NCBI GenBank assembly: GCA_951804945.1
Contig: OX638149.1
Location: 80,290,001-80,354,000 of the forward strand
Reading direction: 5' to 3'
Origin: Podarcis cretensis
Taxonomy: Eukaryota
Length of the DNA stretch: 64,000 nucleotides
Shown piece after piece: positions 1-64,000 of the stretch; position 1 is the first letter of the stretch, and every line of letters starts with the position of its first letter. A program made the translations under genes and the position numbers. The notes under the pieces are model-generated. The model did not search any database. It was not told the DNA's origin and saw nothing but the letters and a program-made list of their open reading frames with translations.

Positions 1-497
1 AACAATAAATGGAGAACTCACATGTTCAATCTGCAAATCATATTACCTCAAGCAAATCACCTAATAAAAGCTAATCTGAGTGATAAAAGGCAGCAATCAA
101 TCATTAAATGATGATTGATCGTAATGGCTGTCCATGTTGTTAATGAGTGAGAAATCTAATCAGCACATGAATAGTAAGATGTGGGAACACTTATATAATG
201 GTCTGGATAATTCAAGATTTTGGCAGCTGAATTTCTGTAGCTTTGGTTATAGGATTTAGCCTAAAGCCTCACCTGGTGCAGACAATGGAGATTAAACAAA
301 GTATAAATGAACGAGTCTACTTGGCCAAACATTCTGGTCCCAAGGGAATATTTGAAGCACAATTCCGAACACATTGTTTTATTTGAAAGGTGTTTTTTTA
401 AAGCAAGCAGAATTTGAGAGCTCAGATCTACGTTTTTATTTACTATTAATACACACAAGGTTTTATGTTTTCTAGATAGATAAAGCAAAGCAAATTA

Positions 498-791
<294 letters not shown>

Positions 792-3040
792 TCAAAGTGG
801 AGGCAGCATAAGATGGGAGAATGGGTCTCTGCTGTATGACTCCAATCACAGCCTGCTTTTTGATTTATAGTCTTTTTTTAAATTTATACATCACTCTGAC
901 CTTGGGGAATTTAGAGTTTTAAATGTAACAAACGAGGCCCCTAAACTTCAGTTTATACCAATTTATACCACATGAAACTATTTGGTGACATAATGATTAA
1001 TTCAGCATCACTGAATGTTCATAAAGAGCCACCAAATGACATGAAAGTTGTTTAGTGTCATTAGTACTATTAAATATATAACTAGAACGAAACAAATATA
1101 TTCTAAACAAGATTGGCAGGGTGGCAGCAGTGATGCTATTCTAGAAAGAAGCTAGTCCTCTATCTTATTTGTATTTGACCAAATGATCAGTGGTGCCTTT
1201 CAGATGAAGCCTACATGTCATCCTAAATGCCCCCACAAAACTTTTTGCAAGAGGTATATTGTATTTCATTTTATATTGGTCTTGCTTTGCACATTTCCAA
1301 CTGAAGCACACAATGTTTATTTAATCCTGAAAAGCTCAGGTTGGGAATATTTGCATATGCAAAATAAATTATAGAAATTGCCATGCATGCATTTAATTGG
1401 TATCCAAAGTCAATATTTGGGTTTTCAAAAGTTTTGCTCTATTCTGGCAAAAACAGGGAAGGAAGAAGACATCAGGGCCATACATTTGGAGCTGGTGAAA
1501 TGAGTCGTGGAAGCTATATAACCTGCCAACCAGAGAGCTAACAATGTTTTCTGTTGGTTAATGAATGCTGAGTAGATAAAGACTTCAATTATTGAAGACA
1601 CAGTTTCTCAAACTGGCCTTATACTTAGCACATGCTTGGTTGACTGTGACATGCAGAAATTGCTTTTGGGCAAATCTTTCTCTATTTTAATGATAAAGAG
1701 CCACATAGCTATCTCACTTCCCTTATAACATTAAACAACAGCTGCTTAAAATTAAAATATAATTGAAGCACAGTTGGAAGCATCAGTAGTATAGCCCTAC
1801 TTAACATAGCGGAGTTGTTTCCAATTGTATGCCAATAGTTGACTTGCAGACAAAGCTGCTTATGCGTTTGGTCAATGACCAGCATAAGGGAGCTATGATC
1901 TCTTGTGAGATTATGAATACTGTTCTGTGAAAGTGAAAAATCATGCAAGTAGACCATGTGCATGAGCTCTGTCTTGCTTAAAATGTGACCATGTTGTCAA
2001 AATTTATTAGCAGAGCCCCTTCCAGCTTCAGATTAGGCCTGAAACATGAGACAGAGCATCCCACTTGCTGTCCAGCATGGAGAACAGATATTGAAGGATC
2101 TCCTTTTTAAGGCTCTTAATTTCTAGGTTCTAAAAGTGCAAAAGGAAAAGCAGCCCATGCCGTAGGCAGATGGGAGCAGGGAAACACAGATGACCACTCT
2201 CTGAATAAATATTTGTACCACTGCTCTTTTAAAAGGTTAGAGCTAATAATTTCAGGCAGCCAAATTTTGTACCAACTTAAATTTGTAGTGGCACATGAAA
2301 TACACACACCTGCATAGTAAGAATGAATTACAAAGGATCTTTCTGTCAGTACTGTATAAAGATTATCTTTCAACACCATATACACATGCCTGAAGGTGGC
2401 AAACTTATTTCTGTCATTAGTTGCATATGGCTATGCAATACCAATAACCTTTTAGTAGTACAGTGTGTCTTGGGGCACAATGGTCAACCTTCTCCTTAGA
2501 TATGATAGAGCAGGATTATCAGATTTTTAATCTCAATTTTATCATTTTTATTAATATCCAAGACATAAGTAAATCAAAATTAAACTGAATAAACACAAGG
2601 TCCTAGCAACTATTTCCATGAACGCCAAGACCACAATCCATATCCTTGTGAAGTAAACAACAAATCTCCCACTGATTTCATAGCTGTAGAGTGTAGCATA
2701 ATCCCTTGTTTTTCTGGGACACAACATAAATGTGGAAAAATTGAGGTATGCACAATTTTTCTGATAATTCACATTTAATATAGAAGAATATTCACATTTA
2801 AGCATTTATTGGGACTTAAGATTTATTTCAGAAATAAGAAAGAATTATTCAACCACATTAATCTGTCATGCAATAAAGCAATTTGTTAACCAGAAACAAT
2901 GTAAATAGTTACAGAGAAAACAATATACTCAACAAATACATTTATTACATTAAAAATGCACACCACAATATTCCATAAGGAAACCAGAAATTACAAATAA
3001 TTAACTAGAGATCACTCCTATCACATTAGCATATACATAC

Positions 3041-3200
3041 ATCTGCTTGACCGTCTCTCAACGCCATTTTTGCCAGTCTTTGGATTTTCCTTTCCAGGGT
3101 GCTGCAATTTGGACTGGTTCTGATGGTGATCATTAGATAATCTGCTTCCATTTCTCCGGCCATTCACCACCATGTTCTTGGATTCTCCCAGCCACTTCAT
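3041..3200 (-). CDS. KMT5B: KMT5B first coding segment (ATG at 3200, 160 nt) within exon 3041-3276
   Basis: [34 protein letters not shown]...VERRSSR matches the vertebrate KMT5B N-terminus. Donor T|GTATGT at 3040; acceptor tctctttctgctAG at 3278-3277 gives 76 nt of 5'UTR in this exon. Confidence 0.97.
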
Positions 3201-3682
3201 TCCCACAGGCAATTTGTCCCCGTTGCATTTAGTCCTTCTTCCAAAGGCTTTAAGAAGTTAATTGTTGTTCAGCTTCCTAGCAGAAAGAGAATACACAATA
3301 GTCAAAAACACTGCTGTGATGTATTTATTTATTTACTGCATATGTCTGATTGCCTATAACTGACATACTGTGGGCAATGCACAGAATATTAGGTATTTGG
3401 AGAATGTAGAGACTGCTAAACACTTAATAATACCATAGCAGTGTACAACATTAAAACAAAAAACAACAGAACATATAAAATACAGTTCTGAAAAAAATAT
3501 ACTCCACAAATACTGTCTGTGAATGAACTCATCTTTACAGGAACCCTAAATTCCTATTGGCAAAAAAGAAAACATGAGCTATTTGACCCCTATTGTACAG
3601 TGTACAGACGTACTTGTAAATTCAGCTCAAACTAGTCATTTTTCAACTACCACTACAATACATTTAAGTTGCCAGAGTTCTA

Positions 3683-3845
3683 CAGTCGTAGCTTGGTTCT
3701 CGAACGCCTTGCAACTTGAAGGTTTTGGCTTCCGAACGCCACAAACCCAGAAGTGAGTGTTCCAGTTTGCAAACATTTTTGGGAAGCCGAATGTCCGATG
3801 CGGCTTTTGCGGCTTCCAAATGAACTGAGAACCAAGGTATGACGG
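3683..3845. mobile_element. Tc1/Mariner (Tigger-like) MITE
   Basis: TA flanks; imperfect TIRs CAGTCGTAGCTTGGTTCTC / GAGAACCAAGGTATGACGG. Confidence 0.8.
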
Positions 3846-3852
3846 TATATTA

Positions 3853-4028
3853 CAGTTGATGACCATTTCATGCAGGGGTTCCATTCCTGGCCTCAGAGTG
3901 CATATAAGCACACCCTGCCTCGTTCTCCTCTGTTCCACCCTTTTAATGATGTTTTAAGGTCACTTCCAGGTTTGGTGCACATGTGCAATCGTGCAAAATT
4001 CGGATGTGTGTTAATCAGTCATTGTCTG
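3853..4028. mobile_element. Older Tc1/Mariner-like MITE adjacent to the previous one
   Basis: TA-CAG...CTG-TA termini with degenerate TIR (cagttgatgac / gtcattgtctg). Confidence 0.5.
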
Positions 4029-7000
4029 TAATTCGTTTTCCAATAATATTGCCTGATCTGGGATTTGCTGTACTAACTCATGGAAGGGTCAACCACAAAG
4101 CTTAGACTAAGTGTTTGGAACATACAATAACAAAGTACCTTTTACTACCAGAATAAGTCTCAGCTTTTAAAATCCAGTCTTGTAAATTAAGTCCAGAAAA
4201 GTTAGCAGTCCTTTACAGAAGAAGGGGTTTTCCTTTCTCCATGACTAACATGTATAGCAGGTAGAGGAAGAACAGATTCCTCTGTCTTTTTCTCTACCAG
4301 TTCACTGCATTTCCATGCAAGATGTGATGCATGCCTTCCTTCACAGCCGCCACAGTATTCAGAAGGCTGGTGGAGGCAACAGAGTGATCTGTCTCTCTAC
4401 TATCAAGCTGCTCATTCACCTACATGGAAATCCATGCATTTCCTTGCATGAAATTCCTTACTGTGTAAAAGATACCAGGCAAAAGCCTGTTTTAAATGAC
4501 ATGAAAGCAAAAGTTTTAATCGTGGTAACTCAGTACACATAATTGCATTCATCTCTTTCAAATTACAAGCTGTTAACTACTGTTAGTCATTAAACTGACC
4601 ACTGGTTTCACAACTGACAATAATACAGAGAGCAAGCAACTCAGTATTTTCCAGTTCCCAATGCTCACCTATATTCCATATGTTGATGAGAGTAAGTGTT
4701 AGGCCTTAACTCTTTCATTTTTCTACTTTGAGGATTAAAAGCAACTCACAATTTACAAACATTTAAAGTGTGTGCATTTAGCTTCGTGTGTTTAGCAAAA
4801 AAAATAATTGAAATAAATAAAAGAGGAGGAGGGAAGGGGGCAAGTGTCCAAGAAAAAAGACTTTGGCAATCCCATCCGTCATCGAACCCAATACATTTTG
4901 ACTATATGCAATTTTGGCTATCCCTGGAATGTAACCCCAGTGTAAATTCAGAGTCACCTGTATTATATCTTCTGGAATAACTTTTTGCAGCACTGGTTCA
5001 GTATGAGAAATCATAACAAGAAACTGACTTGAAAAAGATGATTCATTGCAAGTACATATCTGCAGAAATGTAACTGCACTTCCCACTAATTACATTTTTG
5101 TTAAAAGAGATAACAGTCTGAAACACACACAGCAGCACTCTTAGTACTCAAACACTTATCCTTTTTGTAGGTTTGGTGAGGCACTCTGAAAGTAACAGGC
5201 AAAGGCTTTCAAGAGTGACCACCTTTCAAGAGTGACTCCAGGCTGAATCTTGATTTACTGCCTTTCACCAGCTGAGTTGTAGGGAGCCTTATTCCATTGC
5301 CTGAACAGAAGGAAAAGAAACAAGCAATAGTCTGGTCTAATCCATTGTGGACCAGCTACCAAGAGATCCACTCCAAAGCAAAAAGTGAAGGCAAAGTTGG
5401 GGATGAGCTGAAGTCAGCAGCCACTGAATTCATTTAGAAAGCAGACAGGAACATAAAGGAGTATGAAGCAGGATACAGGAACAGTATACTGCGATGTCAG
5501 CAGAGGGGACTGGATGCAAGTACAAAGTTCAGGAAGAAACTGTTGCAGAATTTGACAGGCCACCAAAGTAACCTATTGCTGTTCTGGAAGTACTCAGCAG
5601 TAGTCAGCATCAGTGTTCTACTGGCAAAGCAGCTGTAAAGGCATTGTGGAGCAGAGGTATCTGTATCTAGATCTGTGGTTGAATAATGGCTCATTGTTCT
5701 GGGGAAGGGCATCAAGTAAATGCTCAGGTTAACTGTTCTTTAGCATATCCACATAACTGCCTTCAGTCTGGACAAGATGCTTCTGGGTGGGCATGCAAGC
5801 CTGTCCATCAAAGGCTGCCAGTGGTCCCAAGCATTTAATGCAGCAACATTGCTGAAACTGTGGGTGTGGTCTCAATGAGTCCCTTTAATGGGAGACCACC
5901 AACAGCCCCATAGTAGAATGGGAAGTATATTAAATATTAAACCATATTTAAAGTGATTTTTAACAGACATGAAAAAGTCCGTCATCTTGATGGTTAGGGG
6001 TGTTGAAGTTGTCTGAATGATGGATTGGCTGCAGTCTTATGGCAGTTTCTAGAACAACTGCCTAGCATTGGATGCTTGTCCTAGAATGAGAAGAAATGTT
6101 TCAGTTTTATGCAGAATTATTGTCTAAAAATGTGGATGTTGCTCATTCCTGAAGACACAAGAAAGCTGCACAATATTCTCCTGCCCCCCCCCCCCACTTT
6201 TCAGAGTACATTCACTGGACTCTTGTGTTGTGTGCACCACTAGATGGGGTTTTTTTGGGGGGGCAGTTTCAGAAACATTTTTTCCTATGAAATTATTAGC
6301 ACTATTAGAGCTCTGAGTCCCAACTATTTTAAAAGGTCAAATTGATGGTGAGAGTCCACTGCTCTATGGGAGAGTATCTGCAAATTTGGGGGTGGTCCTT
6401 TGCTCATCTAAAACTTATTACCTGCTTGGGTCACAGCAATCCATCAATAGCTAGCTAGCTAGCTAGCTGGGAAGATTTTTTTTAAAAAAAGAATGGGCAA
6501 GACCTCATAATCACATTCCATTTTAACTGATCTAGATATCACCTGCTTACGTACCAAACTATCAAGATGGAGGGATCAAAGTCCTGAAAGGCATGCTTCT
6601 TAAAAACTCTTCAGTTTCTTCACTTTGATAAAATGTACTGGGCCTGTTTCATTTCCCCACCCATTTCTTTCAATTCCCCACAGAATTCTTCCAATACTGA
6701 TTTCAGATTGTCAAAGAACATGTAGGTATTCCAGCTTTGAGGTCTTCCAAACAGCTACATGTTCTAATGCACAAATCCAGACCATGGGGTTCATTATTAT
6801 TTGAAGTATTTAATCCCAAATGAAAGAAAACTGCTAAAAGTTGTTGAATAAAGTCTGTCAAGGCTATTCTCTATGAGTATCTCAAAGGATCTAACAATCT
6901 AGGTAAGAGCACAAAGCACCTGTAGCGGCTGGAGAGCCCCTCCCAGGGAGCAAACATTGCACTTAGGAAAACTGTGATTTGAATACTAAGTATCACAGTA

Positions 7001-10000
7001 TTTACATTATTTGCTAACTTTTTTAGTCTGATGTATTGTACCAAACACCAGTGGTTGAAAAATTGATGGGGACAGGCTATTAATAACAACCTATTTTAAA
7101 GGTTCATCAGAAGCAGAATAAATTGTTTAAACTAAAACATATACATCAGCCCAGGTATCCTAAGCCATCCAATAAATACAAACAAAAATGATCCTACCAT
7201 TTTGTACAAAAAAAAAATTGCTTCAGTACCACAGAGCACAGTCCTAGCAGCAGAGTTGGTTTAGAATAGGATTCTGTACTCAAGTGTAATCAAAACGTTT
7301 ACAGCTTCTGTTCATCACAGTATTGCAGGTGCTTTCAAACTCTGCTAGTGACTCTTACGTATTCAAACTGTACTAGGAATAAAAGGGAGGAGGCAAAGAC
7401 TGGAAGTTCAACATGTAGCATTCATTTCAGGTCTAAGCTAAACGAAAGGAAAAGGGGGGAGGAAGGGAAGCAGACTATAGGTCAAAGAGAGTATACATGG
7501 AAATAAGGATCTCATTAAAACAGGAACAAGTATTCCACTGATCCCTATAATCCAAGCGTGGACGTTATTTACCCATACTCAATTACTTTCAGTTGAATAC
7601 CCATTCTGTCCTAATATCCTTTTTACTTAAAACTGAATTGCTGTGGAAGTCTACCTTCAACTTCAGGAAGATAAAGAGTCACAAGATCTGTCCCTTTGAC
7701 CAGCTTTTTTCACTTGAGGTTGCCAATGACTCGATATTAAGATGAAGTCAGTGCAATTTAATTACATTATCAATGGCTCAGAATCTTTATAAGAAGAAGA
7801 CTTATAAATCTTGCTAGAAAAACTACTTACTACAACTGCAACTTGCCTACATTTATTGTTGGAAGCAAGGGCCACTGATTTTAAACGCAATTAATTGCAG
7901 ATAGCTCAATCCTGTATGTGTACCCGTGTACTCTAGAAAATTACAGAGCTGACCTACATGAAGCAGAAAACACCTCTTGACCCAGACCCAGGTCAGCCCA
8001 AAGTGATTAACCAAGATGTTTTCCACTTCAAATAGATCAATCCTGCAACTCGCCAGCAAAGTGATAGAGCTGACATGATGCACAAACTGATTGCACTAAA
8101 CGTAAGGTTGTAACTAGGGTATTATGCCAGAATCACATCAGCAATAGATACTGCATTTTTGCGCAATCCCATGGGTTAATAGGTATAACAGAGTAGTGCT
8201 CTGTAGATACATCACAATGACTGTTTCACACATTTATTTGATCAGAATAAAAAATATTAGAATCATGAAATAATATGGAGAATTTACAATTTAAACACCA
8301 AAATATCACCTAGTGGCTAGAATTAATTTTTAAAAATGAATTAAATGTTTTTTTATTTAATCCCTAAATTTAGTATCATCTAATTCTAGGACCTTAGACA
8401 TTAATGATAATTCGTAAAGTTTATTAATCTAGTCATTTACTAAAGGTAGTTTGGAGGCTGTCCATTTTTGGCAAAAACAAACAAACTACAGGACAAAAGT
8501 TTGGTGTATTTTTTTCTGTTTTTATGTTATTAGGCTCACTTTGGACATGTACCAAATACAACTACAACATAGTAAGTTCTAAAACAGTACAAGATAAAAA
8601 AAAACCTGCACACGAAGTGACTTACAGAGATTGAAAAATGAGTTTAAGAAGGCTGTCCTAATCCCTCACAGGCAACAGCATGGCTATGTGAAGTGGCACC
8701 ACAAACCACTGCATCCACAGCCCTGTTGCTCACATTAACCAGGGTGGAAGGTGTGGGAAGGAAAAACTGCCCCTATGCTCTGCCATCTCCCAGACTGGCA
8801 CAGCAAAGGAGTTGGATTGAGCAATTCAACTACTGCCATTTGATGCTAGCAGGGATAGGTCCTGTGCCAGTCCTGCCCCTGCCCCTTTCTGTCTCTGAAA
8901 TGCCCAACTTCAGGTGTTTCCTCTGGCTACCGCTGGAAGGGGTATTATCAGTGGCTGCTTATACCCACACTTTGGGAAATTTGGGCACTCCTTGCCAGTT
9001 GCCAGCAGGGCTGCCCTAGTGACAGAACAGGGAAGGGCTGGGCAGAGGGGCAACTTTGCTCCATCCAAACCCTCTCCAGCACAGAAGATTGGGGTTTTGG
9101 AATGCTCTGCCAATTGGGTTTTGCTACTTTCTTTTAAGTTTTATTTAACTAATACCTCATGAAATGTTATCTACATAGTCAAATCACACAGTTCAAGACT
9201 CATCCAACTCAAGAAAAAGCTTCTTAAATTCACTAATATGCAATAAAGCATTTAAGAATGCATCCTAGACAAGTTCTTACTTTAATTAAGCGTGCAAAGA
9301 AATGCCTCCTACATTTCCAATGAATTGGCATGAAAAACAAATGCAGAATATAACTTCTGTTATGATACACCATGAACAAACATTTATCCACAACAATGGT
9401 GGATATACTGTGTTACTATATTATTTAAATGCCTAAGGTAATCAAGGAAAAGGAGTCAATACTGAGACCTAAACAAATGCAAACAATATAGTAGTTGTCT
9501 GCCAAATTTATGGCAAGCTACTTCAACGAAATACTTTTCCAATTCTCCACAGCTCAAAAGGGTGTATACTTGTAATGGGTTCTAATGAAAGATATCACTG
9601 TATCTGTTTTGCATCCCTTCAACACAGCTCTCACAAAGAGCAGATGGTCTGAAATCTATCTAGGCTTCATCATTTCAGTAGGTGGGATTCATGTGATTGA
9701 ATACTGCTCTATTCAATTGCCTAGGCATAGAAACTAGGAGGTCAGAGAGGATTCTAGCCTAACCTCTCCCTAGTATTCTAGTTTTCTGTGTGTAGGCAAT
9801 AATTCTCCCACGTGGGACCCACCTGCAGCCTTCAATAGCTATTTGTAAGAAATAGTTCTGAGAACAATATATATAGGAGCGGTTTTCAAACCTACAGGGG
9901 CACTTTCTGTATTGACATCAGTAAGAAATCCCTGTGCATTGCAAATATTCAGCCTAATGGACAACATCATTGCCTTGCATGAACTGATTGAAGAACGCAG

Positions 10001-10311
10001 CCAGCAGTCCCATGCAGCTCTATACTGCAGGGCAACAGTGGTTGAGCAAGAGATTTATTAGGAAAGTCTGCTTGTGATCCCAATTAGCTTCTGAGAATGC
10101 TAAGATATCCATGAACAGAGTATAAAAATAATCAAACCACTCTACTCCCCATCACCTAGATCTCAGCATTTGCTTGTTCAAGCAAAAGGCAAGAACATAA
10201 TTTCCCACCAGTAACTCTATCAATTGCTTACCGATACTTCCTTCTGTTTCAAAACCACAATGTTCTTTAAAACAAACATTTTGGTGGAAAGGAAAAACTG
10301 CTTTCTCGGGT

Positions 10312-10452
10312 GAGAAGGCTGGGGAACCTGGGGCCCCGCAAATGTTCTTGGACTCCAATTCCTTAGCCTCAGCTAGCATGGTCAGTGGTCAAGGAAGATG
10401 ATGGAAGTTGCAATCCAGGAACATCTAGAGGGCTGCATGTTCCATACCCCTG
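10312..10452. mobile_element. Degenerate palindromic hAT MITE
   Basis: Resembles the copies at 28636, 40831 and 55316 (aacatctagagggc...ccctg end). Confidence 0.5.
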
Positions 10453-11945
10453 TAGGAGATTACTGATCATATTGTATTTAGAAGAAACTGGGTTCATTTT
10501 ACATATGAAAAAAAAACTAATAAAACCATCAACAAAAAATCATGGAATTTCAGTCAATAATTCAGTCAATAATTAAAAGACACTCTTTTATATTCATTCT
10601 TCAGTGATCAGGTGTCTGTGGTGGAAAAGCCAAAACAGGTTTCCTAGTTTAATAAGCATTTCTGCACACAGCTTTGTTCGAATCTCATGCAGAGCGAAAC
10701 TAGCCGGCAAATCCTGACAGCTGACAGGATTAGAACAAACTTCTTTTGCAGCTCAGCTGGATCAGGGAGGCAAGTCTATTCTACTTTCCGACCCTTAGCT
10801 GAAACTACGGTGCCCCCTAGAGGTCGCCTCTCGCCTTCTTCAAAGGCCGGGAGCAATGCTCCTCCACTCAAGGCAGCCCTGCCCGATCCAGTCACATCTG
10901 CTTTCCGTGTCGGGCACCGCTCCCCAAGCCCAGCTCAAACGCTGGGAAAACGAGACACCCAGGATCAAGCTGCCTTTTCGCCACCTATCACAGAAATCCC
11001 GTGCCAGCTCCACCTCTCCGAAGATCCGCATCCCCTTAAACGCCGAAGCAGCGCAGCAGGAGGAGGAGGGATGCCAGCTGTCACAGCCAACCGGGAGATG
11101 GGTGTGTTGCGGGTCTCACAGCCACTGGTGGCCCAGCGCCGCTTTCTGCGGGTGCTTCTAAAACCTAAATAGCCTAAGTGGACCGTCCGATCTTCGGGGG
11201 TGGCTCCCCTTCCCCTGCCAGACCCATAAAAGCGGTCCGAAGGCGCCCCGTGCGCAATACCATCTCGGGAAGCCAAGCAGAGGCCTAGGCCTGGATGGGG
11301 GAGTCACTTAGGAACCTCCATGAATATGACACTCTAGAGTTCAATGGAAATGCGGACGCAGCGGGCAGGTGTGCGATGAGCAGCACCTGGTGCCAGATCC
11401 CCGCTAAGGGCGGGGGGGATGCTCGGAGCACCTCGTCCTAGGCTGGACAGCTGCCCGACTGCTTCCCCAGGTGCGCTTCCCAAGTGCTGACACGACCCTC
11501 TCCGCCACCTCCAAGGAAAGGCTGCCTGGCTCTTCCTGCCGGCCCCAGCCATCCCCATCGCCTCCTTCGCCGCCCGCCCTCCCAGCCCCACCGTATTGTC
11601 CTCATCTATGGGGACCGGAGGGGGAACGAAGCGCACGATGCCATCTCTTTATTTGATGCCCTTTAGAGAAACAAAGCCCCTCCCCACATGTCTGCCCCCG
11701 AAGACCCTCGTCTCCTCCGTCACGAGAAGCAGGTTCCCCCCCCCACACACACTTCGCCAACGGGTCGTCGCCCCACCTCGGGCCCTGCCCAGCCTGAGGG
11801 GGCCTCGCTTCAATCCTGCCCCCTCCCCGGAAGGAGTGGGGCCCTCGCCGCGGCCGTGCCAGTTCCAGGACACCCCCCCCCAACACACAAACACACACAC
11901 ACACCTCCGTCCCCTCCCCTCGTTCCGCCTCCGCCAAGCACTCAC

Positions 11946-12130
11946 CTCCTAGCTGACCCTGGGCACTGCAGTCCTCTTCGCCAGCCGCGGCCCCGCAGGT
12001 CCACAAAGCCTCCGCCGCCGCCGTCCAGAATATCGGCCAGAGGCGAAAAAAAATAATCATCTATATATATAAAAATAATAATTCCAAGGGGAAAAATGGC
12101 GGATTAAAATCCAAGATGGCGGCGGCGAGG
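11946..12130 (-). other. KMT5B: Probable non-coding first exon of KMT5B (5' boundary approximate)
   Basis: Lies in the CpG island core and ends in a consensus donor GAG|GTGAGT at 11945-11940, giving an 8.7-kb intron to the acceptor at 3277. Confidence 0.65.
12093..12123. promoter_or_regulatory. Two tandem YY1 motifs
   Basis: AAAATGGCGG (12093-12102) and CAAGATGGCGGC (12112-12123) match the YY1 consensus near the inferred TSS. Confidence 0.65.
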
Positions 12131-15100
12131 GCGAACGATATCTGGGAAAGCTACCTAGAGATCCATCCGCCGGGCCCCGAGTGAAAAAGTCCTCGAGTCC
12201 CCTCACGACGACCCTGCGGCGCAGCAACAACAAACCCAGGCACGGTCCTTCCTTCCGCGAGGAACACCGGGCGCCCCGAGCCAGACCCACTGAGGCAAAT
12301 CCTCGCTGCGCGCTGAAGTCTTTTGTCTTCCTTCCAGACCCCCTGTTTTCCTCGCACAGCCAAAAGAAGCGCCTCCTGCTTGTGTGCTCCAAAAGCGGCG
12401 GAGGGACACGGCAGGCTGGGCGAAGACCTCCTTGCGAGGGAGCGGAGGAATACGCCGCCAAAGAGATTCTTACCTTAGCGTTTTAACTCCACAGGCCGGA
12501 GCGAGGTACAGCAACCCATCCCCGTTCGCCTCTGCAGTTTCTACACCTCTCCCCGCCGCGGAAGGACACCATGAAGGCCGTTTGCACGCTTACTCGCAAG
12601 ATTCGGTGCGGAGGGATACACATATAAACAAGGCCTGCTCAGTATAGTTTGAGAACCCGAAAGAAACCATTAAAAAAAAAAAATCAATCCGCCCCTTTCC
12701 CCGCAGCCCTTTAAATAAGCTGGAGCCTCAAGCGAAGACTGTCAGGGCAGTTTGAGTTGAGTGTAGATTTGGTGGGTCGTCATACGGCAGGCTACCTAAT
12801 AATCCTTGCGCGTTGTAACTAGCCAAGCCGAACGTGGCTCACCGGTCATGTTATGGCCCACCAGGAACTCGACATGCCTTTTATTTTTGCTGCCAGAAAT
12901 GGAGTTGTCAAGTCTCTACTTAAGCTGAAGATACGACATGGTTGATGGGCTCCGTTCGATTTGGGGGCAAGGTGTCCCGCATTGTGTAGACCTGCGTTAC
13001 TGTGTCCTGATCCAGACCCGCTCCCCCTCCTGACTTCCATCACCAGCTTGGGTGGGGTTTAAAAATCTCCATGACTCCTCCCCCCCAGCTCATCGGTGGC
13101 TTTTCTGCCTCATAGGGTCCCCCCTTCTTTTCCTTGTCCTCTCAAGTTCATCGAGCAAAAGGGAAGGTGACAGGGTGCTTGTCACCTGGGGAGTCGGGTC
13201 TATGCTGTCAGTATGCAAAGCAGCATTTTAAATAAACGCCTCGTGGAAAAAGAATTATTCACACCACTTTGGGTGTCAAGAGTAAAAATGACTCCCTGTG
13301 AATAGGAAGGACCTCGACTGTGCCCTGCTAACACGCTGTTTGGTGCTACAGTGTTTATACACTTCACAAGAGAATATAGCAGCAAGGTGTCCTGCGAACA
13401 AATGCCCTTAAAATGAGAAAGGAATTCCTTTACTTGCTCTACCCAAGTCCTTCAGTGTGCCTTGAGGGCTACATTTAAAGGGCCTGGCCAGCGTTGATTT
13501 GCAAGAGAAAAATGGAAGGTTTCTATCTTATCTCCTTTCCCCTTTCATTGCCATAGATGTGGAAGTCGTCTAGTCGCCGTTTGCAAGCAATTTTGATGCC
13601 TCCGAAAGAAAAAGGAAATTAGCTTTTTGCGTATGTTCATTTTAACGTCTGAAGCAGTGAAACTTAGATCGTAGCAGCTACTTCCGTGTTTAGGGGGGGC
13701 ATGTATCTTGCAGTTCCGATCGCGGAAGTAGCAGCTGCAATATCCCCGTGTGTCCTCACGTCAAACGTTACACTGTTCATGCAAGTAGGCCTCGTGTGTG
13801 AGCAAGTTACTCGCAGATCAGCTGGCTGAGCTAATATCTGCACCGGCAAGCACTTTGTTTTCTCCTTTCTAAACCCTGTCTAGAGCCCAGCAGCATTTCC
13901 TCAAGCATTCTCTCTCTACCCCCCTCCCACTTGCTGTTGTGTATTGAGAAAGAGGGAGGGCATTATGGTAGAGACATTGCTTTTAATTGCTTCAGATTAA
14001 CATATGAATCAAATAAGATGAATAGTGTGGAATCTGAGGAAAATTGGAACATTCCCCCCATAAGTTCCCAAGGTCATATGTCAAGAGCACAATTTTACAA
14101 ATATTTTAGTATAACTTTCTTTCTAGATTTTACCTGTTGAATTAAAAAACAAAACAAAAAAATTTTGGCCTTATGACCACTTTCTCTTCTAATAAGCCAC
14201 TAACCCTGAGGAAGCCAATTTAAAAACAAACAAACTGCCTTTACTCTGGTGGTACCTTTAAGGGCAGCTTGATATACAGAAATGTAACCAGTGAAGCTTT
14301 TTCCTACATAAGGAAAGAATAATCCTGGGAAAAGCTTCATCTGATACATTGTCTGTCACATTGACATTAAAGGCACAGAAGGAGAGCTGGGGTTGGGTGG
14401 GTATGGCAGGTCCACTCAAAACACTGCAGTACAGTATATATAACACAAAGTCAGGGGCGTGAGTGTTACAGTGTAAGTTACTCAGTTGCACATATAGCAG
14501 GCTGCCTAAACTAGTGTGCAGTAACACTAAGTGTGACAATAGGCAGTATGAACTCACATGCATGTGTGTGTTTTAATGCTGTTAGTGCCCTGATGGATTA
14601 TGCATTGCATTAACCCACTTCCTATGGATTACCCTGAATTCTCCCAAACAAACAGAGCAGTGCAATGACCCTTGGTCATAATTTTGCAATGTGAAATGGA
14701 AACAAGAAGAGGATAACCAGTACAACCCAACTCAAACTTGCATTTTTCATGAAGAGACCTACTGCTGATGTATAATTGTTCTTGTAAAATAGAGGTTTCA
14801 GAATTTCTACCTTCAAAACACCATTTCCACATAATCTCAAGAGAACTGGACTACCATAAATTGTGGCACAAGCAACTGTTTCCATAGCATTGAGAATCTT
14901 TATAGTACAGCAGTTCACATACAATACTTGCTGTGGTTCTCTTGTCTGGCAAACAGAGGCCCTGATCTGCTGCACATTCTTAACACACCAATGTATTATT
15001 TAGGCTACCTCCCCACAAAGCCAAACAAGTATACTCCTCTATTGGGTGTCTTCCCATTTAGTCATGGAAAGCTGCTTTATGATGACGTTGTATCTTTGTC

Positions 15101-18100
15101 GACATCTGGCTACAGGAAGCAATTCCCCTGTTGCTCCTATAGGATGTTCTGCAGAGAAATCCTATATGGATATTTCATCTCTGTGGAACTTTAAGCTCTG
15201 TTCTTTTGACTCACCATCCTTTGATGAGCCTACTGGGATATGGGTCTTTGATGGTAGGAGCTTCCTAGTCTGCAAGGCTGGCTTCTACTTCAGAGGGAAG
15301 ACACCTCCTTCAAGGAGCTAGTGGTGGTTCTACCTCAGGGTTAAGCTCATTACACCCGCTTAGCTGGATCTGTACCCTCTCCAACTGGGTACGGTAATTA
15401 ATTGCTTCATGTGCATACAAACACATTCTGCTGCTAGTTTCCGTGACTTTACAATCAGGAAATGAAAATAGTATTGAGTTAATCTCTGGTCCCAAGAATA
15501 GGAAAGACAACCACTTCTCATTTGTTTAAGTTTTTGTTTTAAAGGTTCATTGTCATTGACATTTGCACACAGAAAATAAGAATAAGTGACAAATACAAAA
15601 ATGCTTGAAGACAGTTGTTGAAATGTATTGCATTTATTTAAAAACAGCATCAGAGTGTTACAGGTGATCAATACTAGATGGCATTCTCTTAAAAATAAAT
15701 GGCTGTAATTCATTTGAGGGCTCTACCGATGTCATAAGTTGCTAATATGCAGGCAACGTAATTTGTTAACAGCTGGAACCATCCTATGGGGAAGTACTCC
15801 ATTGTATTATATCAGGCACTGGAAAGTGATCTTAATAAAATATGGAAATATTTCAATATAACCTTTTGAATATGTTGATCTTTCACATGTTCCTCAATAC
15901 AGCCTTTTAAATATGTGGATTTTGCACTGAGGTAATATCTCCAGAGAATGGATGCCTTCTTTTCTCAAAGCAAGCAACAGCAACCCAAATATATTCTCGC
16001 ATCCGCCAATATATGTCCATTTCCCTTTTTTCAAATGGTATTTAAGAGCTGTGACTACTTAAATAAATAAGTTGTAGTATTTTCTCCCCACTCTTTACCT
16101 GAAAAAGCTCCTATAGCAGCTTATGTAAGATCAATAACACAAGATAGTCCCTGCCCTCCAGCTGGCTTGAAATCTAAAAGGCAGGACACAAAAAGAAAAG
16201 GGGACCAGGAGCAAAGGAGAAAACAAGCACATTCAGGCAGCAGTTCTTAAAGTTACAAAGCTCTTACAGTGTCCAGCTGGAATTGAAACAGTTCAGGGAG
16301 AAAAAGGCAAAGTGAGTTGGTCTTTCAGCAGAGATGTGGGAGCAGGTCTTGTTTCCCTAGTTTTCCCTCTGTTTATGCTGCAGACTTCCAAAATTGAATG
16401 TAGATAGATAGGTTGACTACAGCTGCTGTCACACACCACATATTTAATTGAAAGCTGCAACAGTCTGATGAGGAAGAAGAGAACAGCTAGTACTGTATTG
16501 AGGTGGGGAAAAGGTTCATTCCCCCAAACTAGTAGTAAGCAGGAAATCTACAATATCTGTACACATGCACCTATTTCACAACTTTCCCGTGCAAAAAACT
16601 CAAAGGTCTTAGTGGCTCAGTTGTGACTGGACAAGGGGAGGGAAGGGTTACTCTGACAATAGCAGTTCAGCATATGGATTATTATTATTTTTAACCCCCT
16701 GCAATTAACCTTCATAGACAGTCACCACCCACTGTATTTTTTCTGGATATGCATCTTACAGCTAAGCTTTACTATACAATGACTTGACAGGTCTCAACTG
16801 GTTTGTAAGTTTGGAGTCACTAGGGAAGTGGAACCAGTGGCCACTGAAGAGACTGCCTCTGTTCCTTTTGGAAATCATGCTGCAGAATCCTCTAATGCAA
16901 TAATCAAAAATCTATCCACAAGTTAATTCTGTTGTCACTTGCATGGAATCCAAAGCATGAAAATATGTCTGCTTCAGGATGAACTGTTAGTCAAACTTTT
17001 GAATTGCCATTTCTCCCTCATCATTGAATCTCGACATAAATATCATCAAGCAGCTCTTACTGATGTGCTTGATATTTTAATTGGCTGCATTGTTATACTA
17101 TGTTTTGGTCTTCATAGTGCCTTGTGATATTTTATAAGAAAGTGTAGATTATCAATATTTTAAATAAATAAAAAATGTCATTTATTTTTTTTAAAAGCTC
17201 TTTGCTGATTATGAAATTGTCTTCCAGGGATCATGGGGAAATAATTAGTATAGCAACCATGTGACAAAAATGAAGGCCTGATCATGTGGTAATATTACTC
17301 ACAAGTATTTCATAGCTGGAGTTCTAGAAATTTCCCTTTATTTCTTTACACAGGTGAACACTACTCACTCTAAGCGGTTGGGTCATCAAATGCCAGCCTC
17401 TCTTACATCATACCATCATGACTGTCAACAAGCAGCTCTGAGAAAGCTCTTTTGATGAAGTAATTCTTTCCAGAGCTAGCCTTCTTTGACAGTGTGTACA
17501 TTTGAAACACAAGATCTCTGAACCTCACAGTTCTCCCCAAGGCCTTTGTCAAATGTTGTGATAATATTAAAATATAGTGCAAAGTTTTATTCAAAGCAAG
17601 CTCATCCTCGTATGGAGTTATATAAACCAGTTGACTATATTGTCTTTGGTGCTAGCTGTGGTTGTACCTTGCCTCTAAACCAATTCTTGCTGTTTTTACT
17701 CCTTGTTCCTTCTCTCACTAAGTGGTCAGTTTTGTCTTTTGGAGATTTTGTATAAAGAGAACTCACTTATGGCAGTGATGGAGATAGAGGAGCTAATTTG
17801 CTCTCTCTTCATCACATTGATCATTCTGCCACTTCCTCCCTGTCTTGTTAGGACCACAGACCATGCTGTCACTTCCTATAAAGTGACATTTATTTCTTGC
17901 TCAGTTACCACATGACAGATGTGGAGGTATTTATCACTATTCAAATCACACTTTTCTTGTAAGTTAGTTCTGACTAAGGGCAGTGTGCTGAAAAAGAGAG
18001 GGCTCCTACACCTTTAATAGAAAATAGGTTATTTCAGCATCTCACCTTTTTCACCTGGCTATCGTATTTATTACCCTTCCTCAGCTGCATTTTGCAATAC

Positions 18101-18104
18101 TGAC

Positions 18105-18192
18105 AGTGGAATCATGCACATACCTTCTTGGAAGTAAGTCCCACTGAGTTCAACGGGACTTACTTCCAGGTAGGTGTGAACAGAATTGCAGC
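18105..18192. repeat. Short palindromic MITE-like hairpin element
   Basis: Perfect 13-bp stem ggaagtaagtccc / gggacttacttcc around a 12-nt loop. Confidence 0.6.
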
Positions 18193-18215
18193 CGCAAAAG
18201 GTCCAAAACAAAATA

Positions 18216-18441
18216 CAGTGGTACCTCGGGTTAAGAACTTAATTCGTTCTGGAGGTCCGTTCTTAACCTGAAACTGTTCTTAACCTGAAGCACCACTTTA
18301 GCTAATGGGGCCTCCCGCTGCCGCCACACCGCAGCTGCGCGATTTCTGTTCTCATCCTGAAGCAAAGTTCTTAACCTGAGGTACTGTTTCTGGGTTAGCA
18401 GAGTCTGTAACCTGAAGAGTCTGTAACCCGAGGTACCACTG
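18216..18441 (+). mobile_element. Tc1/Mariner (Tigger-like) MITE, copy 1
   Basis: Perfect 18-bp TIR CAGTGGTACCTCGGGTTA, TA TSD; three copies in the window. Confidence 0.92.
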
Positions 18442-19047
18442 TAGTTACTTACTGTGAGAGAGTGATAAGGAACTCTCTATCTGGAATAGGCAGCCTGTAA
18501 CAACAACTACCCTGGTTGTGGAACTGGGAAAGTTTGAAACCTCTCATGATAGCCACCTACTGAAGTGACACAATTTATCTGTTCAAATCACAGAATTCTA
18601 CTTTGTAAGTCTCAAAACTTTAGAAACTAATGGGTATAAATTGGCTTAAAGGAGCTAAAGAATTTCCTGAAAGATAGCATTTTGTTTTTGCTTCTGACCC
18701 ATCACTCTTTGTTTAAAACTTGGAGGGAAAGAGATTCCATTTGTCTACAAGAGCATGCAATTCTCCTCAGGTTGTTTTTCCTCATTTGGCAGACAAGGAC
18801 TGCCTTGTTTCCACTTCATCTGCAAATAAATCAAGAAATCTGTCAGTGCATGGCATCTGCTTGAGAAATAAGAAGAGAAAAAGAAAATATGTTGATAGAA
18901 AATACCTAAAGCTTATAAGGGCAGCATTTGTTTGTTTTTACAATGAAACTGAAATTCCAAAATGTAAATTTCCCCCAAAGACTGCTGAAGCTCAACATGA
19001 GATTATTACTTGCCAATAGGTAATTGTTTGTACGTAACTCATCCTGG

Positions 19048-19321
19048 GGGATGCGGGTGGTGCTGTGGGTTAAACCACAGAGCCTAGGACTTGCCATTCA
19101 GAAGGTCGGCGGTTCGAATCCCCACGACGGGGTGAGCTCCCATTGCTCGGACCCTGCTCCTGCCAACCAAGCAGTTCGAAAGCACGTCAAAGTGCAACTC
19201 TGGTTCGCCAGACATGACCCGGAAGCTGTACACCGGCTCCCTCAGCCAATAAAGCGAGATGAGCGCCGCATCCCTAGTGTCGGCCACGAGTGGACCTAAT
19301 GGTCAGGGGTCCCTTTACCTT
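19048..19321 (+). mobile_element. Sauria SINE (appears internally deleted)
   Basis: tRNA-like head with B box GGTTCGAATCC, ccctttaccttt tail, 13-bp TSD TAACTCATCCTGG (19035-19047 and 19322-19334). Confidence 0.9.
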
Positions 19322-20318
19322 TAACTCATCCTGGAGGTTCAATTCTGATTCATTCCTATCAGTGCTATTGCACAATGTAATTGCTATCCCTGCTAACCTC
19401 TGCTGTAACATCCACCTTTCGTTCCAGCATCCTTTTCCCATCTCTTTAAGCTCTCCTCTAGCAGCCCCCAAATTCTTACATCCTCCTCCCTCTTGCTCAT
19501 TCTCCACCACAACTGGTCCCCTCTCTTCAGTTCAGGACTCATCTCTTTAGATCATTCTTGGATCGTGCTATTCTCTACAGCTTGGTTGTTGCATTCTAGT
19601 TGAGTTCTTCTTTTGCACAATTGTTTTCTTAAGCATGTTGCACAAGCCCCACAACCCACCCTTTATTTTGTCCATTAATAAAATCCATTATCTACCATTG
19701 GAATTCTCCATTCATTTGCCGTACTCTTGAAAGGATAACTGAATCTTGGAAGGGTTTCCTCCCTGCCCCCTTTTTCTTCTAGTCATTTACTTCCTTGAAA
19801 CCTACCTATTAACATCATGTGAATCAATAAGGCTAAATGATTTTAAAAGTTCTTTTAGCTCTTAGTTAGTCCCTGTTGTACAATTCCACCAGCTGCAACA
19901 ATAATAGGGCCATTTATTTAAAACAATGAGATAGATCCAATTATAATTCAACTTTGTCTTTTCCCACATCTGGGCCAGTTTTGATATAACCCTTTGCATC
20001 TTCCCAGTGAAAGTGTGGTTTGTAACATTATCACTTTGCAGTGATTTGCCCAACTTAGTATTTAAAGAGCTCTGGGGTTGGTTTGTCCCTACTCACATCC
20101 TTCTCTGACTCAAGAGAGTACCTGTATAATATCAATGGTTTCTGAATCCCTTGATGACTCTTTTCTCAGTACCCAAGTTTCATGGAGTCATTCTAACACT
20201 CAGCAACTCAGTTTAAAAAAAATGATAGAACTAGCAAATTCATGTAGAAAAACCATCCCTGCAGAAGCAAATGATTCTTTAAAAAAAGGCGGGGGGAGAA
20301 AAATGACTAATTAAAGTA

Positions 20319-20555
20319 CAGTGGTACCTCGGGTTACATACACTTCAGGTTACATACGCCTCAGGTTACAGACTCCGCTAACCCAGAAATATTACTTTTA
20401 CTTTGGGTTAAGAACTTTGCTTCAGGATGAGAACAGAAATCCCGCAGCAGCAGTGGGAGGCCCCATTAGCTAAAGTGGTGCTTCAGGTTAAGAACAGTTT
20501 CAGGTTAAGAACGGACCTCCAGAACGAATTAAGTTCTTAACCCGAGGTACCACTG
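20319..20555 (-). mobile_element. Tc1/Mariner MITE, copy 2 (inverted relative to copy 1)
   Basis: Same TIR and TA TSD; internal sequence is the reverse complement of 18216-18441. Confidence 0.92.
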
Positions 20556-22198
20556 TACCAGTAGCCTGGAGAAGCCTCAAGAGTGCTTTGCCACTCCACA
20601 TAGGACAAGCTGGTGTTGCAATTGCATTTTTTAAAATGAACTACATGGTGTATGAAGAACTACCTCCTTTTATCTGTTCTGAATCCCTCAACAGTCAACT
20701 TCATTGGATGACCCCATGTTCTACTATTATGAGAAACAGAGAAAAACTTTTTATATTCCCTTTCCCCACACTATGCATAATTTTATACAATCCTGTTGTG
20801 TCCATTTACTTCTCCCCACACTTAGCTATTTTTCTAAACTGGAAGTCCCAACATTGTAGCCTTCCCTAATGGGGGTGGGGCTTCTGACCTTTGATAATTT
20901 TCAAATTTTTAGGATGTGTTTTCCAGACTTCAAAGAACAGCATTATATTTGACTACAAGGAATCAATATTTGAATCTTACCTCAGAAACCCTCTTTGCAT
21001 TCCTGCTACCATGTCATAGCCACTTTCCCAAAGCTGCAATAAATATGAGAATCCTGCCACCATATGGTTGAGATAAAGTCTTCCCCCCCACCTCCAGGAG
21101 GAAGGGCAGGAATCAGGTGGAAAAGAAATGTGCCATCAGCCCTGCTCACACTGCTCCAATCTTTAGACACATAACACACAGGTGTGAGGCTGCACCACTG
21201 GAATGTGTCTTCCAAGTCGTGTCACAAGGCAGGGCCATTGGCGACTTAGCTAAAGAGGCTGTAGGCAATAGCTGGTTATGTACAGCTGCCCTGTAATGTC
21301 ACTTAATTTGTTCTGGAGAATTGTTTGATTACAGCAGTTTAGCTGTACTTTGGCTCTTATTATTATGACTAATTTATGATTTATCGAAGCCAGCCTCCAC
21401 GTTATCTCTGAATTATACTGCAATTGTTCTCTTACTATCTACACTGTAAATCAGTACACACAGTGTCTTAATGTGTTGGTTATTATGGACTGAAGAACAC
21501 CTTAAAATGATGTCCTGGCCTACTTGGAAGACATTTTACAGACCCTAAAGAAGACAATGCTCATCTGTTTGAACCCCCTGACTGCAGCTGGCTTCTTCTT
21601 TTCTGCTGCAGTCTCTTGTCTGAAAATTGCAGAGCAGCACACAGCAGCTGCCGTTGTTGCCTCACAGCTTCCTGGAGCCTGATCTGTCAAACAGGAGCCA
21701 CTGTAGGCTTCTCCCCAATCATCTCTCCCCTCTGTGCCAAATGTCTGGAGAACAGGGATGGAGGGGAAACAAGCAGCTTTCAAATCCCAAGGCACAGTCT
21801 TCCTTCTTTCTTTCTGTCCTTTCTTGAATTTAGCAAGGCTTGCTTATGTCAACTGGCCAGAAGAGAAAAGATTTTGGTTCAGGTTACAAAGATCTTCTTG
21901 AGTGGGTGCAATTGCTTCTGCACAGATACAGGGCTTTTCTGACAATGGAAGCTCAGCCTTGCATGCTATGCAATTCTTAATTTACAGTGCAGCTTGCTGC
22001 TGATGCAAGCCAACAACTGAAAGGTGAGGCTGAGAAAATCTGCCCAATGCTACATGCCCCTTGAAATCCCAGGAATTTATTGGATCCCCAAATATTTGCA
22101 CCTACCAGTGGCTTGGCAGGGAAAGGGCAACTCTCCAACCCCATGCCTGTCTCTTAGGTTACACAGAACAGAGGTTGAACCAAGACATTCTGCTGCCT

Positions 22199-23911
22199 GA
22201 GGTGAAAGATGACACCTTCCCATTCCACATATAAGAGCTGAACGGGATGGAAGCTGAATCTTACTTAAACTGGCAATGGGTCAAGGTCCTCTACTCTATC
22301 TGGAGGAAGCTTGCTATCTTAGAGAGTGCAGATAAAACCCCTTGTCTTGGATCCTAAAGTAAGAGATTGGAAAGCATTTTCTCTTTCCCCTTCTGTCTCT
22401 TGCATATACTTGCTAGCCCTGAAAAGCCCCTCTGTAAACAGCCCCTCCTGAACCGTATGGGATGGGTAGGTAAGAGGGAAATACAGTTGACCTGAATTTG
22501 AATGATTCCGTTTTGGTCAACAGCCTTCTGTAACCCATCACACATTGTTCAGAAGGGACCGCTGAGTCTCTGGAAATATTTTTCAGTGGGTGCTGATAGT
22601 GTGGGGTGGGGAAGAGGGGATGGGAAATGTTCCTTTCTTGAATGTCCTTCAATTCACTTGTCTTATGAGTCATAATGGCTACAATCTACCAGAACCTTTT
22701 GAAAACATTGAAAATCCTGAAACACAAGTTCTCACCACTGTTCATTGATCCTGTACATGCCAACTTTACTGATCTACCAGGAAACTGCATGACTAACCTT
22801 CAAGAAGAGGATCACTATTTGATAAGCCCCATTAATCCATTCTGGGTTCAGAGTTAAATGTACTTGGCTTGAAACAAAAAATGGATCAACATGATTTACT
22901 GAATGCACATTCCCTGTCCCTGTGGTTTACTAGGATAGCAACCTCGACGGCAGATTTGTTGAGTTTAAGTCAAAAATTATTTAAACTTGCTTAATGGATT
23001 TAGGCTGCATGCCTTTCTTCCTACCTGAAACTGAGAAACTGCAGAGCATCTGGGCTGGATGTTTTATGATACCAAATTTCCTTTTACTTCTGCCAGGGCA
23101 TCCTCTAGGGTTTTTTCCCTTCTGTTTTCAAGGACTCTGTAGTTGTGACTGTGCCCTTTGTTCATTGCTACAAAAATGGCAGGTGCAAGTGAAGGGTTGC
23201 ACAGCCTGGGCACACTTCTTAATAATGTGCATGCCTGATGTTCTTAGTGACAGACGGCAGGAGATTAACTTGTTGTGGTCTTCCTAGTTTTGTTCCCTTG
23301 ACATAGCAGAAAGGGGGGGGGAGAGAAAGAGAATTTTCTTTCCCTCTCTTTTACTAAGTATAACCACCTACAAACAGCTGTAGAAGGGATCAGGAAAATG
23401 GCCCAATAATTCTGAGAGCTAATGTTACAGGGCTCTGGAAAAGAAACAGCAAAGAGGGATTTCAGTTTTTCCTCCTTGCTCTGTGAGAGAACATTTGGTC
23501 TTGACTATAAGCTCTCATATTTTACTAAGCACTTTTGTATGGGATGTATTAACCCAGACTAAATTTTTCATAGGACAGTTCCTAGAGCCACTGGTGAGAT
23601 TTGTGGCAATTCTAGGCACACTAAGGAAGAATCCTGAAGTCTGTGCGTCCAAACACAGAGAGAGACGTGTTATCCATCAATACCCATTCTAGATTCCATG
23701 GCAAGTACTTGGCTGTCAGTATGAATTCGGGGGGAAATAGCGTCATTCTGTGCTTTAGGATCCAAGACAATGAGTTTTAACTGCACTCTCTAAGATAGCC
23801 AGCTTCCTCCAGGTAGAGTAGAGGACCTTGACCCATTGCTTGTGTTTAAGTAAGATTCAGCTTCCAGTCCATTCAGCTCTTATATGTGGAATGGGAATGT
23901 GCCATCACCTC
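22199..23911. repeat. Inverted repeat pair, arms 22199-22359 and 23753-23911
   Basis: About 160-bp arms are reverse complements with few mismatches (e.g. cccattccacatataagagctgaa / ttcagctcttatatgtggaatggg). Confidence 0.9.
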
Positions 23912-24144
23912 GTTTGTTTCTTATAGGATTAAATGTGTTTCTGAAGTTGAGGGAGGAGAAAATGTATAAAACTCTACCTAGAACATCATAAGGAGCCAGC
24001 TTGTTGATGAAAGTCCAAGCCTGTGGTGATTAACTAGCTCAACATCAACCAATCAACATCAGATCCTGGTCTAAAATATTCCACTGCTGATCCAAATGGG
24101 AATCCTTATTTCCTCTTCAGGGAGCTTTTGATATTATGGACAGT

Positions 24145-24490
24145 AAGAGACAGCCGATATATTTACTGTGAACATTCTCCAACCAAGCACAGAATGCCTT
24201 GAACCTAGGAAACGCTTGCGATTTCTGCTCGAGCATAAACACATGAATGTACCTGGAAAAAGAATCAATTAGAACCATGAAGTACCTTGCTCCACCCAAA
24301 GAGGGCGCAAGTGGACCAACCAGGTCTGCGTGGACTAGCTGGTAGGGTTTGGAAGCCTGCCTGCTAGACTCCTTGCCTTTTGGAGCAACCTTCACCTTGT
24401 TCTCTGCACAAGATACACATTTCATGTGAAACTTACAGGGTTTGATGTTCAAACCCTGAACCAATTCAGGCATCTTGGCCTGGGAGTCGA
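24145..24490 (-). pseudogene. Ty1/Copia integrase N-terminal fragment
   Basis: CVSCAENK zinc ligand pair and LVHADLVGPL..SLGGARYFMVLIDSFSRY motif; breaks off before the second catalytic Asp. Confidence 0.9.
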
Positions 24491-24498
24491 GCCAAGCA

Positions 24499-24529
24499 GG
24501 CGCAGCGGAAGCGTGCTGGGCCCATAACC
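24499..24529 (+). pseudogene. Initiator tRNA-Met 5'-half fragment (nt 9-39) fused to a Copia U5 end
   Basis: GGCGCAGCGGAAGCGTGCTGGGCCCATAACC is identical to vertebrate tRNA-iMet nt 9-39 as recalled. No 3' half follows, so it is not a tRNA gene. Confidence 0.88.
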
Positions 24530-24710
24530 TGTTGTTGGGATACTGCCAGGGAGACATCAGCCATCAAGGCCCCCACGTCGATTCCAGACAATCCAACGAC
24601 CTCCCTGGCCAATTAGCCAGCCAGAGTTCAAAGACTCTCTGCCGCGGCAAGTTTTCCACATACCTCACAGCAGTCTGTCGCAGTCTTACTCTCCTGTAAG
24701 TGCCGTGAAT

Positions 24711-25102
24711 CTGGGCCCATAACCTGTTGTTGGGATACTGCCAGGGAGACAAAAGCCATCATGCCCCCACGCTGTCTCCGGACGTCCATCGACCTCCCGT
24801 AGAAACACAGTATCAATCAATTAGCGACATGAGCTCCAGAAATAGCTTGCCACATTCCAGAGCTGATGCACGCTCTATCAGCAGAATTCGCACAGCGAAA
24901 GATGCACGCAGGAGAACATTATTTACAACTTTATTCAGTGTTTGTCAGAACAAAGAAAAACATGACTGCCTGCTTCAGTGTCTCAGACACAGAGAAAACG
25001 AAAGCATAGACACAACAGAAACATCCTGTGAACAGGAAATACGCAGACTCTGTGACTCACAAAGCCTGTTCCTTTTTAAGGTGGAACGGAAATATCCTAA
25101 CA
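24711..25102 (-). mobile_element. Copia 5' LTR (24725-25102) plus PBS (24711-24724)
   Basis: On the minus strand TGTTAGG...CAACA, internal AATAAA, followed directly by GGTTATGGGCCCAG, the copia-type PBS complementary to the tRNA-iMet anticodon arm. Confidence 0.85.
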
Positions 25103-25912
25103 GTTTTTTGTTGAGTCAAAAAGACAAAATAATGGAGTTACTTGAAAGAAACAATATGCAAAACTGCAAGGGAGTAAAAAACCCCAATGGAAATAGGTTT
25201 TTTCAAGGATGAAGGAGAATGCACAGAACCTGTAAATCCTGAAATGTACCATTCAATAGTTGGAAGTTTACTATACATTTCATTGTGGAGCAGACCAGAT
25301 TTGAGTTATGCAGTTGGAATACTGAGCAGACTAGTAAGCTGTTCCACAGAAAATGCCTGGAAAGGTTTAAAACGTATTTTCCGGTATTTAAAGCAAACAC
25401 TTGATTATTGTTTAAGACTACCATCTTCAGGGTCTACAAAACTGCAGTGTTACGTTGACAGCGATTGGGCCAACCTGCCTGATAGAAAATCAATTTCTGG
25501 AATGGTATTCAAATTTGGGGATTCCTTAATAGGTTGGAAGTCCAAAAAGCAAGGTATCGTGGCCACATCTTCAACAGAGGCTGAATACTGTGCTTTATCA
25601 GAGTTGTGTAATGAAATAAAATTTTATGTTCAGATCCTCAAAGATTTAGATATACAGTGTGATTATCCAGTTCAAATATGGGAAGACAATCAAGCTGTAA
25701 TAACTTTGGCTGGGTCTGAGCAGTTTAGAAACAAATCAAAACATTTAGAAATTAAATTTCAAAATGTGGCTGAAAATGTGAAGCAAAACCTGATAATGCT
25801 GAAGTATTGTGAGAGTATGCAAAATGTGGCTTATATATTTACAAAAGCACTAACTTTTGAGAAACATGCAGAACTAGTGGCAAAATTAGGAATTGTTGTG
25901 CATGATGTGTAA
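25103..25912 (+). pseudogene. Ty1/Copia pol 3' part (RT C-terminus and RNase H), frameshifted
   Basis: SFLLSQK..., YHSIVGSLLY..RPDLSYAV, YVDSDWA, SSTEAEY, EDNQ, KSKHLEIKF motifs. Frameshift near 25180 and AYIFTK in place of the usual ADIFTK. Confidence 0.92.
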
Positions 25913-25965
25913 ATATGTTTTGTATATGTTTAAAATACTGTTGTTTATGTTTGAATGAGAGTGGG

Positions 25966-26212
25966 TGTTAGGGGACATTCGGCACAGAAACGTGTGTATA
26001 CCTTTAAGAAGTTTCTGGGATTAATTGGCTGTAGCTGGCCTTTGCTATAAAGGAAAAAGCTGAGTTTTGTAGCCTGCCTGCAGGAATAACACCCATCAGA
26101 GTTTGAGTTTATTGTTTAGTAATAAAGTCTTCATTTTAGTTTGGGTTTTTTACACCTATGTCTCCTGGAGTCACTCTGTCCTCTGCCACCAGCTGGAAAT
26201 CCCCCTCCAACA
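25966..26212 (+). mobile_element. Copia 3' LTR, preceded by polypurine tract
   Basis: gagagtggg then TGTTAGG...CCAACA; TATA (ctataaaagg) and AATAAA inside. Confidence 0.8.
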
Positions 26213-26768
26213 TGTGTTGCTGCATTATTTAAAGTCTAATGTATTTCAGCCACTGCTGTTGATGGGGCTTCAGCTACTGTTGAATGCAAAGGCATGACGC
26301 ATTTGGGAACAAATTTCTCTCAGAAATACAGTTACTAACTGTAACTATTCGAGCTTTCAAAAAACATGTGGGGAAATAAAGGGTGAAGAGGACACAAGGC
26401 CAGCGTTGACCAATGTACACTGAGACCTAAGGCCTTTTGCACATTTCCTCATTGTGGGGAGGAATCTGAATACTTTCAGCCAAATGCAGAAAGAATCTCT
26501 GTTCAGACCTTCTTGCTCACTGTGGGAAGGTTGGGGGTGGAGCCAGTAGGGGTGGGGACATGCTGGCATGTGTGGCATCATCGTGCCCTCGTCACACTTC
26601 CTTCTCCAAGGTGCTCTCTGAATGCTTGTATAAGGCTTTATCTTCTGTCCACACAGATATCAAGAAATAGGGTACAGAGAAGTTGTCCCTGATTTGAAAT
26701 GGGAAGGAGAATGGTACAAATATGGCAGATTCTTTGTTCCAGATGTTCCTAATTTAGCTCCTAACCTA

Positions 26769-26817
26769 ATAATAATAATACCTTTATTGTCAATGTACAA
26801 ACTGTGTACAATGAAAT
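26769..26817 (-). mobile_element. 49-bp 3' terminus of a non-LTR retrotransposon (Rex1/Babar-like)
   Basis: Minus strand tttcattgtaca...tgtacattgacaataaag plus (TAT)n tail; TSD TAACCTA at 26762-26768 and 26818-26824. Confidence 0.6.
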
Positions 26818-26983
26818 TAACCTAGCACTTGGATCAATCGTGATGGAAACCTTACCACTGCTTCATCTCACCTATGGGTGAAGAACTGTTGCATTCTCTT
26901 CTAGGCGAATGGTGGGCAGGATCAGAGGCAAAAAAAAGAGCACAGCCATAGATCTAAACCTCATGGTTGCAGGCACCTCCAGT

Positions 26984-27274
26984 CAGGGGCAGAGGAAGAG
27001 GGGTGTGGTGGGGGCAGGTCGCCCAGGGTGTCACCACTGACGGGGGTGACAAAATGCTGGGCGGCACTCACTGCGGGGCCTGCAGCGCGCCTGAGCCACG
27101 GTTTCTCCTGGACCAAATGGTCCATCCACCACCTGCCCCTCAGCTGTAGGGCCACTGAGTGGAAGGAGGCAGGCAGACTCCTCAGAGGCCCCGCGGAGCG
27201 TCCTGCCCCGGCTTGCCCTGCCCCATGGGTGGCTGGCGCCGCCCCAGACACCCAATTGGCTTGCTCCGCTGCTG
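26984..27274. mobile_element. Non-autonomous hAT element
   Basis: CAG...CTG termini, 8-bp TSD cctccagt / cctcgagt, GC-rich body. Confidence 0.75.
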
Positions 27275-28635
27275 CCTCGAGTGGGGACATGTTATAGACC
27301 CACATTGTTCTAGTAGATAAATTGTAAAATTTCCAGCTGCTTATGGCCAACTCTAGTTTCTTATAGTTTAGATGTGGTTTTTTTTAAAGACTCTGAGTAG
27401 CTCTCATTCATTTATTTCAGTGAAATTTATGGAAATTTCCCAATGGATTTTGCCCTTTGAAAACAATTGGTGTGAATCATTTGATACTCCCAGAGCATTC
27501 ATGAAATGAATTGAGGTGTGAACCATCTGGAAGTTTTAAGGCACTTTGAAAACTATTAGCAGCATTTATTCTTCTGCTACTGATGAGATTCTGCAGCTTT
27601 AGGTTTTCTGGCTAGCATGAATAAGAAAATGAGCATAACAAAAGAGATTTGGTCAACAAAAGTATATTCCACAAGATATTTGTCAGTCTTTAAGATGTCA
27701 CAAGAATCTTGGTCATACTGAAGGGTTTTATAGAAAAGAATATAATGGGACTACTGGACTTGCAAAATTGCAACACAATTCTCTTAAAATCCATTAGCCA
27801 GAGTTAAGAGTCACAAGCACCAAAGAAGAATTTCAAAATAAAAATAGGATAATTTTTGAAATTCAAATGTATGAATTTTAGAATTTTTTAAAAAATCTGT
27901 AAAACGTTCAGGGGCACCAGCTCCTGGGGACCGAGTCCTTTTGCACTTCCACTGTGCAATCCTATGCAACTTTACTCAGAGGTAAAGTACTTTGAGGTAA
28001 AACACTCTGAGGTGTATTAATCCCAGGAAAATGTGCACAGATTGCAGCTTTGACCTTTCCTAAATTCAATGAGAGTGCATGCTTATTTCTCCAGCACATA
28101 TTAGTGGGACTCAAAAGTGCCTAGCTTTATATATTTCTCTTGCGTATCTCCCACTTTTTCTTTTTTAAAAAGTACAGTAACACAAAATGGTTTACAGAAA
28201 AATAAAAACAAGAATGAAAAGATAAAATTCAGTATAAAACAAACAATTCACAGCAAAATGCACAGGAATTTAAAGCAGCAGCAGAAAACATAAAATCTGA
28301 ATGCTAAAAATGTTTACGTAGTTAAATAAAATGGTCTTTTTTTAAAAAAAAAGTTTGCAGTGAAGGGGCTAGGTAGATTTCTTTTGGGAAGCTGATTCAA
28401 ATCCTGTGTAACACAAAAGGTCCTCACCTGGTTCCCACCTATTTTATTTCTCAGATGGTTTTGTTGGTCATCCCTACTGCTTCTTCCCTATGGTTCCCCC
28501 AGTTCTAGGTGCCTTCAAATTATAATGTGATGTGTGAAGAGCTATTTCTGTTTGCCTGTCCTGGATTTCCAACTATTCAGGTTCAGTGGATGGTCTCAGG
28601 TTTTATGACAGTGGGAGAAAAACTTTCCCCTACAT

Positions 28636-28773
28636 CAAGTGTGGGGAACTTTTGGCCCTCCAGATGTTGCTGACCTACAACTTGCATGATCTCTAGCCAC
28701 CGGCTAAGCTTGCTCAGGATTATGGGAGCTGCAATTCAGCAACATCTGGAGGACCACAGGTTCTCCACCCCTG
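28636..28773. mobile_element. Palindromic hAT MITE
   Basis: Internal inverted repeat ccctccagatgttgctga / tcagcaacatctggagga; related to the 40831 and 55316 copies. Confidence 0.7.
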
Positions 28774-31091
28774 CACTACACAATGCACCATTTTGTATAC
28801 CTCTCCTGTTGCCCACCCCCCAATTAAAAAATGGCATTTGCTGTCTGCACACTGAAGTTGGACAGTCTACAGCTATGTTATCATTTCCCCCCTAGATAAG
28901 GCCTTACTTTGGATCCTAAACTGATGAGTGATAAACTATAATAAAGTATATGATTCATAGAGAAAGAATTGTGATACACTGTAGGAGGATAATACATAAT
29001 TGATCAGGAATCAAGACACTTTCCCTACTAGTTCACGCCTCCCTAATACCTAAAATTTTATTAATCCACCTCTGCTTTTTAGCAGAGATCAGTCAAATGT
29101 AAAACACTGTCCATAAATAATTCACTTATTTGTAAATTAACTATGAAAGATTAATATACTGGGATATGTAACCGTTAGCCATTCTTGTTTTCTTTCCACC
29201 CATTTCTTCTTTGGCTGATGAGCTTCATTTTAGCATCTTGAATGCTTACGATGATGTGTTCTTTACCACAACAAGCAGCAACAGCTTATTATGAAGTATT
29301 GTATTTGCGTTCACCTTATGGAATGCAAGGAATAAAAGGACCACATGTATGAGATTTTTGCTGTAGCTCTCTTGGGCATTTGGAATTTTCTTTCTCTTTT
29401 TTTCCTGGAGAAAACACCAAACAATTAAGGCAGCCAGAAATGTCTGCTTGACGTAGGAGTAGCTTAGTATTCATCCATACCTAGTGCATCCAATGAAGTA
29501 GATTAAAATGTATGAAAAGATAAACAGGAATTAGAGTTCTAATGTTCCCCCTGGATTTTGGATGATTGGGTTAGAAGACTTTCTCAAGTCTCCAGACCTT
29601 GCTCACCAAGGTATTTGAGGGTAGATTCTAAAGTACGGATTTGTCTTATTATTTTTCCTTAGATATAGATGAAAAAACTAAATGGGTTAAATGAAAACAA
29701 GTTATTCCTAGACAGTAGGCCAAAATACACATGTTGTGGGAAGAGTTAAAGCAAGTGTTGCCAACATGTAATCCACAGGTTCACATGCCCACAATGGCCT
29801 TCCTGGGCACCCACAAGGTCCCCTTCTCTGCTGGAATTTGGCTTGAAAGAAGCATTGTATTGTTGCTACTAAAATTCATTGCAGCATGTGCTTGGCTGCA
29901 GTGTGTGTGAGATGCCAGTTTGCAAATGTGCCGTTAACCTAAAAAGGTTGGCGACCTCTTGTTTGAACAATAAAGTCCCCATACTGAAATCATCCATGTA
30001 GCATTGGTCACACTCTCTTCCTGTTAATATATAGGCAATGGAAACACCCCACAATAGCAAACAATGCCGAATCAGTCTTTCTCGCCACTTTGGCAAAACA
30101 TGGTGGTAGCTAAGGCACTTTCCTGGCCACTTTGCCTAGAAGTCCTTGTTCTGAAGATCCCGCTGGCCCTTTCCCCAAGTGAGGCAAGACAGAGGGGCAA
30201 GACAGTGGAGGGAGAAGTGACGAGCCTCCATCACTGGATGGGCAGATGGCTGGCCAAGCTAAATTTGAGGCAGAGGGGCACAAATTTGGCACACTCACCC
30301 ACTGCCTGAGAAAACTGTGTCATTCCACTTAATGGTTGGACCAGCCCTACTTGAGTTTCAGACTTTTAATAATGCAAATTTCTAAATACAATCGCTACCT
30401 CTTCCAGATTGCATCTCTTCTTCCTGTTGTAAAAAAATGCAACCACCGAACTTGAATATTTGTTCTAATGAATGAATAATGCTCTCTGGGCCAGATAACA
30501 TTTAATTAACCTCAGTGTATATACTCTAAACATAAAACTAAAGCCTTCTTCCCAGATCCCTTTTGCCTCTCCTTTGGAATTTAAATCTGCAGAGCTGCTC
30601 TTCAACTATTATATGAAATGTTGCTTAGCATTTGCCTCTGATTTTATTAAGAAGCACTCCATTACTATCAACTGAGTAATAGACTGTTAACAAAATGTTT
30701 CTACCATAATTCTTTTGTCCCTCCTTGTGTTCTGGAACTCGGAAGTCATATAATCTAATAGCAGCATAAGGGATTCTATGAACTCCCATTTAAAATTGTT
30801 GGAAATGTAAAGGCAGGGATCATTCTGTGTGTGATTTAAGGGATCATTTCTGTTATTGGTCTGGATGACAGCAGACTCTGATTGGCTGGAGTTTCCAGTC
30901 ATTTGGGAGCTAGCTTTAAGAAAGGAAGGTGGGATTTGACAGTTGCCTGAGTCTAAAGTATGGTAGTTCTGAATGAGTTTTTCTCTGTTCCTCATATCAG
31001 TTCAGTTCATTTTATTATGCATTTTTTAGCACAGTAGGTTTAACTTTCCAATATTATAGAGCTACTTACAAAAAAATTTAGGTAGTGTGAG

Positions 31092-31256
31092 CAGTGGCGT
31101 AGCGTGGGTTGTCAGCACCCGTGGCAAGGCAAGTAATTTGCATCCCCTAACCCATGGATTTTAGTAGGGGCAGAGAGCTGCTAGTGCGGGCGCCCCCCCC
31201 CCGATGTTGCGCCCGGTGCGGCCGGCCCCCCCTGCACCCCCCACGCTACGCCACTG
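31092..31256. mobile_element. Young hAT MITE
   Basis: 17-bp TIR CAGTGGCGTAGCGTGGG, perfect 8-bp TSD AGTGTGAG, CpGs retained. Confidence 0.92.
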
Positions 31257-31874
31257 AGTGTGAGGCAGCTATCTCAGGCAGCTGGCTTGGGGTTGTCATG
31301 AAAGGGCAGCAAATTGTTACCTGTTTCATTATTACTGCAGTTTTACTGCTAGGGAGGGGGAAGGTGTTTGCTTCAGGTGCCAAAATAACTTGCCTGCCCT
31401 TGGCTGCAATGCACCTTGACTTGGGGGAGCGGATGTCATTTGCTTTTCTTCCTCAGGCCCTGTCTGAGGGGAAAATAAGAATTCTAATTTGGAGGAAAAC
31501 ACTTAACCCCCCCCCCTGCCATTTTCTCCCATAATTTGCATCTCTATCTGTACCACTGCTGTGGTGGAAGAGTGAGAGAAAGAGAGAGAATAAGCAGACT
31601 TTTGGATATGGTATCCACTCATATGATGAACAGAAAAGCTCCATAATTATTTTACTTTGCTTTCTAATTCCCATTTATTTTGCAACAAGACATGATGCAA
31701 GCCTCTTCTCTTATTTAAAGATTATGAAACAAGCAGCAGAACCCATGTCTCAAACCTCCCATATTCAAGCTGCAATGATTCAGCAATAGGGCTCCTGATA
31801 AAACAAAGAACAGCAATTCCTCCATTGCACATTTTTGGATCCCATCCTACTCCTGTGACTTCAATTGCTTCAAA

Positions 31875-31955
31875 CCACTTTTAATATTGATTTTAAATGG
31901 TTGTAAGCCGCCCTAGGACCTAAAGGTGAAGGGCAGGTAATAGATTGAAATAACA

Positions 31956-31991
<36 letters not shown>
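31875..31991 (+). mobile_element. L2-type 3' end with (AAT)n tail
   Basis: ttgtaagccgccctagg...gaagggcaggt then (AAT)n; similar to the 3' end at 47.6-47.7 kb. Confidence 0.6.
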
Positions 31992-32845
31992 GCTCCCCCC
32001 AAGGATCTTGGGAACTGTAGTTTATCCCTCACAAAACTATAACTCCCAGCAGCACCTGTAACAAACTAAGCTCTCAGGATTCTTTAGTGTGGGGGGAGTA
32101 ATGTGCTTTCAATGCATCTGGGACAATCTTGCCGTTTCTCTACATCTTCCTCAGGAGTTCCCACACAAGGTAGCTTTCTCCAGGAGGACAAAGCTTGCAA
32201 ATCTGAGCCAGCAAGTACAAAATAAAGCATCACAGAACTGTGAGTTCTATGGAGAGTACAAATTCCTTAGCTCATTCTGGCCCCTCAGGGTGGGAATGGT
32301 AAATAGGTGGAGAATGGAAGTTAGTCCAGCTTTACTGCTTGCACTACTATAAATTGGAAACTGCTACCACATGTTAGAAAATTATTTATTTGCTGTTGAG
32401 CAAGAAGCCTCTGAAATCATCGGTCTAATGTAATTAGTTTAGATTACAGATCTGTGCCTTGAGAACGGACTCTTGACAATCTCCGCTTTCCAGTGCCCAC
32501 CCACTTGATTCCCAAATGACTATGCAGCTCTTTCTTTTTTGCTTACGCAAGCAACAGCAGCAGAACATCGAAGCATGATGGCTTTGTTTGCATTAGGACT
32601 GGGTTGGCTTAACAAGGATGTGAAATTTGCCCTCTGTAATCAGAACTGTGCCACGGGTATGTTGTACATCCTTAGCACTAAAGTCCATTTAGTCATGGGG
32701 TCTGTACCACGGATGGGCGAGATGGTTGGTGTGATCACAGGGTTGGGATTTTTCACAGTGATAGAATCTGTGACAATACCAGGTTGCCCAATACTTGTCT
32801 TTGAGAAGGTACAACACATTCCTCCTGCTGCTTCTTGTTGGACAT

Positions 32846-32923
32846 GATATAGATATAGATATAGATATAGATATAGATATAGATATAGATATAGATATAG
32901 ATATAGATATAGATATAGATATA
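32846..32923. repeat. (GATATA)13 microsatellite
   Basis: Perfect hexamer array. Confidence 0.97.
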
Positions 32924-35900
32924 TGCAGTGTGCAGAAGTATATAGTCTGATAAGGTTGGTGGTTGAAAGAATAAAAAGCCTACTCCTGGCAAAACATCCA
33001 TCATGGTGTCATGAGTTTAAAGAAAAGGGTCCCAACACTAGGTCACACAAAGAAAACTGACTGGAGAAGGAATAAAAGGAAATAAAAGCCTGAGAACACA
33101 ACATGCAAGACAACAGTTCTGACCATTCAGACATGTCTTGACTTGCTCATTTTTCTAAGAGAATTTGTGTTGTTTCCCTTCCTTCTAATAGTTTCTGGGA
33201 AACACTTTTATTTTTCTTTAATTGTCTTTTCATGTGCCACATAGCAGCCATCCCCGTTGGCACACAATCCATCTTGCAGTGGTGCCTTGCTTATGTCACA
33301 CAGTGCTCCTAAATCGATAGCCTGCCTCTTTAAAATTCCTACAGTACAGCTGAGAACCAGAAAGAATCCCCAGTGGGAATACTAGGAAATTGGAGATTAT
33401 TTCACAAGCAGAGGTTCCCAAGGTCTGGCCCCAGGAGAACATTCTGGTTTAACAAGGAGTTAATCGTACCATTTTTATGTATGTGAAAACTGCGACTTAA
33501 TGAGGAGTGCTTTCCTTAAGGGGAGGGGGGAATTCAGATTTCTTTTGATTGAATCATAAACAGCTCCCTCAGTACTTAAGGCAATCAAGTTCAAGCTCAA
33601 ATGAGTCCTCCATTTTATCACTGGGATTTTAAAGCGTTGTTCATAGCATCCTTCCAGGCAATGTCTTATCTCAGCAGCTCTTGCAAAGGAGCTCCAACCT
33701 TAACTGTTCATTGCATACAGTTATGAGGTTGAGGGCGGAGTGGGGGAGAGGGAAGACTTTCCCATACTCTCCTTCAAGTCCTATCTTGACAAAACAACAT
33801 GTTTTCCTAGCCAGGGGCGCTGCTGTGCTCCCACTTCCAGCCACATAGCTCCAGCTGTTCTCTAACAAATACAGCCGCAACACACTTCTTTCCTTCTGCA
33901 GCACCCTAATAAACCAAGAGTAAATTACCGAGTGACCTACTTACTGGGGTTGTTTAAATAATCCTCAACGTGGCACTGTAATTTGATGTTTTCCACTGAA
34001 GGATAGAGGGATTTCACATGAAAACGTAAGCTTGCCACAAAAAAGCTGGGAATTAAAGCTAATAATAGTAATAATAATAATGGTGGGAATGGGCATAAAA
34101 TAGCTGCTTGGTTGTTTTGATAAAAAAATAAAAGTTATAGTGTTTTGTTTTTGTTTTAAAGGCAGCGATTGGTTGGCGTATCATGTGGTGTGATTCCATT
34201 ATCGAGTCCAATATAGAAAATTGATTTGCAAGATTAATATCAAATCATTACTTTTGCATCGTCTCTTTGTGACACCATCATTTTTATGGGAAGCCTTTTA
34301 TTTTCTTGCATTTGCTTCTACTCATCTCAAATTGCAATGTGATACACACACCGTACATTTAAAGCACATTACTTTCCCCTGCCCCCTCAGAGAATATACT
34401 GAGAGGTTAGTTTTTACAGGTGCTGGAAGTTATAGTTTTGTGAGGGATACACTACAGTTTGCTGAGTTTTCAGGAGTAACACAAAAGCTGTGGAGACTAG
34501 AGAAGTGAATGATCCCTAGAAATTGGCAGTCCTGCTGCCTCAAGGCCATAGCATGTGGCAACTTATCTTCCCTAGTCCACTGTAGCTTTCGACTTCCCCT
34601 CCTGTTCAGCAAAAAATCCGATTGTTCCTTTGTAGCTGTGGCTGTGCCTGCCCCACACCTAACGTCTTATGGTACCAGTGGTGGGGCAGGTGGACAGGGC
34701 TTGTGGAAAGTGGCCTCATGGGCCAAACTGGGAGCTGTGGCAAGCCCCCCACCCCACCCCCAGTCCCATATAAACCTCTTGATTTTATTCAGTTGAGGAT
34801 ATGTCTAACTGTCTTTGGTTGTCTTTTCTGTCATTTTTATTTATTACATTTATTAGATGCCCCACAACCAAGGCTCTCTGGGTGACAAAACTATATAAAA
34901 TCACAAATCCAATAAAACGCCAGCCAAATAATAGCACAAAAATCATGAAAACAATAAAAAGTACATTAGAGCAGAGATGAAAATGATTTCGGCCACAGCT
35001 GTGTAGTCTAATAACAGACCAGTGTGTATGTCTGGCTGGATTCTTCTCCGCCTGTCCCGACTGCCCAGCCTTACCTGGCCTCTAACTCTTCTCTCAACCT
35101 CCAGCTTCTCTCCACCTTGGTTGCCCCAAGCTAGCAACTGTGTCTCTGTATGTGTTGTGATTCCTACATGGCTATGGTAATTGACTGAATCCTCATGAAT
35201 TCTGACAGAAGGGGTGGCCTTGACCCAGTTCGGATGCCAGCCTGGGGTATGCACCTGCGTGCTTGCCACATGACAAAAGCATTATCCAGTCTTTCATTCA
35301 ACAAGCAAGCCAATGCATTTCGTAGAGGTTTTGCTTTTCTGCTGTGCCATTAAAAACTTCAACCAGACCTGTGCCTTTTCACCAAGGGATTACAGTTCAA
35401 TAACAGTGCAAAGTATAGCGCAGAGCTCAGTTTTCGTTTCCTTTTTATTGCCTGATCCCTAGATGGCTGCATATCGTGCAGTGCCCTAGTCAGGGTGTGG
35501 CCCTAGTAAGCAGGATACAAAGCTGGACGTATGCTGAGTGGAGGCCTATTTGCGGTCTGGCAACGGATGCAAGTCCAGTCCCTTGACTAAGCAAATAATG
35601 CCTCCCAACTTAGTGCTGGCACATTTCCACCAGTTAGTGTAATGTGTTTTCTAGGCAGGGCTGCCCATCACCGTCACCAGCTCCTTCCACTCCCACTTCT
35701 GTACTATGAATATCCAAATCATACACAAAGGAAAGCTATGTCTGTGCTCATAGTCGCTACTATTTTAATAATAAAAAACATGCAGCTGTTACCAACTGTA
35801 CACTGTCCAAACAACAGTTCTTGGTGTGTTGCACTTTCCCAGCACTATATATCCACTATATTTTGTACCTGGGAAAATGCATATCCTCTGATATATTGAG

Positions 35901-36774
35901 ATCATCAAACAAGGTGGTTGTTTCCACGTCAGAGAACTTCACTGGAGCTGCAGGTGACTTCCCACCCACCCCATGTCTGTGTTGCTTTCTTGGTAAAAGA
36001 TGGCCATTTGGGGCAGGTCTGCAAGTCGCAGCTGCAGAGTCAAGAGACGGAAAAGGAAAAGGAAAGTGTAGCAACCAATACCACTTGCACAGTCTGAAAT
36101 CACAGTTTTAAATAAACTTGGTGAGCTCATTGAAGCCTTTACTACGGTTGCTGAGATTTAATCTTTGTGTCAGATGTTCCATCTTCCTATCAACAACCGG
36201 GAGTTTCACAACAAAATCAGCCCAGATGTGGTTTTGCAGCAGAACTGATTTGCTAATGAAACTGAGAATATGTTCAAAAGAGGATGCCCCATGGAACAGT
36301 GGTTTGGACAGGCCTTTCTCTGTGGCAGCACCCTGGTTGTGGAACTTTGGAAGTGTAGTTGTTCTCTCACAGTCATGACCTTCAGACATCAACTGAATAT
36401 ATATTTTGTTGCCCAGGCTTTTGAGATGTGAATGTTGACACAGAACTGAAGCAGCTCTGGATTTTCTAGTTGTACATGCCGAGGGCGTTAGCACTGCATG
36501 CTTAGATTTTTAACATTTCTATATGCATTGTATTTTGTTATGTTGTATGACCCCCTGGGCTCACACAGGAAGAAAGGCACTGTAAAAAATAAAAGCAAGC
36601 AAGTTGCATCTGCATGGTGAAATGTTACACAATCCCCTTGCCTAGCCCAATGCTTGTGGCATTAAAAAAAACCTTTTATAACAGATTTTATTTCAATTAG
36701 ACACTCAGCATTTCTTTACTCTTCCAGCGCATGTGTGCTCTGCTGTACATCCAGAGCCATCTCCTTGCATGTGA

Positions 36775-36845
36775 GAAAGTAGATTCGAGTCCATAAATGT
36801 TTGTGCTGCAATAAATGTGTTAGTCTTTAAGGTGCTACGTCTCTT
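36775..36845 (+). mobile_element. Penelope-like 3' tail fragment
   Basis: aataaatgtgttagtctttaaggtgcta resembles the sauropsid Penelope terminus as recalled; weaker copy near 27670-27710. Confidence 0.45.
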
Positions 36846-37154
36846 CCTTATTAAAGCTATCCCTTTCTGACTTTTTGTTCTTTTATTTTATTTAGTTATT
36901 TGAAGGTTGTGCACTTCAGCTCCCCCAGTACTGGAGCACAGATATATCCTGAATATTTTTGAAAAGCAGAAAACAGCCATACAGCCATCCCCACTGCAAG
37001 ATTGTACCACACCCCTTTAATTGCACAGTGACTTCATCTTATAGTGTTGCCTTTTGATAGGGACATCCGGAACTACAATACATTCTGGGTAAGCTGTATA
37101 AAATGCTTCAAGGAAACTTATCACGATTCCAACAGGAAATGGTTGTGACAGTAG

Positions 37155-37157
<3 letters not shown>

Positions 37158-37226
<69 letters not shown>
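37158..37226. repeat. (CT)n(CA)n compound microsatellite
   Basis: Direct reading. Confidence 0.97.
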
Positions 37227-37232
<6 letters not shown>

Positions 37233-37717
37233 AACATTGTGCAACAGCTTCATGCTGTCTGTTGTGACATAAGTCTGTCAACTATTTTAAAAGTGCTTAG
37301 TTGACCATTACCTTTATAGTGAATTAACTCTGAAATCCTACACATATCTACTCAGAAGTATGTGGGCACAGGATTGCCACCTAATTCAATTCAATTTACC
37401 ATAAATAACTCTGCACATTACCTAAACTTCAATATAGGTGTATTTCTGGAATACTGAAGAAGGTGAAAGGTAACTTACAAAATCTACCTCTCACTATTGG
37501 AAGGAAAAACCACTTTTAATGTATTTGCTTTTATTATGGGAACCAAAAGAGTCTCACAATTGGCAAATGTGCCTTTAACGCTTTGGTGATTAAAAAAAAA
37601 AAGGAATTATAACTTTTGTTTATTAAATTACCATTTAGAATGATTACAGACTGAAGCACTAGCCATAATATAATACATTCTTTCTAGGTAAAGGACAGCA
37701 CCCAGGGTGCCTCTATA

Positions 37718-38359
37718 CATAGCTGTCAAGTGTCCCTTATTTGATCTTAGCCAAAAGGCCGAGAAGTGTCCCTTATTTGAAGGGACAGTCCCTTATTCCA
37801 GAGCCACGTCCCAGTGCTGTCCCCTATTGATAGATGTCCCTTAAATGTTCCTTAAATGATGTCCCTTAAATTTCAAAGGAAGCAGCTCCTCTCCCTCCCT
37901 CCCTGCCGGCCAGGGAGGAGGGGGGCTCCAACTGTGTTGCTTGGCTGTGTTGCTCACCCAATAAGAAGTCTAAGAACGACTGGGGGGTAGAGCTTGCATG
38001 CCTTGTGTGTGGCTAGTTAATGCAAGCTGAGGAGGTTTTTGAATGCTGGACGCCATTTTGTTGCACGTGCTGCTGCAAACTTTGCAGTGCAAAGCCAGGC
38101 CGGGGAGCCATCTTAAGTTGAGGCTGCATAGGCCTTGTGGTGCATGTGATTCAGATTCTATTCAGTTGAGCCTCTGGTTACAAAGTTGGTTGGACAGTGT
38201 TCTCGAAGCTACCAGCATGAGTTTGACCAGACTGCAGGAGGACACGAAGACTGGAGTGCCTGAAACAGGTGAGGCTGCAGGTCCCTTATTTTGGCTGCTG
38301 GTCCCTTATTTTCAAGGCTGCTGGTCCCTTATTTTCAAATCTGTAAGCTGACAGCTATG
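37718..38359. mobile_element. Non-autonomous hAT element, 642 bp
   Basis: TIR CATAGCTGTCA / TGACAGCTATG, perfect 8-bp TSD CCTCTATA, many subterminal GTCCCTTA repeats. Confidence 0.92.
37741..37766 (-). pseudogene. U2 snRNA 5' fragment (nt 5-30), tailless retropseudogene
   Basis: Reverse complement CTTCTCGGCCTTTTGGCTAAGATCAA equals U2 nt 5-30 as recalled; flanked by a 17-bp direct repeat AAGTGTCCCTTATTTGA. Confidence 0.88.
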
Positions 38360-39243
38360 CCTCTATAAGGCACATAACACACCATATCTAATGCCACCAG
38401 TCCAATTACAGTAACACAAGCAGAAAGAAGGCAATAGAAGCTGTGCATTAGTCTATATGGGGTTGACACACTGGTATTAAGAACCTAAACATGTTATAAA
38501 GAGAACCTTGTGTTTGCTCTGATCTAATCCCATGAGCGCAGCAGCCAAGTGATTTAATTTTGCAGTCAGAAGAAAGTAAGGAGTGTTTCCTACCTGAAGA
38601 CAAGTTTGTTTTTAAACAACAGTCCTCTAGCTGTTGGCTGCAGGATGCAGACAGAACTTGTCGGCTAGGGAGGTCTATTTTTGTTTTGTTTTTAAGGATG
38701 CTGTTGACATTTTTTCTGTTCGTGAAAAAGTAGGTAAAACTGGCAGCCCCACCGTAGACCGATGACTGGGCGACGAGCCATGATCAGAAGCAGACTTTTC
38801 CTTGCATTTCTTGTGTTTTACAGAAAAATCTTTAAATTTAAGCATCTGAGCTTTACAAAATAAGAGAGTGGGAGGCTGTCACTTCCCATAGAGACTGTAG
38901 TCTAAATGCAAAAAGGGTTGTAAGAAAGCAAAGGTAGAAAGCGACAAGAACAGGATGTGGAACAGTATGGCTCTGTGATAAGAGTTATACTATTTCCTTT
39001 TGGAAAACCTCAGTTAACATGTGTTGTTTCTACATCGCAGATCCAACTGAAACCTTCCTTATCTCACATACGGGAATTTTCTTAACACTCAGACTAACCA
39101 GTGATCCTAAAATATGTATTTTTTTAAAAAAAATACCCCGCCCTCTAGTATATGGCATGGCTTACTTGTTTGAGCAATCAATACATATTTTACTAATCTC
39201 ATTTTTCAGACATACTAACCATTCTAATTCCATTCTAATTCTT

Positions 39244-39814
39244 TTTTTTTTAATAATATTTTATTGCATTTTAACAGTAAAAACGTTATAAGACAATATA
39301 TAGAAGAAAAAACACAAGAAGAATACAAAAACACAAAAACACAAAAATACAAAAATATAAAAATACAAAAATACAAACATTTAACATAGAACAAAAAGAA
39401 AAAAGAAAAAAGAAAAATCCCTCTTTTTTAGTTTCTCGTCTTTGATTAACCTATTTTCCTGACTTCCTCACGCCTCCCTTTTTTGTATTCCATTTAAAGA
39501 TTGGTTCAGCAAATTCATATCCTGTTAATTTATCCTTAATTATTTTTCCTCACATATTATAGCTTCAAATTTTCATCTAATGTCAATCCATTCTTACATA
39601 TTCTTATACCTTATTACTAGAATCCCTTCATTTCATTTCAATGTCATTAACATTCAAAAACTTTACAGTGTTTCTGTAAATAAATTTTAAATTTCTTCCA
39701 ATCTTCTTCCACCAACTCTTCTCCCTGGTCTCGGATTCTGCCAGTCATTTCTGCCATTTCCATATAGTCCATTACTTGCATCTGCCATTCTTCCAAGGTG
39801 GGTAGGTCTTGTGT
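39244..39814 (-). mobile_element. 5'-truncated L1-clade LINE (ORF2 C-terminus, 3'UTR, poly-A)
   Basis: TQDLPTLEEWQMQVMDYMEMAEMTG...WKKF resembles squamate L1 ORF2 ends; poly-T on +; 19-bp TSD TAATTCCATTCTAATTCTT (39225-39243 and 39815-39833). Confidence 0.85.
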
Positions 39815-40245
39815 TAATTCCATTCTAATTCTTGTACTTACCATTCTAAATCAAAGGTAGGCAAATGCTAGGCTTGTGGGATCTACTTAAAAACAACAAC
39901 ACTAACTTTAGAACATTGGCTCGTTTGTTTTGGGTGAGATTCTGTGTTGAAATTTCTCCCAATGGCTGTAAATATTTCATTGTTTGTACCTACAAAAGAA
40001 TAAAAATATAGCTTGTTTTTTTAAAAAAAGCACAGAGGGAGTGGGACTATGTACACCATCGTCACCCACAATATCCCCACTGGCTCCACCCCTTACTTGA
40101 AGAATTCCTGAATGCGGTTACTGAATACTGCCTATCAATGAAAACCTTCTGCATTACAAGAATTCATATCATGTTCTGGTCCAATGACAGATCCCACGGA
40201 GAAAGCAGTGAGGCTGGTCAAAGGTTGTCAGATCATAGATAACTC

Positions 40246-40579
40246 CAGAACCTCCAAGTGTCTCTATTTTCCAGGGACGTCCCTGGTTTAAAGAAGCCAG
40301 TTTCTGATTTGATACTGGAATGCCCAGCTTTTCCTTAGGATGTCCCTATTTTCATGGGAGAAATGTTGGAGGGTATGGAGTTATCCAACCCCCGAGCCGT
40401 CTGAAGGCAATTCTGTATAGGGAAGTTTTGTTAATATTTAATGTTTTATTATGTTTTTATATATATTGGAAGCTGCCCAGAGTGTTGGGGCAACCCCAGT
40501 AAGATGTGTGGGTTATAGTAAAATTATCATTATGGAACGGGACGTCCCTATTTTCATCAGAAAAATGTTGGAGGGTATG
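40246..40579. mobile_element. hAT-like MITE with duplicated right end
   Basis: Termini CAGAACCTCCAA / TTGGAGGGTATG; TAACTC on both flanks; right end present twice. Confidence 0.7.
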
Positions 40580-40830
40580 TAACTCTGAGTGAGCAACTTG
40601 CTCCATCAAAGGTTGGGAACTGTGTGAGGCCTTTTAAGGCTTTATCTCCAGACAACCTCCTCCAGGCTCCCCCCCCCCCCCCCGTCCACTTGTAGAGAAC
40701 TTCAGGGCCTTAAAGAGCTAGCTCTCTGGCCTGAAGGCAGGCACTCCTGCTACATTCCATTGCCTTCCTCCTGGTGGGCTTCCACCAGACTGATGAGTGG
40801 TGGGAGGCATCTGGTTCCTTGGGCTTAGGG

Positions 40831-40966
40831 TAGTGATGGCCAAACTTGGTCCTCTAGCTGTTTTGGGACTACAACTCCAATCATCCCTAGCTAACAGGAC
40901 CAGTGGTCAGGGATTATGGGAATTGTAGTCCCACAACAGCTGGAGGGCCACGTTTGGCCATCACTG
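40831..40966. mobile_element. Palindromic hAT MITE
   Basis: Near-complete hairpin; TSD gcttaggg / gcttagga. Confidence 0.88.
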
Positions 40967-43450
40967 GCTTAGGAGAAAGTGCGCATGTGGGTCTGGGCTC
41001 TGATCCTATAGGCTGGGGTGGTCTGGGAGGTTCCTCTGGGGGCTCCTGTCCAGCAGCCTAAGACACAATGGTCTCTTATCTTCAGCAGTCAGCTCTGAGC
41101 CCTGAATCTGATCCAGCACCTCATCTGGTGTTCCTGCAGCTTCCGACTCTGTGTCCAGATAACTGGTAAATTCAGGGCTCATGACAATTTATCTCTGAGG
41201 CGGAGAGTGCATATGTATGTGTGAGTAACTTGCCTCACTCCATTCTCTCCTGCTCCTATGCATAGCATTATTTTCCAAGCATTTCTTCTCTTTTCTTACG
41301 GAGATGACATCATAGGCCATGGCAAGGTGCCTGCTGGGACTTTTCATGGACAAGAAACTTCTTCTGCACAGAGAAAGAATTTTAAAACAATCAAAATCCC
41401 GAGGAAGTTTGAATTAGGAAGGTCCTAGCCTACTTCTAAATTAATCAGGATATCCTCCCCATGAAAGGTCACAGGCTCTAGTGTTTTCCTCATGAGTTAC
41501 TCTGAAAACATTTCTGCAGACTTGATGTTCCAAGCTCCCAAAGGAAACTGCAAAAACTAACTGTGGTCCAGCTCTGATGTAATAGTTAGGGCAAACAAGA
41601 TGTTTCCTGGTCTGGTTCCTCTGGGTGCATCGAAGCAAAAGGAATGGATGATCCATTCAAGAAGACCACCTCACTGCTATATAGAGATGGATGAATGGAT
41701 AAATACTCCCGTGGCTGTCCTCAGGCTGACCTAGAAATGATCTCCCAAAAGTGGAAACAAATTGGCTCATATCCCAATCGAATGCAAGGAGCTCAAAAAA
41801 TGAAAAGGCACTGTCTGCTCCAGACTGGCACCATTTTAGGTTTAGAGAATGTAGGTTTGCCCAAATAAAGTGGATTAAAGCACCCTGCAAATCCACTTGC
41901 TGATTTTTAAAAAATTTATTTTTTAAAAAAAATGTGGGGTTTTTTTGCGATTAGGATGACAGGATGATATATGACTTCTGCACACACAATTCAGGATGAA
42001 ATCAAGATGAATGCTCATTGTTGTATAACTTCCACACCAGCAAATCAGAGGGAAAGCTCAATAAAGAGCAGGCATCATATGTATAACCTCCCTGTAAGTT
42101 CTGTGCAAGCAAATTGGAATGAATGCGCAATAAACAGCTCATCTGGAGAAGTCCACAAGCTCTCTGCTGCTGATGCTTTGTCAATAAGTAAAGGAAAGGG
42201 GGTGGTTGGCAAGCAAGTCTTCCAATGTCATCACTTCTTTCATGCAGTCATTTCCTTGCCACTTTTTCATTATGAGACACTGGCTGCTACACCAGGGGGT
42301 CTGTCTCCTGCTTCAGTGAAGGGAAATGCACACTGCTTTTCATTTCCTTTTGTGTTTCTTGTCACATCAGCCCACACAGGCTGATAAGAGACATATGAAC
42401 CATGGTTTGGGCATGTCCACATCTGAGCATTATTTAGCTATTAATCCACTCCCTCCACATTCAGATACGATTGAAGTAGCCCACACCCAAACGTATTTGT
42501 ATATGAGAATCAACTTCACTTTTCCCCCAGCAGACAAGAAATTTCAAGGCAAGGAGGCAGGGCTATCCTTTCGTTCCTCACCAGAGAGAAAGCTATGGGT
42601 AGTATCAACAAGGAGAGACTAGGATGTGTTGAGCAATTTTCTGTTTACATTCCTGGTCTCTGGCAGTTACCTGAATCCTCAGTGTGTGTGTCTGGGGCTC
42701 CTATGTATCCTCAACAGTACAGATGGACAGACTTTTGGTCCAGCTAAACACCCCATTGAGAGAATGCTTGCCAGCCACATTATTTCCTTTCCAGTGAAAT
42801 AGATGGGCTTTCAGTGCATCTTTATGGCGGTCTGGCTGAAATGGAAAGAGAACTTGGTGGCAGAATAATGGGTGAAGAGGGAGTGGAGGATGTGGATTTG
42901 CTATGAATGCCTGAGAGCTTTTACATTTCAAAACAACATTTTTCTGAACTGAGCCCTCATCACAAACAATATCTAAGTCAAAGGTATTAAGTTCATGTAT
43001 TTAGCAACTTGCAAATCGGAGAGTAACTTGAAGGAAGCAACAAAAGGGTTGATTAGTGTACTGAGTGATTTCTACAGTTTAATTTGTTATCAATGGAAAG
43101 AGTAACAATGCTTAGAGTAATTCTCTCTTTTTAAAATCAAAGCATCTGGAAAGGAAAACTATAATCACCATGTGTTATAGGTGCATTAACTATGTGCACT
43201 GGAAGCTAGAGACTTGTGTGCCAGGTGAGGGGAACCAGCTGAGGGGGCATAAAACCTCACCAGAGTCATACCTAGGCTCCCTTGCACCTTTGGCAAAGAG
43301 TTGTATTGGTGGCGCTCCAGTCCCTTGTGTCCTTGGCAATCACAGCTCTCTTCATCTTTCTTTTGTGATTTTTGAGCCCCACTGGGCCCGGGCCCTTGGA
43401 GGGGGCCAACCAAGCCAACCCCTAGGCATGCCCCTGACTATAACTCTAAA

Positions 43451-43624
43451 CAGAGGTGCCAGCTTGAGTAAAATATGGGGGGGGGGCAGGTAAGCTCTGC
43501 CCCGCATAATCTATCACACACCATTTAAATGGCAATGCCCATCAACTTTGTGAGGTCCCAGCCATCTCAAGTATTTTACTGGGGAAGCCAAAGGGACCTC
43601 GGCCCCTAGGCGCTGGCTCCTATG
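43451..43624. mobile_element. hAT MITE
   Basis: TIR CAGAGGTGCCAGC / GCTGGCTCCTATG; TSD actctaaa / actctaag. Confidence 0.8.
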
Positions 43625-46386
43625 ACTCTAAGGAAGGCAGAGGGGTTGAGCCCTCAGAAGGCTGCCAAGATGGTCTTCAATAGCCAGTTCAAAATACACA
43701 ATTTCTTGTATGTTTAAAACCACTTTTAAACCTTTTAAACCTCAGATTTTTATTTTGATTGGGATTTTTTTTTTGCCAAACACAGTTACCCCTATGCTGC
43801 ATTTGTAAAATATATAAATAAAAAATAAGTCAACCTGCAAACAGCAACAATAACCCATAGGCTGAGGCAGTAGAGCAGTTAGATCATTTCAGACTCTGAG
43901 CTTATGCCACCATTTCCTTCAGATGGTAATGCCCACCTCTCTCTTTTTAGATAGTAATATGTATTATATCAATTACTTCAAAATGTGGTAAGCTAGTGTG
44001 GCCTTATTTGGGGGTTTCATGGTCATTCTCCTGAGTGGGGTGCTGGATTTCTGACCAGAGTCCTGTCCTGACTAGGCTGGGAAACAGAAATGGCATCCTT
44101 ATTTTGGGCTTTCAGGCATCTCTTGAAGACGTTATTTAAAAGTTTCTTGAGTAGCCAGTCATTTTAATTACTGTTTTGGTGAGAAGTTTGGGTGTGGCTG
44201 CCAAGTTGTATTGCTTGTCTCTGTGGTGTCATAGCATTAGCCACAAGGTGGCTGTGATGTCTTTGCAACCACACTTCAAGCTGCACAAATGGTCACAATG
44301 AGCCCATTAACTGGCAGAGGGGGGAGGGCATTTCCCCCACCATTTTGTATATTTCTGTTGGGTAATCGCAATTTCCATGCAACAGAAGTTCTTCCTTGAG
44401 AGAATATGTCTCCCTTTTTCCATGACAGCTGAGTAACATCACACTTTTTATCATGCAAAATTACAATAGTTTGGGAATGCGAACGCTTTGTTTAGCTAGT
44501 TTCTACCCGAATGTTCACTTAGGAATGCTGTAATTTAAACTCAGACAGAAAGAAAGCCATCTTGTCCAGAAACCCAAATCAAATGTGCACAAAAGCCAAA
44601 CACTCTGAATACAATTTTAATACCAAGTACTAAAGAACAGCCAAAAATGGAACCTGTGATTGTGGCAAAAATGTAACAACAGATGGATGAACAATTGGCA
44701 ACTTGCTGCTTAATAGTTCCCCAAATCCTGCCACCGGAGGGGAGCTGTCTAACCCTGCTTAATGGTAAGACTGACTCTGACATAGTACTGATCTAAACTC
44801 CCTGTAGCTAAGTCCAACTAAAATATTTATCTCTCTGTCCCCCCACCCCACCCCCATCTCTAAATTATAATGGAAACTGTGGTTCCAAACTGTTTCTTTG
44901 CCCCCTCCCCCTAGCTAAAGAGTATCACCTCCCCAAAAGCTGGAGAAACCTTTCCAGCCTTCAAGGAACATTACTGTTCTTTTGTTAAACTCCCTGGCTG
45001 GTTGCCCATTGACAGTAATGTAAACAGTCTAAACTCATAACAGTGCTCAGGCCGATTCTGCTTAGCTTATATGATATTGAATCAGAAGACCTGAGCCAAT
45101 GGAAGTGTGGCTGTAGGCCAGGAACGAGTTACAGAAAGGCAGCCTGTCAGATCTGACTCTTGTGGACACCAGTTTCTTTTTTTCCATTGCTGGCATTTAG
45201 ATACTAGGAAGCTGGAGGGGATACAGAACTGACACAGTAGATCTAGTACTTAGGTTGCAGTGAAATATTTCACATGCATTCAAGATCTCCATTGTCTACA
45301 GGGAAGGAGAATAACAACGCAATACTCTCTTTTTTTCTAAACAGCTAACGGTTTCAATGTGGTTCATAGGGAGCTGTTTTACAAACAAACCACTGACACT
45401 TTTTTTAAAAAAAAACCTGATCACAGAATGAACAACAGCATGTTACTCCATTCACAAAGGTGAAAACGTAATTTATTCCGGTTTTACTTTCCCATGCTCT
45501 GATTTTCTACATTGCTTTGAGAAACTGTAATTGGGGGGAAATGTTTAGTTATGACCAGTTTCCAGGGCAGCTCCATAAAACTAGCTTAGAAAAGCAAAGG
45601 GGTGACAAATTAACAAAACACAGTATAATTAGGAAAGCAAGGATTTAAATGCTTATATGCTTCAAATGTTATACAGTATAGGAAATCTAATATACTATGA
45701 TTGAAACTGGAGGAGCATCTACTTCCCCTTGGAATCATACCTGCTAGTTTTCTCAGGCCCTCTCTCCATACAAGATACCATTGTTTCTGATGTGATTGAG
45801 TATTGTTCTATTTCTGAATGCCCTTTCGGCTGCTTAGTATTTGTATCTGCTCCAGGATGGGTTTAGGTTATGAACTGCACATTTAGCATTCCACGATGTG
45901 GTTTGTTCTCTTTAATTCTTACTTTGTGGGCCTCAACTGACACGTCACATGCATGTAAATTTTGCATTTTCTGTATGGGATGCATAAATTCATGTGGTGG
46001 AGAAGAAGTGCATTTCTATGTTTTGAAAATGACCATATTCTTTTACCCCTTAGCTACATTAAGATTACATTACTTCCAGTTGCTATGAGGAGACAGTAAA
46101 AGGAAAACTAGCTGAAGTACCTCTCAGCAGAGGAGATAAGCTATCTGGCCCAGGCACCTGACCTCAGAGCCTAACTCCCACACCAGTAAGTAGCTCCATC
46201 CATAGGAGCCATGTATAAGGCACAGAGCTGGTATCAACTTTGCCTGCAATCAATTTCTTCATGCTACAGGAATGAGTCTGAGGTGTTGTGACAACATTGA
46301 AATGTTTCCTTGCATGGACCAGTTTATCCAGTCACTTTCCAGTACTGCTGCTGCAGTGGCTATTGCCCTGATTGGTAGAAAGAGCC

Positions 46387-46440
46387 CTTCTTCTTCTTCT
46401 TCTTCTTCTTCTTCTTCTTCTTCTTCTTCTTCTTCTTCTT
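46387..46440. repeat. (CTT)18 microsatellite
   Basis: Direct reading; source of the poly-E and poly-S pseudo-ORFs. Confidence 0.97.
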
Positions 46441-47274
46441 CATATGTATTCATAGTGTAGTGTAACCAGGAGGGGTCAGGAAGCCACTGCTGTCATGAGG
46501 AAGAGAAGGGAGGAAAGAAAAAGATGGTAAAATATTTGTAATGCGATAATGATCTCTCAGCTAGGATTTTGACTTGATGAATTACTGGACTGTTCGAATA
46601 TAGCATGTATTACGTATCCAGTTATGACTGAGCAAAGGAGATGCTCAATAGCTAGAGTTACACCATTTTCCTAAGGCATTACCTAAAGCAAGGCAGACAT
46701 AGCAGTGAATAGCAAGCAAGAAATCCATTTGCCTATGACTTCATAGGTCAACACTGGGGTACATCAAAGGCTTCATTTTAACACCAATGCAGTCTGACTC
46801 CCTTTGAAACTGTACAGCATACTGTACTGTATGTGTGTGTACACGAGCAGATGTATATGATCACACATACACTGAATCGATCAGTTTAAAAAGAGTTAGA
46901 GATAACAAGGGAAGTATCTGTATTGCTTATTAGCTAGACAGCCCCCACATTTCTGCCAGAAACAATGCAGCACCCAAATGATTTGTGACAGTTCAACCAT
47001 AGCCAATAATTACTGCAAGCAGTTGCCTGACAGAGGACTAAAGGGCAATGGAGGGATTGCACCTGTAGGAAGTGTTGTGATTAATTACCTTCAGTTTAGC
47101 TAGCATCAGCCCAGACCCCTTACGCACAGTGGGGAAGGAAAGCACAATTTCAATCAAGTTATTTTGGCTATTCTGGCAACAAAACAGCTTCAATGTGTTT
47201 CACTAGGTAAGAACACAGTGTAAGCGGACGTTATTTCCTCCTTTGTTTTAGCCATCGTGGTGTAGAGTGGTTAG

Positions 47275-47671
47275 TACGTTTCCGAGCACAATTCAAAGTG
47301 TTGGTGCTGACCTTTAACGCCCTAAATGGCCTCAGTCCAGTATATCTGAAGGAGCGTCTCCACCCCCTCATTCAGCCCGGACACTGAGGTCCAGCGCCGA
47401 GGGCCTTCTGGCGGTTCCCTCACTGCAAGAAGCCAAGTTACAGGGAACCAGGCAAAGGGCCTTCTCACCCTAGTGGCACCCACCCTGTGGAACGCCCTCC
47501 CACCAGATGTCAAAGAGAAAAACAACTACCAGACTTTTAGAAGACGTCTGAAGACAGCCCTGATTAGGGAAGCTTTTTTTAATTAATATTTAATTGTATT
47601 TTAATATTTTGTTGGAAGCCGCCCAGAGTAGCTGGGGAAATCCAGCCAGATGGGCAGGTTATAAATAATAA

Positions 47672-47715
<44 letters not shown>
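47275..47715 (+). mobile_element. 5'-truncated L2 LINE with (TAT)n tail, inserted in a tRNA-derived SINE (~47250-47880)
   Basis: RAQFKVLVLTFNALNG..P.YLKERL-type L2 ORF2 end and ggaagccgcccagag tail; SINE A-box-like gtggtgtagagtgg before it and B-box-like gagttcaaacc after it. Confidence 0.85.
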
Positions 47716-47716
<1 letters not shown>

Positions 47717-48332
47717 CCAGACTAGGACTTAGGATACCAGAGTTCAAACCCTCAATTAGCCAGAAAACCTGGGTCAATCACACTCTTTCAGCCTATCCTA
47801 CTTTATAGGGTTGTTGTGAAGACAGAACACAGGGAAATGAATGACTGCTTGAGCTCCATGGAGGAAAGGTGGGATATAACAGTATCCTAGTCATGTGGTT
47901 CATGTTATTGTTGCCGTCAGTTCTTCTCTGATCCTCAGAGCAGCTAACAACAATAATATAAACAGAAAAATAAGAGAATGATAAGAATTAAAAGAAAAAC
48001 AGCAACATATATTGCTTGTGGGCTTCCCACACACATTTGGAATTGGACACTGCGAAAGAAAAACCTGGACTAAACAAACCTTTGAGCTGATCTAACAAGG
48101 CATCTCTTCTATTATGTACTCAAGACAGCACTGTCATGGAAATGACTTCTCACCTGCTCTTCACTCAAGCTCTGTCTTGATGGCAACAGATGTACTGAAG
48201 AAACACAACCAATTCTTTACATTTCTTAAATGTCCTTGGAAGGTATATTGCCTGAAACTCCATCTGGGATTTTATCTTTGAATACAGCTGTGAGCGTCAA
48301 CAAAGGAGGATGCATCCATGTACTGAACATAT

Positions 48333-48813
48333 TGTTATGAGCTGAGGGAGGAGTAAGATGTACAGTGTGTCTGAGCCCCCTTCTAATTCCTGGATCCAGC
48401 ATAGATTCAATTCCTGGAATAGCCAGGCTAGCTTCCTGGTGAGGTAATAGCCTAAATATGGGCCATTAAAGTAACCAAGGAAGTGGCCCTGTGCAGATGG
48501 GAGTTAGAAAGACAAAAGGGCAGAGTTGGGAGTTGCAAGGCTGCAGGCTGAGCAGCTGGGAAACAGAACCATGCTTGATTTCCAATGGAATCCAGGGCTG
48601 TGGCTATGGGAGAAGCAAGACCCTCTTTGGGTGTTAATGTTGTGAACCCCCCCCCCCATTTGTAGGCTTAAGCTGTATATATGTGTAAATAAACCATATA
48701 TCATAAAGACATCACCGTCCGCACAGTCCCTCATTCTGAGGAAACTGAACCCCAGATAAGCAGCTGGAACCCCTGGAATCTTGCACCATTCAGAGATTGG
48801 GGTGGTGTGCATG
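48333..48813 (+). mobile_element. Solo LTR (same family as 56015-56660)
   Basis: Starts TGTTATGA; colinear similarity to 56015-56660 including gtatatatgtgtaaataaac and cagagattggggtggtgtgca. Confidence 0.75.
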
Positions 48814-49617
48814 CTATAATCATTCTGCCATGATAGCAGCTGGATGGCTAAACTACAGAATGGTGCACTGATATAATTCACAAGCATGCAACTGAACACA
48901 AATGGCACAGGGACAACAGCTTGAGGAGCACTCACCTTAATGTCTAGATTCAGTCATATTTCACTGATAATTTTTGAATATATATAGTTGTTCACTCTGA
49001 TCTAAGGGCCTTTATAAACCTGCCCAACTGAGTGTTTCTTTTGCATGAACACATCTGATTTTTACACTCCTGCAAATCCATCTTTTCCTCTGTAGCAGAG
49101 TGAGAACTGACAAGGGACCAAAAATAATTGCAGACCCATCCAGCAAAGACTCTGTGTAGCAGAGACAGAGGCCTGGGGCTCCTCTGCCGTAATTAAGAGG
49201 CACATGCAATATGCTGTTTTAATTGCCGCATGCACTAAAAGTATAGTGGAAAGGGGAGTGGAGCTGGAGCCAGTATTCTGTGTTTATTGCAACACCCAGG
49301 CTGGGAACAGCTTGCATGCCATCCTCCCAGCACACTTGATTCTATCTCTCATCAGCATGATTAAGCATAAGTAATGTCAAGCTGTTCAGTGCCGAGGCAA
49401 AATAAAATAAATAGAGACATATTATAGGAGGACACTGCCAAAACATTTTTCCATATATTTTCCGCTTAGGGTGTTCTCAGTTAAAATATGTACATATATA
49501 GGCCATCTTTTCCATCCACAGTTGTTGACAGACTGTCGGCATGTGGTTAAATTTCACATCAGACTTGACTAATATTTATCTACCCCATAAAAGGTGCTCA
49601 GAGGGCAACATCAGGTC

Positions 49618-51863
49618 TATTAAGTTGTGGGTTGACATAGCAGACGACACAGCGATTTCTCCAAGTGCTCTTTATTTTGTAAGCTGGAATAGAACTGACT
49701 GCAAACAGCTCAGCCGGCCTGCTTTTATAGGCTGTCAACATTGTAGCAACAACAGCCCAGCGTTTCCCGCCTAAAATAACTGACGTGGACCTGAGTGAAA
49801 ACTATCTACAGACCTGAGTGAAAACTATATACAGTATCCCCCTGCTGGCCCAGGGTGAAACTTCACTACATAACACCCCTCCCCACCGAGATAAGGTGTT
49901 AGTTACAATCGTAATGGTTTCCTTATATACAGCACTACGCGTAATGGTTCAATTAGGCACAAAAGCATATCGGTTACATTTCCCATACTGAGACCAACAG
50001 TGATACATGTCCAACAACATAGTCCTTTAAATAAGTTGGGCGCTTGGAAACTCTGCCAGACCGCCGGAGACTGGTAGCCAAGTCCGGAGGGCCACACAGT
50101 TCTTGCTGAGGCTGTGGTGCGACCCTAGGTGGCGTTGGAACCAACTCCCCTGGATCCGCTGCTGTGGGTGGAGCCTCCGCAAGTGGAGTGGTCTGAGTCT
50201 GTGGTAAGTCTGGCAGACCCTCTGAAGCGGCTTGGTTCGGCTCCACGCTGGCAGTTTGCGAGGGAGGTGTAGGTGGGGCCTCGCCATCTGTACGTGTCTC
50301 TTCTTGAGCCGCAAGTGCAGTTGGGGGCACCACGGTATTGTCCAAGTCCCCAACCCTGCGCCTAAGCTGGTCTATGTGCCATCGCCACAAGCGTCCGTCT
50401 TCGAGTGCCACCTGGTACGAGCGAGGTCCAGTGACTCCCACTACTGTGGCTGGCACCCAAGGAATGTCCCCCACATAGTTCCGGGCAAAGACCTGGTTTC
50501 CTGGGACAAATGACCGTGGCACGTTGGCACAGCCTGGGGGTTCAGCCACGGCAAAGTCCGGGTGTAGCTGGTCGAGCGGTGACCTGAGGCGGCGGCCCAT
50601 AAGCAGTTCAGCAGGACTCCGCCCTGTGGCCGCATGAGGGGTGATGTGTTGCACGAAGAAGTATTCGGCGACCCGCTCATGCCAGTCTCCCCGGTCCAGG
50701 CGCGCCAGTGCCTCTTTTGCCGAGCGCACCATTCTTTCCGCTTGCCCGTTGCTGGATGGATGAAAGGGTGCCGTTAGGGCATGGCGGATGCCCAGTCCCA
50801 AAAGATACCGCTCAAACGTGCCTGACGTGAACTGCGGTCCGTTGTCAGAGACAAGGACATCAGGACACCCATGTGTTGCAAACAGGCCTCGCAGCACCCG
50901 GATGACGGCTTCGGTAGTGGTGGAGGGCATCAGGGCGACCTCCAGCCATTTGGAATAGGCGTCCACCACTACCATAAAGGTCCGGCCGTGAAAGGGGCCA
51001 GCCAGATCGATGTGCACCCTCGACCAGGGTGTCTTTGGCGTCTCCCAGGTGTGTCCCTTAGCTGCCGGTGGTGCAGGCCTCGACTCTTGGCACACTTGAC
51101 AGGCGGACACCCAGGCAGTGATGGCATCGTCCATATTAGGCCACCAGACGTAACACCGAGCCAACGCCTTCATTTTGACAATTCCCGGGTGGCCAACGTG
51201 CAGAGCCTCCAGGACGCGCTGACGGAGTCCCTGGGGAATCACGACGCGGTCTCCCCACAGCAGACAGCCGCGATGAGCTGAGAGTTCATGTTGTCTGGTT
51301 GCGAAGGGCTGGAACTCCGATGCAAAAGGCCCTTGTGGCCACCCCCTCCACACCCAGTTGAGCACCCGGCTGATGGTGCGATCCTGGGCAGACGCGGAGG
51401 CCACAGTGGCAGCCGATACAGGCGCTGCCGGAAGATCCTCAATCAGAAGGAGCGATGAAGCTGGAGCCGGGTCTTCCACAAATGCTGGAAGAGGGCAACG
51501 GCTGAGGGCGTCGGCATGGCCCATCGATTTCCCCGGGCGATGGATGAGCCGGTAGTGGTAGGCAGCCAGGAAAACAGTCCATCGCAGCATGCGTGGTGAG
51601 AGGACCGGTGGAGACGACACAGCGACGACACAGCAATTTCTCCAAGTGCTCTTTATTTTGTAAGCTGGAATAGAACTGACTGCAAACAGCTCAGCCGGCC
51701 TGCTTTTATAGGCAGCCGGCTGTCAACATTGTAGCAACAACAGCCCAGCGTTTCCCGCCTAAAATAACTGACGTGGACCTGAGTGAAAACTATCTACAGA
51801 CCTGAGTGAAAACTATATACAGTATCCCCCTGCTGGCCCAGGGTGAAACTTCACTACATAACA
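49618..51863 (-). mobile_element. Internally deleted Ty3/Gypsy LTR retrotransposon
   Basis: Near-identical LTRs (3' LTR 49618-49875; 5' LTR remnant ~51612-51863), PPT TGGGGAGGGG at 49876-49885, 5-bp TSD AGGTC (49613-49617 and 51864-51868). Confidence 0.95.
49974..51590 (-). CDS. Gypsy integrase ORF (RNase H tail, H2C2 zinc finger, DDE core, C-terminal domain), 538 aa from first ATG
   Basis: LHVGHPG...WWPNM...CQVC, HIDLAGP, VSDNGPQF, NGQAERMV motifs; no stops or frameshifts. Confidence 0.9.
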   Translation of the reverse strand: MLRWTVFLAAYHYRLIHRPGKSMGHADALSRCPLPAFVEDPAPASSLLLIEDLPAAPVSAATVASASAQDRTISRVLNWVWRGWPQGPFASEFQPFATRQHELSAHRGCLLWGDRVVIPQGLRQRVLEALHVGHPGIVKMKALARCYVWWPNMDDAITAWVSACQVCQESRPAPPAAKGHTWETPKTPWSRVHIDLAGPFHGRTFMVVVDAYSKWLEVALMPSTTTEAVIRVLRGLFATHGCPDVLVSDNGPQFTSGTFERYLLGLGIRHALTAPFHPSSNGQAERMVRSAKEALARLDRGDWHERVAEYFFVQHITPHAATGRSPAELLMGRRLRSPLDQLHPDFAVAEPPGCANVPRSFVPGNQVFARNYVGDIPWVPATVVGVTGPRSYQVALEDGRLWRWHIDQLRRRVGDLDNTVVPPTALAAQEETRTDGEAPPTPPSQTASVEPNQAASEGLPDLPQTQTTPLAEAPPTAADPGELVPTPPRVAPQPQQELCGPPDLATSLRRSGRVSKRPTYLKDYVVGHVSLLVSVWEM

Positions 51864-53059
51864 AGGTCTTTCAGCAGTGAGGTGGACCTGCAGCTGGACA
51901 CCTCCATTTCTGTGACTGGGCTTTTCATTCTGAAGCATGATTTTGGGTCACTCCGCTTTGGGCAGATTTCGTACTGGTGGGCTGATTTTCACAGACGTTC
52001 AGTGGCAGCAGCTTCATACTTGGTCAGGTGAATCTAGTGGAGCACAAATCTCCCAGGCAAACTAGTTTGATATTTGCCATGGTTCAGCTTGCAAAATAAG
52101 GAATGGCAGATTCATGATCCTGCTTGAGTGCCCTTTCTCCAAACTGGAGATGTGAAGGTTCTGGTTATGGTAAGAGAAAGACACACAACTAGAGTCCCCC
52201 CTCTCCATTCACTGTTGCTCACGTCTAAATACTCAGGAGTGTGTACATTTTATATTTATAGAGGCATTTCTTTCAACTGTCTGTTTTCTGGGCGATCAGA
52301 TCTCTCTACTACTCGGCTAATCCTAATCCAAAAGTACAGCTATGGCAAAGAGGTCCTGCCCATGTGTCTCTAAGCAGAAAAAAGTGACAGATTGGGCTGC
52401 CTAAGAGTCAGCCCTAGTAGGAAAGCTCTTGCTCCATCTGTTGCTAGGAGCCCTGTCCAGAACAACTACTATAGCAGATAGGGAAGGAGTTAGAACTGCT
52501 TCAGAAACAACCTTATGTGGTAGGATTAGCATATCAGAATCATACACTGAGCTGTTTCCCTGAAGGCCAGATAAGAAACAGGGAGTATTTCCTAATCTGA
52601 GGAGCTGTTCATTTGTTTAGTTTAGTATTTTTTGGTGACCTTGCTAGTGAGAGTGAACAAGCAAGCAACAGCGAGTCTCTTTCTATAATAAATATCTGTT
52701 TTTCACTTAATCATTTTACTTTTGCAATGGTGGATGGCTTGTGTATGTGTTGCAACAAACTCTGTAATAAGCATTTCCCTACATTCATTCATTAAAAGCT
52801 GCAGCAGCTGCTGGATGAGGCAGGGCAGGTGACACAAGATCTAACAGGGGATATAGCTTGAATGCACAGTCATTTTTGTCTATTGGCTGGAATACTTTTT
52901 TCTTTTAATTTAGGGGGGAAATGTTTAGGATAATGAATCGTTAAACTGATATTTGGAAGGAGAAAAACTATACAACTGGAAGCAAGTTTTCATTACTTTT
53001 AAATATGTTTTGTGTTTAGTTTTTTTGCTATAGATGTGTAGGTGTAAACCAGTGTAAAC

Positions 53060-53436
53060 CAGTGGTTTTCAATCAGTGACACCCTGTGGTGCCTTGAATG
53101 ATGGTCAGGGGTGCTGCAGCGATCACTAGCCTCTGTCCCTCTTTCCTTCCCTCCCTCTGGAGCTGGCCAGGGGGTGCTTCCCAGGCCTCTGTGGGGCAGT
53201 GTGAGGAGGCACCTCTATTTGGCGTGGGGGTGAGGAGCTCAGAGACCAGGGACAGCAGCAGCAACTGCCTGGACTCCCAAGGAGAGGGGAGAGGGAGGGT
53301 GTTTGAAAAAGGGGAGAGGCTGCCAGCTCTGCAGGCAAGGGGGGACACAACTGGGCTCCTGAGTCCCATAGGGGTGCCGCAGAAAGAAGGTAGTTGGTCA
53401 AGGGAGCTGAGGATCCAAAAAGGTTGAAAACCTCTG
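53060..53436. mobile_element. hAT (Charlie-like) non-autonomous element
   Basis: TIR CAGTGGTTTTCAA / TTGAAAACCTCTG; TSD gtgtaaac / gtgtaaat. Confidence 0.85.
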
Positions 53437-54614
53437 GTGTAAATAATACATGAATTCAAAAACGTATGTCATGTGGTATGGCTTAATTTCAAATTAAGAG
53501 GTATGGAGTCACTCTTGTCTGACAATCATATTTGGGCTCTTTATATGAAAGCTCTTTCCCTGCCCATTAATGTGCAGGGAATAATTGACTTTTTAGGGAG
53601 AGAGGAGACAATGGCACCCTATACATGTTTAATGACACACTTTCCTAAGTCAGTGCCATACAAGTCCTGTTATGATGGTAAAAAAGGTTTAAAAAATTGC
53701 AGCCGTACCAAGTCAAAATGTTAGCAAGCTTCACTGAGTCCTTAGCTGCAGGGCTTTGTGGAGAGAGCCTCGCAGAAACCCTCTAGCAAGTCTAGTTGCT
53801 AACAGGGCACCAAACAAGAATCAGAGTAGCATTTTATTCCGATGGTGGAAACAGATTGCTTTCAATCTTAAAAAGTCTATGGAGGCAAATGTAAATTATG
53901 CCTCCTGAAGCCATTTGCAGCATTATGTACTGCATGATTCCATGCAGCTTTCGTGTGGGTATTTAACTCTTGTCGCTACATATTAGTCCCATCCAAGCAC
54001 TTGTGAGACGGAGAGGTTGCTCAAACTCAAAATAAAGGAAAAAGAGAATAGGTGGCAATAAATCCAGCAGAGCTCATCAGAGCTTAGCTTTGGAAACTGT
54101 TCTCCCATACAAATGCTTAGCCCTGTAACAGGTAAAGTAATGAGAATGTGCCTTGGAGCATGAGTTGCCTTTCCCTTGTCATTGAGAATCACAGTCACCA
54201 GCACCACCTGCTCAGGAATTATGGGTAACGGCTTTCAGAACAGCAAAGGCCTTGATTTCCAGACAGGCCTGAGGCCTGGCACCTCTCATTTGGAAAATTA
54301 AACTCTGAAACTAACCCAGAAACATCTGGTTCTCCTCTTAGACCTCCTCAGACCTAGCTGTAATTTTTGGAGAAAGTACATGTTGCAAGATCTGCTCATG
54401 GAGCATAATCAAGTGCCCAAGACAGGCTCGCATGGTCCACCATTTTATACAGCCAACATGAATTGGCAGCCACGTACTTTCCTTCCCTACAAGTCCACTG
54501 CAGCAGCATTCACACTGAATAGCCCGTGTGTGTGTGTGTGTGTGTGTGTGAGCCTAGTGTCTTTGGTGCCAGGTCTCAGATCTCCTGCGCTTTCCCTCAC
54601 TTTTTAAAGACCTA

Positions 54615-54797
54615 GGCCACATTCACCTCATACATTTAAAGCAATCACTGGAACTTTGGGAACTTTAGGAAGGGAATAGTGGTCTCCTAACAACTCTCAG
54701 CACTCTTAACAAACGACAGCTCCCATAATTCTTTGGGGAAACCACGACTGGCTAAAGTGGTACCATAGTGCATTAGATGTATGCTGTGAGTGTAGCC
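54615..54797. mobile_element. PIF/Harbinger-like MITE
   Basis: About 29-bp imperfect TIR starting GGCCACATTCAC / GTGAGTGTAGCC; 3-bp flanks cta / tta. Confidence 0.7.
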
Positions 54798-55254
54798 TTA
54801 CTGTTGTTTTTATTTACTTTGCTTATAGAGAAGCTGGGCAGCTACCTGCCATCTTAATATGTCCAGAAACATCTGTTCAGATAAGTGAGCATATGCAAAT
54901 TTTATGCAAATCTGTGCCATGATTCTTGTGCTTCAAATCCTGTAAGTGCTTAGCAATGCCCTTGGCTGGAACTGAGGCTGACCAATCTCCCCACTGTTGT
55001 GTGGGTGAAAATTATTCCAAACTTTGATTAATGGGGAGCAGAGATGGCGTGGGGTGATGATGAACATGTGAGGGGAGCTGTGTTGGGGGGGGGGGAGCAG
55101 CTGCTGCACACATCTGCAGTGCTAATCCACTGCCCCCTCCCATTGTGACCCTCCTTGTGTATTTCAGTGTGTGTATCTGAATATTCCTTATCTTAGTCCT
55201 CTAGAAGAGAAAGTGTTGGGTAGAGCGTCCTTTCCATTAATGTACAGATAGAAA

Positions 55255-55760
55255 CACAGGAATATGCCTTATACTGAGCCAGACCACCAGTCCACCGAGT
55301 CAGTATTGTCTACAACAGGCACCCCCAAACTCGGCCCTCCAGCTGTTTTGGGACTACAATTCCCATCATCCCTGACCACTGGTCCTGTTAGCTAGGGATG
55401 ATGGGAGTTGTAGTCCCAAAACAGCTGGAGGGCCACGTTTGGGGATGCTTGGTCGACTCTACAGTGACTAACAGTGGCTCTCTGGGGTTTGAGGTAGAAG
55501 TCTTTCCCAGCTCCATCTGGAGATACCAAGGATTGGGACCTTCTGCATGCAAAGTACCCGTATTTTTCACTCTATAACACGCACCCGACCATAACACGCA
55601 TGTAGTTTTTAGAGGAGGAAAATCCGTAGCCATGCCACCCGTAGGCATTCCCTCCATAACATGCACAGACATTTCCCCTTACTTTCTAGGAGGAAAAAAG
55701 TGAGTGTTATGGTGCAAAAAATACAGTAGATGCTCTGCCACTGAGCTATGACCTTTCCCC
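55255..55760 (-). mobile_element. tRNA-derived SINE interrupted by a hAT MITE (55316-55451) and a Tc1/Mariner MITE (55557-55726)
   Basis: Minus-strand head catagctcagtggcagagcatc...ctttgcatgcagaaggtccc; palindromic MITE; TA-flanked element with CCGTATTTTT / AAAAATACAG ends. Confidence 0.8.
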
Positions 55761-56014
55761 CATACAGATGCTATAGACATTAGCTAATCAAGCTGAATTA
55801 TTTTGGGAGCAGAATCAGGATTTTAAAAGGACTCTTCTGTACACACTAGAACAGGCTGAGGATGTTTTCAAAAGCATTAGGTACCACTTAGAGCACATTC
55901 ATGTTTTACTTTGATGAGCCACAGTAGCTGGAAAACAGGAAGTACTTCATTAAAGAGGAATTTTCATGTTGCAGGGGTTTAAAGCTACCGTTCTTTAAAT
56001 CCTTGCAAATGTAA

Positions 56015-56275
56015 TGTTATGACTTGGGGGTGGGGGGGTGGGGGTGGGGGAGTAGGCTGTATGCCAAGACCCTTCTAATTCTTGGCTCCAGCAAGGGTTA
56101 ACATCTAAGGAAGGATTCAAATTGTCAGAACAGCCAGACATGCTTCTTGATAATGGCCCTCTAAATATGGGTTGTTAAAGGAACAAGGGAAGTGTCTTTG
56201 TGCCATATGGCAAATGGGTGGGCCCCACTCCCTCAACTCACAGTAGTTAGTTAGAAAAGACAACAGTCAGAGCTG

Positions 56276-56317
<42 letters not shown>

Positions 56318-56437
56318 GCTAGAAGCTGGAAGAAGAAGCAGGCTGAAGCCTGTGAGTTATAGCCATGCCTGATTTCTGCTTGAATCCAAGTCTGTGGCTA
56401 CGGGAGAAGCAATACCTCCAGGTGGTGTATAAATTGA

Positions 56438-56481
<44 letters not shown>

Positions 56482-56660
56482 CCACGGGGTGTTAATGCTG
56501 TGACCCCCCTCTATTGTAGGCTCAGGTTGTATATATGTGTAAATAAACTGTATATCATAAAGACACTACAGTCTCCACTATCCTTCATTTCAAAGGAGGC
56601 ATGAACCCTGGTAAGCACCTGGAACCTCACACTGCTCAGAGATTGGGGTGGTGTGCAGCA
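56015..56660 (+). mobile_element. Solo LTR containing G-rich, (TG)n and (AAT)n tracts
   Basis: TGTTATGA...GCAGCA termini with 4-bp TSD GTAA on both sides. Confidence 0.82.
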
Positions 56661-57562
56661 GTAAAAAAGGGCTAGTGCACAGAACCCTCTTTTTGCCTGT
56701 TCTAAACGCTTTCTGGTCAGAATGAGGACCACTTCCAAAATATGTGGTTTGTGAGTGGATGATCAGTGCACTTTGAAGAAGGAATGTCAATCATCAACAA
56801 AGCTACTGTTGGAGGAAACTCTATTCAGTTGGAATCCCATAATACTTAGCTCAGAGCAAGCTTCATGGAAAACAATGAAACTTCTGAGTAGACATGTACC
56901 ATATTGCACTGCTTGAAATGCCTTCTCAGCTATCAGTATGTAAAAAAGCAAGCAGGTGTGAAATCTTACAGGACAAGCAGAACCTGCTTTTCTAGCCATG
57001 TTTTCCCAAGTCATACCTAATTGCATTTTTGCATTACAGCAAATGTTCATTCATACAAGTTTTTTTTTTTTTAAATGTGGTAGTGCTAAGGGTTGGCCCA
57101 AGAATAAGCTTGCCCCACAGAAGTCTTGATCATGCTTTTTTAAAACCTTGCTAGAACTTTGAAGAATGATTCTGTGACTCCTAGAGTGCTGTCTTTTCTT
57201 TGAACTTTGGATTACAAGAGGACCTTATTCCTGTTTCTGAAGAAACAGCTACTCAGAATGAGGAGCAAGACTCAGACAGTTTTGAGACATATTGTTCCAG
57301 CACGCTGGTTGGCAAGAGGGAAAAAAAAAGATTGCCTCATATTTCTTAAAAGGAATTGTAGCTGCCACAGTGGTTCAGCGGGTTTTTTTTATACTGACTT
57401 GATTAAATCTGAAGATGCCATTTGATCTAGGAGAGAGGTTATTTCAAATGAGTCCACCAAATGGGCCTGTGGAACTCATTGCTATGGTTACAACCATGAC
57501 TGAGTGTGTATCCTTTTCTTATTATGCCTTGTTTGTTTATAAGTCTCATAACTGCAGTTGTC

Positions 57563-60295
57563 TAAAATGGACAGGAATGGGTGAATTCAATTCGGATGAC
57601 CATCATATCTACTACTGTGGGCAAGAAACCCGTAAAAGAAATGGAGTGGCCCTCATAGTCAACAAAAGAGTGGCAAAAGCTGTACTGGGTTGCAATCTCA
57701 AAAATGATAGAATGATCTCGATACGAATCCAAGGCAGACCTTTTAACATCACAGTAATCCAAGTTTATGCACCAACTACTGGTGCTGAAGAAACTGAAAT
57801 TGACCAATTCTATGAAGACTTACAACACCTTATAGAAGTGACACCAAAGAAGGATGTTCTTCTCATTATAGGGAATTGGAATGCTAAAGTAGGGAGTCAA
57901 GAGATAAAAGGAACAACTGGCAAGTTTGGCCTTGGAGATCAAAACGAAGCAGGGCAAAGGCTAATAGAGTTCTGTCAAGAGAACAAGCTGGTCATCACAA
58001 ACACGCTTTTCCAACAACACAAGAGACGACTCTACACATGGACATCACCAGATGGGCAGCATCGAAATCAGATTGATTATATTCTCTACAGCCAAAGATG
58101 GAGAAGCTCTATACAGTCAGCAAAAACAAGACCTGGAGCTGACTGTGGCTCAGATCATCAGCTTCTTATAGCAAAATTCAAGCTTAAACTGAAGAAAGTA
58201 GGAAAAACCACTGGGCCGGTAAGATACAATCTAAATCAAATCCCTTATGAATACACAGTGGAAGTGAGGAACAGGTTTAAGGATTTAGATTTGGTGGACA
58301 GAGTGCCTGAAGAACTATGGATGGAGGCTCGTAACATTATACAGGAGGCAGCAACGAAAACCATCCCAATGAAAAGGAAATGCAAGAAAGCAAAGTGGCT
58401 GTCCAATGAGGCCTTACAAATAGCGGGGGAGAGAAGGCAAGCAAAATGCAAGGGAGATAGTGAAAGATACAGGAAATTGAATGCAGATTTCCAAAGAATA
58501 GCAAGGAGAGACAAGAAGACCTTCTTAAACAAGCAAATCAAAGAAATAGAGGAAAGCAATAGAATGGGAAGAACCAGAGATCTGTTCAAGAAAATTGGAA
58601 ATATGAAAGGAACATTTCGTACAAAGATTTCCATAATAAAGGACAAAAGTGGAAAGGACCTAACAGAAGCAGAAGACATCAAGAAGAGGTGGCAAGAATA
58701 CACAGAGGAATTATACCAGAAAGAAATGGGTGTCTCATATACCCCAGGTAGTGTGGTTGCTGACCTTGAGCCAGACATCCTGGAGAGTGAAGTCAAATGG
58801 GCCTTAGAAAGCACTGCAAATAACAAGGCCAGTGGAAGTGATGGTATTCCAGCTGAACTATTTAAAATTTTAAAAGACGATGCTGTTAAGGTGCTACACT
58901 CAATATGCCAGCAAGTTTGGAAAACTCAGCAGTGGCCAGAAGATTGGAGAAGATCAGTCTACATCCCAATCCCAAAGAAAGGCAGTGCCAAAGAATGCTC
59001 CAACTACCACACAATTGCACTCATTTCACACGCTAGCAAGGTTATGCTTAAAATTCTACAAGGAAGGCTCAAGCAGTATGTGGACCGAGAACTCCCAGAA
59101 GTGCAAGCTGGATTTAGAAGAGGCAGAGGAACCAGAGACCAAATTGCAAATATGCGCTGGATTATGGAGAAAGCTAGAGAGTTCCAGAAAGACATTTACT
59201 TCTGCTTCATTGACTATGCAAAAGCCTTTGACTGTGTCGACCATGGCAAACTATGGCAAGTTCTTAAAGAAATGGGAGTGCCTGATCACCTCATCTGTCT
59301 CCTGAGAAATCTCTATGTGGGACAAGAAGCTACAGTTAGAACTGGATATGGAACAACTGATTGGTTCAAAATTGGGAAAGGAGTACGACAAGGCTGCATT
59401 TTGTCTCCCTGCTTATTTAACTTATATGCAGAATTCATCATGCGAAAGGCTGGGCTGGATGAATCCCTAGCCGGAATTAAGATTGCCGGAAGAAATATCA
59501 ACAACCTCAGATATGCAGATGACACAACCTTGATGGCAGAAAGTGAGGAGGAATTAAAGAACCTTTTATTGAGGGTGAAAGAGGAGAGTGCAAAATATGG
59601 TCTGAAGCTCAACATCAAAAAAACAAAGATCATGGCCACTGGTCCCATCACCTCCTGGCAAATAGAAGGGGAAGAAATGGAGGCAGTGGGAGATTTTACT
59701 TTCTTGGGCTCCATGATCACTGCAGATGGTGACAGCAGCCACGAAATTAAAAGACGCCTGCTTCTTGGGAGAAGGGCAATGACAGGCCTAGACAGCATCT
59801 TGAGAAGTAGAGACATCACCTTGCCAACAAAGGTTCGTATAGTTAAAGCCATGGTTTTTCCAGTAGTGATGTATGGAAGTGAGAGCTGGACCATAAAGAA
59901 GGCTGATCGCCGAAGAATTGATGCTTTTGAATTATGGTGCTGGAGGAGACTCTTGAGAGTCCCATGGACTGCAAGAAGATCAAACCTCTCCATTCTGAAG
60001 GAAATCAGCCCTGAGTGCTCACTGGAAGGACAGATTGTGAAGCTGAGGCTCCAGTACTTTGGCCACCTCATGAGAAGAGAAGACTCCCTGGAGAAGACCC
60101 TGATGTTGGGAAAGATGGAGGGCACAAGGAGAAGGGGGCGACAGAGGACGAGATGGTTGGATAGTGTTTTCGAGGTTACCAGCATGAGTCTGACCAAACT
60201 GCGGGAGGCAGTGGAGGACAGGAGTGCCTGGCGTTCTCTGGTCCATGGGGTCACGAAGAGTCGGACACGACTAAACGACTAAACAACAACAACAA
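57563..60295 (+). mobile_element. BovB (RTE clade) LINE, 5'-truncated, open APE-RT frame to stop at 60282
   Basis: LKWTGMGEFNSDDH.IYYCGQE, QVYAPT, NQIDYIL, GSDH, GVRQGCILSP, LRYADD motifs; (CAA)n tail; TSD TGCAGTTGTC (57553-57562 and 60299-60308). Confidence 0.97.
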
Positions 60296-60516
60296 AATTG
60301 CAGTTGTCATGTTTCCAGCAAAACTATCCTGTTTGCTTGTTGTGGGACACCAAATTCAGATGGTGGTTTGAAAGGAGGCCATGTGACAGAAAGAATGAGT
60401 AGAGGAATGGTTGACAGTACCAAAGTGAAAAGAGTGCAGCAGCTATGAGACACAGAGAGAAAGAGGGAATGAGATGAGAGTTGTGAATGTAAGCGCACAT
60501 AAAAGAATCAGCGTAT

Positions 60517-60645
60517 TATAGAACTGTAGAGCTGGAAGGGACTGTGAAGTTCATCTAGTCCAACCCCTTGCAATGCAGAAATCTCAACTAGATCATACAG
60601 GACGGATGGCCATCCAACCTCTGCTTAGAAACCTCCAAGAAAGGC
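60517..60645 (-). mobile_element. CR1-like LINE 3' fragment
   Basis: tagagctggaagggac...catctagtccaacccc is the reverse complement of a typical CR1 3' end. Confidence 0.65.
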
Positions 60646-61429
60646 CTCCATATAACGCGGGGGAAAGCCTTAGGGGTCACAATCACAGATCATAGATGGC
60701 AATCAATTTGGCACAAGCCCTACATTCATTCTGTCTCTCATCTCATTCCCTCTTTCTCTCTCTGCCTCTCATAGCTATGTTATGATCTGGGTGGATTCTG
60801 AGGTAAATGTCTCACTTCACTTGCCTTGTGTATGTGCAGTGCTTTTTTTCTGGGGGACGCATACCCATAAGCATTTTGTGAATCTTTGTACTTTTGTCCA
60901 TTTACTGTATCCCCACCCCCAATTTGCACTATAAAATGGTGGCTTTCTTGAGTCAAAATGAGAGTAGCCCTAGACATTTTTTAAAGAAAAAAAGCACTGT
61001 GTATGCGTACTTGATTAACAACATAAAGGGAATTGTACTACTCTCTATAAGTTAGTAGGCAGTGGCAGCATGTATTTTAAGGGAACTCTGGACACAGCAG
61101 AGTAGCTGATGGGCTAATCAAGTGACTGTCTGGAAACAGGCCTTTGTGGGAGACCCAGGGAGCATCCCATGTGCCAGCAAAATGAAAATGTCTTTGTAAG
61201 CTCATTTGAATATTTAGGCCAAGCCAGAGCTCTTAGTTGAAAGCAGCTCATGCTTGCACAGCCAGCATCTGAGACCTAGATCTCACATGGCTGTAACCAG
61301 TGCACAGGCTGGTAAGGAAATCACATTTTCCTAGCAATAAAATATTTTGGTTTGAATGATGAGAAAAAACTGAATATCCCCACAAAAGAAGTACTACCTG
61401 GAAAAAATATGTCCATGTTAGAGCTGAGT

Positions 61430-61433
<4 letters not shown>

Positions 61434-61480
<47 letters not shown>
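61434..61480. repeat. (CT)n microsatellite
   Basis: Direct reading. Confidence 0.97.
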
Positions 61481-61484
<4 letters not shown>

Positions 61485-62032
61485 GTAAAAAGTCCATACT
61501 TTGTGAAAATTTCCTTCATTTTTGGGGTGAGCTCTATTAACAGGTGTGAAAGTATTTCCCTGTTCAAAGTGAAAGCAATACTTCTTGCCCTCTCTCTGCA
61601 TTTGTTCCGCAGGAATCATCATCAGATTGGCAATATTGCCTTTTCAGAAAAAAGGGCAGGAAACACTGTCCTCTCTCTGAAGTGGCATGGCTACAATGCT
61701 ACATTGTGATTTTGTGACATCATTATGCTGTCATATTGAGTACTTGAGACCCATTTGGCTGGGATAACATGGCTAGGAAGAAGCTGAGTAAGAGAGGATT
61801 TCAAGTGTGTTTCTGTCCCACATGCTACTTTCATTGTAAAAATGTTTGCTCGTTAAGATTAAACACAGCTCTAATCTGCATCCTCGGAAACAAATGAGTA
61901 ACAACTGTCTGGTTTTTTAGAACAAAGGTCATATGAAAAGGCTGTACAGATGAATAAGCTTGGGTCATGGGCATAGCTAGGGAGGCAGCTGCCCCCCTGC
62001 AATCAAGTAAATATCATAAATAAAAATACTTT

Positions 62033-62077
62033 CCGCTGGAACTGGTCTGTGACCGAAATAATAAAATTCATTCATTC
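62033..62077 (+). mobile_element. 45-bp non-LTR 3' terminus with (ATTC)n tail
   Basis: ggtctgtgaccgaaataataaaattcattcattc flanked by 9-bp TSD AAATACTTT (62024-62032 and 62078-62086). Confidence 0.65.
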
Positions 62078-63499
62078 AAATACTTTACTCACTGATCAAT
62101 TGCATCACAGATAACTCGGTTCTGCTCCCCCTAACATAAAGCCTCCCCCCTCCCTAAAATCATGGCTTGGGTGCCTTAGCCAGGGTTAGACAGCAGGGAA
62201 TAAAGCTGCCTTGACTCATTCCCAAATTGTTATGTCAGTTTTCTTTTTTACAAAATGTGTTTGGCCAGGTTTAATGCTTCCTGCTGTTTTGCAGTACCTC
62301 TCAGTGTATGGTGTGAAATGAACCTTTGATGTGTGCAAACTACTGGGGTGCACTTGGTTGCTTTCTTCCACACCAGAGGCAGTACCCATGAACCCCATGT
62401 GCTGTGTCCAAAACAATAAGGGGAGGCTGCTGCCTGGTGCCTTTGTGCCCTGCTTGAACGCTTCCTCCTTAGAGGCATCTGACTGGCCAATAGTTGGAAA
62501 CAGAATATTGGACTACAAGGACTTTTAATCCAATCCTGCCGAGCTCTTCTTAGGTTTGTTTCCGCCACCAGCCTGCCTCTTGGTTGAATGCCCTCCTTTC
62601 TGACCCTGACCAGATAAACAAGTTTGTTTTTATGCATGCAGTCTGCTGTCTTCCTGCTTCAGTCATGTTGACGAGGCAGACACTCTGTGCTATTTTTGGA
62701 CTCTTGTGGCATTTCTGGTTTGGACCCAGCCTATGGCAAGTGATGCCTTTGGCCTTGCATTTCCTACGGCCACATCATGCCGCTGTTATATCATGCTGTG
62801 GTTTCATTTCAATTAAAAGGCTTGTTGCATTGTGGAACAGGAAGAGGGCAGGGACCTCTCTCCCTCTCTCTCTCATCACCACCATCACTAACATATGCAA
62901 ATGATTTGTTTCATCACACAGTGTGCAACATTGATCATGGCTGGGGGAGGGGGGGGAGATCTGTTATCTCTGATACCTCACAGAATCTGAAACGCCAGTC
63001 CCCATGTAAATATGTAAACATGCACGAGCACTTAGGAAATCTGTGAAGACTACTTATCCTTTGATAATTGTTCCACCTTGGAAATAATTGTCTTCAAAAG
63101 ACGGTTTGTGCTTTTCTAGGTGCTCATCGCTAGAGGAAGCCAAATCCTACTCACGTCTTATTTCTTCTCCTCCTATTTCTTCTTGGTTCTCTCCCTGACC
63201 AGAGAGAACCACACTGCTCCTTTCTCCATGAGCTCTCCCCTCTCTCCCTGCTTTTTATATGCTCCTTCCCAGCCAAGCCTGCTTCCTACACTCCAGTTCT
63301 TTATACTCACTTTGTCCTCAAAACCTGGGTTTGCATCTAGACATGGTGGGCCACGCTGTGTTTTGTGTGAGGGAGGGGAAATTAAGCTATGGCAATTGGG
63401 AAAACAAGTCAAGCCTTTCTCATGCACGAGGATCCGACCCAATGCCATATCTGCCACCCGAGTCGGCCCCTTTCTGCTGACTCACAGCCAAACCACTTA

Positions 63500-63725
63500 C
63501 AGTGGTACCTTGGGTTAAGTATTTAATTTGTTCCGGAGGTCCGTACTTAACGTGAAACTGTTCTTAACCTGAAGCACCACTTTAGCTAATGGGGCCTCCT
63601 GCTGCCACCGTGCCACCAGAGCACGATTTCTGTTCTCATCCTGAAGCAAAGTTCTTAACCTGAAGCACTATTTCTGGGTTAGCGGAGTTTGTAACCTGAA
63701 GCGTATGTAACCCGAGGTACCACCG
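63500..63725 (+). mobile_element. Tc1/Mariner MITE, copy 3
   Basis: Same family as 18216-18441; TA flanks, TIRs with single substitutions. Confidence 0.9.
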
Positions 63726-64000
63726 TACATTGTAAATGTCCAGCTACCAAGCCTTGTTGCCCAGTGGCAAAAATGCACTCCATTGGGTCTTTGCAGGGCC
63801 TCATGATCAAAAATGATGCCAGGCTTCCGAATCCCTCAGCCCCCAAGTCCTTGCACCTTCTGCTGCATGGCCCTCTTCATATTCTTCCATGTGGGCTCAA
63901 TAACACCTCTCCAGCTCTGCCTTTCTAGAAGCTTTGAGCACAGGACGGTGGTGCGCTGTGTGCAGAACCTCAAGATCCTCCCCTTTCTGGATAAGTGGTG

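What the first reader, a model, noticed from the sequence alone, without database searches (positions are those of the whole stretch)
24495..24605. Fossil of a half-tRNA-primed reverse-transcription intermediate: tRNA-iMet nt 9-39 joined to Copia U5
Seen: the normal PBS (24711-24724) matches 14 nt of tRNA-iMet, but the second copy extends to 31 nt (24499-24529, tRNA nt 9-39), is preceded by AGCA (equals tRNA nt 1-4, possibly chance), and abuts the LTR end exactly at nt 39. Known: Drosophila copia primes with a 39-nt 5' fragment of tRNA-iMet; eukaryotic tRNA-iMet is methylated at G9 (m1G) and G26. The 14-nt PBS ends next to G26 and the long copy ends at G9. Inference: RT read past G26, stalled at m1G9 and switched template, fixing primer plus strong-stop DNA in the germline. 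This would be sequence evidence for half-tRNA priming, the cleavage site and modification stops in an amniote Copia.
Basis: partly seen in the sequence, partly recalled or inferred. Interest (0 to 1): 0.82.

Follow-up and report, generated by a model that had tools for sequence, protein, structure and literature searches.

The report
Copia fossil keeping its tRNA primer
A dead, rearranged Copia retrotransposon in a lizard genome carries a DNA copy of nearly the whole 39-nt front half of initiator tRNA-Met, fused to the end of its LTR and then to mid-integrase; this is a trace of a reverse-transcription error that shows half-tRNA priming in a vertebrate, but it is a variant of known events.

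Summary
Window 24499-24529 (+) equals tRNA-iMet nt 9-39 exactly. AGCA (nt 1-4) comes just before it, so 35 of the 39 nt of the 5' half are present, with one 4-nt gap at the m1G9 site. The copy abuts the Copia LTR end (CAACA on the minus strand) at nt 39.

On the element's strand the layout is a full 378-nt LTR, a 14-nt PBS, 105 nt of leader, the last 76 nt of U5 (84% like the LTR), the tRNA copy, 14 nt of filler, then integrase from about residue 441. gag and protease are missing. RT did not stop at G9. The copy resumes and reaches tRNA nt 1, and the switch happened there. A 12-nt inverted repeat straddles both junctions (1 of 3000 shuffles), which ties them to one event.

In reads of four related species the high-copy form is LTR, 14-nt PBS, leader. 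Among 142 Copia PBS sites from other eukaryotes, most matches end at 14 nt. At least nine lineages, some structurally intact, pair on to tRNA nt 10, and one repeats the lizard's layout of AGCA, one base, then nt 10-39. Long tRNA matches can therefore be heritable.

Verdict: new variant of a known kind, moderate interest. The junction is not yet confirmed by independent reads.

The parts
24149..24480 (-). Integrase fragment of Copia element A. It runs from the end of the N-terminal zinc-binding region into the first part of the catalytic core and stops at single-copy DNA near 24148/24149.
   Evidence: tblastn: 24479->24156 matches residues 441-548 of Copia polyprotein P0121 (60%, E 2e-41), and residues ~420-550 of 1300-aa Copia polyproteins. 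P0121, P0125 and P0247 carry Retrotran_gag_2, Pol_BBD and rve; the latter two also carry RVT_2. Pfam rve is sub-threshold on the fragment itself. A 253-nt multi-copy contig (depth 340 against 20 for single copy) ends exactly at 24480. Flank contigs end at 24148 or 24191.
24481..24494 (-). 14-nt filler between tRNA nt 1 and integrase. In element sense it reads TGGCT, a near-repeat of TGCT (tRNA nt 4-1), then CGACTCCCA, an inverted copy of the leader/U5 junction.
   Evidence: Direct reading. Inverted repeat I1, with shuffle test p about 3e-4. No exact second copy in the window.
24495..24529 (-). DNA copy of the tRNA-iMet 5' half. The + strand carries the tRNA sense, nt 1-4 then nt 9-39. The element strand carries its complement directly after the LTR end.
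   Evidence: 31/31 match to the human iMet sequence from PMC8216282. Alignment A1.
24530..24605 (-). Last 76 nt of a Copia LTR (U5 end, ending in CAACAACA). It is of a different subfamily type than the full LTR next to it.
   Evidence: 86.7% identity to 24711-24798. In reads, about 70% of the depth laid here agrees with the window at its variable sites, and copy number is moderate.
24606..24710 (-). First 105 nt of the 5' leader that follows the ordinary PBS in the high-copy family.
   Evidence: Contigs of other copies continue from the PBS into this stretch. One covers 24609-24714 with a 12-nt insertion, and high depth reaches down to about 24656. It is not LTR-like (score 16 against a shuffle mean of 15.4).
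24711..24724 (-). Ordinary 14-nt PBS, complementary to tRNA-iMet nt 26-39 (standard positions 27-40).
   Evidence: High-copy context in reads, with no variant above 10% at 24697-24718.
24725..25102 (-). Full-length 378-nt LTR of element A (TGTTAGG...CAACAACA, with AATAAA inside).
   Evidence: Very high depth between 24725 and 25106. At both ends, 12-23 contigs per run continue into unrelated flanks (agreement 0.39-0.44). Sequence.
25103..25915 (+). Element B, an older, lower-copy Copia of another family on the opposite strand. It has the C-terminal part of RT plus RNase H (intact 241-aa ORF) and is cut at its 5' side exactly by the start of A's LTR.
   Evidence: tblastn with P0001 (Podarcis, 49%) and with full polyproteins, residues ~1060-1300. 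RT homology starts at 25102/25103. Depth falls about 200-fold at 25107.
25967..26214 (+). Probable 3' LTR of element B (TGTTAGGGG...CTCCAACA, with TATAAA and AATAAA). It is unrelated to A's LTR. Boundaries are approximate.
   Evidence: Direct reading. Alignment to A's LTR scores below the shuffle mean.
24475..24486 (.). Left arm of a 12-nt inverted repeat (TTGGCCTGGGAG). It spans the integrase/filler junction.
24601..24612 (.). Right arm of the inverted repeat (CTCCCTGGCCAA). It spans the U5-fragment/leader junction.

Best explanation
The 35 nt at 24495-24529 are a DNA copy of the 39-nt 5' half of initiator tRNA-Met that primed minus-strand synthesis of a Copia element on the window's minus strand.

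Shown:
- The copy is joined to the LTR end at tRNA nt 39.
- It covers nt 39 to 9/10 and nt 4/5 to 1.
- It is followed by 14 nt of filler and then by mid-integrase.
- Upstream lie only 76 nt of U5, preceded by a complete LTR, a 14-nt PBS and 105 nt of leader.
- A 12-nt inverted repeat spans both junctions.

Inferred pathway:
1. A minus-strand DNA, 76 nt long and still attached to its primer, jumped early into the leader of a co-packaged RNA of a sister subfamily. From there it was completed through PBS, U5, R and U3.
2. The plus strand copied this template. It ran past the usual 14-nt boundary next to G26 and through the D arm, lost 4 nt at the m1G9 site, and reached tRNA nt 1, where the template ends.
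3. Its stranded 3' end stuttered on the tRNA end, copied a few bases of the nearby junction in inverted sense, and re-annealed through GGCCAA to the minus strand inside integrase. That deleted gag, protease and the integrase N-terminus.
4. The defective two-LTR DNA was integrated into an older Copia (B).
5. A later genomic deletion removed A's 3' part and B's 5' part.
For: - Exact 31-nt match plus AGCA to iMet.
- The family's high-copy form is LTR, 14-nt PBS, leader, so the extra letters are not the family's PBS.
- The stretch that follows is integrase from residue ~441 of Copia polyproteins, not gag.
- The junction lies within 0-5 nt of the tRNA 5' end, where a template would run out. A random deletion breakpoint would rarely fall there.
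- The inverted repeat that straddles both junctions was reached in 1 of 3000 shuffles, which ties the two junctions to one molecule.
- The only defect in the tRNA copy lies at or next to G9. Mammalian iMet carries m1G9, and tRNA-seq protocols remove such methyl groups to let RT pass (PMC11347157).
- L109, from an unrelated eukaryote, shows the same layout of AGCA, one base, then nt 10-39. Chance of AGCA at that offset in one or more of the 8 other sites with D-arm complementarity is about 0.03.
- A's LTR start meets B's RT exactly at the LTR's TG end.
- Precedent: in HIV-1, m1A58 stops plus-strand strong-stop synthesis, and read-through gives DNA that no longer pairs after transfer (PMC8599865).
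Against: - The two U5 copies are only 84% alike, while the integrase piece is within 1 of 147 letters of a ~17-copy form. The model therefore needs two different subfamily templates in one particle.
- No contig listed bridges 24480-24530, so the junction rests on the assembly alone.
- The 3' half of element A is gone and no target duplication can be checked, so integrase-mediated entry is not shown.
- Long tRNA matches occur in structurally normal Copia elements elsewhere (L109, L060, L099). One contig of species G starts its match at nt 10 with another flank, so the long copy could be inherited.
- Ty1 is reported to inherit its PBS from the RNA rather than from the tRNA (Lauermann and Boeke 1997, as cited in PMC7472051). 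If this also holds for Copia-type elements generally, which is my inference, copying of the primer is not their normal route.
- The filler also resembles a U5 stretch in direct sense, so its origin is ambiguous.
Confidence: 0.55

Rival explanations
1. End-joining patchwork. Free Copia cDNA fragments were captured at a chromosomal break and joined by microhomology-mediated (polymerase-theta-type) end joining, not inside a particle. The fragments included a strong-stop species still carrying its tRNA primer, which was copied into DNA. The tRNA copy is still a primer fossil, but the junctions are the host's repair work.
For: The fragments come from at least two families and two orientations, with no enclosing target duplication and one end in mid-integrase next to single-copy DNA. 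The short filler with an inverted templated patch and 5-6 nt microhomologies (TGGCC, GGCCAA) is typical of that repair route (own knowledge). Capture of Ty1 cDNA at breaks is known in yeast (Moore and Haber 1996; Teng et al. 1996; own knowledge).
Against: A's LTR begins exactly at its TG end where it meets B, as integration would give. The segment from the LTR start to tRNA nt 1 is one continuous, colinear piece that matches the natural ends of a plus strand. It needs several independent fragments at one break.
Confidence: 0.2
2. Inherited long PBS. A lizard subfamily has an ordinary, heritable 30-35-nt tRNA-complementary PBS (as L109 has), and this locus is a recombined and internally deleted copy of it. 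The read-through happened in an ancestor, not here.
For: Long or bipartite complementarity up to tRNA nt 10 occurs in 9 of 81 Copia lineages, several in a normal LTR-PBS-gag order. L109 has the same layout of AGCA, one base, then nt 10-39 in a normal setting. Species G has a contig whose match starts at nt 10 with a different flank. The U5 fragment is of its own subfamily type with moderate copy number.
Against: The breakpoint would have to fall by chance within 5 nt of the end of the tRNA-derived letters. The filler behind it is tied to the other junction by the inverted repeat. The species-G contig lacks AGCA and the filler, so it is a different junction. The high-copy form has 14 nt.
Confidence: 0.15
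3. Independent nested insertions and deletions of several ordinary Copia copies, with the long tRNA match arising in some other way, such as gene conversion from a tRNA gene, or with AGCA by chance.
For: Element A clearly sits inside element B, and a large deletion is needed in any model.
Against: No ordinary insertion or deletion series puts 17+4 further tRNA letters exactly at the nt-39/LTR joint. There is no tRNA gene in the window. The coupling of the two junctions argues against independent events.
Confidence: 0.07
4. Assembly artefact. The repeat-rich stretch was mis-joined.
For: The region is made of very high-copy repeats, and no listed contig bridges the junction.
Against: A mis-join would not create a precise primer/LTR joint with tRNA letters that exist nowhere else in the family's common form. 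The stretch is held, at least in part, by runs of seven organism labels and eight studies.
Confidence: 0.03

Closest known systems
Drosophila copia half-tRNA priming (Kikuchi, Ando and Shiba 1986; cited as 'half-tRNA' in PMC5371799)
   Same: The PBS pairs with an internal stretch of initiator tRNA-Met that ends at nt 39, directly behind the LTR end. The primer is the 5' fragment of the tRNA.
   Different: The host is a lizard. The evidence here is a genomic DNA copy of the rest of the fragment, nt 1-4 and 9-25, not RNA biochemistry. The cleavage that makes the half is not observed.
Yeast Ty5, primed from the anticodon stem-loop of tRNA-iMet (Ke et al. 1999, cited in PMC5371799)
   Same: Copia-type element primed from an internal 3' end in the anticodon region of iMet.
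   Different: The yeast tRNA sequence and cut position differ. No DNA copy of the upstream tRNA part is described there, to my knowledge.
Retroviral plus-strand strong-stop read-through of the primer tRNA. In HIV-1, m1A58 is the first stop and m5Um54 the second (PMC8599865). A cloned MLV circle carries tRNA sequence between the LTRs (Colicelli and Goff 1986, own knowledge).
   Same: The plus strand copies the primer beyond the PBS. Methylated bases set the stops. Read-through leaves a tail that cannot pair in the second transfer. In HIV-1, genome complementarity is conserved up to the second stop, which parallels the Copia lineages that pair up to nt 10.
   Different: Here the primer is a 5' half, not the tRNA 3' end. 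The candidate stops are G26 and m1G9. The product is fixed in a germline and resolved by a switch into integrase.
Bipartite or extended PBS of Ty1 and Ty3 (PMC5371799)
   Same: Extra boxes complementary to other parts of tRNA-iMet sit next to the PBS. This compares with the D-arm box GCGCAG[T/C]GG found 5-7 nt from the 14-nt PBS in L093, L099, L017 and L010.
   Different: Ty1 and Ty3 use the tRNA 3' end, and their boxes pair with other arms. In the lizard locus the extension is contiguous and sits at a rearrangement, not in a working leader.
Capture of Ty1 cDNA at chromosomal breaks (Moore and Haber 1996; Teng, Kim and Gabriel 1996; own knowledge)
   Same: Patchworks of retroelement cDNA pieces without target duplication, joined by microhomology.
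   Different: Not shown here. It is kept as a rival route for how the pieces were joined.

Membership tests
Ty1/copia LTR retrotransposon (Pseudoviridae) | LTR bounded by TG...CA and present as a discrete repeat | tested here: met
   24725-25102 reads TGTTAGG...CAACAACA on the minus strand. Both ends are repeat boundaries with variable flanks in four runs.
Ty1/copia LTR retrotransposon (Pseudoviridae) | Copia-type polyprotein with integrase upstream of RT (gag, PR, IN, RT, RH) | tested here: inconclusive
   The fragments match Copia polyproteins at IN residues ~441-548 and at RT/RH residues ~1060-1300. Their relatives carry Retrotran_gag_2, rve and then RVT_2. In this locus the two fragments belong to different elements, so the order cannot be read here.
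Half-tRNA (copia-type) priming | PBS directly behind the 5' LTR, complementary to an internal stretch of tRNA-iMet that ends at nt 39 rather than to a tRNA 3' end | tested here: met
   24711-24724 equals nt 26-39, and 24499-24529 equals nt 9-39. Both abut the LTR end.
Half-tRNA (copia-type) priming | The primer is a 39-nt 5' fragment with the native tRNA 5' end | tested here: inconclusive
   The DNA copy holds nt 1-4 after a 4-nt gap, and L109 repeats that layout. This fits a primer that starts at nt 1. The RNA itself was not observed, because no small-RNA data were available.
Plus-strand read-through of the primer tRNA (aberrant strong-stop product) | The tRNA complement continues beyond the element's own PBS, contiguous with U5 | tested here: met
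   There are 17+4 extra tRNA letters beyond the 14-nt PBS that the high-copy family carries.
Plus-strand read-through of the primer tRNA (aberrant strong-stop product) | The copy ends or is damaged at a modified base | tested here: inconclusive
   The only defect is a 4-nt gap at nt 5-8 or 6-9, beside or including G9. m1G9 on iMet is documented for mouse and human (PMC11347157) but not for this lizard. Four metagenomic lineages end their match exactly at nt 10.
Plus-strand read-through of the primer tRNA (aberrant strong-stop product) | The product is aberrant and not the lineage's normal, heritable PBS | tested here: inconclusive
   The context is aberrant, with integrase following. But heritable long forms exist elsewhere, and one other nt-10 junction exists in species G. 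A genome-wide tabulation was not possible with these tools.
Bipartite or extended PBS (Ty1/Ty3 type) | Extra tRNA-complementary box in a working leader, conserved among copies | tested here: not met
   This applies to the lizard locus only. The extension is followed by filler and integrase, and the family's common leader next to the PBS does not match the tRNA. The feature is met in metagenomic L093 and L099.

The most novel reading that the evidence does not exclude
Across eukaryotes, the length of the half-tRNA PBS of Copia elements is set in steps by two methylated bases of tRNA-iMet. The common 14-nt form ends next to G26, and a recurrent ~30-nt form ends at nt 10, next to m1G9. Rare copies that pass m1G9 carry a reproducible scar: nt 5-8 are lost, one base stands at position 9, and then nt 4-1 follow. 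This scar is seen both in this lizard and in an unrelated eukaryote (L109). Genomic PBS regions would then be a natural record of primer identity, primer 5' end, cleavage site and RT behaviour at tRNA modifications. Primer read-through would be a recurring source both of heritable extended PBSs and of rearranged defective elements.
Probability: 0.3. Interest if true: 0.7.

Novelty: new variant of a known kind. Interest (0 to 1): 0.55.

Why it matters
Half-tRNA priming is known from biochemistry on Drosophila copia and genetics on yeast Ty5. For vertebrate Copia elements it has so far only been inferred from short PBS matches.

This locus holds a DNA copy of almost the whole primer fragment. 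It fixes the 3' end at nt 39 and points to a native 5' end. It also shows what the reverse transcriptase did when it ran on through the tRNA: a 4-nt loss at the m1G9 site, then a microhomology jump that deleted gag and protease.

Together with the survey of 142 Copia PBS sites, it suggests a simple, testable rule. Matches stop next to G26, or else at nt 10 next to m1G9. This parallels the first and second stops described for HIV-1. It also offers a route by which non-autonomous deletion derivatives and extended PBSs arise.

It does not reveal a new kind of element or mechanism.

Tried and rejected
- Rfam and ARAGORN see no tRNA here. A truncated half is below their reach, so the match was shown by direct alignment instead.
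- The word search with the integrase fragment was blank. This says nothing, because of its length window. The full representative search then placed the fragment in Copia integrase.
- Viral contigs held no PBS-plus-LTR-end match. The long 28-nt pattern found nothing in genome contigs. The 19-mer there gave 20 more sites, all with 0-2 nt of extension.
- The search of earlier findings by sequence was blank.
- I tested whether the 105 nt between the two LTR-end copies are a diverged LTR. They are not (score 16 against shuffle mean 15.4).
- I tested whether A's LTR and B's LTR are related. They are not.
- I considered that the 76 nt might be a complete R-U5, that is, a full strong-stop DNA. I rejected this because AATAAA lies about 210 nt before the LTR end and no promoter-like box lies before position -76 (reading).
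- I considered an integrase-made insertion of the 125-nt unit with a 5-nt target duplication (TGGCC on both sides). I rejected it because the unit's ends are not LTR ends and the repeat reads better as a 12-nt inverted repeat.
- The fold of the unit as single-stranded DNA is no more stable than shuffles (z -0.4), so no structural role is claimed.
- Read laying gave no contig that bridges the junction, so independent support is open.
- Whether species G and D lack the whole patch could not be settled. Their flank contigs leave the window at 24148 and run on for more than 860 nt. The single read-laying run covered only 24000-25200.

Full report
**Observation**

On the + strand, 24499-24529 is identical over 31 nt to nt 9-39 of the vertebrate initiator tRNA-Met. 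AGCA (tRNA nt 1-4) comes just before it. Because nt 5, 9 and 10 are all G, the same letters also read as nt 1-5 plus nt 10-39. Either way, 35 of the 39 nt of the 5' half are present, with one 4-nt gap (nt 5-8 or 6-9).

The next base starts TGTTGTTGGG, the reverse complement of a Copia LTR end, so the element lies on the minus strand and the tRNA letters occupy the PBS position. A second copy of the LTR end at 24725 is preceded by only 14 tRNA letters (nt 26-39). The two LTR-end copies are 86.7% alike over 90 nt. There is no tRNA gene in the window, and Rfam reports no tRNA hit for 24300-24900. Seventeen further exact letters are about 6e-11 by chance.

**Anatomy on the element's strand**

- A full 378-nt LTR, 25102 to 24725. 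Reads of four related species show a very high-copy repeat there, with unrelated flanks at both ends (sequence).
- The 14-nt PBS, 24724-24711.
- 105 nt of leader, 24710-24606. Other copies share it behind the PBS and it is not LTR-like.
- The last 76 nt of U5, 24605-24530, only 84% like the LTR beside it.
- The tRNA complement, 24529-24495.
- 14 nt of filler, 24494-24481.
- Integrase, 24480 to about 24149.

The integrase fragment matches residues 441-548 of a Copia polyprotein at 60% (E 2e-41), and residues ~420-550 of 1300-residue Copia polyproteins whose Pfam content is gag, beta-barrel protease, integrase, RT. About 440 residues of gag, protease and the integrase N-terminus are therefore missing between the tRNA copy and what follows it. 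A multi-copy contig of this integrase stretch ends exactly at 24480, which fixes that junction. Left of about 24149 the DNA is single-copy.

To the right, A's LTR start meets the RT of another Copia (B) at 25102/25103. B lies on the + strand and has RT/RNase H, an intact 241-aa ORF, and its own unrelated LTR near 25967-26214. The simplest reading is that A was inserted into B and that a later deletion removed A's 3' part and B's 5' part.

**The two junctions are linked**

A 12-nt inverted repeat with 11 of 12 complementary bases (24475-24486 and 24601-24612) spans both the integrase/filler junction and the U5-fragment/leader junction. Only 1 of 3000 shuffles gave such a repeat across both junction points.

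Read in element sense, the filler is TGGCT, then CGACTCCCA, and it runs into GGCCAA. TGGCT nearly repeats TGCT, the copy of tRNA nt 4-1. CGACTCCCA is an inverted copy of the leader/U5 junction. GGCCAA is shared with integrase. It also means the leader/U5 junction existed when the tRNA/integrase junction was made. The filler also has a weaker direct resemblance to a U5 stretch, so its origin is not certain.

**Is the long match the family's normal PBS?**

In the runs of four organisms, depth and variant tables show that the high-copy form is LTR, 14-nt PBS, then the leader seen at 24697-24710. No alternative letters above 10% appear there. The U5 fragment is of a separate type with moderate copy number.

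The integrase piece differs by 1 of 147 letters from a ~17-copy form, so the locus is young. The 16% difference between the two U5 copies therefore reflects two subfamilies, not decay.

One contig of species G begins its match exactly at 24500 (tRNA nt 10) and has a different sequence before it. At least one other nt-10 junction therefore exists in the group.

**Survey outside the lizards**

An exact scan for the 14-nt PBS plus TGTTG gave 122 sites on 120 metagenome contigs and 20 more in contaminated MAGs. None is a tRNA gene. Of the sites with at least 4.5 kb downstream, 19 of 25 have Copia RT/RNase H in the right sense.

Identity to the tRNA beyond the 14 nt, over all 142 sites:

| Extra nt matching the tRNA | Sites |
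|---|---|
| 0 | 112 |
| 1 | 17 |
| 2 | 8 |
| 4 | 1 |
| 6 | 3 |
| 9 | 1 |

Because the search pattern itself contains the full 14-nt PBS, shorter matches could not appear in this table. For most lineages the match ends at nt 26, next to G26.

A distinct minority carries the D-arm letters GCGCAG[T/C]G within 32 nt: 9 of 81 LTR-end clusters, against 0.6% of control windows.

- In L060, L118 and L082 the match runs to nt 10 and stops there. L068 carries the same tract with two mismatches.
- L093, L099, L017 and L010 have a split form. L099 encodes an unbroken 1666-residue polyprotein.
- L109 has nt 10-39, then one base, then AGCA. This is the lizard's layout, and in L109 it sits in a normal LTR-PBS-gag setting.

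Extended complementarity up to nt 10 is therefore an ordinary, heritable state in some Copia lineages. The AGCA in the lizard is unlikely to be chance (about 0.03 for its recurrence at the same offset).

**Mechanism**

Established background:
- In retroviruses the plus strand copies the primer up to a methylated base. In HIV-1, m1A58 is the first stop and m5Um54 a second. Genome complementarity is conserved up to the second stop, and read-through beyond it leaves DNA that cannot pair after transfer (PMC8599865).
- Ty1 is reported to inherit its PBS from the RNA (PMC7472051).
- Mammalian iMet carries m1G9 made by TRMT10A (PMC11347157).
- G26 is usually methylated by Trm1/TRMT1 (PMC10275265).

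Against this background I read the locus as a plus strand that copied a minus strand still joined to its half-tRNA primer. It passed G26 and the D arm, lost 4 nt at the m1G9 site, and reached nt 1. There it switched by microhomology into integrase.

The 76-nt U5 piece behind a complete LTR-PBS-leader is best explained by an early jump of the short minus strand into the leader of a co-packaged RNA of a sister subfamily. These steps are inferred. What is shown is the order of the pieces, the exact joints, the gap position and the linked junctions.

The main rival for how the pieces were joined is host end joining of free cDNA fragments at a break. The main rival for the origin of the long match is inheritance from a long-PBS subfamily. 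Against that second rival, the breakpoint lies within 5 nt of the end of the tRNA letters, and the filler is tied to the other junction.

**Comparison and novelty**

Half-tRNA priming is known from Drosophila copia and Ty5 (PMC5371799). Primer read-through is known from retroviruses. What is new:
- a germline DNA copy of almost the whole half-tRNA in a vertebrate Copia;
- the scar at the m1G9 site, which recurs in an unrelated eukaryote;
- the stepwise PBS lengths in the survey.

I rate it a new variant of a known kind, of moderate interest.

**Limits**

- The junction is not confirmed by independent reads.
- The lizard's own tRNA and its modifications were not examined.
- No family-wide table could be made.

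Earlier notes of this scan on the same genome report a patchwork at this site, other iMet half-tRNA PBSs of 14-23 nt, a second iMet-complementary box, a tRNA-half look-alike next to another U5, and a Copia with hairpin ends. I used them as leads only.

Noticed in passing
window 24719-24720: In run X5 (organism D), 69% of the depth carries other letters at two positions of the 14-nt PBS: A>G and T>A in tRNA sense, which alters the CAT anticodon letters. In X19 the figure is 44-52%. A major subfamily in related species therefore has a PBS that no longer matches iMet perfectly.
   Followed up: no
window 25187-25912 (+) and 25967-26214: Element B keeps an unbroken 241-aa RT/RNase H ORF. Its best protein relative is only 51% identical (Podarcis raffonei). 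Its own LTR carries TATAAA and AATAAA. Its copy number in reads is roughly 10 times single copy, far below that of family A.
   Followed up: partly
window 24117-24557 (-): A 146-aa ORF starts at an ATG in the U5 fragment and runs in frame through the tRNA copy and the filler into integrase. A parallel 62-aa ORF starts at the same ATG of the full LTR. Probably chance.
   Followed up: no
window 23753-23906 and 22208-22359: A pair of 154-nt inverted repeats, 91% identical and about 1.4 kb apart, in the single-copy flank left of the Copia patch. Possibly two copies of a short interspersed element.
   Followed up: no
   Followed up: no
loci L093:6157-6225 and L099:461-520 (metagenome contigs): Copia elements with a split primer site: the 14-nt iMet box, 5 unrelated nt, then a 9-nt box complementary to the tRNA D arm (nt 10-18). 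L099 encodes an unbroken 1666-residue polyprotein. This looks like a bipartite PBS for a half-tRNA primer.
   Followed up: partly
locus L109:1026-1085 (metagenome contig): A Copia element with a normal gag-protease ORF whose PBS region is the complement of tRNA nt 39-10, one base, then nt 4-1. The layout is the same as in the lizard locus.
   Followed up: partly
window 24000-24148 versus runs X19 and X5: In organisms G and D the single-copy flank contigs (about 1140 nt) match up to 24148 and then run on for more than 860 nt that are unlike 24149-25200. The whole Copia patch may be absent or different at this site in those species.
   Followed up: no
window 32834-32929 and 31938-31996: (GATATA)n and (AAT)n microsatellites.
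   Followed up: no
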